A stretch of 64,000 bases of DNA from an uncultured Chthonomonadaceae bacterium (GCA_963817895.1 CAWFQB010000005.1:32001-96000); one strand, 5' to 3'; positions 1 to 64,000 are shown, numbered from the stretch's first letter. Numbers and translations are program-made. Notes: a model not told the origin generated them from the sequence alone.

Positions 1-225
1 GGCCTGCCGATGGAGATGCTGATTCCGCGCATCCATGCCTGTCTGTCCGGCGGTTCGCCGGGTGAAGCCATCATCATCAACGCCACCAATCGGCGGGGGC
101 GGGCCATCGTGTGCAACGCGCGCTGCACGCCCCTGATAGATGCCCTGAAAAACATTCGCGGCGTGATTCTATTCATGCAGCAAACCGACACCGACCCGGC
201 GCAAAGGATGAAGGAGGAGGGATAA
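1..225 (+). CDS. C-terminal PAS-like part of a probable CheR-type/PAS sensor protein (truncated by window edge)
   Basis: Open frame from base 1: GLPMEMLIPRIHACL...INATNRRGRAIVCNARCTPL...RGVILFM resembles C-terminal PAS domains of CheR-PAS proteins. Confidence 0.5.
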   Translation, partial: GLPMEMLIPRIHACLSGGSPGEAIIINATNRRGRAIVCNARCTPLIDALKNIRGVILFMQQTDTDPAQRMKEEG

Positions 226-260
226 AGGATGAAGCGGACGCCCCCCTTGAAGGAGACACG

Positions 261-599
261 ATGCCGGAAATCAGCCTGATTGGTTTATACGATGAACTGA
301 TGAGCGTACATCACCGCGCTTTTGCAGGCGCGCGCTATAATGTCGCTTATCATGCGCTTGCCGCCGCGCTGCACTGCGCCGAGGACGCCTGCGACCTTGA
401 GCGCGTTACCGAAGTGGAACATTTGGCCTCGGAACAACTCGTCTGGATTGACCTTCACGCGCCCGCCTACGAACACTCCTCTCAAAACGCGAGTTCGCGC
501 GGTCACGCCAGCATTTATACCATGCTGTCCCGTCAGGCCCATGCCAAAGCGCTGATGCTGCAGCGCCGCCACAATAGCAGCCCCCACCCAACTTCCTGA
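261..599 (+). CDS. Hypothetical helical protein
   Basis: AGGAG RBS before ATG 261; MPEISL...YNVAYHALAAALHCAE...HSSQNASSRG. Confidence 0.6.
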   Translation: MPEISLIGLYDELMSVHHRAFAGARYNVAYHALAAALHCAEDACDLERVTEVEHLASEQLVWIDLHAPAYEHSSQNASSRGHASIYTMLSRQAHAKALMLQRRHNSSPHPTS

Positions 600-748
600 A
601 GGGTGGAATGAGAAGCAAGGGGATTTAGCCCCCTGCTTCGCTTCCCCTGATTTTCCGAAACATCCCCGCCCCAACGTTGTCTAATCCGGCAGAGACGCGA
701 TTTGTGTGAGACAATAACCACATCTTATTCCCTGCCCCGGAGCCTGTT

Positions 749-2241
749 ATGCCTGACCGACGAGACAACGATTTTGCCCGTATGCCGCATTTCCGCCCCG
801 CTGTATCCCGCCGCGAATTTCTCACCCGCGCCGGAGCCGGTTTCGGCAGCCTCGCCCTGTCCTTCATGCTGGCGCAGGAGGCAATGGCCGAGGGAAAAGG
901 CGAATAAGGAAAAGGGAAAAGCCTTCAACCCGATGGCTCCGAAGCCGCCGATGTTTCCGGGCAAGGCCAAATCCGTCATTTTCCTGTTTATGTATGGCGG
1001 GCCGTCGCAGGTGGACACGTTCGACCCCAAACCCGACCTGATTAAATTTCACGGCAAGGGGATGAACACGGCCCTGCATAACGTCGGCGAAATCAAAACG
1101 TTCGGCGGCGACAGCCACGCGCCCCTGATGCGCAGCCCGTACGAGTTCAAGAAGTACGGCAAATCCGGCATCGAAGTATCCGACCTGTTTCCGCAATGTG
1201 GCCGAGTGCGTGGACGATATCTGCTTCGTGCGTTCCATTTACGGCGACAGCAACAACCACGCGCCCGCGCTTTTCGAGATGAACACGGGTTCCATTTTGC
1301 AGGGCTATCCGTCCGTCGGCTCGTGGGTCACGTATGGGCTTGGGCAGCGAAAATCAGGACTTGCCCGGTTTTGTCGTAATGACCGATCATCGGGGCGGGC
1401 CGATTGGCGGCGCGCCCAACTGGTCCAGCGGCTTTATGCCCGCCACCTATCAGGGAACCGTGTTCCGCGCGTCGGGAACGCCGATTCTCGATCTGGCTCC
1501 CGGCCAGGGCGTATCGGGCGAAGAGCAGCGGACCAGTCTGGACTTGCTGGGCAAACTGAACGAGGAGCATCTTCGCGCCAATCCCGGCGACAGCGATCTG
1601 GAAGCGCGTATCGCCGCGTATGAATTGGGCTACCGGATGCAGGCGCATGCCCCCGAAGTGGTAGACATCAGCAAGGAAACGGAAGCGACAAAGGCGCTGT
1701 ACGGGCTTGACAACGAGCGCACGGAGAAGTTCGGGCGCAAGTGCCTGCTGGCGCGGCGGCTTGTGGAGCGGGGCGTCCGGTTCGTGCAGTTGTACAGCGG
1801 CGGCGGGCATGGCGACGATACGTGGGACGCGCACGGCGACATCGTGGGCAATCACGGCAAACACGCGGGCGACACGGACAAGCCCATTGCCGGCCTGCTC
1901 AAGGATTTGAAGCAGCGCGGCCTGCTGGATTCACCCTTGTCGTGTGGGGCGGGGAGTTCGGGCGTATGCCGATTTCGCAGGGCGGCAAGGGACGCGACCA
2001 CAATCCGGGCGTGCAAACCGTCTGGATGGCGGGCGGCGGCATCAAGGGCGGCACCGTCGTCGGCTCTTCGGATGAAGTCGGCTACAAGGCGGGCGAAGAC
2101 CCGTACCATATCCGCGACCTGCACGCCACCATTCTGCATTGTATGGGCTTAAACGACCTGAGCCTCACCTACCTGTACAATGGCCGCTACCAACGCCTGA
2201 CCACGAACGGCGGCAACCTCATCAAAAAGGCGCTGGCATAA
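749..2241 (+). pseudogene. DUF1501 family Tat-exported protein, split by ~4 frameshifts (~890, ~1197, ~1343, ~1935); probably sequencing indels
   Basis: SRREFL Tat motif; [63 protein letters not shown] distributed over successive frames. Confidence 0.85.
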
Positions 2242-2271
2242 ATCATACCACAGGTAGCGCCGATAGCGCCA

Positions 2272-2300
2272 TTGACGCGCCGATTATCTTTTGCTATAAT
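2272..2300 (+). promoter_or_regulatory. sigma70-type promoter of TA operon
   Basis: TTGACG-N17-TATAAT with extended TG, followed by a hairpin at 2302-2337. Confidence 0.7.
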
Positions 2301-2373
2301 GGAGCCGGAGCCGCTGACAATCAGATGGTTCCGGCTCAGTGTGTTAATGATGGCAGTACAAGCGACAACAGTT

Positions 2374-2604
2374 ATGCAGCAGATTACGCTGGAAGAGGCA
2401 ACTTTGCGCCTGCCGCAGTGGATTGCCGAACATGAAGCAGGCGAGGAGGTTGTTATTACGCGCGATTGCCAGCCTGTTGCCCGGTTAATCGTGTTGCCGC
2501 AAACGTCACCGCATCCCAAACGCGGCATCGCAAAAAACATGAACATCTATATTGCCGATGACTTCGATGCGCCCTTAGAGGATTTCAAGGAGTACATGCC
2601 TTAA
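2374..2604 (+). CDS. Phd/YefM-like (DUF2281-type) antitoxin
   Basis: MQQITLEEA...GEEVVITRDCQPVARL...IADDFDAPLEDFKEYM; directly upstream of a PIN gene. Confidence 0.85.
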   Translation: MQQITLEEATLRLPQWIAEHEAGEEVVITRDCQPVARLIVLPQTSPHPKRGIAKNMNIYIADDFDAPLEDFKEYMP

Positions 2605-2986
2605 ATCTTCTGCTGGATACACATGCTTCCTGTGGTTCGTTCTGGACGCCCCGAAGTTGAGCGCCACTGCCGCGAATACGATTGAAGACACGAACAACAC
2701 AAGTTTTCTGAGTATTGTCAGCGTGTGGGAAATGGCAATCAAAGTCAGCATCGGCAAACTATCTTTTCCACAGCCATTGGATGTGTTTATTCCCGACCAA
2801 CTCCAACGTAATGGCATACACTTATTACCTGTGCGCCTGCCTCACGCGCTGCATGTGGCGACACTGCCATTTCATCATCGTGACCCCTTTGATCGTTTGT
2901 TGATTGCGCAAAATTTGGTGGAACCAATGCCTGTTGTCAGCGCGGATGCTATGTTTGATCGCTACGGGGCGCATCGCATCTGGTAG
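2601..2986 (+). pseudogene. vapC: VapC/PIN toxin with frameshift near 2627 and no canonical start codon
   Basis: NLLLDTHA / LWFV...SIVSVWEMAIKVSIGKL...HHRDPFDRLLIAQ. Confidence 0.8.
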
Positions 2987-3159
2987 CGTGAAAACCGTAG
3001 CAGACGCGGGTGACTTTCCGGTACAATATTCCGGCGCGTTCTCTCTGGCCTGTGGCGTAGCAGGAAACAGGCGCAGAAAACGCGAATCTATCGCTGCAAA
3101 AATCACAGCGGCGGAGCGCGCTCGTTGCGCCGCCGCTCTTTAAGGGAGAACAAGAGAAC

Positions 3160-3639
3160 ATGCAGAAATCATGGATCGCTTCGGCGCTTTCCGGGCTGAT
3201 GCTGGCGCTGGTCGTGGCCGCGCCCGCCGCCCCGCCCAAAAAGCCCACAGCCAAAAAGCCTGCCGCCGAGGGCAAAGTCGTAACAACCCCATCAGGGCTG
3301 AAATATGTGGATTTGAAGGTCGGCACGGGCGCGACGCCGAAAGCCGGACAAATGGTTACGGTGAATTACGTCGGCACGTTGTCCAACGGCAAAGTGTTCG
3401 ACGCGACTTTCAAGCATGTAGACCCACAACATCCGAAGGGGCAGCCCTTTGAGTTTACCATTGGCGTCCGGCAGGTCATTCCCGCGTGGGATGAGGGCGT
3501 CTCGACCATGAAGGTCGGCGGCAAGCGCAAACTGACCTGCCCGCCCAACCTTGCCTATGGCGAACGGGGCGCAGGCAGCGACATTCCGCCCAACGCCACC
3601 CTGACCTTCGTAGTGGAACTGCTCAAAGTCGGCCCATAG
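3160..3639 (+). CDS. FKBP-type peptidyl-prolyl cis-trans isomerase with signal peptide
   Basis: TPSGLKYVDLKVGTG, VNYVGTL, VIPAWDEGVSTMKVGGKRKL, IPPNATLTFVVEL. Confidence 0.95.
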   Translation: MQKSWIASALSGLMLALVVAAPAAPPKKPTAKKPAAEGKVVTTPSGLKYVDLKVGTGATPKAGQMVTVNYVGTLSNGKVFDATFKHVDPQHPKGQPFEFTIGVRQVIPAWDEGVSTMKVGGKRKLTCPPNLAYGERGAGSDIPPNATLTFVVELLKVGP

Positions 3640-3676
3640 TATGTGGCTGGCAGACGGCAACTCGTGAGTAACCGAA

Positions 3677-3714
3677 GCAAGCCCGGAACAGTAATCGCGC
3701 TGTTCCGGGCTTGC
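3677..3714. terminator. 15-bp perfect hairpin after FKBP gene, likely terminator
   Basis: GCAAGCCCGGAACAG-taatcgcg-CTGTTCCGGGCTTGC. Confidence 0.65.
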
Positions 3715-4131
3715 GTTGCTAAATCAACGATACAAATACGCCGCGTTCGCGTCTAATTTCATACAGGGGTGGAACACAGCAGAAACGTGAGCGCGGACGC
3801 GCTTGCGTTTGTTTGCTTTTACCTTGAAAGGCGCTAAAAGTAAGCAAGTCATCAGGCAAGCGCGCCGTGAAAAAATTTCTCAAAAAGTCGTTGTTTGCAG
3901 CCATTTTGGAAACAATGGCTTGAGAAATTTCCGTATGATTCATTAGCGGCAGATGTTTCTCCTTCCACGCTTTACACTGTGTTCATGACCTTTGCGCAGC
4001 GGTAAGCGTGGCGCGGAACGAACGTCTTTTCTTTCGGGAACAGGACAGCGCGGACATTGCGTAGCCCTGCCTTCGCCGCCTGGCCCGAAACTCATACTAT
4101 CGAACATCAAACGCAGGGAGAGATAACAATA

Positions 4132-5655
4132 ATGGTTTCGACACGATGGCAAAAACGAATTCCGAGCGCGTTGCTGGCCGGCACAATCATGGGAACCGGC
4201 GCGCTTGCTTTGACCGGACTGCGGGGCAATGCCGGCCCGCAAAACACTCCGCCGCCCGTGCAGCCGAGCGCGCAGGTGCTGAACATTCAGGACGCTTTTG
4301 AAAAGGTTGCCGACAAACTGCGCCCGTCCGTAGTCTATATTCGCAGCCGACAAATGGTATCCACTGTCGCCATGCAAGGCGGCGAAGATAATCCGTTCGG
4401 CTTCGCGTTCCCGCAGGGTCCGGGCGGCGGACGTCAGTTTCCCCGCATTCCACAGGGACAGGGTATGCGCCGCGCGGAAGCCAGCGGTTCGGGCGTGATT
4501 GTGTCCAGTGACGGCTACATCATTACCAACGACCATGTTGTCGCGGATGCGGACCGCGTCACCGTTCGATTGCAGGATGGGCGCGAGTTCGTGGGCAAAG
4601 TGCTGCGCGATCAGCGCAGTGACCTGGCCCTGATTAAAGTGGAAGCCAGCAACCTGCCCGCCGCCGAGTTCGCCAATTCCGATGGCGTAAAGGTGGGGCA
4701 GTGGGCCATTGCTTTCGGCAGTCCGTTCGGCCTGAGCGATACCATGACGGTGGGCGTGGTTTCCAGCACCAAACGGCATGAAGACATCGGGCGCGGCGCT
4801 GACCAACGCCTGTATCCGAGCCTGATTCAGACGGACGCCAGCATCAATCCGGGCAACTCCGGTGGCCCGCTTGTGGATGTGTATGGCCGCATCATGGGCA
4901 TCAACGTCGCCATTGAGTCGCCGAGTGGCGGCAATGTCGGCATCGGCTTCGCGATCCCGGCAAATCAGGCGCGTTATATCATGGAGCAACTGCGTAGCAA
5001 GGGAACCGTCACGCGCGGCTACCTGGGCTTCATTCCGCAGTCGCTAAACTATGATATGCAGCAGCGGTATGGCGTCAAAGAGGGCGCTCTGATTACGCTC
5101 GTGCAGGCGGGCAAGCCCGCTGCGCAGGCCGGTTTGCAGGTCGAGGACGTGGTTGTCCGCTACGACGGCCAGCCGGTTACAGATGAGGCGACCCTGCGCG
5201 AACTGGTGTCCCGCACCACTCCCGGCAAGCAGGTGCAGCTTGTGGTAAAGCGCGAGGGCGCGGAAAAAACGCTGACAGCAACGGTTGGCGCATCGCCCGC
5301 AGACAAAGCGGCGACCCCCGCTCCCACTCCTGCCCGCGAACATGCCAAAGGCAAGTTGGGCATCAGCCTGGGCAACGCCAGCGACCCGCAGGCTCGTGAA
5401 GCGGCGCATCTGAGCAGCGCCATCAAAGACGGCGTGGTGATTGTGGAAGTGCTGCCCGGCAGCCCCGCCTCGGAAGCGGGCCTGTTTCCAGGCGACGTTC
5501 TGGTGCGGCTCGATGGCAAAAACATAACCAGCGAGGCGCAGGTCTCCGACATCGCGGGCAAGCTGAACAGCGGGGCGTCAGTCCCCGTCATTGTCAGGCG
5601 CGCGGCTCAGGACGGCACAATGCAGACCGTTCTGGCGACGGTTACAATCGAATAG
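4132..5655 (+). CDS. degP: DegP/HtrA (Do) serine protease with two PDZ domains
   Basis: GSGVIV, ITNDHVV, SDLALIK, IQTDASINPGNSGGPL, two PDZ repeats; GGGAG RBS. Confidence 0.95.
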   Translation: MVSTRWQKRIPSALLAGTIMGTGALALTGLRGNAGPQNTPPPVQPSAQVLNIQDAFEKVADKLRPSVVYIRSRQMVSTVAMQGGEDNPFGFAFPQGPGGGRQFPRIPQGQGMRRAEASGSGVIVSSDGYIITNDHVVADADRVTVRLQDGREFVGKVLRDQRSDLALIKVEASNLPAAEFANSDGVKVGQWAIAFGSPFGLSDTMTVGVVSSTKRHEDIGRGADQRLYPSLIQTDASINPGNSGGPLVDVYGRIMGINVAIESPSGGNVGIGFAIPANQARYIMEQLRSKGTVTRGYLGFIPQSLNYDMQQRYGVKEGALITLVQAGKPAAQAGLQVEDVVVRYDGQPVTDEATLRELVSRTTPGKQVQLVVKREGAEKTLTATVGASPADKAATPAPTPAREHAKGKLGISLGNASDPQAREAAHLSSAIKDGVVIVEVLPGSPASEAGLFPGDVLVRLDGKNITSEAQVSDIAGKLNSGASVPVIVRRAAQDGTMQTVLATVTIE

Positions 5656-5658
5656 GGA

Positions 5659-5716
5659 GGTGGAGAGTGAGAGTGGAGAGTGCAAGTCTTTTCTCTCACT
5701 CTCCACTCTCACTCTA
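5659..5716. repeat. Inverted pair of GAGAGTG heptamer arrays (hairpin)
   Basis: ggtggagagtgagagtggagagtg...ctctcactctccactctcactct. Confidence 0.8.
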
Positions 5717-5746
5717 CTGGATGCAGTAAGAAAGTAAGGCAGTTCA

Positions 5747-5962
5747 ATGACACAGATGGTTCCAGCGTCAACGGAGGGTACGACGGGTCTACCGCACAGA
5801 GCCGTGCGCGTACCGGAGTGGGTGTATTACTTTACGGATGAGCAGTTTGTGACCTGGTGCAAACAGCACAAATTAACCATCTGTACGGAAATGCGGTCGT
5901 TCAGCGAAGATGAGCGGGCCGCTATTTTCCGTTACATGGTGCGGCAGAGACTGTTTAATTAA
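5747..5962 (+). CDS. Small hypothetical protein
   Basis: 71-aa ORF with AAGG RBS, bracketed by repeat hairpins. Confidence 0.55.
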   Translation: MTQMVPASTEGTTGLPHRAVRVPEWVYYFTDEQFVTWCKQHKLTICTEMRSFSEDERAAIFRYMVRQRLFN

Positions 5963-6019
5963 GTGAGAGTGAGAGTGGAGAGTGAGAGTAAATAGTGTTC
6001 TCTCACTCTCCACTCTCAC
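5962..6019. repeat. Second GAGAGTG inverted heptamer hairpin between convergent genes
   Basis: agtgagagtgagagtggagagtgagag...ctctcactctccactctcac. Confidence 0.8.
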
Positions 6020-6081
6020 ATTGTTCCGGCTCCTTGTAGTTGTAAATGTAGTCGCGAGAGTATAAGTGTTATCTCTCACTC

Positions 6082-6357
6082 TCACAATGTTTGCGCGTTC
6101 GGCTCGTAAATGTGGGATGAAATCGTGGTTTCCGTGCGGCTTTGCGCGGCGGGTATTGTGTGTGTCATGTTCAACAGTTTGACGAGCCGAATGGCGGTAC
6201 TCGGAACCAGAATCATGTCGCCATTGTCTTTCTGAACTTGAAGCCAGCCATCGCCTAACGCCAGCAGCGTACCCGTATCGCTGCGCTCGTCGCTCCCTAC
6301 CGATGTCAGCACCGTTATGTGCTGCCCCTTGAATGTGTCCAGCCAGGAACTTTCCAT
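6082..6357 (-). CDS. Small hypothetical protein, possible Sm/LSm-like fold
   Basis: GAGGGAG RBS; helix followed by five short beta strands (ITVLT, TGTLLAL, WLQV, MILVP, AIRLV). Confidence 0.65.
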   Translation of the reverse strand: MESSWLDTFKGQHITVLTSVGSDERSDTGTLLALGDGWLQVQKDNGDMILVPSTAIRLVKLLNMTHTIPAAQSRTETTISSHIYEPNAQTL

Positions 6358-6435
6358 GTTCGCCCTCCCTCTTCACTGTTTCAGCCAAAGTTGTTTGAAG
6401 CCGTTTCTTCCAATGATTGTTAATTCTTCACAACG

Positions 6436-6497
6436 GACGCTTGTAGCGGGCGGCTTGTTCCGTGATTCAACGGAACCTCGCTCGCTTGCCCCTCGTC
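6436..6497. promoter_or_regulatory. Back-to-back ECF-sigma-type promoters GGAAC-N17-CGTC (minus 6436-6461, plus 6472-6497)
   Basis: Both motifs are exact and each points into one of the two divergent genes. Confidence 0.6.
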
Positions 6498-6585
6498 TTT
6501 TTCCTGAAAGATATTAGATAAAAGATAGAAGATATAGGTAAGAGGCACAAGCCGAACACCTGAACACCGAACACTGGAGAAGACC

Positions 6586-7503
6586 ATGTTAGCCCACCGA
6601 ACGATTTACGCTACGTTTGCCAACGAGCGCGACGCGGAACGAGCCGCCGGCGCGCTGATGGATCACGGCGTGAGCGCGCAAGCCATCAGTTTTGTGCTGC
6701 CCCACGAGAACAATTCCCCGATTGTGGCCGGTACGCCGCATATTCCCGGCGCGCATCGCGCTATTCCCAACGACCTTCCCATTCCCGATATGCAAACGTC
6801 CGCTTCGCCTGTCACTGCGGGAATTGACCTGAATACAGGTTCGCGCGTGGGCGACGATGTTACAGTCGCGCGCAGCGCGTCGGGCTATCAGTACGACGCT
6901 TTGGGCGCGGAGATTCCCGACGCTTCCCCTGCGGTTCCACCGACAACGGTTCCCGTCGCCTACGTTCCCTCTACAGACCGCTATGACGCTATTCCCATCA
7001 ACACGCCCCTGCGTTCACACCCGGACATTCCGCAAACGGATATTCCCGCCCTTGCCGGCAACGCGTCTCTGGAAGCGGTTTCCGATGACCGCGCCCACAT
7101 CGTGGATCAGCAGCGCGTGGACACGGCTGCCGCGCATGGCATCACCACGACAACCGGACGCGACGCGGCAAAGGGCGCGGTAGGGGGCGCGGGCATTGGC
7201 CTCGGGCTGGGCGCGCTGCTCGGGCTTGCCGCGATTGCCATACCAGGTGTCGGGTGGGTGGCGGGCGCGGGCGCGATTGTGGCGGGACTGGCGGCGGCAA
7301 CGGGTGCAGCGGGCGCGGTTGCCGGGGGCGCATACGGCTTTCTGGCTGACATGGGTTTGCCGCCCCACATTACGCAGCATCTGCAAACCCATCTGGAATC
7401 GGGTGGCCCCGTCCTCAGCATCCACCTTCAGGACAGCAAACCGGAATCCGAACTGCTGGCCCTGCTCACCAAATACGGCGCGACCTCGGCGCAAGCGTTT
7501 TAG
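6586..7503 (+). CDS. General-stress-protein-like membrane protein with glycine-zipper hairpin
   Basis: IYATFANERDAERAAGALMDHGV N-terminus; GAVGGAGIGLGLGALLGLAAIAIPGVG...LADMGLP. Confidence 0.75.
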   Translation: MLAHRTIYATFANERDAERAAGALMDHGVSAQAISFVLPHENNSPIVAGTPHIPGAHRAIPNDLPIPDMQTSASPVTAGIDLNTGSRVGDDVTVARSASGYQYDALGAEIPDASPAVPPTTVPVAYVPSTDRYDAIPINTPLRSHPDIPQTDIPALAGNASLEAVSDDRAHIVDQQRVDTAAAHGITTTTGRDAAKGAVGGAGIGLGLGALLGLAAIAIPGVGWVAGAGAIVAGLAAATGAAGAVAGGAYGFLADMGLPPHITQHLQTHLESGGPVLSIHLQDSKPESELLALLTKYGATSAQAF

Positions 7504-7505
7504 GA

Positions 7506-7613
7506 GGTAGATAGGTAGGTGGGTAGATTGGTAGAGAGTAGCCTGACATTGTGGTTGGTTCTTACGTAAGTTACTCTGTTATGTTCAGTTCTACCCACCT
7601 ACCTATCTACCTC
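7506..7613. repeat. Inverted GGTAG-rich octamer arrays
   Basis: ggtagataggtaggtgggtaga ... tctacccacctacctatctacc. Confidence 0.75.
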
Positions 7614-7625
7614 ACGGAGTGACCA

Positions 7626-8651
7626 ATGAGCCGATACCTGCGGGCCGCGCTGCTGGGCGCAGCCGCGTTTGCCATTCCCACCGCGATCAATCTTGTGCTG
7701 GCGCGGCAGCGGCGCGAACTCGTCAGCGGCTTATCGGGCGAGGGCTGCGAACACTACTGGCCGTTCGGCAACATCTATTACGAAGTTCGGGGCGAAGGTT
7801 CGCCGATTGTGCTGATGCACGGGATCGGCGCGGGCGAATCGTCGTTTGAGTGGCGGCGCAATTTCGACGCGCTGGCCGAACATCACAAAGTGTATGCCTT
7901 CGATCTGCCCGGTTTCGGCAAGTCGGCGCGACGGGACATGGCGTATACGGCGGATTTGTACGTGACGGCATTGCAGGACTTTCTGCGGGACGTGGTCGGG
8001 GAACCGGCAATGGTAGTCGCCAGCAGTTTGAGCGGCGCGTATGCTGTACAGCTTGCCGCCATGCGCCCGGAGTTGATAGAGCGCCTGGTATTGATTTGCC
8101 CGACCGGACTGGAAAAACTGCGCGAACGCAAGCCGATTGCAAGTCAGGCCGCGTATGGCATTTTCAGTCTGCCCGCCATCGGCGCGTCCCTGTACAACGG
8201 CATCGCCTCCTACAAGTATATCGAGAGTTATCTGCGCGAAAACGTGTATGTAGACCCCGTATGGGTCACGCCCGCGCTTGTGGAACACTATTACCAGTAC
8301 GCGCATCAGCCCAACGCGCAATTTGTCCTCCGCTCATTCCTGTCTGGCCTGCTCAACTGCGACATCACGGAAACGTACCCGCGACTCGCGCAGCCAATTC
8401 TCGTCTGTTGGGGCCGCTACGCCCGCGAAACGCCGGTGGAAAACGCGCAGCGCTTCCTCAAAGACAATCCCAACGCCCGCCTGCGCATCCTCGAGAACAG
8501 CGGCCTGTTGCCCAATGACGAAGAGTGGGAAGACTTCAACGACGCCGTTCTCACCTTCCTGAGCGCCAGAGAACTGCCACAACTCCTGCCATCCCCTGCC
8601 GCCGCAATCCTGTCCGCCGCGTCGCAGGAACACGTATCGAAAAACGTGTAG
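7626..8651 (+). CDS. Alpha/beta hydrolase fold protein
   Basis: PIVLMHGIG, FDLPGFGKS, VVASSLSG. Confidence 0.9.
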   Translation: MSRYLRAALLGAAAFAIPTAINLVLARQRRELVSGLSGEGCEHYWPFGNIYYEVRGEGSPIVLMHGIGAGESSFEWRRNFDALAEHHKVYAFDLPGFGKSARRDMAYTADLYVTALQDFLRDVVGEPAMVVASSLSGAYAVQLAAMRPELIERLVLICPTGLEKLRERKPIASQAAYGIFSLPAIGASLYNGIASYKYIESYLRENVYVDPVWVTPALVEHYYQYAHQPNAQFVLRSFLSGLLNCDITETYPRLAQPILVCWGRYARETPVENAQRFLKDNPNARLRILENSGLLPNDEEWEDFNDAVLTFLSARELPQLLPSPAAAILSAASQEHVSKNV

Positions 8652-8680
8652 ACGTTTCAAAACTTAATGGGGTATGTTCA

Positions 8681-9670
8681 ATGATAACTGACAACACGGA
8701 TACAACAGGCATAGACCATGACCGTTTGTTCAAGGTGTTGCTGACGACGTTCTTTGTGGATTTCGTCGCCCTGTTCCTGCCGGACGTGAGCGCGAAAATG
8801 GAGGCGGGCAGTCTGGAGTTTCTCGAACAGGAGATTTTCACCGACATTCATTCGGGCGAAAAGCACATCGTAGACATTCTGGTGAAGGTGAGACTGGCAG
8901 GCGAAGAAACGTGCCTGCTGATCCATGTGGAGAACCAGGCGTCCTCGAAAGCGGAGTTCGCGCTGCGCATGTTCACCTACTTCGCGCGTCTGCACGAGAA
9001 GTACGGCTTGCCCATTCTGCCCGTCGCCATCCTGTCCTTCGACACGCCCCAACGCGCCGAACCGAACAAGTATGTTGTGGACGTTCCCGGCCTGCGCGTG
9101 CTGGACTTCCGCTTCCGCGCCATTCAGCTCAACCGCCTGCCCTGGCGCAGGTTTGTCACTCAGGCCAACCCCGTTGCGGTTGCGCTGATGAGCAAGATGA
9201 AGATCGCGCCGAGCGACCAGAAGCGGGTGAAGCTGCAATGCCTGCGCCTGCTGCTCACCTTGCAGCTTGATCCGGCGAAATCGGACTTGATTTTCCTGTT
9301 TATGGAAACGTATCTGAGACTAAATACAGAGGATGAACAGTGGTATCAGCGGCAGGTAGCTGCATTAACAACAAACGACAGGGAGCAAACAATGGAACTG
9401 ATGAGCAGTGTGGGGCGCGAAGGCTGGCGCAAAGGCATGGAGGAGGGGCGGCAGGAGGGTCGGCAAGAAGGGCGGCAAGAAGGACGGCAAGAAGGCGTTC
9501 TGACAGTAGTATCACGTCTGCTGTTGCGCAAGTTCGGCTCGGTTCCTCCTGTGTTGCAGCAACGTGTTCAAGACTTGTCCGCCGCAGACGCTCAGGTGTT
9601 GGCCGAAGAACTGATGGGCAACATCACGCTTGCCGATGTGGAGGTATGGCTGAACCACATCAACCAATAA
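8681..9670 (+). CDS. Rpn/YhgA-like PD-(D/E)XK nuclease with C-terminal DUF4351-like domain
   Basis: DHDRLFKVLLTTFF, VDILVKV, IHVENQ, RMFTYFARL, (EGRQ)n repeats, RLLLRKFG. Confidence 0.85.
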   Translation: MITDNTDTTGIDHDRLFKVLLTTFFVDFVALFLPDVSAKMEAGSLEFLEQEIFTDIHSGEKHIVDILVKVRLAGEETCLLIHVENQASSKAEFALRMFTYFARLHEKYGLPILPVAILSFDTPQRAEPNKYVVDVPGLRVLDFRFRAIQLNRLPWRRFVTQANPVAVALMSKMKIAPSDQKRVKLQCLRLLLTLQLDPAKSDLIFLFMETYLRLNTEDEQWYQRQVAALTTNDREQTMELMSSVGREGWRKGMEEGRQEGRQEGRQEGRQEGVLTVVSRLLLRKFGSVPPVLQQRVQDLSAADAQVLAEELMGNITLADVEVWLNHINQ

Positions 9671-9692
9671 TGCGCTATCAACAAGGGGCAAT

Positions 9693-9933
9693 TATGAACG
9701 AGGCGACGCAGAAAATGGAAGCAGTGGAACCGGAAGACCATCTCGGCATGACGGCGGAACAGTGGGCGCAATTTAAAGCATTCACCAGCGACTTCGGCGA
9801 TCAGGATGAAAACGGCGTTGACTTGTCCCTTTTGCGCGAAAATCTGAAACTGACGCCGACAGAACGAGTCGAAAGAATGAGACGCGCAATACCTCTGATT
9901 TTGGAGATGTGTAATGCTGGAAACCCCGCCTGA
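9693..9933 (+). CDS. Small antitoxin-like protein of the type paired with nucleotidyltransferases
   Basis: DENGVDLSLLRENLKLTPTERVE motif; AAGGGG RBS. Confidence 0.6.
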
Positions 9934-10085
9934 TTTACGGATGGGCAGCGCATATCGCCTCTGTGAATGATCTGATTTCCATGAAACGCGCTGCCAATCG
10001 CCCGAAAGACCAGAACCACATCTTGGAGTTATTGGCGTTGAAGAAGTTGATTACGGCGGAAAGCAGCGCTGAGATAGGGGAGTGA
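9914..10085 (+). pseudogene. Internally deleted nucleotidyltransferase-like gene remnant
   Basis: Short start MLETPPD joined out of frame to C-terminal motif IASVNDLISMKRAANRPKDQNHILEL. Confidence 0.6.
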
Positions 10086-10088
10086 GAC

Positions 10089-10556
10089 ATGTACGCGTTT
10101 TCCCCTATCACTCTGGAGCAGTTGGCCGCCGCCGGATGGACGCAAGAACGTTATTTCGATACCACCGAGTATGCGCATTTGCTTCGCAAAGAAGGATACC
10201 CTGTTCTTCCTGTTGCGATGCAGTTTCTTAGTAGTTTTGGTGGCTTATATGTTTTGCGTCCGAGTTGGCGCTTTCGTGGCCGCATAGAACCCTTTCATTT
10301 TCAGGTTGAAAAGGTGTTCCGTTATACTTTCAAATCCAGTATAGATATGGATATGGAAGACTTAGGGCTTCCTTTATGTCCCATCGGAGATGCTTACCCC
10401 AGCGGTATTCCTGGGGCGCCAATGGTGATGGACCCGAAAGGCATGGTATACATTGCGGACAATGGCTTGCATGATCTTGGCTCTTCCGGTGAAGATGCAA
10501 TTGAAGCGTTATGCGTAAATCGCCCGGTGAGGGGATTTGCGGATGACCATCTATAA
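10089..10556 (+). CDS. SUKH-3-like immunity protein
   Basis: LAAAGWTQER...GYPVLPVAMQFLSSFGGL...LCPIG...VMDPKGMVY; lower GC. Confidence 0.75.
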   Translation: MYAFSPITLEQLAAAGWTQERYFDTTEYAHLLRKEGYPVLPVAMQFLSSFGGLYVLRPSWRFRGRIEPFHFQVEKVFRYTFKSSIDMDMEDLGLPLCPIGDAYPSGIPGAPMVMDPKGMVYIADNGLHDLGSSGEDAIEALCVNRPVRGFADDHL

Positions 10557-10572
10557 ACATTGAGGCGGAAAA

Positions 10573-11859
10573 TCAGGGATCAGTAGCAAGTTCCTGAGCA
10601 GGTTCGTGGAGTTCGCCTAAATTACGCAGTTGGGGCCAGATGTAGGCGACGCCTAAGACAACCAGCAATGTGCCGATGCCGCCGCTGACGACCGCGAAGA
10701 CGGGGCCGAGCCATCCGGCAACCGTACCCGACTCGAACGCGCCTAACTCATTGGACGCGCTGACGAAAATGCTGTTGACGGCGGACACGCGCCCGCGCAT
10801 TTCGTCCGGGGCGCGTAACAGCAGCAGGGCGCTGCGCACGACCACGCTGATGTTGTCCAACGCGCCCAAAATGAACAGCATTGCCAGCGACAGCCAGAAC
10901 GACTTCGATACGCCGAATACGATTGTCGCGATCCCGAACCCTGCTACCGCCCACAAAAACGCCATGCCCGCGCGCTTGAACGGAGGACGGTGCGCGACAA
11001 ATAAGGCCATGCTGACCGCGCCTACCGAGGGCATCGCCCGCAGCCAGCCCAAACCCGTCGGCCCGACGTGCAGAATATCTTTCGCATACACGGGAAGCAA
11101 AGCCACCGCGCCTCCGAACAAAACCGCGAACAGATCCAGCGTGATTGCCGCCAGCAGCACGGGCGTTTGCCGAAGAAATTGTATACCCGCCACGAGGGAT
11201 TTCAGCGAGGGCGTTTCCCGTTTCTGCGCTTCCTGTCGCTCGATGCCCGGATTGCCCCGAATGGACGATACCAGCAGGGCGTAAGTCAACGCGCCGATCA
11301 TCGCCGCGAAGTAGGCTGTTGTCGCGCTGTTGGTGAGGGCAATCGTTAATCCGCCCAAAGCGGGGCCAATCGCGGACGCCAGTTGCCAGGCATTGCTGCC
11401 CCAGGTCACGGCATTGGTGAACACTTCCCCCGGCACGACCTGCGGCATCAGCGTGGACGACGCGGGACCGGAAAACGCCCGCGCCACGCCGATAAAGAAC
11501 AGGCACACGTACAGCCACGCTACCGGCCAGTTCTGTGATGAAATCAGCGCCATACCACCGAAACACAGGGACAACGCGCCCCGCATCCCTACCGATATTC
11601 TCTTTCGGTCGCCCCGGTCCGCCACATAGCCACCGGGCAGGGACAGCAGAATGACGGGCAGCACCTCCACCAACCCGACCAGTCCGAGCGAAAACGCGGA
11701 ATGGGTGCGCTCATACAACTGCCAGCCCACCGCCACTCCCGCCATCTGATCGCCCAGCGTAGACAGAAAACTGCTCGCCACCAGCCGCCGAAAATCCGGG
11801 TATTGCAGCGCGGCATACGGATTGTGCCGAACCGGGTTCGTTTCCTCGCTTTGCGACAT
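10573..11859 (-). CDS. MFS transporter (DHA3/EntS-like)
   Basis: ~12 TM segments; GGYVADRGDRK, LDLFAVLFGGAVALLP, PDEMRGRV. Confidence 0.92.
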   Translation of the reverse strand: MSQSEETNPVRHNPYAALQYPDFRRLVASSFLSTLGDQMAGVAVGWQLYERTHSAFSLGLVGLVEVLPVILLSLPGGYVADRGDRKRISVGMRGALSLCFGGMALISSQNWPVAWLYVCLFFIGVARAFSGPASSTLMPQVVPGEVFTNAVTWGSNAWQLASAIGPALGGLTIALTNSATTAYFAAMIGALTYALLVSSIRGNPGIERQEAQKRETPSLKSLVAGIQFLRQTPVLLAAITLDLFAVLFGGAVALLPVYAKDILHVGPTGLGWLRAMPSVGAVSMALFVAHRPPFKRAGMAFLWAVAGFGIATIVFGVSKSFWLSLAMLFILGALDNISVVVRSALLLLRAPDEMRGRVSAVNSIFVSASNELGAFESGTVAGWLGPVFAVVSGGIGTLLVVLGVAYIWPQLRNLGELHEPAQELATDP

Positions 11860-11875
11860 ACAAGTTCCTTGCGAA

Positions 11876-11921
11876 GATACGAGATACGAGAAGCAGAATC
11901 CATTCCCTCGTATCTCGTATC
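11876..11921. repeat. GATACGA heptamer inverted hairpin
   Basis: gatacgagatacgag...ctcgtatctcgtatc. Confidence 0.75.
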
Positions 11922-11930
11922 TTCCTCTCC

Positions 11931-12962
11931 TTACAACGTTTCTCCGCCCTTGTCCACGTTGTCTTTCGTGAACAGTTTGGTTCCGGTTGTGATCTTCTTT
12001 TCAAACGGCTCTTTGCGCAGGATTTTCAGCGCGGTTTCAATGGCATCTTCGCCCAATGTGGGATACAGGAACGTGGCCGCGAACAGGCCGTCTTTGACGT
12101 ACTTCTGGCCCTCGTGGGGCAGACCGTCAATGCCGACGAACTTGATGGTTTTTTCCCGGCCCTTGCCCTCCTGCCGCGCGGCTTCCCACGCCCCGTGCGC
12201 GCTCGGATCGTTGGCCCCGTACACGGCGTCAATGTCGGGATGCGTGGACAGCGCGGAGTTCATCTCGTCATGCGCGTTGTTTTCCAGCCATTGGCAGTCG
12301 GCGCTGAAAACGATTTTGATGTCGGTTCCCTTGATGCCCTCCATAAAGCCGTTATGCCGGTCGTGGGCGGGAATGGTCGTTCCCAATCCCTGCAATTCCA
12401 CGACGTTGCCCTTGCCGTTCAGCAGTTTCGCCATGTATTTGCCGGCTTCGCGCCCGATCTTCACGTTGTCGCTGCCGATGAAGCACGTATATTTGTCGCC
12501 CTCAACGGCGCGATCCAGCACAATCACGGGAATGCCCGCGTCCATCGCCTCTTCTACAGGGCGCGTCAGCGGGCGCGATTCTTTGGGACTGATGATGATT
12601 AAATCTACCTTCTGCTGCACGAATTCGCGCAACTGCGCCTGCTGCGTTTCGCTTTTATTCTGCGCGTCTTTTTCAGTGAAGGTAATTTCCGGGTGTTTAT
12701 CAGCCGCAGCTTTCAGGTCCTTGTCCATCTGGTCGCGCCAGGGTTCCGCCTTATTGCACTGCGAAAAGCCGATAGTATACTTCTTGCCCGCGTCTGCGCC
12801 GCCACTGCCACTCGAACCCCCGGCTGTGGTTTTCGACGCGCCACTCCCGCCACTGCCGCTTGTGTCTGAGGATGTGTTGTTGTTGCTGCATCCACTCAGC
12901 GCGAGGCAGGCGAGGGCGAGGCAGGCGGGAAAAACAGGTAAAAAATGAGTGATTTGCTTCAT
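11931..12962 (-). CDS. Sugar ABC transporter substrate-binding lipoprotein (RbsB-like)
   Basis: Lipobox LSGC; IGFSQ, VDLIIISP, GIPVIVLDR, IGSDN, VGIDG. Confidence 0.92.
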   Translation of the reverse strand: MKQITHFLPVFPACLALACLALSGCSNNNTSSDTSGSGGSGASKTTAGGSSGSGGADAGKKYTIGFSQCNKAEPWRDQMDKDLKAAADKHPEITFTEKDAQNKSETQQAQLREFVQQKVDLIIISPKESRPLTRPVEEAMDAGIPVIVLDRAVEGDKYTCFIGSDNVKIGREAGKYMAKLLNGKGNVVELQGLGTTIPAHDRHNGFMEGIKGTDIKIVFSADCQWLENNAHDEMNSALSTHPDIDAVYGANDPSAHGAWEAARQEGKGREKTIKFVGIDGLPHEGQKYVKDGLFAATFLYPTLGEDAIETALKILRKEPFEKKITTGTKLFTKDNVDKGGETL

Positions 12963-12966
12963 GGTT

Positions 12967-14037
12967 CTAGCTCCTCTTTCGGCGTTGAATCAGTACCGCC
13001 AGAATGATGATGCCGGCCTGAACGATCATGCGCGGCGCAATGGGAACTGCGTTCAAACTGAGAATTTTGTTGATGTAGGCGATGATGAGAACGCCCATCA
13101 GGGTAAAGCCCATGCCGCCCTGCCCCCCCGACAGACTGGTTCCCCCGATGACAACGGCGGCAATGGCGTCGAGTTCAAAAGAAAACCCGGCTTCCGGGTC
13201 GCCAATGTCCTGCCGGCAGGCGTTCACGATACCGGCAATCGCGGCAAACAGGGAACATAAGGCATACGTCAGCAGCTTGACGCGGGTGACATTGATGCCG
13301 CTGAGATGCGCGGCGGCCTCGTTGCCTCCAATGGCGTACAGTTTGCGCCCATACGACGTACGGCTGACAATCACGGCCATAATCGCAAGGGCGATGAGAA
13401 ACAGCAGGGCGGCAGGCTTAATGCCCACGCCGGGCAGAGATTGGCTCATCCAGCGGAAGAAGGGCGGCGTATCCTGCATCAATTTATACCACGCCTGCGC
13501 CCCCGGCTGCACTTTGCTGCCGCCGGAAATCCATTTCGCCGCCCCGCGCGCGACTGTCATCATGGCGAGCGTGGCGACAAACGGCTGCATCCGAAAGCGG
13601 GAAATGAGCAGTCCGTTGATCGCGCCCGCCACAAGCCCGAACACCATGACGGCAACTACTGCCGGGACGATGCCCCATCCGTAGCCGATTGTGAGCAGGG
13701 CAAACAACGTGGCGGAGCAGCCGAGTACCGAGCCGACGGACAGGTCAATGCCGCCCGTCAAAATCACCAGCGTCATGCCGGTCGCCAGTAGGCCGTACTC
13801 GCAATACTCATAAAGGATATCCAACTGCGTACCCGGCAACAGGAAAATAGAGGTGTTGGTATGTCCGATATGCGGCGTGAAGACGCACCCCAGTATGAAC
13901 ACGAATACAAAGGCGAACAGCCCGCGATACTGGTCCAGTCCCGCCCATCGCCTGCGCTTCCCCGGTTCCATGCTTTGCGCCGTGAGGGATGCTGTGTCTG
14001 GTTCCGCGCGTTCTGATTCTGTGCCTTCTGTGGCCAA
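12967..14037 (-). CDS. Sugar ABC transporter permease (RbsC-like)
   Basis: GMTLVILTGGIDLSVGS, YAIGGNEAAAHLSGI, ELDAIAAVVIGGTSLSGG; TTG start with GGGAG RBS. Confidence 0.92.
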   Translation of the reverse strand: MATEGTESERAEPDTASLTAQSMEPGKRRRWAGLDQYRGLFAFVFVFILGCVFTPHIGHTNTSIFLLPGTQLDILYEYCEYGLLATGMTLVILTGGIDLSVGSVLGCSATLFALLTIGYGWGIVPAVVAVMVFGLVAGAINGLLISRFRMQPFVATLAMMTVARGAAKWISGGSKVQPGAQAWYKLMQDTPPFFRWMSQSLPGVGIKPAALLFLIALAIMAVIVSRTSYGRKLYAIGGNEAAAHLSGINVTRVKLLTYALCSLFAAIAGIVNACRQDIGDPEAGFSFELDAIAAVVIGGTSLSGGQGGMGFTLMGVLIIAYINKILSLNAVPIAPRMIVQAGIIILAVLIQRRKRS

Positions 14038-14430
14038 GATGAGTTCTCCCTGACATGGCGGTTGCGCCGCAACTGTGGGTTGCGGGGCGCGTATGGTTGT
14101 TGTTCGCCAACAAAGGGGCAGGTTCCTTCCTGCTTGTGTAGGATTGCGCTAAAAAGCAACGCGGCAGTCTGTCACAAATTTGATGAGGGTGTGTCTAACA
14201 CGTATGAACAGGCGTATTTGCGTCTTTTTTCACGAACGGCGGCTGCAAGTTTTCCGGCAGTCTTCCGATGTATGTTGTATACTAAATACAGGTTAGTCGC
14301 GCCTGATAAGGCGTGAAAACTCTGAGCCGACGGCAGGCAATCTCCTTTTGTCCTGAATCCTTTTATATACGTTCGCGGTAACGCGCTTGCCTGTAACAGC
14401 AGGCTGTGGCGCGATAACGAGGGTAACGGT

Positions 14431-16974
14431 TTGCATAATTCCAAGATGATAACCCATAAAATATTCGGCGTAAAACGCGCCTTTAGCAGCAGCCTGACGA
14501 GCGCGCGGACGCGCACTCTGCTGCTGGCCTGTATTCTGCCGGTCAGTACCCTGCTGTATGCCGCCGCTTCCACGCCCGCGCAAAAGGCCGGTTCCAAGAA
14601 CGGACATGCCGCAGTTGACAAAACAATGGCAAGCGCGTCCGGCGCGAGCGGGCAAGCGGGCTTTACGCATGACGCGCTGCCCATGCTGCAAAAATACTGC
14701 GTCAGTTGCCACGCGGGCAAAACCGCGGCTGCGGGCATTGACCTTGCGCATTATAAAACGCTGGATGCTGTGCTGAAAGACCGCGACAACTGGGATCGGA
14801 TTGCTCAGGCCGTCTCCTCGTCACACATGCCGCCGCCCAACATGCCCGCGCCCACGAAACTGCAGCGCGATACCCTCGTGAATTGGGTGCAGGCGACCAC
14901 TTCCGCAGCGGACTGCAAGCTGAATGACCCCGGTCATGTCACGCTTCGCCGCCTGAACCGCGCCGAGTACAACAATACCGCGCGCGACCTGTGCGGCGTG
15001 GATGTTCACCCCGCCGACAGCTTCCCCAATGATGATGTCGGGTACGGTTTTGACAACATCGGCGACGTGCTTTCCATTTCGCCCCTGCTGATGGAAAAAT
15101 ACGTCAATGCCGCCGAGCAGGTGGCCCATGCCGCGTTCGAGAACCCGGACAATTTCATCAAGCCGGAAAGTTTCACGTCCACGCGCCTGAACTACATCAG
15201 CCAGAGCAGCAATCTGGGCGACCATGCCAGCCTGTACACGACCAATTCCGAGGCGGGCGCAGATTACAATTTTCCCAAGAGCGGCGATTACATGCTGCGC
15301 TCGATAGCGTGGCAGGAGAAGGCCGGTCCCGAAAACGCCAAGATGCAGCTCAAACTGGACGGCAAGCCGCTGGCGACTGTAGATGTATCCGCATCGGCCC
15401 GCGACCCGAAACCGTACCAGACGCGCGTTACGGTTCCCGCCGGTCAGCACCGGTTCAGCGTGGTGTTTCTCAACGACTTTTATGATTCGTCCGATCCCAA
15501 CAACAAGAGAAAAGGCAATCGCGACCGCAACCTTGACGTGAAGGCGCTGGAGATTGTCGGTCCGTTGCACCCGGACGATTCGGAATCCATTCTGTCGAAA
15601 CAATTGGGCGAATTCGACCCAAATGATGCCACTCGCGACAGCGTAGCCCGCAAGTTCCTGACGGATTTCACGCGCCGCGCGTACCGCCGCCCGGTGACGA
15701 AAGAGGAAGTGGACTCGCTGATGCGCTACGTAGAACTGGCGCACAAACAAAACGAGCCGTTCCGCAAGGGCATCGAGTACGCCATGACTGCGGCGATGTG
15801 TTCGCCCAACTTCCTGTTCCGCGTGGAAACCACTTCAGCGGCAAAGCCGGAAGCGAAAAGCGTGACGCGAACCGTGAAGAGTAATGGCAAATCCCGTCTG
15901 AAAACCGCGTCCCTGACCACGACAACGGACGCGGCAAGCGGCAAGTACCTGCTTGGCGATTACCCGCTGGCAAGCCGCCTGTCGTACTTTTTATGGTCGT
16001 CCATGCCGGATGATGAGTTGATGAATCTGGCGGCGAAAGGCAAATTGCAGGATAACGCGGTTTTGACCGCGCAGGTGAAGCGGATGCTCAAAGACCCGCG
16101 CGCCCATTCCCTGTCTGACAACTTTGCCGGACAATGGCTGCAACTGCGCAACCTGAACAACGTCACGCCCGATACAGCCCGTTTTCCCGACTTCAACGAC
16201 GGCCTGCGCCGCGCTATGAAAATGGAAACGGAACTTTTCTTCCAGTCCATCGTCAGCGATGATAGAAGCGTGTTGGATTTTCTGGACGCGAAGTACACGT
16301 TCCTCAACGAGCAGTTGGCGAAGCACTACGGCATTGACGGCGTTCAGGGCGGCAACTTCCGCAAAGTGGTTTTGGAAGGCAATCAGCGCGGCGGCATTTT
16401 GACGCAGGCCAGTTTGCTTACCGTAACTTCTAACCCGACGCGCACCAGTCCGGTCAAGCGCGGCAAGTGGGTAATGGAGAACCTGCTCGGCACACCGCTT
16501 CCGCCCGCGCCGCCCAATGTGCCTGCGCTTTCGGATGATAAGAAAGGCCCGCTTGTGGGAACCCTGCGGCAGCGCATGGAACAGCACCGCGCCAATCCCG
16601 CCTGCGCTTCCTGCCACGCCCGCATGGATCCTATCGGCTTCGGACTGGAAAACTTCGACGCGGTTGGCGGATGGCGCACCAAAGACGGCGAAACCAGCGT
16701 GGATGCCAGCGGCGTTCTGCCCGATGGCGCGAAGTTCAACGGCCCGTCCGAACTGAAAAACATTCTGCTCGGCAAGAAAACGGAATTTGTCCGCTGTCTG
16801 GCAACAAAATTAACCACTTTCGCGCTCGGACGTGGCGTAGAACGCACCGATAAGTGTAAAATAGATACCATAGTGGAAACAACCGCGAAGAACGGCTACA
16901 AGTTCTCCGCGCTCATCACGGCAATCGTACAAAGCGATCCTTTCCGCAAGCAGCGAGGGGACGGGGGAATATAA
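14431..16974 (+). CDS. Planctomycete-type cytochrome c / DUF1587-DUF1595-DUF1592-DUF1588-DUF1585 protein
   Basis: CVSCH and CASCH haem motifs, LRRLNRAEYNNT, LASRLSYFLWSSMPD, RTSPVKRGKW, MDPIGFGLENFD. Confidence 0.9.
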   Translation: MHNSKMITHKIFGVKRAFSSSLTSARTRTLLLACILPVSTLLYAAASTPAQKAGSKNGHAAVDKTMASASGASGQAGFTHDALPMLQKYCVSCHAGKTAAAGIDLAHYKTLDAVLKDRDNWDRIAQAVSSSHMPPPNMPAPTKLQRDTLVNWVQATTSAADCKLNDPGHVTLRRLNRAEYNNTARDLCGVDVHPADSFPNDDVGYGFDNIGDVLSISPLLMEKYVNAAEQVAHAAFENPDNFIKPESFTSTRLNYISQSSNLGDHASLYTTNSEAGADYNFPKSGDYMLRSIAWQEKAGPENAKMQLKLDGKPLATVDVSASARDPKPYQTRVTVPAGQHRFSVVFLNDFYDSSDPNNKRKGNRDRNLDVKALEIVGPLHPDDSESILSKQLGEFDPNDATRDSVARKFLTDFTRRAYRRPVTKEEVDSLMRYVELAHKQNEPFRKGIEYAMTAAMCSPNFLFRVETTSAAKPEAKSVTRTVKSNGKSRLKTASLTTTTDAASGKYLLGDYPLASRLSYFLWSSMPDDELMNLAAKGKLQDNAVLTAQVKRMLKDPRAHSLSDNFAGQWLQLRNLNNVTPDTARFPDFNDGLRRAMKMETELFFQSIVSDDRSVLDFLDAKYTFLNEQLAKHYGIDGVQGGNFRKVVLEGNQRGGILTQASLLTVTSNPTRTSPVKRGKWVMENLLGTPLPPAPPNVPALSDDKKGPLVGTLRQRMEQHRANPACASCHARMDPIGFGLENFDAVGGWRTKDGETSVDASGVLPDGAKFNGPSELKNILLGKKTEFVRCLATKLTTFALGRGVERTDKCKIDTIVETTAKNGYKFSALITAIVQSDPFRKQRGDGGI

Positions 16975-16978
16975 CGAC

Positions 16979-18322
16979 ATGACTTTTGAACCGCTTTCTC
17001 GACGAACGTTTCTGCGCGGCGTTGGCACGGCTATGGCGCTGCCGTTTCTGGACTCCATGCTGCCCCTGAACGCTCTTGCGCAGTCGGCGACTAAAGCCGC
17101 GCGGGTCAATCGCATGGCCTTCATCTTCGTGCCGAACGGTGTCAACATTCCCATGTGGACACCCGTTGCCGAAGGCGCGTTGGAATTGTCGCCCACGCTG
17201 GCCTCCATGTCGAGCGTGAAGAGCAAACTGAACGTCCTGACCGGGCTGGCGCAGCACAACGCGTTCGCGCTTGGCGACGGCGGCGGCGACCATGCCCGCA
17301 GCGCGGCGACATGGCTGACCGGCTGCCACCCGCGCAAAACCGATGGCGCGGACATCAAGGCGGGTATCTCGGTTGACCAACTGGCGGCGATGAAGGTGGG
17401 GCGGCAGACGCCGTTCGCCTCTCTGGAATTGGGCTGTGAGCGGGGCGCGCAATCCGGCAACTGCGATTCCGGTTATAGCTGCGCGTATTCGTCCAGCATC
17501 TCGTGGCGTGGTGACAGCACTCCGAACGCGCACGAGGTAGACCCCCGCGCCGTGTTCGAGCGATTGTTCGGCAACAACGACCCGAACGAAACAGCGGAAA
17601 GCCGGATGCGCCGACAGGGTTTCAAGCGTTCTGTTCTGGATTTTGTTCTGGAAGACGCCAACAAACTGAAAAAGCAGTTGGGCGCGAAAGACCAGACCAA
17701 ACTGGACGAGTATTTCACGGGTGTCCGCGAGATTGAAGACCGCCTTGCCCGCGTGGAGAAAATGAATTCGGGCGCGTCCCTGAGCGCGAAAGCGCCTGCG
17801 GGCGTTCCGCCGGAGTTCGGCGAACATATCCGCCTGATGTTCGACATGATGACGCTGGCGTATCAGGCCGACCTGACCCGCGTTTGCACCTTTATGATCT
17901 GCAACGACGGCAGCAACCGCAACTACAAGGACGTGGGCGTATCGGAAGGCCACCACGACATGTCCCATCACGGTGGCGATGCGTACAAGCAGGCGCAGGT
18001 TGCCAAAATCAACAAGTTCCATGCCGATCAGGTAGCCTACTTCCTGAACAAGCTGGACAGCATCCACGAGCCGAACGGAACCCTGCTGGACAACTCGATG
18101 GTGATGTACGGCGCGGGCATCAGCGACGGCGACCGCCACAACCACGACAACCTGCCGATTCTGCTGGCGGGCGGCGGCGCGGGTACGTTGAAGACGGGAC
18201 TGCATCAGAAATTCGCGCAGGACACCCCGCTCAACAACCTGTTCCTGTCCCTGCTCGACCGAATGGGCGTCCACGCCGAAACCATCGGCGACAGCACCGG
18301 CAGATTGACCACCCTGATCTAA
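16979..18322 (+). CDS. DUF1552 family Tat-exported protein
   Basis: SRRTFLRGVG, ISVDQ, SLELG, HHDMSHH motif, GTLLDNS; typical partner of the upstream gene. Confidence 0.92.
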   Translation: MTFEPLSRRTFLRGVGTAMALPFLDSMLPLNALAQSATKAARVNRMAFIFVPNGVNIPMWTPVAEGALELSPTLASMSSVKSKLNVLTGLAQHNAFALGDGGGDHARSAATWLTGCHPRKTDGADIKAGISVDQLAAMKVGRQTPFASLELGCERGAQSGNCDSGYSCAYSSSISWRGDSTPNAHEVDPRAVFERLFGNNDPNETAESRMRRQGFKRSVLDFVLEDANKLKKQLGAKDQTKLDEYFTGVREIEDRLARVEKMNSGASLSAKAPAGVPPEFGEHIRLMFDMMTLAYQADLTRVCTFMICNDGSNRNYKDVGVSEGHHDMSHHGGDAYKQAQVAKINKFHADQVAYFLNKLDSIHEPNGTLLDNSMVMYGAGISDGDRHNHDNLPILLAGGGAGTLKTGLHQKFAQDTPLNNLFLSLLDRMGVHAETIGDSTGRLTTLI

Positions 18323-18366
18323 GCCGTTCCTAAATCAGCGCGAAGCGGCGCTGACACATGTAACCC

Positions 18367-18402
18367 CAATGCCGGAATAAGATAATGCTTGTTCCGGCAT
18401 TG
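18367..18402 (+). terminator. Hairpin after DUF1552 gene
   Basis: CAATGCCGGAATAAG...CTTGTTCCGGCATTG. Confidence 0.6.
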
Positions 18403-18446
18403 CTGTTTCACAACAAAAAGCAGAGTCGCAAGGGAAGGTTACGCGA

Positions 18447-18716
18447 ATGTCTCAAGACCAATACAGCCGTGAGGAGATTGCGCGATTGGGCAATGAAATC
18501 TATCGGCGTGACATACGCGACAAAGTAATGCCGCAGCACAAAGGCAAGTTTCTGGTGTTGGACATTGAATCTGGCGATTACGAAATGGATGTCGACGATC
18601 TGAGCGCGGAAGAAACGCTGCAAACGCGGCGACCGGACGGCGTTCTGTTCGGCCTGCGTATCGGCTACACGTCCGCGTACACGTTGGCAGGGCGCATGGT
18701 GGAAGAAGCCGCATGA
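18447..18716 (+). CDS. Small DUF5678-like partner of a clan AA aspartic protease (module 1)
   Basis: EEIARLGNEIY...KGKFLVLDIESGDYE...LRIG; ATGA overlap with next gene. Confidence 0.75.
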   Translation: MSQDQYSREEIARLGNEIYRRDIRDKVMPQHKGKFLVLDIESGDYEMDVDDLSAEETLQTRRPDGVLFGLRIGYTSAYTLAGRMVEEAA

Positions 18717-18958
18717 TTACCGGAGTCGTGAATGTTAAACTGGAAGCGACAATCCCGCTAAAAGTGGTTGGGGCGAACGGTTATTCTCAAACCATTGTAC
18801 CGGTTATAGACACGGGCTACAATGGCGCGCTTACCTTGCCACTTGCGATAATACAGGCGCTTGATTTACGGCAAGGCGCATCCCGTGAAGTCACGCTTGG
18901 GGATGCCAGCCGTCAAATATTCGACTACTACAACTTTGTATGGAGGAACAAAATATGA
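18713..18958 (+). pseudogene. Clan AA aspartic protease, C-terminally truncated (module 1)
   Basis: MITGVV...VIDTGYNGALTLP...VTLGDAS; lacks the LLGM end. Confidence 0.75.
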
Positions 18959-19236
18959 TTGTGCGCTCACCTCGCTACTCGAAAGAGGAATTTGCCCAAC
19001 GCGGCGATGAAATTTATAACCGTGACATTCGTTCGCAGGTGGATACTGAACAGAACAAAGGCAAGTTTGTTGCCATTGACATTGAAACTAGCTCATGGGA
19101 AATGGACGCCGACGAACTAACTGCCGGCGACCGTTTATTTGCGCGTATCCCCGATGCGCAAACGTGGATGGTGCGGGTGGGTTACGGCTATCTGCGGCGC
19201 TTCGGCGCGGGGCGCAGTCGGAGGGCGACAGGATGA
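18955..19236 (+). CDS. Small DUF5678-like partner protein (module 2)
   Basis: PRYSKEEFAQRGDEIY...GKFVAIDIET...WMVRVG; paralog of 18447; GGAGG RBS. Confidence 0.78.
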   Translation: MIVRSPRYSKEEFAQRGDEIYNRDIRSQVDTEQNKGKFVAIDIETSSWEMDADELTAGDRLFARIPDAQTWMVRVGYGYLRRFGAGRSRRATG

Positions 19237-19607
19237 CGGGAATTGTTACCACTGACCGTGAAGCCATTCTCGAAGTGTCGGTACTTGATGTCGGCGGACA
19301 GGAACAGAAGTACCCCTCAGTTGTGGATACCGGCTTTACAGGCTGGCTGACTTTGCCGCCGGATGTGATTGCCGCGTTAGGATTGACATGGCGAGAGCGG
19401 GGCGGCGCAATGCTTGCGGATGGAAGCCATACCTTTTTCGATGTTTACAATGCTACCGTGATATGGGATGGGCAGCCAGTGACTATTCCCGTTGATGAAG
19501 TAGACTCTGATCCGCTTTTGGGCATGTCACTGATGTACGGTTAAGAATTGGCGCTGCCCGTTTTGGATGGCGCAACGTTCGTTCTGAGACGGATTGCGAA
19601 TCCGTAA
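19233..19607 (+). pseudogene. Clan AA aspartic protease with in-frame TAA at 19542-19544 (module 2)
   Basis: VVDTGFTGWLTLP, MLADGS, PLLGMSLMYG*ELALPVLDGATFVLRRI. Confidence 0.8.
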
Positions 19608-19740
19608 CAAAATCATTCTTAAAGTGGAAACACGCCGTATTCTTGCCACGATGGGGGCTAATATCTGAACCATGTCGAAAGATGCCGTTGAGGTTGCCGA
19701 ATAATATATTGACAATACCCTGCCTTTAGTAGAGTAAGCA

Positions 19741-19911
19741 GTGGCGTATCAGCAGATGGCTCAGGACGAAGGGCGCGAAGCCGCAGCATTGGAATGGGCC
19801 AAAGCCGTTGAAGGTATCCGGCGCGGGTGGGAAGCGTGTGAACAGGGGCAAAGTCGTCCGTTCCACGAGTTTGCTGCCGAACAACGCGCGAAATTTAATC
19901 TGCCGTCATAA
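19741..19911 (+). pseudogene. Chimeric antitoxin-like remnant
   Basis: AYQQMAQDEGREAAALEWA fused to EGIRRGWEACEQGQSRPFHEF; both resemble antitoxin C-termini. Confidence 0.45.
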
Positions 19912-19975
19912 TTGAAAACGGCAATGATGTACGTGGATACCTTGCGTGAAGTGGCCTGTGACGCTTAACAAGATG

Positions 19976-20004
19976 TTGACTCTCGGACACACAACAGGTA
20001 CAAT
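19976..20004 (+). promoter_or_regulatory. sigma70-type promoter
   Basis: TTGACT-N17-TACAAT upstream of the 20045 gene. Confidence 0.55.
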
Positions 20005-20044
20005 CGGCAATACCTAAAAGAAGTAGAGTGCCAGAGGGGAGTTC

Positions 20045-21877
20045 TTGCCTGTGAATTGTCGGTTTCACGAGAAGCGGTTTCGCGCCGCTTTCGCCAGAAT
20101 AAATTATGCTGCGCTGTTACCCGGCATCGGGGCTGCCCTGTGCGCGGGTTTTTTGCTGTGTAGTCCGGCGTTTGGACGGGCGCAGAGCATGCCCGACCTT
20201 GCCCGCAACGCCAATCTCGCGATGGGTGGGCAGGGGCGGCTGATGTGGGTGGACGGCACGGCGAACGTCACGCGGACGATACAGGAGAATGGCCGGACGC
20301 GCGTTGTGGACTATACGACGACAAAAGAGGGCGTTGCCGAAGTCGTGCGCCGGTGCAAAGCCGCGCATATCAATACCATTGTCGTGGATGTCAAGCCGCT
20401 TTCCGGGCAGGTGCTGTATCGCAGCAAAACCACGCCGCGCATGACCGATTGGAAAGGCCATCCGGTTCCCGACTTCGATGTGCTGGCCGCGTTTATCGAA
20501 GAGGGGCATAAGGCAGGGCTGCAAGTAGACGCCTGCATCAACACACTCAGCGAGGGACACAAGTATTTCAACACGGGGCTGGCGTATCAGCATCCCGACT
20601 GGCAAAGCATGGTTTATACCATTGACCGGGGCATGAACCTGTCCAATGGCGCGCGGCTCTCCATACGCGCGCCCGGCGAACCCGATGATGCCGCCAAACC
20701 TACCCTCCTTGCGGGCGGGAAATCGGTTGTCGGGGATGAGCCGAGCGGCCTGACGGGATTAGAGGGGCCGGATACGGGCGACGAACCGAGCGGCGCGACA
20801 GTCGGGCAACAGATCAACGTAGTCGTGGACGGCAACAGCCGGATCGCGGGCATGGTGGACAGCGCGTTATTGGGTGACGATCCGCTTGTCGCGCCGGAGG
20901 GCGGGCGACTGATTACGGCCACGCGGGACAGCGACCGCGAATGGCTGGGGCGCAACGTGAAGCCGGGGCAAACCGTCCGCTTTGATATGCGTACCGGCCT
21001 GACGCCCATCACGCAGGCTCCCAGTGAAAAGGTATCGTGCTTCGTCAATCCATTGCACCCCGATGCCCGACGGCACGAACTGGATGTCGTCCGTGAAATC
21101 GTGGGCGGCTATGACATAGATGGGTTTGTATTGGATCGCTGCCGCTTCAGCAACCTGTACAACGATTTCAGCGACCGGACGCGGGAGGCGTTCGAGCAGT
21201 TTATCCACCGGCCCGTTTCCCGCTGGCCGCAGGATGTTTTCGCGTTCAATCCGACTCCGGGCGGCGACATTATCAAGGGGCCGCTGTATAAGCCCTGGCT
21301 GGAATTCCGCGCCCGCGTCATCCGCGATCTGGTAGCCGAAATCGCCAAAACCGCCCGGACGCTGAAACCGGGAATCATCCTTGGAACCTACGTTGGCTCG
21401 TGGTATCCCTCCTACTATCAGGTGGGCGTCAATTGGGGCAGCGACAAAACCAATCTGCGCTACTCGTGGTTTACGCCCGATTATCCGCGCACGGGCTACG
21501 CCGAGTTCTTCGATTGGATTTCTACCGGCTGCTACTATCCCGTCGCCACCCGAACGGACGCGCGGCAGGAGGGTTTGAGCGACCGGGGAACCGTCGAGTA
21601 CGCGGCGGAATTGTCCAATCAGGCGGTTGCCAATGGCGCGTTCGTGTATCCCGGCGTATACGTGAAGGACTACGTCAGCCACCCGGACGTGTTTATTCGC
21701 GCATTGGAAGCGGCAGGCAAGCAGGGGCAGGGCTGGATGATCTTCGACCTGTCCTATATTGACGAGTACAACTGGTGGCCCGTGCTGGAAAAAGCCTTCA
21801 GCAAAGACATGCCCACGCCTGACCGGAATCCTGACGTTCTGAGCGCGATACGCAGCGCGATGGATGCCGCAAAATAG
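20045..21877 (+). CDS. Glycosyl hydrolase-like 10 (DUF187-type) secreted protein
   Basis: INTIVVDVKPLSG, FVNPLHP, YDIDGFVLDRCRF, YVGSWYPSYYQVGVNW. Confidence 0.8.
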   Translation: MPVNCRFHEKRFRAAFARINYAALLPGIGAALCAGFLLCSPAFGRAQSMPDLARNANLAMGGQGRLMWVDGTANVTRTIQENGRTRVVDYTTTKEGVAEVVRRCKAAHINTIVVDVKPLSGQVLYRSKTTPRMTDWKGHPVPDFDVLAAFIEEGHKAGLQVDACINTLSEGHKYFNTGLAYQHPDWQSMVYTIDRGMNLSNGARLSIRAPGEPDDAAKPTLLAGGKSVVGDEPSGLTGLEGPDTGDEPSGATVGQQINVVVDGNSRIAGMVDSALLGDDPLVAPEGGRLITATRDSDREWLGRNVKPGQTVRFDMRTGLTPITQAPSEKVSCFVNPLHPDARRHELDVVREIVGGYDIDGFVLDRCRFSNLYNDFSDRTREAFEQFIHRPVSRWPQDVFAFNPTPGGDIIKGPLYKPWLEFRARVIRDLVAEIAKTARTLKPGIILGTYVGSWYPSYYQVGVNWGSDKTNLRYSWFTPDYPRTGYAEFFDWISTGCYYPVATRTDARQEGLSDRGTVEYAAELSNQAVANGAFVYPGVYVKDYVSHPDVFIRALEAAGKQGQGWMIFDLSYIDEYNWWPVLEKAFSKDMPTPDRNPDVLSAIRSAMDAAK

Positions 21878-22058
21878 GAAACAGGGAAAAAGGAGAAAAC
21901 AACGTTATTGCCTCACCTGACGCATGCGCGCTCGTGTCTTTATTTCTTGTGTGGCGTTCGCTGTCAGGTCTCCTTCCGCGCTGTAGCCGACGTTGGGGAG
22001 AGGCTGCGCTTTGTATGCAGTCGCTTCCTCTCTCCTCTTCTGCTTATTCCTTATCCCT

Positions 22059-24071
22059 TTATATGGGAAATGCGCGGTAGGTTTGTATTCCCAACACGCT
22101 GCCGTAGATGGCCCACACGCTGCCCGTAATGTAGTCGCCTAAAATCAGGCCGATGAAAAAGGGGATGAACTGGCGGTACGATTTCATGCCGCCGTAGCGC
22201 ACGATCAGCGATTTGATGAACCAGCCGACGAGCGTGGCGCACCACAGCCATTCCATCGTGGCCGTACCCGCCACCGCGTACCCGATGGGATGGAACGGCC
22301 ACCAGATGAACCGTTGCCGCAGGAAAATCAACGCGCCCGTGACTATAAAGCCCAGCGTCACGCCCTCCATGCGCGGGAAATCCGGTTTGGTCGGGTTGTC
22401 CAGAACGTCCTTTAGTTGCCGCCAGGGGACGTTGCCCATGTCCGTGCGCCAGTTGTTCACTTTGGCGGTTGCCGCCCCGTACTGGTAATAGCACGTCAGC
22501 GTGGACGCCCAGGACGCCAGAGCGCCGATAACCGTTGCCAGCACGATCACGGCGGCAAGGTGTTTGAGGTTCATGCGGCTGGACTCGCCGATCTTCATGG
22601 CTTCCAGTTGGTTCGGCATCACGGTCGTACGCATGTCCAGGTCGTGCCACAGCACCATGTTCAGGCCGACGTGATCCTGCATGGAGAAAGCCGACGAGCC
22701 GACGCCGGCTTTCATCAGGTCATGCACATTCATATACGGCCCGAAGCCCCAGGGCAGCCCCGCTTCCGCCCGGATGCGCGTAAACGTGATGACGTACAAA
22801 TAATACAGAAAAAAGTACACGGTCGGCACAAGCCACGACATGCCGATGGCGATGCCGAACCCGATGAGGAACAGATACCCCGCCACCCCGCCCAGTATGG
22901 CGACGCGGTACGGCATGGCCTCGTTCGCGTCGTTCAGGGCGTTGGCGGAACCGGGTTTCATGTGGCGGAATACGTTTAGCAGGGCGGTTTTGAGCGGCTG
23001 TCTCATGCCGTACAGCGCAAACAGGGCGACGCCCAGAAACGCGCCCGCCGACTGTTCCCCAACGTACGGCATCCGGCTTGCCGCCTGACTCGCGCCCGCG
23101 TCGTGATAGCCCAATCCCGTCGCCATCACGTTCTGAAACTTGCCGAACAGGTAGAAAAACCACAGCGAAAACGCGACATCCAGCGGCAGAAAGTACGTCA
23201 GGCCAATCACAAGCGGGTAAAACGAGAGTTGCAGTGTGCCGATGCCGCTCCAGGGCGCTGCGCCGACAAAAAACGGCGTCAGGTTCAGGCGCTGGTCGGA
23301 CGGCTTGATGGGGAAGAACGGAACGCTCGGATACAGATAGTTCAGGCTGGCGAGGGTTTCCAGCACAACCGGAATCATGAACCCGATCCACAACTGCTTG
23401 TTCATAAACAGCGCGCCGGAACCGCCATCCCGCGCGATTTCCAGCGGCAACTGCGTAATCGGGAAACTCAACCGCTCCTGATCCATCCACTGGCGGCGTA
23501 TCAGCACGTTGAGGCACAGCATTACCCACAGCAATACGACGATAAAACCGGTCCACACAAGCACGGGCGACAGCCAGCCGGAAATATGTTCCCATGTCCA
23601 GAACGTGCTTTGCCCGGTATAAAAGGCTTTGGTGACGCTTTCGTTCGGCATCAGCCAGGGACGGACGACGGGCAGAAACCGCTCCTTCCACTTGTTTTCG
23701 GGCGTTCCGTAATAAAAGATGTTGCCGGTGAAGGGGGTTAAAAACTGCATCATGCCGATGCCCGATATGCCTATCGAGACGGTCTGCATGACATAGATGT
23801 ACATCAATTCGGCCTGCGCAAAGGCGAAGCGGGGCAGAAAACGCTTCAGGCCGAAGTTGACAAGCAGCAGGACGAACAAAACGAACACGACGGCGATAAT
23901 CAGCGACATAGCCGCCAGATCGGTAGCCTGCGCGACGATTTCCGTGTATTCCACCCACAAACACATCAGGGGAATCAGCAGAATGCCGATAATCAAGGCG
24001 CGAAGGGTTATGCCTTCCCGCCGAATCGCGTTGTTCGCGGGCGTGGGGGAAGTGTCGGGCGTCGTTGCCAA
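22059..24071 (-). CDS. Polytopic membrane protein (DUF6785/DUF6784-like putative transporter)
   Basis: Many TMs; RRQWMDQERLSFPI, RIRAEAG, WWPFHPIGY, RYGG, PFFIGLILGD; TTG start after AAAGGA. Confidence 0.8.
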   Translation of the reverse strand: MATTPDTSPTPANNAIRREGITLRALIIGILLIPLMCLWVEYTEIVAQATDLAAMSLIIAVVFVLFVLLLVNFGLKRFLPRFAFAQAELMYIYVMQTVSIGISGIGMMQFLTPFTGNIFYYGTPENKWKERFLPVVRPWLMPNESVTKAFYTGQSTFWTWEHISGWLSPVLVWTGFIVVLLWVMLCLNVLIRRQWMDQERLSFPITQLPLEIARDGGSGALFMNKQLWIGFMIPVVLETLASLNYLYPSVPFFPIKPSDQRLNLTPFFVGAAPWSGIGTLQLSFYPLVIGLTYFLPLDVAFSLWFFYLFGKFQNVMATGLGYHDAGASQAASRMPYVGEQSAGAFLGVALFALYGMRQPLKTALLNVFRHMKPGSANALNDANEAMPYRVAILGGVAGYLFLIGFGIAIGMSWLVPTVYFFLYYLYVITFTRIRAEAGLPWGFGPYMNVHDLMKAGVGSSAFSMQDHVGLNMVLWHDLDMRTTVMPNQLEAMKIGESSRMNLKHLAAVIVLATVIGALASWASTLTCYYQYGAATAKVNNWRTDMGNVPWRQLKDVLDNPTKPDFPRMEGVTLGFIVTGALIFLRQRFIWWPFHPIGYAVAGTATMEWLWCATLVGWFIKSLIVRYGGMKSYRQFIPFFIGLILGDYITGSVWAIYGSVLGIQTYRAFPI

Positions 24072-24140
24072 GCGCGTCAGTCCTTTCAAAACGGGAAGGT
24101 TACTGCGCCTTTATTCACCGCATGGCAAGAGATTTCCTGC
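23997..24140. repeat. Copy A of 144-bp imperfect direct repeat (5' end and upstream region of the membrane protein gene)
   Basis: Ungapped alignment to 24922-25065, about 19 mismatches by eye. Confidence 0.9.
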
Positions 24141-24191
24141 GCATAGCGTAGGCATACCGACTGGTTGTTTCTGGTCGTTTATCGCGCTGTT

Positions 24192-24614
24192 TCAGACAGA
24201 CCAATCTTCGCATCGAAGATTGGGAATACGGGCAAAGTCGGAAAGGTTGCGGGTCAGAAGAACAGCATCGTTGGCAAGGGCGATGGCCGCAATCTGTAAA
24301 TCTTTTGTACCGACGCGCAAACGCGCCTGCCGCAGCCGCTCGAATTCGTCGGCTGCCTTTTCGTCATATTCGATGACAGCGATGTCACAGTAGTTTCTTA
24401 ACTGACGCTTGAGTTCGGCATAAACCATAATCTGCCGCGCAGGCGGCGACACCGGCGCGGTGCGAGGCAGCCAGCCCCGCGTTTGCTCTTCATAACTGAT
24501 AATTGTGGTGGCGATGTCATCGAGCGGAAGCGCGCGAAGTCGCGCCTGAATGTGCCTGCACTCCACGCCGCCGCGCTCCAGCAAACTCATGTGGTCTGTG
24601 TCAAACAGATGCAT
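24192..24614 (-). CDS. vapC: VapC/PIN toxin
   Basis: MHLFDTDHMSLL, TIISYEEQ, DLQIAAIALAND, LLTRNLSDF. Confidence 0.9.
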   Translation of the reverse strand: MHLFDTDHMSLLERGGVECRHIQARLRALPLDDIATTIISYEEQTRGWLPRTAPVSPPARQIMVYAELKRQLRNYCDIAVIEYDEKAADEFERLRQARLRVGTKDLQIAAIALANDAVLLTRNLSDFARIPNLRCEDWSV

Positions 24615-24825
24615 CGGGTTCTTCGTCCTCTTCCAATCGCTGCGACTGCCGCCATTCTCGCCCTAACCGCATAGCTTCTTCGTAGTCTTCGCTGTCGGCA
24701 AAAGTTCCAGCGATTTTTTCCCACCAGGGAATTGCATTGCCGTTTGTTGGTGGCAGATTGGTTTTCAATCGCTCGACTTCGGTTTCCAGTCGCGCCAGTC
24801 GTTCTTCCATAGTCGCTTCGGCCAT
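24601..24825 (-). CDS. Antitoxin partner of VapC
   Basis: MEERLARLETEVERLK...PWWEKIAGTF...EEAMRLGREWR; AAGGA RBS; extended -10 TGGTATAAT ~24862-24870. Confidence 0.8.
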   Translation of the reverse strand: MAEATMEERLARLETEVERLKTNLPPTNGNAIPWWEKIAGTFADSEDYEEAMRLGREWRQSQRLEEDEEPDASV

Positions 24826-24921
24826 AATATCACGTATCCTTTCTTTACACGTATCGCGAAAATTATACCACAGGTTTCTATTCCCTCCCTCCGGGTACTG
24901 CTCGTCGCGGGAACCGTGTAT

Positions 24922-25065
24922 GGCGCGAAGGGTTATGCCCTCGCGCCGAACCGCGTTGTTTGCGGGCGTGGGAGCAGAGTCGGGCGTCGTTGCCACGCGC
25001 GTCAATCCTTTCAGAACGGGAAGGTTGCCGCGCGTTTATTCGCCACAAGTCAGGGGATTTCCTGC
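24922..25065. repeat. Copy B of 144-bp repeat: orphan 5' fragment of the membrane protein gene
   Basis: Encodes VATTPDSAPTPANNAVRREGITLRA versus LATTPDTSPTPANNAIRREGITLRA, then breaks off. Confidence 0.9.
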
Positions 25066-25208
25066 ACCGAGAAGCCAGAGGAGATAGATTAGGATGAGCT
25101 AAACAGGGCTGAACGGCATGAAGAGTTTGTTCGGGAGGATGCAACGGATGAGGAGATCAAACAGAGTGTATCGGTTGGAAGGTGAGGTACAATAAAATCT
25201 CCTAAAGG

Positions 25209-26082
25209 ATGCAAGCAACGATTACCCCGCCGCCAATGCCGGAAGAGCCGAAAGCCATGAATGAAGTTGAAAACGCTGTGCAGGAGATGTACGCCACCAC
25301 GCCCGAAGGCACGCGCGCTGCTTTTCACGGCGAAAAAGACCGCGCCGTCGCCTATTATCAGGACTACATCGCGTTTGTCCGCCATGTCGCGCCCCCTGCG
25401 CTCCATCCTGACGGCAAACCGCGCCTGCTCGACATCGGCTGCGGCTGGTCCAGCTACGCTTTCGTCGAAGCGGGCTACCACGCAACCGGCATTGACCTCA
25501 ACGCAGGGGCTTTCGAGCCGCCGCCCACCCCCGAACTCATGCTGTTGGAGGCCAGCGCGACCGACTTGCCGTTTCCCGACGACTCGTTTGATGTTGTCGC
25601 CGCGTATCAGTGCATCGAGCATGTGCCGGACCCGGAACGCGCTGCGGGAAATGCTCCGGGTGTGCAGGCCGGGCGGCGCGATCTGCATTGTCGGCCCCAA
25701 TCTTATCAGCCCGATGCTTCCCTTCAAATATACCGCCGCGTATCTGACGGGGCGTGAAAAACTCGTTTTGAAACGGACGCCCACAACTCCGCGTCACCCC
25801 TACGGCAACACGCTGTCCGAAACGCTCGCCTGTATTCCGGTCACTATGTTTCGCGCCGCGCGCAAAATTCTCGCGCCCGATGCCCGTTTTTCCATGCGCG
25901 TACCCGATACCAGGCCGCCGTTTCATGCGGACAACGACGCCTGCTATATGTGTAATCCGACGGATTTCCTGAAGTGGTTTCCAAAGCGCGGATGCGAGAT
26001 TATTCAGGTGGGCAAAGTGGGACGCCCGCCTCTCAGTTATCTATTCGCGGGCGGTGTCTGGATCGCCGTCCGAAAGAGGTAG
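25209..26082 (+). CDS. Class I SAM-dependent methyltransferase (frameshift ~25643)
   Basis: LLDIGCG, DLPFPDDSFDVV, IEHVPDP / ALREMLRVCRPGG. Confidence 0.8.
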
Positions 26083-26141
26083 CGTTACGAAACCAAATAG
26101 GCGGGGCGCATCGTTTTTAATTCTGAAAATTCTGTTAATTC

Positions 26142-26277
26142 CAATACCGTTCAAATAAGGCGTTTTTCACCTCGAAAGAAACCATGTAGGGACACAACTT
26201 GTTGTGTCCTCCTCCGTCCTTATCAAACGTGGACACAACAAGTTGTGTCCCTACAAACGCTTATTTGAACGGTATTG
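26142..26277. mobile_element. 136-bp MITE/REPIN-like palindromic element
   Basis: Terminal IR CAATACCGTTCAAATAAG; inner inverted GTAGGGACACAAC palindromes; flanked by CTGTTAATTC / CTGTTAATCC. Confidence 0.65.
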
Positions 26278-26300
26278 CTGTTAATCCTGTCTATTCTCTT

Positions 26301-27977
26301 CTATTTTCCTTCCATTTGCGTCGTCCACGCGCTGCGCAGGGTGGTTTGTTCCGGCGTGACTTGCGGCAGGGGCTTACATTCGGCGTCCAATCCGGCATAC
26401 GCGAGACACTCCGTGAACGGCATCTCCTGCGTGGAACGGGCCAGCAGGTTGTAAAATTCGGTCAAATCCTGACCGGCAACTCTGTTCACCGTATCGCGAA
26501 TGTCGTCCTCGTCATAGCCGGGATTAGGCGGGGCGCACTGCCTGTACAGCGACTTCATTACGTCGTCGAGCGAACGCCGATTATTCGTGACATGCCGGAT
26601 TTTCAGGTCCAGACACAGGCCGATTAACGCGCCTTTTTCATAATAGGACAGGCCGCCGAACCCCTGACTGTCGCCGCCCTCCCAGACCTTCCAGCTCGAC
26701 TCGTCCGCCGTCACCTGCAATCGCGCCGGGGTTCGCTGCATGTTGGCAATGGCCCGCTTCCAGTGCGCCAGAAAGCGGTCTTCCGTTGCCAGTCCCGCCC
26801 TGCGAACCGCCACATACGCATAATAGTCCGTGACGCCCTCGGCAAACCACAGATTGTGGGTGCGCGGCGGCTGCTCATAGTCGAATGGCCCCAACACGCG
26901 CGGGCGGATGCGCTTGATGTTCCACTGATGAAAAAACTCGTGCGCGGCGAAGGGCGCGAATCCCTGCGGCGACGTAAAAGCCCCAATCGGCAGGCGACAG
27001 GAGTTGAGATGCTCCAGGCCGCCGCCTCTGCCATTCACCTCCAACAGAAACTCATAGAGATTGTTGGGTGCGCCGCCCATGATTCTGGTTTCGGCGCGGG
27101 CAAGCGACAGCAGCATGTTGTTAAGCGCTTCCATATTGGCGGGGGGCGGAAGCGCGTTGCCAAAATACACGGGGCGATACGTGGCGGCAATGGATTTGTC
27201 CAGTTTCAAATCGAACGTCTGCATACTATCGGCTGCGGCCATAATGAGCGGCGAGTCCGCAAGCGTATCATAGTCAGGCGCGTCAAACACCTTCCGATCA
27301 TTCGGACGCGCGCTTGCTGTCGAGTTGAGCAGCCCCGTCCACTCTTTATTGACCGGCAGCGGCGTTTCGGCTTTCCAGCCGTTCGGCACATGCGCGATAA
27401 CACTGACAGGCGCAGTCTTGTGTCCGGCCACATACATCAGAGCGGACGCGCCATTGATAAAAACATAGCGGGGCCGCAGATACACATTTTCACTGAAATA
27501 ACCGGGCGGCATTTGCGGCAACGCGTATTCCACGCGGATAATTTTTGCGCCGTTCGGCTGAATCGTCCATGTACTCGCGTCCGGGTGTGTCACGGAGAGA
27601 ATACGTCTGTCACCAGCCATAAGCATGTCCGTCGCCTGAAAGTTCTGCGCGTATTTGCCGAAGTTCTGGATATGGTAATCGCCGGGACACCAGACGGGCA
27701 TTTGCAAAGTCACCGCATCCGATTGGCGACTCGCGCCGCGTTTCCCATCCGGCAGGGGCGTATTGAACGTGATGACGACTCGCAGCACAGGCGGCGTAGC
27801 AGCCATATCCGGCGTGACCTCATACACAACAGGGCTTTCCGCCTGTTTTCGCGCCCCCTTCGATGTTTCCGCGCGGGAAGGCGGCTGCGCGGAAACCGCA
27901 TTGTGCCGCAGCAAGGGCAACAAGCCCAAAGCCGTCGCAACAGGTAAAATCAACATCCCACTTCTGTAAGATAGCAT
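26301..27977 (-). CDS. M61 family glycyl aminopeptidase-like metallopeptidase
   Basis: MPVWCPGDY, LADSP, GGGLEHLNS, AHEFFHQWNIKRIRP, LWFAEGVTDYY, SYYEKG. Confidence 0.92.
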   Translation of the reverse strand: MLSYRSGMLILPVATALGLLPLLRHNAVSAQPPSRAETSKGARKQAESPVVYEVTPDMAATPPVLRVVITFNTPLPDGKRGASRQSDAVTLQMPVWCPGDYHIQNFGKYAQNFQATDMLMAGDRRILSVTHPDASTWTIQPNGAKIIRVEYALPQMPPGYFSENVYLRPRYVFINGASALMYVAGHKTAPVSVIAHVPNGWKAETPLPVNKEWTGLLNSTASARPNDRKVFDAPDYDTLADSPLIMAAADSMQTFDLKLDKSIAATYRPVYFGNALPPPANMEALNNMLLSLARAETRIMGGAPNNLYEFLLEVNGRGGGLEHLNSCRLPIGAFTSPQGFAPFAAHEFFHQWNIKRIRPRVLGPFDYEQPPRTHNLWFAEGVTDYYAYVAVRRAGLATEDRFLAHWKRAIANMQRTPARLQVTADESSWKVWEGGDSQGFGGLSYYEKGALIGLCLDLKIRHVTNNRRSLDDVMKSLYRQCAPPNPGYDEDDIRDTVNRVAGQDLTEFYNLLARSTQEMPFTECLAYAGLDAECKPLPQVTPEQTTLRSAWTTQMEGK

Positions 27978-28021
27978 TGTCCCTCTTCCTTATTCGCGTG
28001 TATTCGCGCCCAAATTATTTT

Positions 28022-29386
28022 TCACAATCCGGTATCGAGCATTTGCAGCGTAGTGGTGTCCGATGCGCGGGTTTTTCGATCCGGCGGCTGCGCGTAGACG
28101 ATTTCGCTGCGGTCGGGCGACCAGTCACAATCCGACGTGGGCAGTTCGCCGATTGTGCGCTTTGCGCCATCTGTAAGGCGCAACGTTACCGCGTCAAAGC
28201 GTCCGGCATGGGGCGACAACGCGCCCAATTGCGTGTTTCCGATCCAGACCGGGGCCAGATACCCGCGCCCGTTAGAAGGACTGACCCGGCGCGCGCCCGT
28301 CCCATCCGCGTTCATTATCCATAAAGCGTAGCGGTCATAGTCGTTGGCGTCCGGCGTAAGGGTAAAGGCAAGCCGCTGTCCGTCCGGCGACCATGCCAGA
28401 TGTCCCATGCGCGGCGCAATCCCGCGCTCTTTGTCCCAATCCGGCAACTGCGTTCTCAAATCCCCCGCCCGCATCCGCCACAACTCCCGCGCCGAAGACA
28501 GGCGCGAATTTCCCGGTGATAACTGCCGCAGCGTTTCCGTCCGCGGCGCGGCCAGCGCGTGAACGATACCTTGTCGGAAAGACAAGGATGAAGGATGAAG
28601 GATGAAGGATGAAGCCTCTTTGTCTCGTATCTCCTTTTCTCCTTTTCTCCTTTTCTCCTTTTCTTCCTCTCTCTCCTTCCAAACGGGCCAATCGCTGTCC
28701 TCGTAGTTGTCGAAGCGTGGTGTCGCGTTGCGGGCGGGTTGCAGGGAGAGGGGGCGAACACAAATGACGCGCTGGCCGCTGATGCCTTCGGCGACAAAGG
28801 CGAGATAGCGGCCATCCGGTGACCACTGGGGCGCGTGATAGTAGTAGAAAATGTTTTTATAGGTGGCGGCGTGAAGGGCGAGCGGCTGCACAGCGCGGGT
28901 GTGCGTGTCGAACGACCACAGCGCGGTTCCCGGCAGGCGTTCGCCGTCCTCAAACGTGAACCATTCGATGCGCTCAAACGCGATCCAACGGTCATCGGGT
29001 GACCATGCAAGCGTGTCGGGGCTGCTGTAACGCTGCCATTGCGGGCTGTAGGGCCTGTCCGGGCAAAGCAGTTCGGGCGTGAACAGGGCGCGAATCCGTT
29101 CCAAATCCTCATCCGCCACATGCAGTTGCATTTTGTGGTCCGGCGCGCTGCGCAAAAACGCGATCCGCTTGCCGTCATGCGACCAGCGCGGATTGACATC
29201 CACATACACGCCGGGAAGCGCGGGCAGATGGGGCGGCACGTCGCTCAGGCCGGGTTTGGGCGGACGGGCGCAAGATACGAGATACAAGATACAAGATACA
29301 AGATACAAGATACGAGATATGTGGCGGAAGCCACATTCTGCGAATTTAAGCGCAACGAGTTTTCTGTAGCAGGAATGTGTTTTCAC
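28022..29386 (-). CDS. TolB-like PD40 beta-propeller lipoprotein (start approximate)
   Basis: Repeated WSHDGK/WSPDDR/WSPDGR/WSPDGQ/WSPDRS motifs; LVSC lipobox; the upstream part of the 717-aa ORF overlaps another gene. Confidence 0.75.
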   Translation of the reverse strand: MKTHSCYRKLVALKFAECGFRHISRILYLVSCILYLVSCARPPKPGLSDVPPHLPALPGVYVDVNPRWSHDGKRIAFLRSAPDHKMQLHVADEDLERIRALFTPELLCPDRPYSPQWQRYSSPDTLAWSPDDRWIAFERIEWFTFEDGERLPGTALWSFDTHTRAVQPLALHAATYKNIFYYYHAPQWSPDGRYLAFVAEGISGQRVICVRPLSLQPARNATPRFDNYEDSDWPVWKEREEEKEKRRKGEKEIRDKEASSFILHPSSLSFRQGIVHALAAPRTETLRQLSPGNSRLSSARELWRMRAGDLRTQLPDWDKERGIAPRMGHLAWSPDGQRLAFTLTPDANDYDRYALWIMNADGTGARRVSPSNGRGYLAPVWIGNTQLGALSPHAGRFDAVTLRLTDGAKRTIGELPTSDCDWSPDRSEIVYAQPPDRKTRASDTTTLQMLDTGL

Positions 29387-29433
29387 ATGAGATGATTTCA
29401 AATTCTGATGCCTTGTATCTCGTATCTCGTATC

Positions 29434-32172
29434 TTAATGAACTGGCGTCACGTCCACTACCAGCGTGGTATTGTCTGAGGGCAGGGTCAGGGTCAAAACG
29501 CCGTCGGCATCGGCGGTCTGCGTACCGACGATAGCCCCGGTCAGCGCGTATTTGCCGTTGGGCTTGTCCATCACGCACAATACGTTGACGGTTCCGTTCG
29601 GCTGCAATCGCTTGCAAATAATGTGCGCGGTATCTTTGGGACGGTCGTAGGCGTGGTCGAGAATGTTCACGTTCCAGCCGCCGGACAGCGTTCCCGGCTG
29701 ATGGTACGCGGCCCACAGGAACAGCAATCCGCCCGCATCGCCCGCTAAGTCGCCCACCCCTCCTGCTGCGCCCGTGTCGCCATTGAGCCATTCGGGGCAG
29801 GTTTGCGTCGCGGTTTGCGCCCCGGCATAGCCTTGCAGCAGGTTGGAAGCGAGTTTGCGGGCGGTTTCCGGTTCGCCCGCGTCCAGCAGGATTTTCCAGA
29901 ACAGCCAGTTCAGCCCGTAACGAACGGCCCCGTTCGCGCCCTCCCCGGCGCGGTAATCGGGAGAGGAATGGGACACGGAACGCAGGCCGGCAGGACTCCA
30001 GAAAAGCGCGGGATCGGTCAACTGATGCAGCAAAAACGCCCGCTGTTCGGGCGTTTGCGCGCCCTGTCCCGCCATCAGCGGCAGCAGTCCCGCCAGCGTG
30101 TCGGCGCGAACTGCGGCTATCGCCGTTGCATCCCCCTGCGAGCGCAGCGCGTATGTTTTTTTGTCCGCATCCCATAGCATCGTGTTCAGGGCGCGATTGG
30201 TTTCCAGCGCGTCCTGCACATACCCCTGTTTCTCTTCCGGGGATTTATCCGTCAGTTCGGCAAGGGTTGCCATCAGGCGCGCGGAAGCGATCACATACGC
30301 GGCGTAATCGGGCGCGGCAACGGGAGAAGTGGCTGCGGCGGGAGGAACCGCATTTAAAAGCGCGCTGTTGGCCGACACGCCCGGAGGCAGGGAACCGGGC
30401 CGAAAAATGGCGTCCCGCGACTCGTCCGGCCACGCGAACAGCCAGCCATCGGGTTTGATGCGCCCCGCCGTGAGAAGTTCCTGATAACGGCGGCGGGCGT
30501 AGGGATAGTAACGCTTGAGCAACTGCCGGTCGTGGGTACGCTGAAACAGTTCCCAAAAAGCGAACAGGTTGGTGGGCGGGATTGCGCGGGGATTGCGCAG
30601 GGGAACACCCGAAAGCGCGTCCGGGTCGGTGCGGGTCTGAAACCACGTATTTAGCTGCGCGGCGGCAAAGTCGGGACGGTAAACGCTCCATCCGAGCGCC
30701 ATCAGCGCGTCGCGCGCCGGATCGTACAGGCTTCCCCGCGACGTGACGCGCAGGCGAGTCCCGATGCCGATGCGCTGTTCGTCCATGTTGGGCGTGTTGG
30801 CGAACATCTGCGTCATCAGCCGGTCTATGGCGGGCGTTCCGCTGTGAAAACGCGCGGCCTCATGCGCTTTCAATGCCGCCGCGTATGCGCTTCCACTGCC
30901 TGCCCGCCCGTTTTTGTTGCCGTCCGCAATGCGCAGCAGCGTTTGCGAAGCGTCACGGGCGGATTCGGCGTCACGCCCGACCCCGATGCTCAAGTACAGC
31001 GTGACCGACTGCCCGGCAGCTACTTCCACGCCGTCAAGACGGGTCAAAGCGTACTGGCCTTCGCCTTCGCCGTTCGCATCCGTCGCTTTACCCGGCAGGG
31101 GGAGAGCAGGCATGTCGGCGGGTGGGGGAGAGGTTTCCCCGCTTGTTCCCAGGTCGTCGCGTTTGGTTTTATCTGTGGATTTGCCGCCCTTCGCGCTTTT
31201 CCCCTGCGGTTTTACGTCCTTTGTATCCCGCGCTTTTTCCCGCTGTTCCTGCTTGTTCTGTTCCTTGCGGTCGCTTGCGAAATCGGAGTTTGCGGCGTGT
31301 TCTTGTGTCGTGAAGGCGAGCAATCCATCGGGCAGAGTCTCGCCGGATTCGGTTCGGCGGGCAAGGCTGCCACCCGGCGCGAAGAAAGCGTCGCTGACGC
31401 GGTAGCAGCGCGTCCGATAGCCGCCATTCGGCCCGGACAGCGCGAAAACCGCCCGTGATTTGTTGTGCTGCACAATGGCGGTATTCACGCCCGGAATGGC
31501 GAGTATCTGCAAGTCTTCCGAGCCGAAACCGCGTCCGGGCGTGTCCATGCTGCCCAGCAAATCCACGCCATATAATTGCTTTTCCGAAGAGGCGTTTGTC
31601 AGAGTCACGCGAACAAGCAGGCCGTCGCCATCCGGGTCGGCAAACGCGGGGAAACACTCTATTGTCGCTTCGCCCTCGCTCCATCCGCCCGCAGGCAGGG
31701 CCGCGCTTGCGGCAGGAGAGAGCGAACCGGACTGGGCCTGCGCGAAACTCGTCGGGGCGAAATGAACCCGCGCCGTCCATAAATTCCCCTCCGCATCCGT
31801 GTCCGTCAACTGCGCCATCCGGTTCAGCGCGGCGAATGGCCCGGTCGCCTTTCCATCGTCCTCCCCGGCGCGGACGGGCGACAGGCCAAATGCGCGACGC
31901 TGTATCACGGCGGGCGTCAGGCGGGATTGAAAACCGCCCCCCGCCGTCCGAACACGCTGCGGCAGGATGATTTCGCGCTGCTGCGAGATCACAATGGGGA
32001 AAATGAACTGTTGGCGCAGGGGTTGTCCAATCAGGCAGCAGGGCGCGAGACTGGCGCGGGCATACGGCCCCCAGCCTTTGAGAGGAAGTTCGGCGAGGGA
32101 GGAGGCCGCCACAACAGACTGCGTTTTCGACTGCGCCCCCGCCGGTCTGCCGTTCGACAACAGGATGCCCAT
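29434..32172 (-). CDS. Large secreted protein with C-terminal six-hairpin glycosidase-like domain; true start possibly 32261 via a frameshift
   Basis: LWDADKKTY, LAGLLPL, LTDPALFWSPAGLRSVS, NGAV, CPEWLNGDTG. Confidence 0.7.
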   Translation of the reverse strand: MGILLSNGRPAGAQSKTQSVVAASSLAELPLKGWGPYARASLAPCCLIGQPLRQQFIFPIVISQQREIILPQRVRTAGGGFQSRLTPAVIQRRAFGLSPVRAGEDDGKATGPFAALNRMAQLTDTDAEGNLWTARVHFAPTSFAQAQSGSLSPAASAALPAGGWSEGEATIECFPAFADPDGDGLLVRVTLTNASSEKQLYGVDLLGSMDTPGRGFGSEDLQILAIPGVNTAIVQHNKSRAVFALSGPNGGYRTRCYRVSDAFFAPGGSLARRTESGETLPDGLLAFTTQEHAANSDFASDRKEQNKQEQREKARDTKDVKPQGKSAKGGKSTDKTKRDDLGTSGETSPPPADMPALPLPGKATDANGEGEGQYALTRLDGVEVAAGQSVTLYLSIGVGRDAESARDASQTLLRIADGNKNGRAGSGSAYAAALKAHEAARFHSGTPAIDRLMTQMFANTPNMDEQRIGIGTRLRVTSRGSLYDPARDALMALGWSVYRPDFAAAQLNTWFQTRTDPDALSGVPLRNPRAIPPTNLFAFWELFQRTHDRQLLKRYYPYARRRYQELLTAGRIKPDGWLFAWPDESRDAIFRPGSLPPGVSANSALLNAVPPAAATSPVAAPDYAAYVIASARLMATLAELTDKSPEEKQGYVQDALETNRALNTMLWDADKKTYALRSQGDATAIAAVRADTLAGLLPLMAGQGAQTPEQRAFLLHQLTDPALFWSPAGLRSVSHSSPDYRAGEGANGAVRYGLNWLFWKILLDAGEPETARKLASNLLQGYAGAQTATQTCPEWLNGDTGAAGGVGDLAGDAGGLLFLWAAYHQPGTLSGGWNVNILDHAYDRPKDTAHIICKRLQPNGTVNVLCVMDKPNGKYALTGAIVGTQTADADGVLTLTLPSDNTTLVVDVTPVH

Positions 32173-32195
32173 TGCGGCGAGGAGAGAGAAAACAG

Positions 32196-32348
32196 CCGCG
32201 AATGAACGCGAATGAACGCGAATGGGATGCAGATTTCTTGCAGAGGTTTCAAATTTGGCATAACGATATTTCTCTATTGTAAGTCAAGGCATCAAACGGG
32301 AAGTACCTGCCGGATCATATTCGCGTTCATTCGCGTTCATTCGCGGCT
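32196..32348. repeat. Inverted ATTCGCGTTC decamer arrays
   Basis: gccgcgaatgaacgcgaatgaacgcgaat ... attcgcgttcattcgcgttcattcgcggc. Confidence 0.8.
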
Positions 32349-32357
32349 AAATTGAAA

Positions 32358-33284
32358 TTAAAACATGATATGACGGCGCAACGTGTCTATGCCCCAAATG
32401 TCGAAGCCGAGTTGCCGGTACACCCGTTCGCCCGCGCTTTCGCGCTCCGTATACAGATACGTGAGGGCATTACCCAACTGTCGAGATCTTGAACGGCCTG
32501 CGCGACAAGCTGAGAAGCGATGCCGCGCCGCCGGAACTGCGGATGCGTGATAACGCTGTCAATCAGCCCCCATCCGGCATGGGAAAACAACTGGCAGGCC
32601 CCAACCGGCAGATTGTCCACGCGCGCCAGATACAGGCGGCAATCGGGCGAACGCGCTTCCCGCATGGCAACCCGCCGCCAAAGCGCCGCGTCTTCTTCGG
32701 TGTCCTCGTCACAGCCGGCAAGGTCTATCCACGCCCGCATTTCTGCCGTCAAGTTCTCCTCTGTGTTGACGCTCGCACCCGCCTCGTTGTTACCGGTGTT
32801 TGCAGGCCAAACCAATGTGTCGCTGTTACTGATGCCGATGTTGGAGGAATTCAGGAGATTTTTGGGGCGAGAAACAAGGGAAATGGCGCAGGCAGAATCT
32901 ATGCTTTTCAGGGAGGTTGGAACAGGCGTTGTCCCGGCATGGCGCATCAGCAGCATACTGCCGATAACAGGCGTTACCCCGCGCATCCGCAACGCCGCGC
33001 CCGAACCCCAATGCTTCGGCAGCCGGATCCACATCCACCACAACGGGCAGGCCGCGTTCTCGATAATGCCTGATGATTTCGGCGACTACAGGTTCCGGGC
33101 CGCGTTCCCGTTGCGCCTCATTTGCATAGCGCAGACATAGGGCGCGGTTGGCGCTATGGTAATCCGGCATGTCAGGGCTGTCCAGAAACCAAATCTGTTC
33201 CGTTCGCGTGACCCGCGACCATATCTCAAAGTAACGCGCCTCATGCGCGATTAGAAGTTCCAGTTCATCCGGGGTTGGCTGCAT
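32358..33284 (-). pseudogene. GNAT family acetyltransferase, multiple frameshifts
   Basis: PVGACQL, IDSVITHPQFRRRGIASQL, then GERVYRQLGF in another frame; N-terminus in a third ORF. Confidence 0.75.
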
Positions 33285-33469
33285 CCTGTTTTTCCACGAA
33301 ATGCCACTGCAACAGACTCTGCAATGTATTAGAAACGCTTCTAATTGGCTTTAGAAATTATCACGCCCGCTGTGGCTGTTTTGCCCTTTCAGGCGCGCTT
33401 GCCAATGGTATCATAAAAGAGAAAATAAACCACGCTGTTTAGAAGCGGTTTCGTTTGTGGAGGTGTTTT

Positions 33470-34360
33470 ATGGCTACCTATTCCGCGCCGCAGAATATCA
33501 GGCGGCGCGTTCCCGCAGCCCTGCCGGAACTGACGCGCAGGGACAACTGGCGGGCTGCGCCAGTTGCGACGGTCGTTACGTTTCTGGTTTTTATCGCGTA
33601 CTCGACGGTACGGGCGTTCGCGGGCAATAACTTTTCAACGTTCGAGCATCCAGGGCAGGTTTTCGATTGGGTGCGCGGCAATCCCAATTTACGGGCGGTT
33701 CAGCCACACTACTGGTCGCCGTTTTACTCGCCGTACATTCCCCTGCATCTGAACTACCCGTTTGTGCAGCACAATGGGGCCGGGATTGCGATCTCCGCCG
33801 CGCTGTACGTGCTGATTATTCCCTTGAGTTTCCGCCTGTCCTGCTACTACTGCCGCAAAACGTACTATCGCGCGGTGTTCGGCGATCCGAGCGCGTGCGC
33901 GGTGAAAGAGCAGTTCGCGCGCTTAAACTATCGGGGTGAAACCCGGCTGCCGGCGAAAGCGTTCAATTTGCACCGCTTTGCCCTGTACCTTGTTCTTGTG
34001 CTGGTCGCCTTCCACTGGTATCACCTGTTCGATGCGTTTCACGCCACCACTGCGGACGGACGCCATCATCTTTATGTCGGCGTTGGCACGTTGATTTTGG
34101 GACTGGACACGCTGGCGCTGACGGCGTACACGTTCTCCTGCCACTCGTTTCGGCATTTGACGGGCGGCGTCCTTGATTTCTTCTCGCGCAGCGCGGGCGC
34201 GAAACAGCGGCACGGTCTATGGGCAAAAGTGAGCCGCTGGAACGAATATCACGGCCAGTTCTTCTGGGCCAGCTTGATTACGGTTGGCCTCGCCGATCTG
34301 TACGTGTGCCTTGTCGCGTCGGGCGCGATTCGCGATTTGGGAATGGTGATTGGTAGTTAG
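33470..34360 (+). CDS. Succinate dehydrogenase membrane-anchor-like protein (actinobacterial Sdh1 type)
   Basis: SPFYSP, FRLSCYYCRKTYYR, DPSACAV, NLHR, YTFSCHSFRHL; GGAGG RBS. Confidence 0.75.
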   Translation: MATYSAPQNIRRRVPAALPELTRRDNWRAAPVATVVTFLVFIAYSTVRAFAGNNFSTFEHPGQVFDWVRGNPNLRAVQPHYWSPFYSPYIPLHLNYPFVQHNGAGIAISAALYVLIIPLSFRLSCYYCRKTYYRAVFGDPSACAVKEQFARLNYRGETRLPAKAFNLHRFALYLVLVLVAFHWYHLFDAFHATTADGRHHLYVGVGTLILGLDTLALTAYTFSCHSFRHLTGGVLDFFSRSAGAKQRHGLWAKVSRWNEYHGQFFWASLITVGLADLYVCLVASGAIRDLGMVIGS

Positions 34361-34386
34361 TACACTATTCAAGATAGAACGCTGTC

Positions 34387-34467
34387 GTAGGGGCGCTGCT
34401 TGCTGCGCCCTCGTTTGCGAAGGAGGCAACCCTCGTTTGCGAAGGGTTCAGCAAGCAGAACCCCTAC
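34387..34467. repeat. GTAG-type REP doublet (REPIN-like)
   Basis: GTAGGGGCGCTGCTTGCTGCGCCC ... GGGTTCAGCAAGCAGAACCCCTAC. Confidence 0.7.
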
Positions 34468-34530
34468 AATGTATCCATGCTTTCTTTATAGTGTGCCAAC
34501 CACCAGTCACTAATCACCAATCACCAACCA

Positions 34531-34929
34531 CTACTTTTTCAAACTGCCCAGATAGGCAACCAGATTGGTCAAGTCTTTGCCTTTAACCTTGTCGGCGAAA
34601 GACATCATGGTCGAATGGTGCGCGGCGGGGTTCACCACCGCTTCTTCGAGCCACTTGGGAGTGTGCTTGGGGTCGGCGGCCACTTTGGTCAGTTCGGGGC
34701 CGTTCTTGCCGCCTTCGCCCGCAATCGCATGGCAGCCGTTGCAGCTCTGCGCTTCGTAGACTTTCTTGCCTGCCGCGATGGCAGCGGGATCGTCTTTTTT
34801 GGGCGCGGTTTTGGCGGGCGGTTTTTTGCCTTTGGGCGGCGCGGCGAAAGCCGCGCTGAACATCAGCGAACCGAATACGCTCAGGCCGAGCATCATTGTT
34901 GTCACGGCCCTGTTGTTAGAGATAGCCAA
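34531..34929 (-). CDS. Monohaem c-type cytochrome
   Basis: Signal peptide, CNGCH, GPEL, distal Met; AGGAG RBS and TTG start. Confidence 0.9.
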   Translation of the reverse strand: MAISNNRAVTTMMLGLSVFGSLMFSAAFAAPPKGKKPPAKTAPKKDDPAAIAAGKKVYEAQSCNGCHAIAGEGGKNGPELTKVAADPKHTPKWLEEAVVNPAAHHSTMMSFADKVKGKDLTNLVAYLGSLKK

Positions 34930-35355
34930 ATCAGGCTCCTTTCCTTGTTTGCCCGGTAAGCATCCGGGGGTATCGTGTCTGCGCCCACTGCCGCAGCCTT
35001 TTTGCGAATGTTATCGAAATTTGGCAGCAACGGGAGTTGGAACAGGCGCAATATTGTATAACGCGGGCGCGTTCGCAGTGTGCCACCGGAAAATGCGGAA
35101 CCGGCAGCAATTTCAGAAAGATATTCGCGCTGAAAGTTACAAACTCCTCCTTGTTCGACAATTTTCTCCTGTCTGCGCTCACTGTATAGTTCCCTGTAGT
35201 TGTCGGCGTTTACGCCTTTTGCAATATGTAGAAGCGCAGAAAAAAGAAGAAGCGTGAAAATAGCCCTTCCCTTTTGGCAGAATTGAGGTATAATAGTGCC
35301 GTCATACAAAAGTTCTCATAAAAGTCTGTTTTGGATGAAAGATTATGTTTGATAA

Positions 35356-35427
35356 CGGGGTGTAGTTCAGTGGTAGAATGCCCGTCTGGGGGGCGGGTGG
35401 TCGCTGGTTCAAATCCAGTCACCCCGA
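35356..35427 (+). tRNA. tRNA-Pro (GGG), CCA not encoded
   Basis: Acceptor CGGGGTG/CACCCCG, D-arm GTAGTTCAGTGGTAGAA, anticodon loop CTGGGGG, T-loop GGTTCAAATCC. Confidence 0.95.
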
Positions 35428-35503
35428 TACTTCGCGCTTTGTTAAAGCCTGATTCGCTTTACACGGCTCAGTTTAGTGATTTATTTTGAATAGTTTCGCA
35501 TAT

Positions 35504-35538
35504 TCCTTTCGGGTTAGCAATTGCCCGGAAGGTTTTTT
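35504..35538 (+). terminator. Probable intrinsic terminator downstream of tRNA
   Basis: CCTTTCGGGT...GCCCGGAAGG followed by T-run. Confidence 0.6.
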
Positions 35539-35750
35539 ATGCGTGGATTGGACTGTAAAAGTTACCAGTGTGTCAATCTTTGTCGCTGAAGCGACTACGC
35601 GGCTGCTGAAAAATAATTGAAAAATTTACGTAAATTTTATTTATCATGCAACGAATATGTTTATAGGCGCGTAAATGAAAATTAAGGCGCATTAGGTTAT
35701 GCTTTTGATGCCCCAATACCAACGAAGCGACGCGCAGCAAGGAAAATGTT

Positions 35751-36233
35751 TTGGAAACCACAATACAACAACGACGAAAATACGTCGGTCTAGGCAATGA
35801 TGAGGCGTCTATCGGCGTCCTCGAGGGTGAAATTCTGCGGCATCTGTGGGATGCCGGCGAAGCCCAGTCTTCCGTGCAGGTCTTTGAAACCATCTATTTT
35901 GCCCGCAAGGAAGCGAAGCACGAAATGGCATCGCCCTCGACGATTGCCGTAACTCTCAGCCGCATGGTTCAGAAGGGTTTGCTCACGATTACCACACAGG
36001 TCGGCCATAAGGGCAAAGGCCGAGGCAAGGGCTACTACACGCCGGCGAAATCCCGCGCGGAAATTACCCTGTCCGTACTGGATGATACCAGCCGCCGCCT
36101 GACCGGGCAGCCACTCGGCTACCTGCTGACATGTCTTGACAAAGAGAAAAGCGCCGACAAGGACGCGCCCGATGCAGGATTGTCTGATTTGATCGAAGTT
36201 CTCAAAGGGCTTCAGCACGCGGCCAAGTCATAA
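35751..36233 (+). CDS. BlaI/MecI/CopY family transcriptional regulator
   Basis: IGVLEGEILRHLW, STIAVTLSRMVQKGLL, YYTPAKSRAE. Confidence 0.8.
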   Translation: METTIQQRRKYVGLGNDEASIGVLEGEILRHLWDAGEAQSSVQVFETIYFARKEAKHEMASPSTIAVTLSRMVQKGLLTITTQVGHKGKGRGKGYYTPAKSRAEITLSVLDDTSRRLTGQPLGYLLTCLDKEKSADKDAPDAGLSDLIEVLKGLQHAAKS

Positions 36234-36335
36234 CCAGTCGCTTTCAAGCCACAAATCGTACAAGCGTAAATAAGCAACCCCAAAGCCGAACGGTTTTGGG
36301 GTTGCTTGCTGGTATACACGCAAACGATTTGAGGC

Positions 36336-36662
36336 TCACACTCGTCCGGGCGGCGCGTGACGTGTCTGGTCGGCGGCTTCCTGTCCCTCTCGTGTCGGCA
36401 ACCCCTGCGCGTAAGCGTCATTCTCCGTCGTATAGTTGGTGGTGGCGGGCTTTGTTTCATTGGGATTGATGGGATCAGGAATCGTATTGCCGCCGGAAAC
36501 ATGGGGTGCGCCGGTCGTACCCTGCTGCGCGTCGCCGGAACCGTGTACAAGATTCTGGGCCGGAGACGCGCCCGGCTGGCTTTCCGAGGGCTTGTTGCCG
36601 GGGCTGTTGACTTCCTGCGGGTCCTGCGACATGAGCCGCGAGGGTTTCTCATCCGTTTGCAT
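36336..36662 (-). CDS. Hydrophilic low-complexity protein, possibly stress-related
   Basis: GAAGGAAGAG RBS; MQTDEKPSRLMSQDPQE...; GGAAC-N17-TGTC upstream at 36775-36800. Confidence 0.6.
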   Translation of the reverse strand: MQTDEKPSRLMSQDPQEVNSPGNKPSESQPGASPAQNLVHGSGDAQQGTTGAPHVSGGNTIPDPINPNETKPATTNYTTENDAYAQGLPTREGQEAADQTRHAPPGRV

Positions 36663-36804
36663 AGTTTTCTCTTCCTTCAATGGACTATAATAGGTTGGGC
36701 AAAGAAGCCGCCAGATACGCGCTTCTTCCAGACATACAGACGTTGTCACCATCTGGCGCTGACCCTGCAAGAAGGACATAAGCGCCCGCATGGAAGTTCC
36801 CACA

Positions 36805-37593
36805 ATGCGTAATCCAAATATAGACCGCCTTGCGCCCACGCGGCGACCGAACGGGCGTATTGTGATGCGGCAGCAGTGGCGCGACCTGCTGTTTTTACAC
36901 TGGGAAGTCCCCGCTACGCTTCTGCAGTCTCTCATTCCTGACGAACTGACATTGGATACTTTTGAGGGCAAAGCGTATATCGGACTGGTTCCGTTCACGA
37001 TGCGCAATGTTCGCCCCATCTGGGCGCCCTCCGTTCCGCCCCTGTCCAACTTTCACGAAACCAATGTCCGTACCTACGTACACTACAAAGGCCGCGATCC
37101 CGGCGTGTGGTTTTTCAGCCTTGACGCCGCCAATCCCATCGCCGTGCAGATCGCCCGCCTCTGGTTCAAACTGCCGTACTACTATGCGCGGATGCGATTG
37201 GAGAAGAGGGAAGAAAAGGAGAAAAGGAGAAAAGGAGAAGAGGAGACGCAATCCACAGTCGAATACGCGACGGAGCGGCTTTGGCCTGCGCCTGTTCCGG
37301 CGGCGTGTCATGTTGACTGGACGCCGGAGGCAGGGGTACGACACGCGGAACCGGATACGCTGGAACACTTCCTGATTGAGAGATATATCCTGTATGCGTA
37401 TCGGAATGGGAGTTTATACAGCGGACAGGTGCATCATCCAACCTATCCGGTGCAGAACGCGACACTGAAGTATTTAGAAGAGAGCCTGATTGCGCAGGCC
37501 GGAATTATACGGCCTGACACGCCCCCGCCTTTGGTTCACTATTCCGCTGGCGTAGATGTGGATATATTCCCGCTTGGGCGCGTAAAAATATGA
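36805..37593 (+). CDS. DUF2071 (YqjF-like) protein
   Basis: MRQQWRDLLFLHW, FHETNVRTYV, PGVWFFSLDA, FLIERY. Confidence 0.9.
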   Translation: MRNPNIDRLAPTRRPNGRIVMRQQWRDLLFLHWEVPATLLQSLIPDELTLDTFEGKAYIGLVPFTMRNVRPIWAPSVPPLSNFHETNVRTYVHYKGRDPGVWFFSLDAANPIAVQIARLWFKLPYYYARMRLEKREEKEKRRKGEEETQSTVEYATERLWPAPVPAACHVDWTPEAGVRHAEPDTLEHFLIERYILYAYRNGSLYSGQVHHPTYPVQNATLKYLEESLIAQAGIIRPDTPPPLVHYSAGVDVDIFPLGRVKI

Positions 37594-37664
37594 AAACAGC
37601 GCTGAGAGTATAGATGTTCCCCTTGATGGACACAAGAGGAACAGCTACGGAGGAATTATTACGG

Positions 37665-38411
37665 ATGACTTTGGAACGCCTGCTGGATTTGACAGTCAAC
37701 CCGCCTGAGCCGGACGACCTGTACACGCATTTCGACTTTCCCGAACCGCCTGAAGATCGCCCTTATGTCATTATTAATATGGCTTCCACTGTGGACGGCA
37801 AAATCGTGATTGGCGAACCGGGCGGGCCGGCGAAAGGCGTGGGCGGTCCGACCGACCAGAAGTTGTTCCGGCAGCTGCAAAAAGTGGTGGATGCCGCATT
37901 GATAGGAAGTGGAACGCTGCGGGCGAGTCAGGTGATATATCCGCCGGAAATCGCGCGGTTCGTTGTCTCACAAAGCGGCAACGTGCCGCTGAACAACCGT
38001 TTTTTTACGGATGCGCCGGATCGCGCGACCGTGCTTGTGTCGGAAGATTTGCAGGAGGAGACTCTTGCCCGCCTGCGGAACAATACCCATGTGCTGGCAG
38101 TCGGAAAAGGAACCGTGAATTTCCCCGCTGCCCTGCGTCACATACGGCAACAGGGTACGCGCGTTTTGCTATGCGAGGGCGGGGCCATGCTCAACGACGC
38201 GCTGCTCCGACAGGGTCTGGTGGACGAACTGTTCCTGACCCTTGCGCCCAAACTTAAAGGCGGCGCGAACCTGCCGACGATTGTGTCCGGGCAGGGGTTT
38301 CCTCCCGGCGCGTATCTGCCGCTGCAGCTGCTTTCCCTGTACCGCGATGAGGATGAATTGTATCTCCGCTATCGGATTGAAAGCGAATCAAACGGAAGCA
38401 ACGCGAAATAA
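37665..38411 (+). CDS. RibD C-terminal (DHFR-like) reductase
   Basis: RPYVIINMASTVDGK, LIGSGTLR, LLCEGG, LVDELFLTLAP; GGAGG RBS. Confidence 0.88.
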   Translation: MTLERLLDLTVNPPEPDDLYTHFDFPEPPEDRPYVIINMASTVDGKIVIGEPGGPAKGVGGPTDQKLFRQLQKVVDAALIGSGTLRASQVIYPPEIARFVVSQSGNVPLNNRFFTDAPDRATVLVSEDLQEETLARLRNNTHVLAVGKGTVNFPAALRHIRQQGTRVLLCEGGAMLNDALLRQGLVDELFLTLAPKLKGGANLPTIVSGQGFPPGAYLPLQLLSLYRDEDELYLRYRIESESNGSNAK

Positions 38412-38544
38412 AACGTAAAAACGCGCGTTTTTCGACAGATCAACCCGTCTTAAACTTGCGTTTCCACGCTGAATCTGTTATCATTGCGCCGTACCTGCGT
38501 ACATCCGGTAGTTATTCAATACACGATGGGAGCAGCAGCCCGCT

Positions 38545-40200
38545 ATGAAAGTGGTTACGGCCCAACAAATGCGCGACCTGGACCGGCGCGCGATGCAAGA
38601 ATTCGGAATGCCCGGCGCGGTTCTGATGGAAAACGCGGGGCGCGCGGTTGTGGATGTGATGCTGCGCGAGTTCGGCTCCCTCGAGGGCAAGCGCATCGCC
38701 GTGTTTTGCGGCAGCGGCAACAATGGCGGCGACGGCGCGGTGATTGCCCGCCTGCTATGGCTGCTTGGCGCGTTTCCTCAAGTGGCCCTTGTCGGTTCCT
38801 ACGACAGTCTGAAACCGGAAGCGCGAATCCATTTCGACATTCTGAATTCCCTCGAAATAGATATAAACGGCTTCGGCTATGACAGCCCTCCCCGTCCGCT
38901 CACGGAGGATTTCGGCTGGCGCGTGGACATGGTTGTGGACGCCCTGCTTGGCACGGGCAGTATGGGAGCGCCCCGCGACGGTTACGCGACGGCGATTGCA
39001 AGCGTCAACAAAACCGATTGCCCCGTGATTGCCGTTGACATCCCCTCCGGGGTGGACGCGGACACGGGCGCGGTGCCGGGGCAGGCCATTCGCGCAACGC
39101 ATACCGTGACGTTCGCGTATCCCAAAGTAGGGCTGTTTCTGTTTCCGGGCGCGGCCAATGTGGGCAAACTGCACGTTGCCGACATCGGCTTCGCATGGGA
39201 CAAACTGGACTGTAAAACCCCGTTTCGCGTGTTTACCCTGCCCGGAACATCGCGGGAGGATTTCGGGCATCGTCCGAGCAGTCTGGGCGCAGCCGCGCGA
39301 TTGTTGAAGAAACGCTACGCGGACGCCAATAAGGGAGATTACGGGCATGTCGGCATTGTCGCCGGTTCGCGGGGCATGTGCGGCGCGCCCGCTCTGGTTG
39401 CCCGCGCCGCCCAACATACGGGAGCCGGACTGGTCACAGTGCTGTGTCCCGAAAGCGCGCAGACGGTGATTGCGGGTAAACTCGATGAGCAGATGACGAT
39501 TTCCCTGCCTGAATCGGAGGGGGCCGTCAGCGCAGACGCCTTTGACGCCATTGCCGAATTTGCCGCCAAATCTACGCTGCTGTGCGTCGGGCCGGGATTG
39601 ACGACAAAACCGGGGGCAATGGCGCTTGTTCATCGCCTGATTGCCGAGATTGACAAACCGCTGGTTTTAGACGCGGACGGTTTGAACGCGCTGGCACTTC
39701 AGCCTGATATTATTCAACAGCGGGCGGATAATCCCCGTTCGCCGCTTGTGCTGACGCCGCATCCGGGCGAGGCCGCCCGCCTGCTGAACATCTCTATTGA
39801 AGCGGTGCAGGCTGACCGCATCGGCGCGGTTCGCGAACTCGCGCAACGTTACAAAGCGATTGTTCTGCTCAAAGGCCGCTATACGCTGATTGCCGACCGG
39901 GACGGCGATATTGTTATCAACACGACCGGCAATCCGGGTATGGCGACCGGAGGGGCGGGGGACACGCTGACCGGCATTGTGGGCGGACTGCTGGCGCAAT
40001 TTGTACATTTGCAGGCCAAACAGCATGGCGATGAGCATGACGAATGGGTAGCGGATGTAAAAACTGTCGCGCTTGCCGCCTACGCGCACGGCCTTGCCGC
40101 CGATCTCGCGGCGGAACATAGCAGTGAGGCCGGCCTTGTCGCCGGGGATATAATATCGCATCTGGGACGCGCTTTGCGGCTGTTGGAGGAGAAAAAGTGA
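38545..40200 (+). CDS. nnr: Bifunctional NAD(P)HX epimerase/dehydratase
   Basis: LMENAG, GSGNNGGDG, VDIPSG, NKGDYG, LDADGLN, LTPHPGE, GNPGMATGGAGDTL. Confidence 0.95.
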   Translation: MKVVTAQQMRDLDRRAMQEFGMPGAVLMENAGRAVVDVMLREFGSLEGKRIAVFCGSGNNGGDGAVIARLLWLLGAFPQVALVGSYDSLKPEARIHFDILNSLEIDINGFGYDSPPRPLTEDFGWRVDMVVDALLGTGSMGAPRDGYATAIASVNKTDCPVIAVDIPSGVDADTGAVPGQAIRATHTVTFAYPKVGLFLFPGAANVGKLHVADIGFAWDKLDCKTPFRVFTLPGTSREDFGHRPSSLGAAARLLKKRYADANKGDYGHVGIVAGSRGMCGAPALVARAAQHTGAGLVTVLCPESAQTVIAGKLDEQMTISLPESEGAVSADAFDAIAEFAAKSTLLCVGPGLTTKPGAMALVHRLIAEIDKPLVLDADGLNALALQPDIIQQRADNPRSPLVLTPHPGEAARLLNISIEAVQADRIGAVRELAQRYKAIVLLKGRYTLIADRDGDIVINTTGNPGMATGGAGDTLTGIVGGLLAQFVHLQAKQHGDEHDEWVADVKTVALAAYAHGLAADLAAEHSSEAGLVAGDIISHLGRALRLLEEKK

Positions 40201-41654
40201 AGGTTATGCTGTCAACGTTCCACAACAAAGGTTTGCTTGTTGCCGCATCCGGCATAGCGTTAGCTTGCGGTTCCCTGAGCGTACAGGCGCAGGACAAGGT
40301 CAAGCCGCCCTCTTCCGCAACTGCGCCCTCAACGGCGACAAACCCGGCTTCCTCCGGCAATTCTGCTACGACGCCGGGAACAACCACCCCAACAACAGCC
40401 GCTGCGACCATGCAGTTGCGCCGCGAGATTTCGGGCAATTTCCTGTGCCGCTTTGTCACCAATACGGACGAAACCGCCGCCCTTGTCGCCCTCCCCGCGC
40501 CCATTGGTGGCGACAATGTGGTTGCGATTCCGGTTCCGTCCACCATCAAGGCGAAAGAGGCCCTGCTGGAAGTGGTAGATACCGATCACAGCCGCGTGGC
40601 GCGTATCCCCGTAAACACGACGGGCGTGACCGCGCTCAACGACGGCGCATTCAAGTACGTGCAGACGGTTCTGGTTCCCGCGCAGGTGAAGGGCAAGGGC
40701 GGTCTGACCTCGGCAACCGTCACATTAGCAAGCGCGGACAAATCCTACAGCAAAAGCGTCACTCTGACGCCTGCCGATATGGGTACGGCCAAATTCGCCA
40801 ATGTTCCGCTTGGAAAGCCGATTACGGTAACGGTCACGGAGGGAGCCAATCCCCCTTACAGCGCCACGCAAACCCTCACGGTTCCCACCACGCCCGAAGG
40901 TTATAAATGGCCGATTGAAGTGTCGTGGGCGGACGCGCATACCGTACCGCTTCCCACAACAACCACTGCGCCTGCAACCGGCACAACTCCTTCCGGCATG
41001 TCGCCTGCAGTTCCTCCCGGTTCCGGCGTTCCCGCCACGCCCCTTCCCACCGCCGCGCCCACTGCAACCCCGGAGAATCCTCTCGGCGGCATTGTCAGCA
41101 CGGTTGTCAGCATCCTGTTTTTGGGCGGGGTGGGCTACGGTCTGTTTTGGGCGTACCAGAACGGACACGTCAAGGCCATGCTGGACAAATTGGGCATCCA
41201 AACGCAGCCCGCCACTTCGGTCGGCCCACAAATCAGCCCGTTCGACAAGCCGCAGAAAACGCCCATACAGCCGATTACGGACGGAACATCCGAACCGCTC
41301 GGCGGGGGCAACTACGCGGGCGGCGTGGCAATGGCCGCGCCCCCGACCGTCAGCGCAGGCCCGCGCCTTGTCGCCACGATGGGAACGTATGCGGGCAATA
41401 TCTTCCCGCTTTCCGGCGGCAGTCTGGATATCGGGCGCGACGCGGTGAACGCCGTTGCCCTGCCCAACGACACCAACGCTTCGCGCCGCCATGCCATTCT
41501 GCAAGTAACGGGCGGGCAAACAACCGTCACGGATAACGGCTCGTCCAACGGCACTTTTGTCAACGGCGTCCGCATCCCCGCGCAGTCCCCCCACCCGCTC
41601 AATACCGGCGACGAAGTTCAAATCGGCATGACGCGGTTTAGATATGAAGGATAG
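40197..41654 (+). CDS. Single-pass membrane protein with exported N-terminus and cytoplasmic FHA domain
   Basis: Signal peptide, TM segment VSILFLGGVGYGLFW, FHA motifs IGR...SRRHA...SSNGTFVNG. Confidence 0.88.
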   Translation: MKVMLSTFHNKGLLVAASGIALACGSLSVQAQDKVKPPSSATAPSTATNPASSGNSATTPGTTTPTTAAATMQLRREISGNFLCRFVTNTDETAALVALPAPIGGDNVVAIPVPSTIKAKEALLEVVDTDHSRVARIPVNTTGVTALNDGAFKYVQTVLVPAQVKGKGGLTSATVTLASADKSYSKSVTLTPADMGTAKFANVPLGKPITVTVTEGANPPYSATQTLTVPTTPEGYKWPIEVSWADAHTVPLPTTTTAPATGTTPSGMSPAVPPGSGVPATPLPTAAPTATPENPLGGIVSTVVSILFLGGVGYGLFWAYQNGHVKAMLDKLGIQTQPATSVGPQISPFDKPQKTPIQPITDGTSEPLGGGNYAGGVAMAAPPTVSAGPRLVATMGTYAGNIFPLSGGSLDIGRDAVNAVALPNDTNASRRHAILQVTGGQTTVTDNGSSNGTFVNGVRIPAQSPHPLNTGDEVQIGMTRFRYEG

Positions 41655-41759
41655 GTGTTCGGGTGTTCAGGAGTTGTGTTAATAGTCTTGATGCGCAAAA
41701 GTAAACGTGTTACTGCTGCATTGTCTTGAATACCCGAACGCCTGAACACCTGAACACCC
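41654..41759. repeat. Inverted GAACACC-type arrays
   Basis: ggtgttcgggtgttcagg ... ccgaacgcctgaacacctgaacacc; same family at ~6551-6575. Confidence 0.7.
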
Positions 41760-41778
41760 TCCTCAGAAGGAGATTTCT

Positions 41779-43356
41779 GTGAGATCGCGCATACTCATCG
41801 GCCTGATTATGGGAACCATTGGCGGGTTCCTCGGATGGCTGTTACAGGAAAATCTAATACATGGTGCGGGCGGCTACCGCGTGGAGCAGGACTTGCTCAA
41901 CGGGAGCGTCCACGCCATTGAGTTTACGAGTCTGCATATCTGGCTTTTCTGCTGGTGCGTGGGCGGGCTGATCGGCATGTTTCTCGGCGCGGTCGAGGGC
42001 ATTGTGGAGGGCAACGCCCGCAAAATCATGCAGGGCATGATTATCGGCTTTTTCACAGGCGGCATCTTGGGCTTTGTCGGCTACAACTTCGGCGGGCTGC
42101 TGTTCAAGATGTTGGGCGGGTCGAATTACGTCGGGCGCGACGAGGGTATGGGCGCATTCGCCAAACAGGTGATCGCGCGCTCGTTCGGCTGGTGTCTGCT
42201 TGGATTGGGTATGGGCGTAGGCGCGGCCCTGCCAACCCGTTCCGCTGCCCGTATTCGCAATGGCGCAATCGGCGGATTTTTGGGCGGATTTTTGGGCGGT
42301 TTCGTGTTTGAAATGGTCGGCCCCCTGTCCAATCAGATTCAGGCGGGCGTGGGCGGGGCCGGGGCGCGGGAAGTGGGCGGGCCGGGGCGGGCTATCGGCA
42401 TTACGGCTATCGGTGGCCTGACCGGGTTCTTTATCGGGCTGGTCGAGGAGTGGCTGAAGCAGGCGTGGGTGAAAGTGCTGGCCGGACGCAATGAGGGCAA
42501 AGATTTTATTCTGTCCAAGCCGGTCAACATTCTGGGCCGGGACGAGCGTAGCGACGTGCCACTGTTCGGCGATAATACCGTTGGTATTCAACACGCGGCC
42601 ATTCGCACGGACGGCTACCGGCATCATCTTATGGACGCGGGCAGTCCGATGGGAACGCTCGTCAACGGGCAGCCCGTCGGTCAGGGCGGAGAACTGCTGC
42701 TGCGCGACGGCGACATGATTCAAATCGGCAACCATCGTATTCTGTTTCGGGAAAAGGCCACGCAAAACCGCGTCGCGCCCTCGCCGGTAGATGCGCCCCG
42801 CGCCCGCCCCGCCGGTCCGAGCGGTACGCCCATGCCTGCCCATTTATGCCCATTCTGCGGCGGCGCGAAAGACGCGGCAGGCAACTGTCTGTGTACTCCG
42901 GCAGGCGGCAATAATGGTCAGTGGTCAGGGGCCAGTGGTCAGAACCCCCAATACTCGACCCCCAATGCCCAATATCCTCCTATGGGCGGCTTCGAGAACA
43001 TGAACGGCCAACCGGTAGACTATATGGGAGCCGCAGTCTACCAGCCACCAGTCGCCAGTCACCAACTGCCAGCCGGTCGTCTAATCGGCATGGAGGGCGC
43101 GACGGCGGGGCAGGTATTTGCCATTGCAAGCCCGAATATGACGTTAGGGCGCGAAGTAGGGCGCGATATTGTGGTGCAGGGCGATACAACCGTGTCCCGT
43201 ACCCATGCGCGACTGGGCAACGAAAACGGCGTGTTCATGGTGTATGACAACAACTCCGCGAATGGCACATTCGTCAACGGCGTCCGTGTCCAGATGCAGG
43301 CGCTCGCGCCGGGAGATGTCGTTCAATTCGGCAACAGCAAATTCCGTTTCGAGTAG
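41779..43356 (+). CDS. Gly-rich polytopic membrane protein with two FHA domains and a Cys cluster
   Basis: TM GxxxG repeats; LGR...HA...GTLVNG; CPFC...CLC; LGR...SRTHA...SANGTFVNG. Confidence 0.88.
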   Translation: MRSRILIGLIMGTIGGFLGWLLQENLIHGAGGYRVEQDLLNGSVHAIEFTSLHIWLFCWCVGGLIGMFLGAVEGIVEGNARKIMQGMIIGFFTGGILGFVGYNFGGLLFKMLGGSNYVGRDEGMGAFAKQVIARSFGWCLLGLGMGVGAALPTRSAARIRNGAIGGFLGGFLGGFVFEMVGPLSNQIQAGVGGAGAREVGGPGRAIGITAIGGLTGFFIGLVEEWLKQAWVKVLAGRNEGKDFILSKPVNILGRDERSDVPLFGDNTVGIQHAAIRTDGYRHHLMDAGSPMGTLVNGQPVGQGGELLLRDGDMIQIGNHRILFREKATQNRVAPSPVDAPRARPAGPSGTPMPAHLCPFCGGAKDAAGNCLCTPAGGNNGQWSGASGQNPQYSTPNAQYPPMGGFENMNGQPVDYMGAAVYQPPVASHQLPAGRLIGMEGATAGQVFAIASPNMTLGREVGRDIVVQGDTTVSRTHARLGNENGVFMVYDNNSANGTFVNGVRVQMQALAPGDVVQFGNSKFRFE

Positions 43357-43365
43357 GAGGCAAGA

Positions 43366-43942
43366 GTGGAGCCGGAGCAGGAACCGTATAGAGAATTGGT
43401 TACAGCCCCGCAAACTGTTGTTGGGTATCATGGCTGTTCGCTAGAAGTAGCGCGACAAATATTAGAACAGCAAAGATTTATACCTTCAACAAAAGCCTAT
43501 GACTGGCTGGGCGAAGGCATCTACTTTTGGGAGTACGCGCCCTATCGCGCCTTACAGTGGGCGCAGGAAAGAAGTACGGTTTCAGATACTTCTGTGGCTG
43601 TAATAGGCGCAACTATTCAGCTTGGTCGTTGTTTGAACTTGCTGGAACGTTGAGTACATGACCTCTTTAGCAGCAGTATATGCGGCCTTCGCCGCATTGG
43701 GAGTAGCAACTCTGCCCCGAAATACCAATCGTGGAGCGCATTATCTGGACCGGTATATCATTGACGCGCATTGTCGAGAAATCGAAGAGGCAGGATTAGC
43801 GCCTGTGCAGACTGTGCGGGGCAGTTTCGCGGAAGGAAGCCCGGTATATGCCGGGTCCAAAATCCTTGACAAGTCACATGTGCAAATAGCGGTTCGAGAT
43901 GCGACGTGTCTCTCCGATTTACATATGGCAAGATGGTCGTAG
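43366..43942 (+). pseudogene. Putative ADP-ribosyltransferase-fold toxin-like protein (frameshift ~43650)
   Basis: GYHGC...DWLGEGIYFWE...RALQWA, then TVRGSFAEG...HVQIAVR in the next frame; low GC. Confidence 0.6.
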
Positions 43943-43989
43943 AGAATCAGGCGAGACAGTCAAATTAACGATAGCTAACGGAGAATATT

Positions 43990-44223
43990 ATGAGCCAAAA
44001 AACATGGAATCCGAACAGCCCGGAAGTGAAAGCCGCAATGGTGGAAAAAATACGGCAGATGACGCCGGAAGAAGCGCTGAACTTTTTAGAAGCTGGAGCA
44101 GAAGGGCTGGAGCAAACGGATATGACAGGCAAGTTCCCTGTCGGGCCAAATCGCCCGACCTTGTATAAAGAACATAAGCAGGAACTACAGCCACAACTGG
44201 TTAAAACAGAAGCCGCCGCTTGA
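43990..44223 (+). CDS. Small hypothetical protein, possible antitoxin
   Basis: GGAG RBS; KIRQMTPEEALNFL. Confidence 0.55.
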   Translation: MSQKTWNPNSPEVKAAMVEKIRQMTPEEALNFLEAGAEGLEQTDMTGKFPVGPNRPTLYKEHKQELQPQLVKTEAAA

Positions 44224-44232
44224 TATGGTGTT

Positions 44233-44406
44233 ATGCGTGATCTTACCAATGCGCAGAAAACAGTCGTTGCAGGCGAGGTAAGTAGCCACGCCTGCGCGGA
44301 TGCGCATGAATTTGTATCGGAAGTGTTTGCCAGATTAATGGCGGGGCGAACGTTCAGCAAGGATGTGATACGTTGGTATCGTTCGCGGGAGGGAGTAAAA
44401 CCGTGA
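44233..44406 (+). pseudogene. C-terminal remnant resembling a zincin-like toxin domain
   Basis: EVSSHA...EFVSEVFARL; GTGA overlap with next gene. Confidence 0.35.
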
Positions 44407-44675
44407 TTATTATGACGCAATGCGCTTTTTGCAAGCACTACCGAAGCAATCGGGGGCCAACGGTTCTCTGCGATGCGTTTCCTGAAGGTGTTCCTTTTGC
44501 CATCCTGAATAACGAGGTTGATCATCGCCTTCCTTATAAGGGTGATCATAACGTTCGTTGGGAACAATCCGAAGATACACTGGAGAGCCTCGGCGCGATT
44601 GATTTGTTTAGCGAAACGGGACGACCGGAACCCGCGCTGGCGAAAGCGTCCTGGACAGCAATTTGTTGGCCTGAA
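44403..44675 (+). CDS. Small Cys-rich phage-type protein (end approximate; natural stop appears lost)
   Basis: QCAFCKH...CDAFPEGVP.AIL...DHRLPYKGD; GGGAG RBS; frame reads on into the vWA gene. Confidence 0.5.
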
Positions 44676-44694
44676 AATATGAGGAGAAAACAGC

Positions 44695-46113
44695 ATGTCA
44701 GACGACCGCACCCGTATCATCGGGCAGACGGGGATGCCCCTTCCGGGCGGAACCGGGCAAACGCAAATGGGCGCGAACCGTACTCAGATGATGGGAACGC
44801 CGCCGACCGGACGAACCCAAATGGGCGGGCCGGGGACGCCAGGGTTCGATCCGATGCGGACGCAGATGAACATGCCGTCCATGCAGACCGTCGAGTTGGA
44901 GTGCCTTGCCGGGAACCGCTACGCTTACGCGCCCGAAGTAACGCGGGACAACGCTCTTGTCGTCCTGAAAGTCAGCGGGCAGCAGTTGGGACGGCGCGCC
45001 CCCATCAACGTGTGCCTGTGCATTGACCGTTCGGGCAGCATGGAAGGACCGCCCCTCGAATACGTCAAACGCGCCTGCGATTACGTGGTGGACATGCTGG
45101 AGCCGAACGATATACTCAGTATCGTCACGTTCGAGGAGCAGGTAGACGTTCTCATGCCCGCCCGCCGCGTGGTCAACAAGGCGCTGGTCAAGGAGCACAT
45201 TCACCGGCTGGAAGTGGGCAATACGACAAACCTGTACGACGGTTTGATGGCGGGCTGTATGCAGATTGCCAGCGTACAGGCGCAGACGCCCGGTTATGTC
45301 AGCCGCGTTCTGCTGCTCACGGACGGCGAACCAACGGTCGGGCTGAAAGATTATACATCCATTGTGCAGCAAGTCGCGGAGCAGAAGCAAAAGGGAATTT
45401 CCATCACCGCGCTCGGCTTCGGGCAGGAGTACAACGAAGAACTGATGGCCGGTATCGCGCGGCGCAGCGGCGGCAACTACTACTACATTCAGCGTCCCGA
45501 CCTGCTGCCGGAAGTGTTTCGGCGCGAACTGGAAACCCTGATGACCATTGTGGCGAAAAACGTCCGCGTCCGGTTTCAGTTGTCGAAATGGGTGGGCTTG
45601 CGGCAGGTATATGGAGCGCAACCCTCGTTTGGGCCGCGCATGGTGGAAGTGGCGGTTCCCGATCTGGAGCGCGGCACAAGCCGAACCGTTCTGGCGGAAC
45701 TGGAATTCGAGCGGCATCCGCAGGGGACGTTCCGGGTCGCCAAAGTGGAAGCGTACTATGACGACGTAATCAACAACCGCTCGGAACGGATTGCCGCCGA
45801 TTGCGTGTTTGAATTCATACAGGATCGAGGCGCGGTTGCAAATGGCGTAAACCCGATTGTGCGCAGCGAACTGGAACTGGCGCAGGCGTCCTCGAACTTG
45901 CAGCGCACCATGATGGGGATGCGAACGCAGCAGATTACCTCGATGGGAGCCATGACAGAACTGCAAAAAACGCGCACGATTATGATGCAGGCCGGACAAA
46001 CGCAGCAGGTACAACAACTCGATCAGGCCATGCAATCGTTGCGGCAGGGCGGCGGCGATGTGGAAAAAACGCTTATGGGCACGATCATGGAAATAGATCA
46101 GGGCAAGCGTTGA
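44695..46113 (+). CDS. vWA domain protein (YfbK-like) with N-terminal TQM repeats
   Basis: MIDAS DRSGSM, GNTTNL, LLLTDGEP, ITALGFG, GGNYYYI; GAGGAG RBS. Confidence 0.92.
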   Translation: MSDDRTRIIGQTGMPLPGGTGQTQMGANRTQMMGTPPTGRTQMGGPGTPGFDPMRTQMNMPSMQTVELECLAGNRYAYAPEVTRDNALVVLKVSGQQLGRRAPINVCLCIDRSGSMEGPPLEYVKRACDYVVDMLEPNDILSIVTFEEQVDVLMPARRVVNKALVKEHIHRLEVGNTTNLYDGLMAGCMQIASVQAQTPGYVSRVLLLTDGEPTVGLKDYTSIVQQVAEQKQKGISITALGFGQEYNEELMAGIARRSGGNYYYIQRPDLLPEVFRRELETLMTIVAKNVRVRFQLSKWVGLRQVYGAQPSFGPRMVEVAVPDLERGTSRTVLAELEFERHPQGTFRVAKVEAYYDDVINNRSERIAADCVFEFIQDRGAVANGVNPIVRSELELAQASSNLQRTMMGMRTQQITSMGAMTELQKTRTIMMQAGQTQQVQQLDQAMQSLRQGGGDVEKTLMGTIMEIDQGKR

Positions 46114-46135
46114 GTAGGAGCAGGATTTCGGCGTA

Positions 46136-46378
46136 ATGAACGTTACTATTGAACTGCCTTCCGAACTGGAAACGCGCCTGCAAGACGCGGCGGACAGGCA
46201 CGGCCTGAATACAAGCGATCTTGCGCCACAGGCCGCGCTGGAATTGCTGATACATGCCGTCAACTGGTGGCCGGAAAATCTGCCGAATGTGGAAGCCCTG
46301 CTGGACGAGGTGGCGTTGAACCTCCGGGCGCAGAGTGAATCAGTGGATAACAAAGAACAAGGAGCGCGCGATGAGTGA
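46136..46378 (+). CDS. Small RHH/antitoxin-like protein
   Basis: MNVTIELPSELETRLQDAADRHG. Confidence 0.6.
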   Translation: MNVTIELPSELETRLQDAADRHGLNTSDLAPQAALELLIHAVNWWPENLPNVEALLDEVALNLRAQSESVDNKEQGARDE

Positions 46379-47684
46379 TGATGCAACCCGTATGATGCCG
46401 CCCGTAAGCCCCACAAGCGCGGGCGGGCAGACTGGAACCTTTGACCGCGCGATGGTTGCCGGAAACGCAACGCAAATGCCGGGAATGGGAGCCACGCAAC
46501 AGATGCCTGCGGGCGCGTCCGACCCGTTCCGAACGCAGATGGGCGGAACCACGACGTGCGCCGTGTGCAAATCCACCACGCCCTTGACCGAAGCGTACTG
46601 CGGAGAGTGCGGCTTTCTGCTCACGTCCGCTGTCGTTGCGGAAAACCTCGAAATTCCACAGGAGGAACCGGCGGCAGCCGAACTCGTGGCCGAGGCGGAC
46701 GGACAGCGGTACAAATTGCGGGCGGGCGTCAACACGCTGGGGCGGCAGGGAACCGATGTGCTGCTCAATGAGGGGACGATTTCGCGCGTTCACGCCCGCA
46801 TTACGGTTGAGGGCAACACGATTACGGTAGAGGATATGGGCAGCTCGAACGGCACGAAAGTGGGCGACCTGCGCATCGGAGCCAATCAGCCCACGCAGGC
46901 CACGCCCGGACAAACCCTGCGCTTCGGCAACTGGCGCGCGGTCCTACAGCTTGGCGGTATGCCCGTGCCTGCTTCTTCAGGAAGCGCGGCGGCAACGCTG
47001 ATGGGCGGCAACAAAACCGTTGCCATGCCTGCCCCCGGTGATAACCGTACCCTTGTCGACGTTCCCAATGCGGGTGTCCCGGCTTCGGGCGAGAATCCGA
47101 CGCAGGTTTATCAGCCGGGAGATTTGAACCCCGCCGATGCGCCGCTTGCCGATATGCGCAACGCGACCATTGTGGAGCCTGCGGTTGCGGACGGCAACAT
47201 TGTCGCGCATCTGACGCCCACGAGCGGGCCGGGAACCGCCATCACCGTAACGGAGGGTTCCCTGTCCATTGGCCGCCGCCCCGCCAACAGCATTGTCATC
47301 AGCAACGACGCCTACATTTCGGGACGCCACGCTTCGCTTGAAACCGACAACACCGGCACGTACCTGACGGATGTTGGCAGCACGAACGGAACCTCGGTCA
47401 ACGGTCAGAAACTGACGGCGGGCGAACGGCAACTGCTGCTAGAGGGCGATGAGGTTCAGCTGGGGCAGACAAAATACGTCTTCGCGCTGAATTACGAGGA
47501 TGCGCCCGCTGTGCCGATTGCCCCTCTCGCCGCTGAAGAACCGCATACGGGCCAGTGGAGCAACCCGGATGGTTCGCCGCCCGGTCAGGAATTTGGAGCG
47601 ATCAACGATCCCGTCTATCCGCCGACTGCGCCGCGTATTCAGGAAGTTTATCATGCGGTAGACAACGAGGTTCCTAATGAGTGA
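46371..47684 (+). CDS. Zinc-ribbon plus double-FHA protein with Thr-motif repeats
   Basis: CAVC...CGECG; two FHA domains (ISRVHA/SSNGT and ISGRHA/STNGT); AAGGAG RBS. Confidence 0.9.
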   Translation: MSDDATRMMPPVSPTSAGGQTGTFDRAMVAGNATQMPGMGATQQMPAGASDPFRTQMGGTTTCAVCKSTTPLTEAYCGECGFLLTSAVVAENLEIPQEEPAAAELVAEADGQRYKLRAGVNTLGRQGTDVLLNEGTISRVHARITVEGNTITVEDMGSSNGTKVGDLRIGANQPTQATPGQTLRFGNWRAVLQLGGMPVPASSGSAAATLMGGNKTVAMPAPGDNRTLVDVPNAGVPASGENPTQVYQPGDLNPADAPLADMRNATIVEPAVADGNIVAHLTPTSGPGTAITVTEGSLSIGRRPANSIVISNDAYISGRHASLETDNTGTYLTDVGSTNGTSVNGQKLTAGERQLLLEGDEVQLGQTKYVFALNYEDAPAVPIAPLAAEEPHTGQWSNPDGSPPGQEFGAINDPVYPPTAPRIQEVYHAVDNEVPNE

Positions 47685-48705
47685 TTACGGGCAAGCGACG
47701 AGCATAAATCCCGATCTCGACTCGACGGCGAAATTCGACCGAGCGGAACTGGTGCGGGGCTGGCGGGCTTACGAGGCGCGGCAGCCGCGCGTGATTCCCG
47801 TCGTCAAATTCGGAGCGCGTACCGACATGGGACAGGTGCGCGAAAACAACGAGGACAAGTTCGACTTTTACGAGCCGGAGTCCCCGGAATTGTTGGCGCA
47901 TCGGGGCTGTTTGTACGCGGTTGCGGACGGCATCGGCGGCGCGATGGCGGGGCAGATTGCCAGTGAAATGATGCTGAAAAACGTCATTTCCAACTACTAC
48001 GACAGTCCGGCCTCTGACCTGCAAACGGCGATGCATGACGCCATTGTGCAGACCAATGACCGCATTTTCCATCTGGCGCAGATGATCCCGGAGCGGTCGG
48101 GCATGGGCACGACGCTGGTAGGCGCGATTTTCATTGAGGATCGGGTTGTCATCGCGCAGGTGGGCGACAGCCGCGTGTACCTGATACGCGACGGGCAGAT
48201 TACGCAGGTGACGCATGACCATTCGTGGGTGGAGGAGCAGGTGCGGGCGGGCCTGATGCGCCGTGAAGATGCCGAAATGTCGCCGTTTCGCAACGTGATT
48301 ACGCGCTCAATTGGCGCCGCGGCAACGGTCGTGCCGGATTTTTACGAGGAGCGGGCGCAGGTCGGGGATATATGGGTATTATGTTCGGACGGCCTGACCG
48401 GGCATGTGCAGGAGGGAGAAATCCTGCAAATCGCCGGCAGCCAGTTCCCTTCGGAAGCCGTTCGCCAACTGGTGGAACTCGCCAATGCGCGGGGCGGGCG
48501 CGACAACATCACCGTTTTCGTCGTGTCCGTGCGCGAACTGCTCACGCCCGACGGCCATCTGTACAATTCTCATGCTGAAGATGCCGCTCAATCCCCGGAT
48601 GCTTACGCTTCTCATGGAATGAACGGGCAGAACGAACCACTTCAAGATACGCCTGACGCCGCAGACGCCAATCGGGGTGGCTGGCGGAAACTGTTTGGAC
48701 GTTGA
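47677..48705 (+). CDS. PP2C-type Ser/Thr phosphatase (Stp1/PrpC family)
   Basis: RENNED, AVADGIGG, GMGTT, VGDSRVY, DHS, LCSDGL, GGRDNIT. Confidence 0.95.
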   Translation: MSDYGQATSINPDLDSTAKFDRAELVRGWRAYEARQPRVIPVVKFGARTDMGQVRENNEDKFDFYEPESPELLAHRGCLYAVADGIGGAMAGQIASEMMLKNVISNYYDSPASDLQTAMHDAIVQTNDRIFHLAQMIPERSGMGTTLVGAIFIEDRVVIAQVGDSRVYLIRDGQITQVTHDHSWVEEQVRAGLMRREDAEMSPFRNVITRSIGAAATVVPDFYEERAQVGDIWVLCSDGLTGHVQEGEILQIAGSQFPSEAVRQLVELANARGGRDNITVFVVSVRELLTPDGHLYNSHAEDAAQSPDAYASHGMNGQNEPLQDTPDAADANRGGWRKLFGR

Positions 48706-48772
48706 AAGAGCGGGTTTGGGTGCAGATGCAGTGGCGTATGCCGTATAATGAGAATAAGGGATTTTAGGCGTA

Positions 48773-50932
48773 GTGTTTCAGACGGAGAACCAACCCGGCG
48801 TGAATGGCACGATCATCAAAGGCAAATACCGCATCATGCGGGAAATAGCTCGCAGCAACGACATCGTTTTTGAAGCGATGGATGTTGCGCTGAATCGTCG
48901 TATCGCCCTGAAAGAACTCAATATCGCGCCGGGTATGACGGGACAGGCGAAACGGGAGCGTATCGAGCGGTTCAAGCGTGAGGCGACGGCTGCCGGACGG
49001 CTCAGTCACCCCAACATTGTTACCGTTTACGACCATTGGGAGGAGAATGACCGGCACTTCATCGCGATGGAGTATCTGGACGGTCAAACCCTGCGCGACG
49101 TGATGCAGGTTCGGGGCAAAATTCCTCTCAAAGAAGCGATTGATATTGCCTCACAGATGCTTGCCGCGCTTTCCCACGCCCACGCCAACAAAGTCATTCA
49201 CCGCGACATCAAGCCCGACAACATTTTCATCCTCCCCGGCGGACACGTCAAACTAACGGATTTCGGCATTGCCCGCCTGTCGGAAGAACCCGCATTGACC
49301 AGCAACGGGCAGGTTTTCGGGACACCGAGTTATATGTCGCCCGAACAGATCGAGGGCAAGCACATCGACTCGCGCTCGGACCTGTTTTCGCTTGGCGTCC
49401 TGTTGTACGAGATGCTGGCGGGGCGCAAGCCGTTTACGGGCGACAGCGTTATCAGCATCACGTATGCGATTATGAACGCGCAGCCGCCCGCCCTTGTCGG
49501 CGTTCCGCAGGGCGTGGAGCAGGTAATTCAACGCGCCCTGCAAAAGCGTCCTGACCAGCGCCAGATTTCCGCCGACCAGATGCGGCAGGATTTGCTGTAC
49601 GCCGAGCAGACGCCGCAAGTCTTTCTGTCGAATAGCAACGGTAATTCTTACAATCAGACCGGCATGAACATGCGGCAAACGGGCATGAACAATCCGTATG
49701 GCGCGAACATGCCGGGAGGCGGGGCGGGCTATGCGAACCAGAACATGCCGCCCATGAACCCGATGCAGGGCATGTCGTCTCAGGCTAATTACGGCGGGCA
49801 GAATAGCGGATACGGCCAGAATAACGGGTACGGCAATGCGGGCGGCATGGCGAACGGGGCTTATCCCAACCAGAACATGCCGGGTATGAGCCAGATGCCG
49901 GGTATGACGAACGGCGTTCCGCAGATGCCTGACCCGCAAGCCGGAGCGCAGCCCTGGGCGTGGAACAACGCGGGCGCAAGCCTCACGCGGTCACAAATCA
50001 AGGCTATGAAACGGGCGGCGCAAACGGCTGCCGCGCAGGGCATGAACCCGCAGCAGATCGCCGCCATGTACGGGCAAAACGGGTACGGACAAAGCGGCTA
50101 TGCGCAGAACGGACAGATGCCGCCGCAGAACGCGCCCAACGCCCCCGGCATGTCGCCCTACGCCTCGCCGCCGTTTCCCACCCGCCCCCGCGAACCGCTG
50201 ATTGTCCTGTCCGATGCGGCCCGTTCCAACATTTATGCGGCACTGGTCGCGGTTGTCATTGGATGCGTCCTTGCTTTCGGGGTAGTCTTGTTTATGAACA
50301 ACTACCAGTCTTACAAAGGCACAGTGAGTTCGCAAAAGGTGCATGGATTGATGGAGCAGGGCAGCGCGGCGTACAACAAACAGGATTATGCGGGCGCGGC
50401 GCAGTTCTTTGAGCAGGCATTGGCGGCAAAACCCGGCGCTGCCGACCTGACGAACCTGAACTTGAGTTTAGGCTATGCGTATGTGCAGCTTGCGCGACAG
50501 GCGCATAGCCGGGGCAATGTGTCGGAAGCCATTGACGACTATAACAAGGCCATCGCCTATGCCCCCAACTATCAGGTAGCCCACACCGAACTCGGCATTC
50601 TGAAGGAGGGGGCGCAGGACGCGCCCGGAGCGCGGGCGGAACACGACGCGGCTTCGACCAGCACGGCAACCGAACAGCCGCCCGCCTCGCTGCAAGCCCC
50701 GCCGCCGACCATCAGCAACGACCCGACGCCTCGCGCCGCCGGTATTGACCCTGACCATCTGCTGAAAGACAAGGCCGCGCAAGCGCAGCAGTTTCTAAAT
50801 GAGGGCGATCAATATTTCAAGAATGGCGACTTGAACAACGCTTTGAAGAAATGGCGCGAAGCGAGAGATGCGGCTCCCGGTTTAGATGAGGGTAGTCAGG
50901 CGATACAACGCATCCAGAGATATGAACAATAA
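48773..50932 (+). CDS. Hanks-type Ser/Thr kinase with low-complexity linker, TM helix and extracellular TPRs
   Basis: IALK, HPNIV, HRDIKPDN, DFG, GTPSYMSPEQ, SDLFSLG; TPR-like helices at C-terminus. Confidence 0.95.
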   Translation: MFQTENQPGVNGTIIKGKYRIMREIARSNDIVFEAMDVALNRRIALKELNIAPGMTGQAKRERIERFKREATAAGRLSHPNIVTVYDHWEENDRHFIAMEYLDGQTLRDVMQVRGKIPLKEAIDIASQMLAALSHAHANKVIHRDIKPDNIFILPGGHVKLTDFGIARLSEEPALTSNGQVFGTPSYMSPEQIEGKHIDSRSDLFSLGVLLYEMLAGRKPFTGDSVISITYAIMNAQPPALVGVPQGVEQVIQRALQKRPDQRQISADQMRQDLLYAEQTPQVFLSNSNGNSYNQTGMNMRQTGMNNPYGANMPGGGAGYANQNMPPMNPMQGMSSQANYGGQNSGYGQNNGYGNAGGMANGAYPNQNMPGMSQMPGMTNGVPQMPDPQAGAQPWAWNNAGASLTRSQIKAMKRAAQTAAAQGMNPQQIAAMYGQNGYGQSGYAQNGQMPPQNAPNAPGMSPYASPPFPTRPREPLIVLSDAARSNIYAALVAVVIGCVLAFGVVLFMNNYQSYKGTVSSQKVHGLMEQGSAAYNKQDYAGAAQFFEQALAAKPGAADLTNLNLSLGYAYVQLARQAHSRGNVSEAIDDYNKAIAYAPNYQVAHTELGILKEGAQDAPGARAEHDAASTSTATEQPPASLQAPPPTISNDPTPRAAGIDPDHLLKDKAAQAQQFLNEGDQYFKNGDLNNALKKWREARDAAPGLDEGSQAIQRIQRYEQ

Positions 50933-50947
50933 CGAGGCAGTCAGCGC

Positions 50948-51972
50948 ATGAATCAAACGAATACTGACTCCGCCGCAATCGAGACGCTGTTGGCGGAAGG
51001 CACGACGGATGCCGCCGCCCGACTGCGCGACATGGCGGAAACCACGCCGGAAAAAGACACGCGCAAGGCCGCCCGCCGCGCCCTGTACCTGCTGTCGCAA
51101 AAAGGCGTCACGCCGCCTGATGCGCCCGCGAAACAATCTCCTTCTGCCTCCGTAGCAAAATCGCCGCCTGTTTTAACCGCCTGGGCCAGCGCGTATGATG
51201 GCGCCGGGAATCGCCTGCTGTTTCTGGCATGGCTGAACTCGGACGGCGGTTCGCCCACGTTCCTGCAAGCCCTCCTCAACGATGCCGAGGGCGTTCGCGA
51301 CATGGAAACGCGCCGCCTGCCCCGCCGCGAACTGGACGAGCGGCTGCAGGGATTCACGTCGCAATTGGAGGGCGGCATCGCGCTTGCCGAAATCGCGCCG
51401 GATTACGGGCGGTTTCTGCTGCATCAGGCGCAAACGCGCGCCCGAGAGCAGCGCCGCATGACGCCCGCCGGGTTTATAGACCTGCTGAATGTAATCGGCG
51501 AACCGGAACAGGACTACACCGTTTCGCCCGTATGGGAGCATATTCCGCGAGGAGGATGTACTGCGCGGATACGGAAACTTATTCTGCCGCTGACCTGTTC
51601 AAACTGCCCTGGTTTGAAGCGTGGTTTTTGGATGTCAACGACGTGGTTCCCTGGCTGTCCGACGTGTACGATGTCATCGGGGACGAGAACGCTTCCGAAG
51701 AAGCGCAAAAGCAGGGCTTGGAAGCGGTTGCCGCAACAGCGGCTGCGGAACTGTTCCACGATGAATTGATGGATATATACGTTCGCCGTCTGGAAGAGAC
51801 TGCCGACGTGCTGTTGCGGCGCGAACGCGAACCGGAAGCGCGGCAGGCTCTTTATCACGCTCTGCGCCTGCGCGACGCGGCTTCCGCCGCCGACTCCGAA
51901 TTCGCCGTCGTTCTGGTACAGCGCACCATGCAGGCGGCGGTGGAGATGATGCGCCAGAGAGTTGATAGTTGA
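50948..51972 (+). CDS. Hypothetical protein (frameshift ~51548)
   Basis: Two overlapping ORFs (50948-51769 and to 51972) join into one coherent protein; KAARRALYLL, SAYDGAGNR. Confidence 0.65.
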
Positions 51973-52098
51973 GAGTTGATAGTCCTCTTGTGGTACGGTT
52001 GCCATTCTTTAACATGACCCCAAATAAGCGCAACCAAAGTTTACACAATGGCATTGTCTATCAATTATCAACTCCCCACAAGGAGAATTGGCTTTACT

Positions 52099-52878
52099 GT
52101 GAGTGATCCCCTGATTGCTATTGATACCGGGCAGAAAAACCCGTACCTGCTGCAAGTGACGCGGCAGGAGGTTCCCATGCGCGGCCTGCCTGCCACGTTG
52201 CACGGCACTACAGTTGTCCATCTCAGCGATTTGCACGGCGGGTTCGGCAACACGCGGGCGGTGCATGAGGAGGCTGTTCGGCAGGTGCATAGCATCAAGC
52301 CGGACCTGATTCTGCTGACCGGCGATTACATTGACAGCAAGACGCTGACCAAAGATTATCCCATTCAGGAGATGTTGTGCCAGTTGCGCGCCCCGCTCGG
52401 CGTGTTCGGTTCGCTCGGCAACCATGACCATCGGCGTGGCCCGGTCGGTACGCGCCGCCGCTTGGAACAATCCGGCGTGACCCTGCTGGTAAACGAAAAC
52501 ACGACGGTTGCGGGTGGGCTGCACATCGCGGGCATTGACGACCTGTTCGAGGGCAAGCCCAACATCCCGGCTACGATGCGCGGCCTCCCCCCGACGCCAC
52601 CAGTATCGTGATGTCGCACAACCCGCGCCTAATTGAAAAAGTGGGCAAGTACGACGTGCTGGTATTGTCCGGCCACACGCACGGCGGCCAGATCGCCTTA
52701 CCCCTCCCGAATCCCAAAATGGTATGTCTTGCTGCATCTGCGCTGTCCACAGGTCGCCGGCTGGTACAAAAAGGGCAAAGCGCGGCTGTACGTCAATCGC
52801 GGCCTCGGCGTCACCGGCAAGCCCTACCGCTACCGCTGCCCCGCTGAGATCAGCGTCTTCCGCCTTATACCGGGGTGA
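52099..52878 (+). CDS. Calcineurin-like metallophosphoesterase (YkuE-like), two frameshifts
   Basis: [34 protein letters not shown] across frames. Confidence 0.85.
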
Positions 52879-52990
52879 GGAAGAAAAGGAGAAGAGGAGA
52901 AAAGGAGAGGGAACCGCTAAATACGCAAAACACACGAAAAAGAACGTTGTTTCTCCCCTTCTCCTTTTCTCCTTTTCTCCTTTTCTTTTC
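52877..52990. repeat. Inverted GGAGAAAA octamer arrays
   Basis: gaaaaggagaagaggagaaaaggagaggg ... cccttctccttttctccttttctccttttc. Confidence 0.8.
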
Positions 52991-53005
52991 CAGAAGAGGT
53001 GCTGA

Positions 53006-53683
53006 ATGGATATAGCAATGATGCGGGCGCAGTTGGAAGCGAAGTATCCTCTGGTGACGGTGGGCGTGGAGGTCGGGGAGCGAGTCTGGAACGTGACCTG
53101 CGTACAGGATCAGGACACGCTGCTCGATTCGGCGGAGGAGTTGGAGTTTTTCCCCTACGGCTTTTTGCTGTGGGAAGCGTCCATTGCCCTTGCGCGAAAA
53201 CTGGCGGCGAATCCGGCACTGGTGGCAGGCAAGAGCGTACTGGAATTGGGCGCGGGCGTGGGATTGCCGGGGATTGTGGCGCGTTCACTGGGCGCAACTG
53301 TTTGCCAGACGGATCATCAGGCCCACGCGCTCTGGCTGGCGCAGGTGAACGCTTCAGACAACGGCATATCCGGCATCACAACCTTCGCGGCGGACTGGCA
53401 ATCGTGGTCACATGCCAACGCTTACGACGTGGTTTTGGGCGCGGACATACTGTACGAGCGGAACATGCACTTCTACCTGTCGGATGTATTCCGGCGAACG
53501 AAGGCGAAGAACGGGCAATTGCTGCTGTCCGACCCCGGCAGACCGCAGGCGATGGAGTTCATGGCGCAACTGGAAAAACGGGGCTGGCAAATGACGCTGG
53601 AAACGCAGGTTGTAGAATTAGAAGAACCGGGACAAATCAGCAAGCCCGTTGAAGTGGCCCTGTACACGCTGACTATGGCGTAG
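53006..53683 (+). CDS. Methyltransf_16 (METTL21-like) SAM-dependent methyltransferase
   Basis: PYGFLLWEASIALA, VLELGAGVGLPG, LGADILYE, SDPGR. Confidence 0.88.
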   Translation: MDIAMMRAQLEAKYPLVTVGVEVGERVWNVTCVQDQDTLLDSAEELEFFPYGFLLWEASIALARKLAANPALVAGKSVLELGAGVGLPGIVARSLGATVCQTDHQAHALWLAQVNASDNGISGITTFAADWQSWSHANAYDVVLGADILYERNMHFYLSDVFRRTKAKNGQLLLSDPGRPQAMEFMAQLEKRGWQMTLETQVVELEEPGQISKPVEVALYTLTMA

Positions 53684-53686
53684 TTT

Positions 53687-53738
53687 ACCTCACCCCAACC
53701 CCTCTCCTTGCCGCGCAACGCGCTAGGAGAGGGGCTTT
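53687..53738. repeat. REP-like palindrome
   Basis: ACCTCACCCCAACCCCTCTCCT...AGGAGAGGGG. Confidence 0.6.
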
Positions 53739-53785
53739 TATGGTTCTAACGTGTGCGTAGCGCATAAGACTTGATGCCCTGGCAA

Positions 53786-54908
53786 TTAAGGATGTGTGTC
53801 TTGTACAGGCACAACGTACAGCGCGTTTTTGTACTCGAAACTTAATTCTTTGCCGCCGGGCAGCCACTTTAACTCCTCAATTTTAGGTTCATCGGGAGCA
53901 AGTTTGTTCGAGGTGTTCAACGCTGACAAAATACGTCCAATTTCATGCTTGTTGCTGCCGTCTATATTGCTGACCCATACTGTTGTTATGTTGTAAAGGA
54001 TGGGCTTCACGAAGGGAAAGTAACGATGCAGCCATGCCTGCAAAGGCGATTCGGTACGCGCATGAACGAGCTAGGCGACGCGAGTCGCTGTTGGTGAAAC
54101 CCTGAACTCGTAGTGCTCTAGAGTCGAACGGCACGGCAAGCGCGCAGCGGTTTAGCGGCTTGCCATCGGATTGCAAGGACATCAGGAGAATTGTTACTGT
54201 TTTTGTGGGCGATGAATTGGCTTTCATGATGGGTTTGCCCATATCGTTCATCACCTCATCAGGCCATTGGATAAGAACCGCTTTATCGGGTGAGGCTGTC
54301 ATGTCTATATTCGCAAGTGTTGAATTCGCGTTGCGCGAAAGTTTGACGGACGCTTTCAGATTTTGCGTGTCGTGCATCACCATGTTCAGGTTAGCATCAT
54401 ACCCATAGCGTTCCAGCCAGTGCCGGCTGTCGGGCAGCCATAAAATTTCGCGGTGGTGATCACCCTCGCCCGTGTAAGGATAAAGAAAATGGCGTGTGCC
54501 ATTCACCTCTGCCAGCAGACATTCGTTCCATCGCGCCGAACACGTATACCATTTGCCATCGGGAGAGACACACTCCGAATCTACAACCTCTTCACCTAAC
54601 GTTCGGCGGTGTGCGGTCAATCCGGGCAGTTTTGTCTCTTGTCCTGTTGCAATGTCGCGCTTGTAAATCACGCGCTGATCATGCTGCGCCCCTTCGAAGC
54701 GATCAAAGAGAACTTCGTGGTCGGAGAGCCAGTGATTGCGAATACTTTCGTTGAAGCGTTTGCCGCCTAGTCCCCATTGCGTCGTGTCGGCGACGTGGCG
54801 GGCGTGTTCGAGCAGCAAACGGTCGCGTGGAACGAGCCGCCACGCGATTAAACAAGCGCCGAGCACAACCATTAGAAAAATCAGCACGAGTCGAAACCGC
54901 CTGCGCAT
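53786..54908 (-). CDS. Membrane-anchored beta-propeller-like hypothetical protein (frameshifted near C-terminus), paralog of 54923-56065
   Basis: N-terminal TM; RLLLEHA, SPDGKW, WLPDSRHWLE, WLPGGK.LSFEYKNALY. Confidence 0.65.
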
Positions 54909-54922
54909 GGCGACAATACTCC

Positions 54923-56065
54923 TCAATTGACCGCTGCGGAATAGTACGCGCTCTTGTATTTGAACCACGCGGTTTTACAGTCCGGCATCCATCCTGACTG
55001 TAACAAACTATCCGCATCTCCCTCATCCGCGTCGTCGCCGTTGCCGTCAATCGGAAGAACGATATGCCCGGCTTCGCGCCAATCGCCGCCATCCAGCCGA
55101 GAAGTCCACAGTCCGACCCAGGTTTGCTTGCGTGGCGGCGGGTGCGGGAGTTTGCTTTGAAGCCAGTGCTGTAAGGGCGATTCCGGTACGCCCTCCACCT
55201 GCCACAGAACATGGCTGCCATCGGGAGAAACGGCATGACGGATATAACGCAAACCTATCGGCAACGTAACGCGATACGATTTCAGGCGAACAACCTTGCC
55301 CCACTCCGGCTGCAAAGCGAATTCCAGAAAGGCCACATCAGAACTCTGGCCCGATGCAGCATTGATGTCCTCAAAATTACAGGTGATCAGGTGGTCATGC
55401 GTGGTCAGAACGCAATTGTCATACTCGTCATACATGCTTAGATGTCCGCTTTGCAGCGGCGGCAACGTCATTCGGATGTTGCTTCTAGGGTCCTGAATGT
55501 CGTGTAGAGTAACAAAGTCCTGATGAAGAGTGACATATTCCAGCCAGTGGCGATTGTCGGCAAGCCAGTGGTTCTCGAAGTGCCGGTAATCGCCCTCCTC
55601 GACCTTCCAGCGCAATTGTTGGCCTGCGACAGTGTTCCAGACGTGGACAGTTTCTCCGTCCAGTCTGGTATGCCACATCAGCCATTGCCCATTCGGGGAA
55701 AGCGCCGGATCAGCATAACGCTCTTCCAGTTGGTTTCCGAATGGGATAGTCTTGATGGTGGTGGCCCCGGTGTGTAAATCGTGACGCGCAATACTGTAAA
55801 GGGTAGGATGGTGATAGTCGTTAAGGTGAAGTTCGGCAACTTCGCCGTTCGGCATCCATTGTCTATCCCATGAAAAACTATCATGGCTTTCGTCAGAATT
55901 TTCCTTTACAATTGAATTGGCCGGCTTATCTTTTACATCTTGCAAGCGTAATTTGACGGCGCGTTGCAGCAGCAGGCGCTCACCGCCGTAGAATACGCGG
56001 ACGCCGACGGCAAGCAACATAAAGCAAAACAACAACGCCAGAATTTTGAACCATCTGCGCTTCAT
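54923..56065 (-). CDS. Membrane-anchored beta-propeller-like hypothetical protein
   Basis: MKRRWFKILALLFCF; RLLLQRA, SPNGQW, WLADNRHWLE, SPDG, WMPDCK.AWFKYKSAYY. Confidence 0.72.
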   Translation of the reverse strand: MKRRWFKILALLFCFMLLAVGVRVFYGGERLLLQRAVKLRLQDVKDKPANSIVKENSDESHDSFSWDRQWMPNGEVAELHLNDYHHPTLYSIARHDLHTGATTIKTIPFGNQLEERYADPALSPNGQWLMWHTRLDGETVHVWNTVAGQQLRWKVEEGDYRHFENHWLADNRHWLEYVTLHQDFVTLHDIQDPRSNIRMTLPPLQSGHLSMYDEYDNCVLTTHDHLITCNFEDINAASGQSSDVAFLEFALQPEWGKVVRLKSYRVTLPIGLRYIRHAVSPDGSHVLWQVEGVPESPLQHWLQSKLPHPPPRKQTWVGLWTSRLDGGDWREAGHIVLPIDGNGDDADEGDADSLLQSGWMPDCKTAWFKYKSAYYSAAVN

Positions 56066-56120
56066 AAGCAATTTTCGGTCAGGAATGGCACACAAAAGAC
56101 ATGAGGGGGGGTTGATGTTT

Positions 56121-56480
56121 TCACAGATTAAGGAGAATTCGTAACTTGTCTTCGACCTCAACCATCGTCGCGGCTGAAATATTTCCCATTCGCCGATGAA
56201 GCCGTTCTTTAGCGACAGAACGTATATCTTCGCATTTGATGTAACTAATTACGCTCAACCCACCTTCAGGCGGCTGAACTGCCACATGGGAACGCACTCC
56301 TTTGGAACGGCTGGTGATGGGCAATAAGATCACCAACTCGGCGGGACCAGCATTGAAGACGTTTACGGAAAGGATGAGCGCGGGACGGGTTCCCGCCTGC
56401 TCATGCCCACGAGTGGGATCGAAGTTCAGCATCCAGACTTCCCCTCGCAACGGCGAAAGTGAAGAGGGAACAGGACTCAT
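56121..56480 (-). CDS. mazF: MazF/PemK family toxin
   Basis: RGEVWMLNFDPTRGHEQAGTRPALILS, LPITS, CEDIRSVAKERL. Confidence 0.92.
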   Translation of the reverse strand: MSPVPSSLSPLRGEVWMLNFDPTRGHEQAGTRPALILSVNVFNAGPAELVILLPITSRSKGVRSHVAVQPPEGGLSVISYIKCEDIRSVAKERLHRRMGNISAATMVEVEDKLRILLNL

Positions 56481-56737
56481 ATCGGCTCCAATCCATCCGC
56501 CAGAGTCTGTTCCCAGAGTTTGCGCTCCTCCATCTCCTCCGCCCACTCCTCCGGCTGCGCCCGCAATGCGGCAAAGTCGGCATTGAGGGCTTCAAGGAAA
56601 GAATGGCGACGATAGGCTTCAACGGCGCGATCAAGAATAGTCTGCATGGGCAGGCCGTTCTCTTTAGAAAGCGCGGTCAATTGTTGATGCGTTTGCTTTG
56701 TGACGCGGACGTTCACGCTTCCCATTTGTATCGTCAT
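56477..56737 (-). CDS. RHH-type antitoxin
   Basis: AGGAG RBS; NVRVTKQTHQQL...ILDRAVEAYRR...WEQTLADGL; ATGA overlap with toxin. Confidence 0.88.
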   Translation of the reverse strand: MTIQMGSVNVRVTKQTHQQLTALSKENGLPMQTILDRAVEAYRRHSFLEALNADFAALRAQPEEWAEEMEERKLWEQTLADGLEPI

Positions 56738-56802
56738 CGGTATACTCCTTTTTGTTAGTAGCGCTGTTAGTATACTAAATGGCGGCTGATATTGCAAAGC
56801 GC

Positions 56803-56860
56803 AAAGCAGAATACCAACGCCAAAACTTTGAACACTCTGCGCTTCATCGCAATATTCCTT
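56803..56860 (-). repeat. Orphan duplicate of the 5' end of gene 54923-56065
   Basis: AAGGAA RBS plus MKRRVFKVLALVFCF versus MKRRWFKILALLFCF; 38/45 nt identical to 56021-56065. Confidence 0.8.
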
Positions 56861-56892
56861 GAAGATTTGGAAGCATGGGAAGACAGCCGGAT

Positions 56893-58083
56893 TTACCACG
56901 CGGGTTGCTCGGCGTTGCCAATGAGTTTGCGGCTGGTTTTGCCGTCAAGGGATGTGAGCCGGATGCCCCGGTTATCGTCCTCATTCGCGTAGCCGATGTG
57001 CGAATAGGCAATCCATTTACCGTCAGGAGTAAAACAGGGATCGGTTCCATTGATCGCTTATTTCGCGCGTTGCGCCCGCGCTTATATAGCCGTCCTCGTT
57101 CTTGATATCGAGAACATTGATGACAGCATAGCCGGAACCTGTAGGCGGTGCAGCGCATACGCCAGATGCTTCTCATCCGGCGACCATGCAAGTCCTGTCA
57201 CCCCCACGTTCTGGCGGCTGCCGTGATAATTGGGATCGTCGTAGTCGGCAGTGGATTTCAGGCGCGTCACGTCCCACTCCCAGGCATGCCAATCTTCCAG
57301 ATTAGCGGAGAGGTTTCGACGCTCGCCCCGTTGCGCAAGCCAGATGTCGCCGTTTCGCGCAAAGGCCAGATATTTGCCCGAACGGGAAAACGCGGGTTGT
57401 TCCTGATGCGAAAAACCGAAGTGGGTTCCCTGCTCGGTCACATCCAACAGCGCAACCGGCGCGCGATTCACTCCCGCCTGCGCGGAAACGGCAAACAGGC
57501 TGTCGGCATCTATGGTTCTACCGTCTTGAACATCGCTGCGCGGCCCAATGGCTGAGTCCGCGCGTTTCAGCGTCAGCGTTTCATCGTGGCTGAACAGCAC
57601 GGTGTCGGTAAGCGGGTCCCATGTCAGCCCCTCAATGCCATAGCCCGCATAGCCGTCATGATCGGGTTCCGGCTTCCATTGCGTGGTGAGCGAACGTTCG
57701 CCGGTTCCATCCGTCTTAATTGTCCAGATATTGTTATCACGGGCGAAGGCGAGTTGTTTGTGATCCCATGACCAGCGGGGCGAATTCGCGTTGTATATCA
57801 GCAGACGGGGATTTGCGCCATCACGGTCTGCTGTCCACACGTCATTGCCGCGCACAAACGCCAGTTTACAGGCGCGTAATGGCAAGGGGGCAAGCGCGGG
57901 ATGCGGCATTTGCGTCGGTGTCGGGAGGTCTTTCGAACAGGCAGTACAAGGCGCAGCGGCAGCGGGCGCAGGGGCCGGAACCACAGGAGGCGGGACATGA
58001 CGACGATGCCCCTGCGCCCACACCAGCGCCCACGCGCCGGTTTCGACCCAAAGCAAGAGCAACAAATGCGAACGGGACAGCAT
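56893..58083 (-). CDS. TolB-like PD40 protein (two frameshifts near 57135 and 57048)
   Basis: PRWSWDHKQLAFAR, PAFSRSGKYLAFAR, WSPDEK, then PCFTPDGKWIAY...AEQPAW*. Confidence 0.75.
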
Positions 58084-58340
58084 ACGGCCTCCTCTGCGCG
58101 ATAACAACAATAGTTCGATACCGACACATCTGCAAACGATGAAATTAGAAAGACACGGGGAATGAGAGTAGTATAACAGAAACAAAGAAGAAGAACAAGA
58201 GCAAATCAGGGTGAATTTTGGTTACTTTCCGGTTTTACGCGCCCTTTAGCACAACACGCGCTGTTTTGCGATACAATAGAGGGAAGATACGAGATACAAG
58301 CCGAACACCTAACACCAAATGCCGATGTGGATACATTACT

Positions 58341-60385
<2,045 letters not shown>

Positions 60386-60387
60386 GT

Positions 60388-61431
60388 ATGGTTCTCATCT
60401 CGTGCGACCCGGAATTTGAAGCGCAGGCTTTGCAGGAGTTGCGGGAACTATGGCCCGCCATGCCGTCCCCGGAATGGGTAGGGGATGGCGTGGCGCGGTG
60501 CGTACCCGGAGTTGAATTCGGGGCGTTTGCCGCGCTTGTGACGAAACATGCGCCCATTTTCATCCGGCATATCGCGCCCGTGCAGCGCGAAGTGGAATTG
60601 AGCGGCGGAACGGCTGATCTGGAATTGTTCGCAAACGCCGCGTTGAGCCTTGCGTCCCTGCTGAACCCGAACGAAACCTTTGCCGTTCAGACGCGCTTTC
60701 TGCACGAAGAAGCGCGTCCGTATCGCAAGTTCACCCTGAACGAAACGCTTTCCACGCGGCTGCAAGCCGAAACAGGCGCGGCAATGGAGTGCAAGACGCC
60801 CGCGCAGGTGGTTTCCGTCGCCTGTACGCAGACGCGGGGCTATGTCGGCATTTCGCGTACTGCGCAGAACCGCAGCGCGTGGCCGGGTGGGGAACACCGT
60901 TTCAAGCGCGAGGAGGGGCAAATCAGCCGCGCCGAGTTCAAACTGCTGGAAGCCTTAGACGTATTCGGCCTGACGCTTCCTGTCGGCGGCAAGGCGCTGG
61001 ACATGGGCGCGGCTCCCGGCGGCTGGACGCGCGTATTGCGGCAGCAGGGCTTGCGCGTTGTGGCGGTTGACCCTGCCGACATGGACGTTCGCTTTCGGCG
61101 CGACCCGAACGTAACCCATGTTGCCAAAACAATCGAGGCGTTTTTGCCCACGCTGAAAACGCGCTTTGATGTTGTGGTCAATGATATGCGGATGGATGCC
61201 GACGCCTCGGTAGAAATGATGCTGAAAGCCAGCCGCAGCCTTGTGCCGGACGGCCTCGCGATTATGACGCTGAAATTGACAAAGGCAGTGGAAACGCGGC
61301 GCAGCGTTCTGGACGAAGTTCGGCAGGCATTGGAACGGTTACGGCGCGAGTACGATGTTGTCGGGGCGCGGCAACTGTACCACAATCGCAGCGAAGTAAC
61401 GGCAGCTTTGCGACGCAAAAGTGAGGGCTGA
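60388..61431 (+). CDS. FtsJ/RlmM-like SAM-dependent RNA methyltransferase
   Basis: PIFIRH, ISRAEFKLLEA, ALDMGAAPGGWT, VVAVDPA, VVNDM, LYHNRSE. Confidence 0.85.
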   Translation: MVLISCDPEFEAQALQELRELWPAMPSPEWVGDGVARCVPGVEFGAFAALVTKHAPIFIRHIAPVQREVELSGGTADLELFANAALSLASLLNPNETFAVQTRFLHEEARPYRKFTLNETLSTRLQAETGAAMECKTPAQVVSVACTQTRGYVGISRTAQNRSAWPGGEHRFKREEGQISRAEFKLLEALDVFGLTLPVGGKALDMGAAPGGWTRVLRQQGLRVVAVDPADMDVRFRRDPNVTHVAKTIEAFLPTLKTRFDVVVNDMRMDADASVEMMLKASRSLVPDGLAIMTLKLTKAVETRRSVLDEVRQALERLRREYDVVGARQLYHNRSEVTAALRRKSEG

Positions 61432-61482
61432 AACCCCCGAAAACTTCGCGGCTGAAATTTCATAAAAATTGTGAAAATAGTG

Positions 61483-61516
61483 GGAACAACTGCCGCCACG
61501 GCTCCGTCTCTATAAT
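61483..61516 (+). promoter_or_regulatory. ECF-type GGAAC-N17-CGTC promoter motif with adjacent TATAAT
   Basis: GGAAC 61483-87, CGTC 61505-08, TATAAT 61511-16. Confidence 0.55.
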
Positions 61517-62068
61517 CGTAATCCACACAGTTGGATACCTACAAAGAAATAGAGTTGAACAACTGAATACCGCGAATAACCAAATACCGGCAAACGAGAT
61601 AGCCAACTGAATAGCGCGTCAAAACTAAATACTGTCACAAAACAAATAGCGACCCTAAAATGAATATCGTTTCCCGCATCGGCAATGTTTGTTGATGTGT
61701 GGTTCAGGCCTTGAGCGTCTGTGCAATGTCTTGTGGACATTCTGCGCAGGCGTTCTTTTACTATATTTTGCTCTAACTTCATAGCGTTGGACAACTACAT
61801 AGTGGTCGAAACAACTTAATAGCGCGAAAAACCTCATAACGGCTCAACCTGACAACTGAATACACAATTGAATAGTCAACTGAATACGCGGCAATCGGAT
61901 TTCCCGACCAGACAACGACATAACGGTACAATCGAATACAGCGTACTGCAGCTCAAAATTGAATAGCGTCCACAATCGAATAGCGTTCCAATCAAACAGA
62001 GTTAAAGTTGTGAAATATACAAATTATTGTAGCGTCCTTTGTGCCTGAAGCGCAAAGGACGCTATTTT
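61514..62068 (+). ncRNA. Candidate multi-motif ncRNA (CAAYYGAATA-like repeats)
   Basis: No credible ORF; ~15 same-strand motif copies; central G-U hairpin 61713-61755; promoter upstream, terminator downstream. Confidence 0.55.
62030..62068 (+). terminator. Intrinsic terminator
   Basis: TAGCGTCCTTTGTGC-ctgaa-GCGCAAAGGACGCTA-TTTT. Confidence 0.8.
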
Positions 62069-62069
62069 C

Positions 62070-62139
62070 ATGCCTGCTAAATAAAACTTCGTGGGGACAT
62101 AACATGTGTCCCCACGTTTCTTATTTGAATGATGGTATA
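62070..62139. repeat. Degenerate relative of the 26142 palindromic element
   Basis: aaataaaac..CGTGGGGACA-taacatg-TGTCCCCACG..cttatttgaa..ggtat. Confidence 0.5.
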
Positions 62140-62161
62140 TATGAAAATACCTGTAAAAATA

Positions 62162-62194
62162 CCCGCCGCCCACGTTTATATATGTGGCGGCGGG
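62162..62194 (-). terminator. Terminator for gene 62221-62886
   Basis: CCCGCCGCC...GGCGGCGGG with an A-run on its left (U-run on minus strand). Confidence 0.6.
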
Positions 62195-62220
62195 AGATGG
62201 TTTGACTGGAAACGAGTTGC

Positions 62221-62886
62221 TTACGCGGCGTTGCCGGCGTTAGCGGCGCGGCGGCCGGGAGTGGGATGCGCGGCGATGTATTTGGCAATCGCATCCTTCT
62301 GCGGGGCGGTGAGCAGGGCTTCCACCTGCATTTTGAAATCAGCGTTCACTTCACGGTTTTTCGCCTGACGATCCGCCTGCGCCACGCCTTTCAGCTTGGC
62401 GCTTTCCGTTTCGGTGATGGCGCTGATTTTGTCCATCTGGTCTTTGGTCAGCTTCACATCCGGCAGCGCGCCGACGGGAATGGTCTGGCTGGCGTTGAGC
62501 ATGCTGATCATGGGCATCGCCTTTTCAACGGCGTTGGCCTGATCGGTGGTCAGGACGGCCTTGACATCCGCAACCGCTTTGGTGTTCACGTCGCGGCGGG
62601 CGGTGGCGTCGGCAGCGGCAGCCGCGTCGGTTTTGGCTTTGTCCTGCAAACCGGTTATTTTGGTCTTCTGCTCGTCTTTAAGCGGGCTGACCATATCCAG
62701 AACGGCGACTGGAAGCGTCGCCAGCGTAAGGCGGGCGCCGCCTCCGCGACGTCCCTGACGGGCGGGCGCGGCGCCGGCTGCGGGCGCTTGTCCGGCGGGT
62801 GCCGGGGGCGCGTCCTGCGCAAAGACAGGAATCGTGACAGCGAAAAGGGCGGCGGCAACCATCGTGTTGCGAATGAGATTGTACAT
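62221..62886 (-). CDS. Secreted Spy/CpxP-like (LTXXQ-repeat) protein
   Basis: GGAGG RBS; signal peptide; LKDEQ, LTTDQ, LTKDQ, LTAPQ repeats; TGAAC-N16-CGTC upstream at 63027-63051. Confidence 0.7.
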   Translation of the reverse strand: MYNLIRNTMVAAALFAVTIPVFAQDAPPAPAGQAPAAGAAPARQGRRGGGARLTLATLPVAVLDMVSPLKDEQKTKITGLQDKAKTDAAAAADATARRDVNTKAVADVKAVLTTDQANAVEKAMPMISMLNASQTIPVGALPDVKLTKDQMDKISAITETESAKLKGVAQADRQAKNREVNADFKMQVEALLTAPQKDAIAKYIAAHPTPGRRAANAGNAA

Positions 62887-63204
62887 GGAAACATCCTCCG
62901 AGAACGAGTGAAGTAAACGATCGAAGCGAGCAATCAGATGAAACAGTGAAAATTTTGCGGGCGGCAATGTCCGCGCAAGTGGTTTGAAATGGCAGTTGGC
63001 GCAATCCGCGCCTAAACAAATTGGTAGACGCCAAAAACTGCCCATAGTTCATTTTACCAGCAAATTTGTTTGCTTTCCAAATTTTCCACAAAAATAAAGG
63101 GTGTTTGGGTTGAGGAGGGATGCGAGATGAATTCTCTCCTGCTTGTATCTTGTATCTTGTATCTCGTATCTCTCCTCTTCTCCTTTTCTTCCCTTCTGCC
63201 CTGC

Positions 63205-63233
63205 TTGACACAAAACTGCAACCTTGCTATACT
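63205..63233 (+). promoter_or_regulatory. Near-consensus sigma70 promoter
   Basis: TTGACA-N17-TATACT. Confidence 0.75.
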
Positions 63234-63530
63234 ATATTTCGTAGCAGAACATAATGCTGCCTGCGTTCGGGTTTGTAACTTTCGCTCTACCCGGTGCAAC
63301 CTTTCTGCCGCCTGTCGCTGTCTATATGTGTGGCAACCATGAAACTACACAATCTACACAACTGCATCACGGACTGTCATTGCGAAGCCCATAGCGCGCC
63401 TGCCGCTCACGAGCGGTTGGCATGGCCTTGCGCCGACCAAAGCGGAAGACAGGGGAGCGTCGTAAGACAGGGAATCCTACGGCATACCCAACATCGGCAC
63501 ACGCCTGCGCCTGTGTCGGCGTCGCCTCCT

Positions 63531-63562
63531 CCCGCTCCATGCCCCGGCATCGGGCGGGTTTT
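63531..63562 (+). terminator. Terminator-like hairpin in the leader of the HNH gene
   Basis: CCCGCTC-c-ATGC-cccg-GCAT-c-GGGCGGG-TTTT. Confidence 0.5.
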
Positions 63563-63686
63563 GCGTTTGGGAAGATTGGTGGTTGGTGGTTGGTGGTTGG
63601 TGGCTGGTTAAATCAGGCGGTAATGAGTTGCTGTCCATAATCTACTGTCTACTGTCTACTTTCAACGAAAGGGGAGTCGAACCACG

Positions 63687-64000
63687 ATGAATCAAGAAGT
63701 GCTGGTTCTTAACAGCGATTACGAGCCGCTCAACGTGTGTAATGTGCGGCGGGCGATTGTGCTGGTTTATCTGGGCAAAGCGGATATTCTGCACACGAAC
63801 GACGACGGGATGGCGGCGACAGTGGACGGCGAGTTTATGACGCCCTCCGTTGTCAAACTGCGCGGTCATGTCAAGCGTCCGCTGCCGGAACTGAAGCTGT
63901 CGCGCCGCACCATCTTTGCGCGCGATAACTACATCTGCCAGTATTGCGGCTCTACGACCAAAGACCTGACGATTGACCACGTTATTCCGAAGCGCGCGGG
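63687..64000 (+). CDS. HNH endonuclease (McrA-like), frameshift ~63720, truncated by window edge
   Basis: AAGGGGAG RBS; EVLVLNS / YEPLNVC..RRAIVL, PSVVKL, SRRTIFARDNYICQYCG, LTIDHVIP. Confidence 0.88.
   Translation, partial: MNQEVLVLNSDYEPLNVCNVRRAIVLVYLGKADILHTNDDGMAATVDGEFMTPSVVKLRGHVKRPLPELKLSRRTIFARDNYICQYCGSTTKDLTIDHVIPKRA

Follow-up and report, generated by a model that had tools for sequence, protein, structure and literature searches.

The plus-strand segment from ~61517 to 62068 of the window, by which we mean the whole stretch of 64,000 nucleotides from an uncultured Chthonomonadaceae bacterium that was analysed, is a non-coding RNA gene of ~550 nt, and it represents a new RNA family that is uncatalogued in Rfam 15. 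The RNA carries ~15 copies of a 14-nt motif with the consensus ACAACUGAAUAGCG; these motifs are under selective conservation, strand-specific and predicted to be single-stranded. Since the same motif is present in several kinds of stress-linked RNA, the Armatimonadota use it as a modular RNA element, in stand-alone RNAs, in the leaders or tails of glsB-type genes, and at the front of c-di-AMP riboswitches.

Anatomy of the motif-array RNA

The pattern CAAYYGAATA matches eight times in the 64-kb window, where 0.33 matches (sd 0.59) are expected and none of 100 shuffles gives as many, and seven of the eight lie between 61560 and 61982, every one on the plus strand. The whole genome (7.48 Mb) holds 51 matches with both strands counted, and the array at 61560-61982 is its sole cluster with three or more members. 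An earlier note on this DNA, made from the sequence by itself, had described an ORF-free island with irregularly spaced motif copies in a single orientation, and had suggested a scan of this genome for further clusters; our results agree with that description in each respect. The exact copies that it reported are all present, with CAACTGAATA at 61560, 61604, 61853 and 61877 and CAATCGAATA at 61929 and 61973, and a further copy, CAATTGAATA, lies at 61865 (all on the plus strand). A 14-nt weight matrix derived from 149 motif instances in relatives yields 15 matches of at least 9 bits at the locus, spanning 61559-61985, and thereby recovers the variant copies previously placed at 61622, 61774, 61792, 61812, 61913 and 61956. 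On the plus strand these matches form two clusters. The first (61559..61669) has matrix matches at 61559, 61576, 61603 and 61621 and two weaker copies, seen by eye, at ~61637 and ~61656, with its final copy abutting the hairpin P1; the second (61773..61985) has 11, at 61773, 61791, 61811, 61828, 61852, 61864, 61876, 61912, 61928, 61955 and 61972. By position, the extended motif reads A, C/A, A, A, Y, Y, G, A, A, U, A, n, C, G, as established from 82 strict instances at 24 loci, and the measured spacing ranges from 12 to 283 nt. The locus is A-rich and G-poor, with a GC content of 0.41-0.455 as against 0.56-0.57 in the contigs. Its longest plus-strand ORF has at most 32 aa, and a 94-aa minus-strand ORF (61510-61794) is absent as an ORF from both congeners; with no conserved ORF, a protein-coding reading of the locus is ruled out.

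Upstream of the array lies a promoter of the ECF-sigma type (61483..61509, plus strand; pattern match C5:93483), composed of GGAAC (61483-61487), a 17-nt spacer and CGTCT (61505-61509). A promoter motif had been proposed here before, and a promoter is indeed present, but the conserved element is this GGAAC-N17-CGTCT and not a TATAAT box: three congeners share GGGAACAA and CGTC without change, whereas they differ at the TATAAT box positions. Transcription would start near 61517, and a small hairpin (AUCCA/UGGAU; 61521..61536, plus strand), which can be read from the sequence and is part of the centroid fold, would sit at the 5' end of the RNA, with equivalents at loci L002, L005 and L182. The unit closes with an intrinsic terminator (62030..62068, plus strand), made up of a stem (62030-62044/62050-62064), a 5-nt loop and a terminal UUUU; the 15 base pairs previously attributed to it are confirmed by hand count, and the RNAfold structure has 16. 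The discrete plus-strand transcription unit that the earlier note had proposed is thus supported, and it encodes no protein. Against shuffles, the fold of the locus has a z-score of -2.24 on the plus strand versus +0.21 on the minus strand.

The upstream neighbour, outside the RNA, is a gene for an FtsJ-like methyltransferase (60388..61431, plus strand; Pfam PF01728), which is also found in G002 and G001 and is absent from the locus in other genera. The downstream neighbour (62221..63045), encoding 274 aa without a Pfam family, lies on the minus strand; hence, there is no gene beyond 62068 for the RNA to lead into. The assembly consists of 14 contigs and is 81% complete. An ABC-F gene just upstream is split across three reading frames, pointing to possible single-base indel errors in the assembly.

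Between the two motif clusters lies a two-hairpin domain on the plus strand. Its first hairpin, P1 (61673..61702), comes from the predicted fold together with the alignment and has the loop GGCAAUGUUUG. A conserved linker, UUCAGGCC (61703-61710), separates it from the long hairpin P2 (61713-61755), which has the conserved base GAGCGUCU, an apical loop around UUGUGG in the window and UUCAUGG in relatives, and a U run behind it (61756-61764). The earlier note had assigned this long hairpin to the plus strand on account of its G-U pairs; the folding energy favours that strand too (-25.7 kcal/mol versus -12.5 on the minus strand), though the G-U pairs are four and not three. Because the P1-P2 domain ends in a U run, P2 with this run looks like an internal intrinsic terminator in the predicted structure, and a shorter form of the RNA, of ~245 nt and ending at P2, is possible. 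The conserved sequence in the P1 loop, the linker and the P2 apical loop shows P2 to be something beyond an ordinary terminator.

Selection has acted on both the motifs and this structure. In a three-species alignment, the motif cores are 74% identical to those of the window in G002 and 67% in G001, versus 54% and 38%, respectively, for the spacers. The predicted probability of being unpaired is 0.67 for the motif cores of the window RNA (0.67, 0.76 and 0.77 over three orthologues) and 0.40-0.42 outside the motifs in the three orthologues, and none of 1000 random motif placements in each orthologue matched the observed values. Searches with a covariance model for P1-P2 (R1) locate the domain in 27 of the order's 68 genomes; by family, the counts are 20/41 in f1, 6/24 in f3 and 0/2 in f2. 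In a 26-sequence alignment of the domain (A3), whose fitting to the covariance model somewhat favours the paired-cell and covariation figures, 89% of the cells are paired versus 73% when shuffled and 32-49% when the partners are slid, both partners have changed in 13 of the 22 pairs, and covariation scores 0.538 against 0.234, a level that none of 500 shuffles attains. P1 corresponds to helix 1 of A3 (90% of cells paired; three of six pairs change on both sides) and P2 to helices 2-4; these covary, and the covariation that had been suggested as a check on the hairpins is thus found. A motif copy lies directly 5' of P1 in all the relatives whose loci were inspected.

Short contigs (207-383 nt, 88-99% identical to the window) from three metatranscriptomes of three studies cover only 61547-61962, bridging P2 with none on the coding flanks; they come from relatives, their strand, ends and level are not readable, and DNA may contaminate such libraries. 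As they stop short of 61517 and 62068, they are uninformative on the ends of the RNA. A probable DNA run covers 61375-61762, and the exact window sequence was in none of the sequencing runs found, which had word shares of 0.04-0.09 of the sampled words. The metatranscriptome contigs are thus a hint, and no more, that close relatives express the motif-array RNA abundantly. The window RNA itself is presumably expressed under stress.

A family of motif arrays across the Armatimonadota

Among 41 relatives searched with BLAST, G002 has a syntenic orthologue with 68% identity over 492 nt, and four more genomes give partial matches. A strict motif-pair pattern (AAYYGAATA-N2-30-AAYYGAATA) is present in 72 of the 401 genomes of the phylum that were sampled, against 10 of 401 for the reversed control; part of the 72 are chance or coding matches (L010-L013, L027 and L032), and such counts are samples of related genomes in which kin are not independent. 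Array loci, defined by at least three matrix matches, make up 40 of the 62 loci fetched. Their 246 motif matches are all on one strand, with zero on the opposite one; an ECF-type promoter lies within 330 nt upstream in 26 of the 40 (2/40 for the reverse-complement control), and a terminator-like hairpin within 220 nt downstream of the last motif in 31. The recurrence of motif arrays with promoter and terminator across the phylum supplies the conservation in relatives for which the earlier note had called. The motif loci that were inspected come from families f1, f3, f7, f8, f11, f12, f14, f23, f29 and f34. Copy number peaks in the genus of the window, where the RNA is stand-alone: its three species have 15, 16 and 13 copies at a threshold of 11 bits and 15, 17 and 16 at 9 bits, and other loci have one to eight.

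With respect to catalogued RNAs, the earlier note had recognised no named family, and an Rfam search of 60500-63000 was indeed without a match at E up to 1; the same search on nine homologous loci gave just two matches to microRNA models, far below the gathering score. ARAGORN detected neither a tRNA nor a tmRNA in 60000-64000, and identities as 6S RNA, tmRNA, RNase P RNA or a riboswitch were rejected, there being no match to an Rfam covariance model at the window locus. Our search of the full-text literature yielded no description of this motif-array RNA or of any Armatimonadota sRNA.

A scan of a genome collection for three motif copies returned at least 120 stretches, and most of the 80 loci taken from it are simple 8-9-nt tandem repeats (in Bacteroidota, Methanosarcina and others). 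Look-alike arrays among the matches listed include L070, L083 and L101 in Chthonomonadaceae and Armatimonadota MAGs, and L076, L092 and L111 outside the phylum. A link between the motif and (CTAACAAC)n arrays, which share ACAAC with it, was considered and rejected because the latter are species-specific: of the 68 genomes of the order, the window genome (G000) has 278 matches to the pattern, three relatives have one or two each, and the remaining 64 have none.

Genomic context and competing explanations

The ECF promoter pattern has 57 matches in G000 against 42 for the reversed control. Its intergenic matches precede genes for an ECF sigma factor (Sigma70_r2/r4_2) and for KGG-repeat, DUF2382 and BON proteins, and further genes behind the pattern encode an aldo-keto reductase and CsoR-type repressors; the set appears to resemble a general-stress-like regulon. 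The view of the RNA as stand-alone, taken in the earlier note, holds for the window genus, and many motif-array loci elsewhere in the phylum are also stand-alone; it does not hold for most related genera, for in the other genera of the family the RNA is sandwiched between the ABC-F gene and a gene for a small Transgly_assoc (GlsB/YeaQ/YmgE-type) membrane protein. A Transgly_assoc gene, an identity that is Pfam-confirmed for two loci, follows the RNA on the same strand in at least eight of the 22 loci listed. In one of these relatives (G010), a terminator ends 5 nt ahead of the ribosome-binding site of the glsB-type gene, leaving no room for a promoter of the gene's own. In the window genus, the glsB-type gene is located elsewhere (on C3), with one motif-like site 5' to it and a 3-4-copy array with a terminator 3' to it; an array 3' of glsB is also seen in G001. 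In family f3, the P1-P2 domain stands ahead of a sigma-70-family gene (L190, L192), and in families f7 and f23 the motif array adjoins a c-di-AMP aptamer (RF00379) at four loci (L214, L221, L223 and L224) with scores of 67-91 bits (gathering score 38). The f7/f23 layout has a sigma-70-like promoter, a 5' hairpin and a 2-4-copy array, and then the aptamer and a terminator. RF00379 is absent from the window and has no match in the G000 genome.

These glsB and riboswitch contexts make a cis-acting role a serious rival to any action in trans. In a leader, the motifs would recruit a factor that controls termination at the hairpin downstream (P2 or the riboswitch terminator), or else how the following gene (glsB or that of a sigma factor) is translated or how stable its message is, and the window locus would be a copy detached from its gene, which may work in trans or be a by-product. 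Such a role is in line with the position of the RNA in most related genera, immediately ahead of a glsB or sigma gene, with the narrow gap in G010, with the f3, f7 and f23 arrangements, in the last two of which the array is directly 5' of the aptamer and terminator, and with the motif copy that always abuts P1. It would also have a parallel in the TRAP-binding trp leader of Bacillus, where nine to eleven (G/U)AG triplets, 2-3 nt apart, overlap an antiterminator: the glsB-linked relatives likewise have a short-repeat array in an untranslated leader close upstream of a terminator. However, the window units are 14 nt long and irregularly spaced, and the RNA has no run of four TRAP-type triplets, with [GT]AG at 15 occurrences versus 15.7 in shuffles. 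Against the cis-acting role, a strong terminator closes the unit in the window and both congeners, the next gene of the window is on the other strand, some arrays sit 3' of glsB, many loci are stand-alone, and an antiterminator pairing that would compete with P2 was looked for by eye and not found. Hence, while a cis-acting leader deserves serious attention, we consider it unlikely as the explanation of the window RNA. More improbable still is a role indifferent to sequence, in which A-rich, structure-poor arrays would act as spacers in long untranslated stress transcripts, stabilise their 5' leaders or modulate the access of Rho or RNase to them; the A-rich, G-poor composition and the position of arrays in untranslated leaders ahead of conditional terminators would suit it, but the 14-nt consensus, with its invariant AA..GAAUA, is kept across families while the spacers drift.

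A different possibility is that the motif is a multi-copy seed of a base-pairing riboregulator or RNA sponge, directed at UAUUCRRUUG in mRNAs or in another sRNA. Base-pairing sRNAs that depend on ECF sigma factors have precedents in MicA and RybB of E. coli. A further one is GsrN of Caulobacter, reported as an ECF/general-stress-dependent sRNA (PMC5869019). The sequence at 61483-61509 would give the window RNA the same kind of GGAAC...CGT-type ECF promoter within a stress regulon; furthermore, conserved unpaired stretches of 10-14 nt are typical of seeds, and Hfq is present in G000. Yet GsrN, MicA and RybB pair through one seed, whereas the window RNA repeats one motif ~15 times, which would be unusual for a single seed, and the phylum-wide constancy of the motif would demand an equally constant target. 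Complementary targets were not found in crude 5' windows, the complementary 9-mer occurring near ORF starts 21 times versus 30 for the forward one (7678 such windows, shadow ORFs included), and a cluster of complements is absent from the whole G000 genome; we accordingly regard base pairing as distinctly unlikely. The caveat raised in the earlier note, that the motifs might act as double-stranded DNA sites such as iterons or operators, and the related notion of a selfish simple repeat without RNA function, strike us as highly improbable. Other phyla do carry simple tandem repeats of the same 8-9-mer among the matches listed, and G000 does possess its (CTAACAAC)n arrays, but these are confined to one species and the motif is conserved across families. 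Double-stranded sites could lie in either orientation, whereas all 246 matches of the 40 array loci are on the strand set by promoter and terminator. Their irregular spacing, the G-U pairs and fold energy that favour the plus strand, and the want of a rep or dnaA gene among the adjoining ORFs, the neighbours being the methyltransferase and a gene of no recognised family, likewise speak against DNA sites. A 6-kb skew profile around the locus is without a sign change, but such a span is too short to bear on a replication origin.

A candidate stress-induced decoy

The reading that we prefer, and to which we accord roughly an even chance, is that the window RNA is induced by stress and acts as a multivalent decoy, capturing a conserved RNA-binding factor. 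An ECF-sigma promoter belonging to the general-stress-like regulon would drive the ~550-nt RNA, which would display ~15 unpaired motif copies around the two-hairpin P1-P2 domain. Through these copies it would bind, in a multivalent fashion, a single conserved factor acting in trans, which is probably an RNA-binding protein. Once the stress sigma factor is active, this RNA with its many sites would vie for the binding factor with mRNAs and leaders that have few. A motif that is conserved, strand-bound and predicted to be unpaired fits the needs of a multivalent binding RNA. The decoy role is favoured by the combination of an unpaired, phylum-constant 14-nt motif, few-copy leaders and a stand-alone stress RNA of 13-17 copies, and by the fact that copy number is highest in the very genus whose RNA no longer has a gene downstream.

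As for the factor, Hfq and the glycine-rich RRM proteins are candidates. G000 encodes one Hfq, one CsrA, four RRM_1 glycine-rich proteins and two CSD cold-shock proteins; neither the motif nor the ECF promoter was found upstream of csrA, hfq, the four RRM genes or the two CSD genes. Across 10 RNA-bearing genomes from 10 families, Hfq and RRM_1 are each encoded in nine, and are thus indistinguishable by presence, and CsrA in eight, so that no candidate protein is co-present in all ten. CsrA is an unlikely partner because the RNA has no excess of GGA and because CsrA was not found in two of these genomes, G313 (94% complete) and G085 (97% complete). RRM_1 is present in 296 of the 401 phylum genomes and absent from five of the 72 motif-pair genomes (G325, clearly a member, and four with doubtful matches), but, kin being not independent, we do not count this distribution as evidence. 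Few mRNAs of G000 bear the motif: away from the array locus described here and the glsB locus, its matrix matches number 293 versus 199 for the reversed control, which is barely above it, and the 30 motif matches near ORF starts have no common theme. Few-site copies of the motif, of the kind that a decoy model needs, occur in the glsB loci and in the c-di-AMP leaders (4 loci).

Several known systems invite comparison. CsrB/CsrC and RsmX/Y/Z are decoy RNAs for CsrA/RsmA, in which GGA (A(N)GGA) motifs are numerous and lie for the most part in hairpin loops. The window RNA is similarly a non-coding RNA of a few hundred nucleotides that has its own regulated promoter and terminator and many exposed copies of a short motif, and in both cases mRNA leaders hold the same motif at lower copy number. 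It differs in that its motif is ACAACUGAAUAGCG rather than GGA in hairpin loops, a distinction already drawn in the earlier note and upheld by the counts of GGA (5 versus 7.0, sd 2.3, in shuffles) and ANGGA (1 versus 2.4); it also lacks an Rfam match, has an ECF-type promoter, and occurs in genomes of which eight out of ten encode CsrA. The RNAs CrcZ/CrcY have several AAnAAnAA (ARN-repeat) motifs and a sigma-54 promoter. In Pseudomonas they are reported to sequester Hfq through A-rich motifs (PMC4063720). CrcZ thereby antagonises a global RNA-binding protein, and by analogy we propose the same for the window RNA, which resembles it in size (~400-550 nt), in its several A-rich motifs that are unpaired, and in a promoter of the kind read by an alternative sigma factor. 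G000 encodes Hfq, as do nine of the ten RNA-bearing genomes, and any binding of Hfq to the window RNA is putative. In contrast to CrcZ, the window RNA has no AAnAAnAA and no run of four ARN triplets, its motif is longer and distinct, its promoter is of the ECF and not the sigma-54 type, and it belongs to another phylum. By analogy, then, the window RNA would act most like CsrB/RsmZ and CrcZ, yet it lacks the defining features of both.

Two further systems were compared. CcsR1-4 of Rhodobacter are repeated sRNAs that depend on a stress sigma factor, are co-transcribed with a small protein gene and have C-rich hairpin loops. With the present family they have in common that repeated RNA modules bearing a motif are linked both to an alternative sigma factor and to a small stress gene, but the window motifs are A-rich and unpaired where those of CcsR are C-rich and in loops. 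In type III antitoxins (ToxI), a toxin gene with the same orientation follows near-exact tandem repeats of ~35 nt, whereas the window units are 14 nt long and irregularly spaced, and the gene beyond their terminator is on the opposite strand.

A broader reading, which we offer tentatively and hold to be somewhat less than evenly probable, is that of a third global decoy circuit beside Csr/Rsm and Crc/Hfq. The motif would mark stress and osmotic-signal RNAs (glsB leaders, c-di-AMP riboswitch leaders and small stand-alone RNAs) for a single conserved reader, possibly the glycine-rich RRM proteins or Hfq in an unusual mode, and an ECF-induced RNA with 15-17 sites would titrate that reader.

The Armatimonadota are a widespread, mostly uncultured phylum of soil and plant surfaces. 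To our knowledge, almost nothing is known of RNA-based regulation in them. The locus described here defines an RNA family with a stress promoter, many exposed motif copies and a covarying hairpin domain, and the motif together with the covariance model provides handles for pull-downs and for the annotation of metagenomes. The very conservation of the motif implies a conserved reader. Naming this reader would add a new motif-partner pair to the very few protein-decoy RNA systems known in bacteria, and the reader would tie the general stress response to c-di-AMP and osmotic signalling at the level of RNA.

Flanks of the ncRNA gene and its promoter type

Upstream of the gene for the motif-bearing ncRNA lies an ABC-F ATPase gene (window 58218-60385) whose sequence is divided among three ORFs that overlap or abut one another (58218-59171, 58852-60009 and 60068-60385), with matches to the Pfam families ABC_tran, ABC_tran_Xtn and ABC_tran_CTD. 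These ORFs occupy three frames, which means that either the assembly introduced two erroneous frameshifts or the gene is broken. On the other side, the ncRNA terminator is separated from the convergent gene by another perfect hairpin (62090-62116), which is flanked by T runs on either side and is likely a bidirectional terminator.

The ECF-type promoter, in the form GGAAC-N16-17-CGTCT, is also present upstream of genes for an ECF sigma factor (locus L160), a KGG protein (L161), a DUF2382 protein (L162) and a BON protein (L163). Inside the window, it additionally occurs (6472-6498) upstream of the gene (6586-7503) for a 305-aa protein, for which no Pfam family was found. Together, the genes behind this promoter constitute a candidate general-stress-like ECF regulon.

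Other intergenic elements of the genome

A short unit of 7-8 nt (CTAACAAC, TAACAAC, CTGACAAC) forms 164 clusters across the genome containing the window, frequently as inverted pairs that enclose an intergenic stretch of 50-70 nt. Many of the clusters lie immediately 5' of ribosome-binding sites. Examples include a cluster upstream of csrA (L203:1425-1455) and clusters of 10 and 7 units on contig C1 (1417058 and 959357, respectively). Among the 68 genomes of the order, a three-unit pattern has 278 matches in this genome versus 1-2 in each of its two congeners and a further relative (G019), and none in the remaining 64. The clusters are an intergenic repeat specific to the species.

A distinct element of ~300 nt is present in seven copies, each 5' of an unrelated gene (C1:1044129(-), C11:64794(+), C14:610114(+), C4:195205(-), C5:422315(-), C7:85023(-) and C4:301613(+)). 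In every copy, a -10-like box and one motif-like site of the AAAACCGAAUACCG type are accompanied by a very strong ribosome-binding site with an ORF of 8 codons, and a conserved segment lies behind them. The MPVHIRxP-type ORF, with proline and stop at its end, is reminiscent of arrest-peptide leaders.

The motif and the P1-P2 domain in other lineages

In Armatimonadota families f7 and f23, c-di-AMP riboswitch aptamers (RF00379; L214:365-498(-), L221:373-501(-), L224:370-496(-) and L223:522-711(+)) have 2-4 copies of the 14-nt motif on their 5' side and a terminator on their 3' side. Because no gene closely follows in L214 and L221, these two are possibly orphan riboswitch RNAs. Farther along L221, on the downstream side, there is a gene for 6S RNA.

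Among the matches listed from the genome collection, irregular motif arrays resembling the ncRNA family are also found in records titled Candidatus Aquicultor (L076), Pyrinomonadaceae (L092) and a 65%-GC 'Oscillospiraceae' MAG (L111), which may reflect either spread beyond the phylum or mislabelled bins.

In family f3, the covarying two-hairpin P1-P2 domain of the ncRNA (L190:1501-1594(+) and L192:1405-1494(-)) is accompanied by few or no motif copies and is located a short distance upstream of a gene for a sigma-70-family sigma factor. The domain may be an independent regulatory element, possibly a riboswitch-like one.
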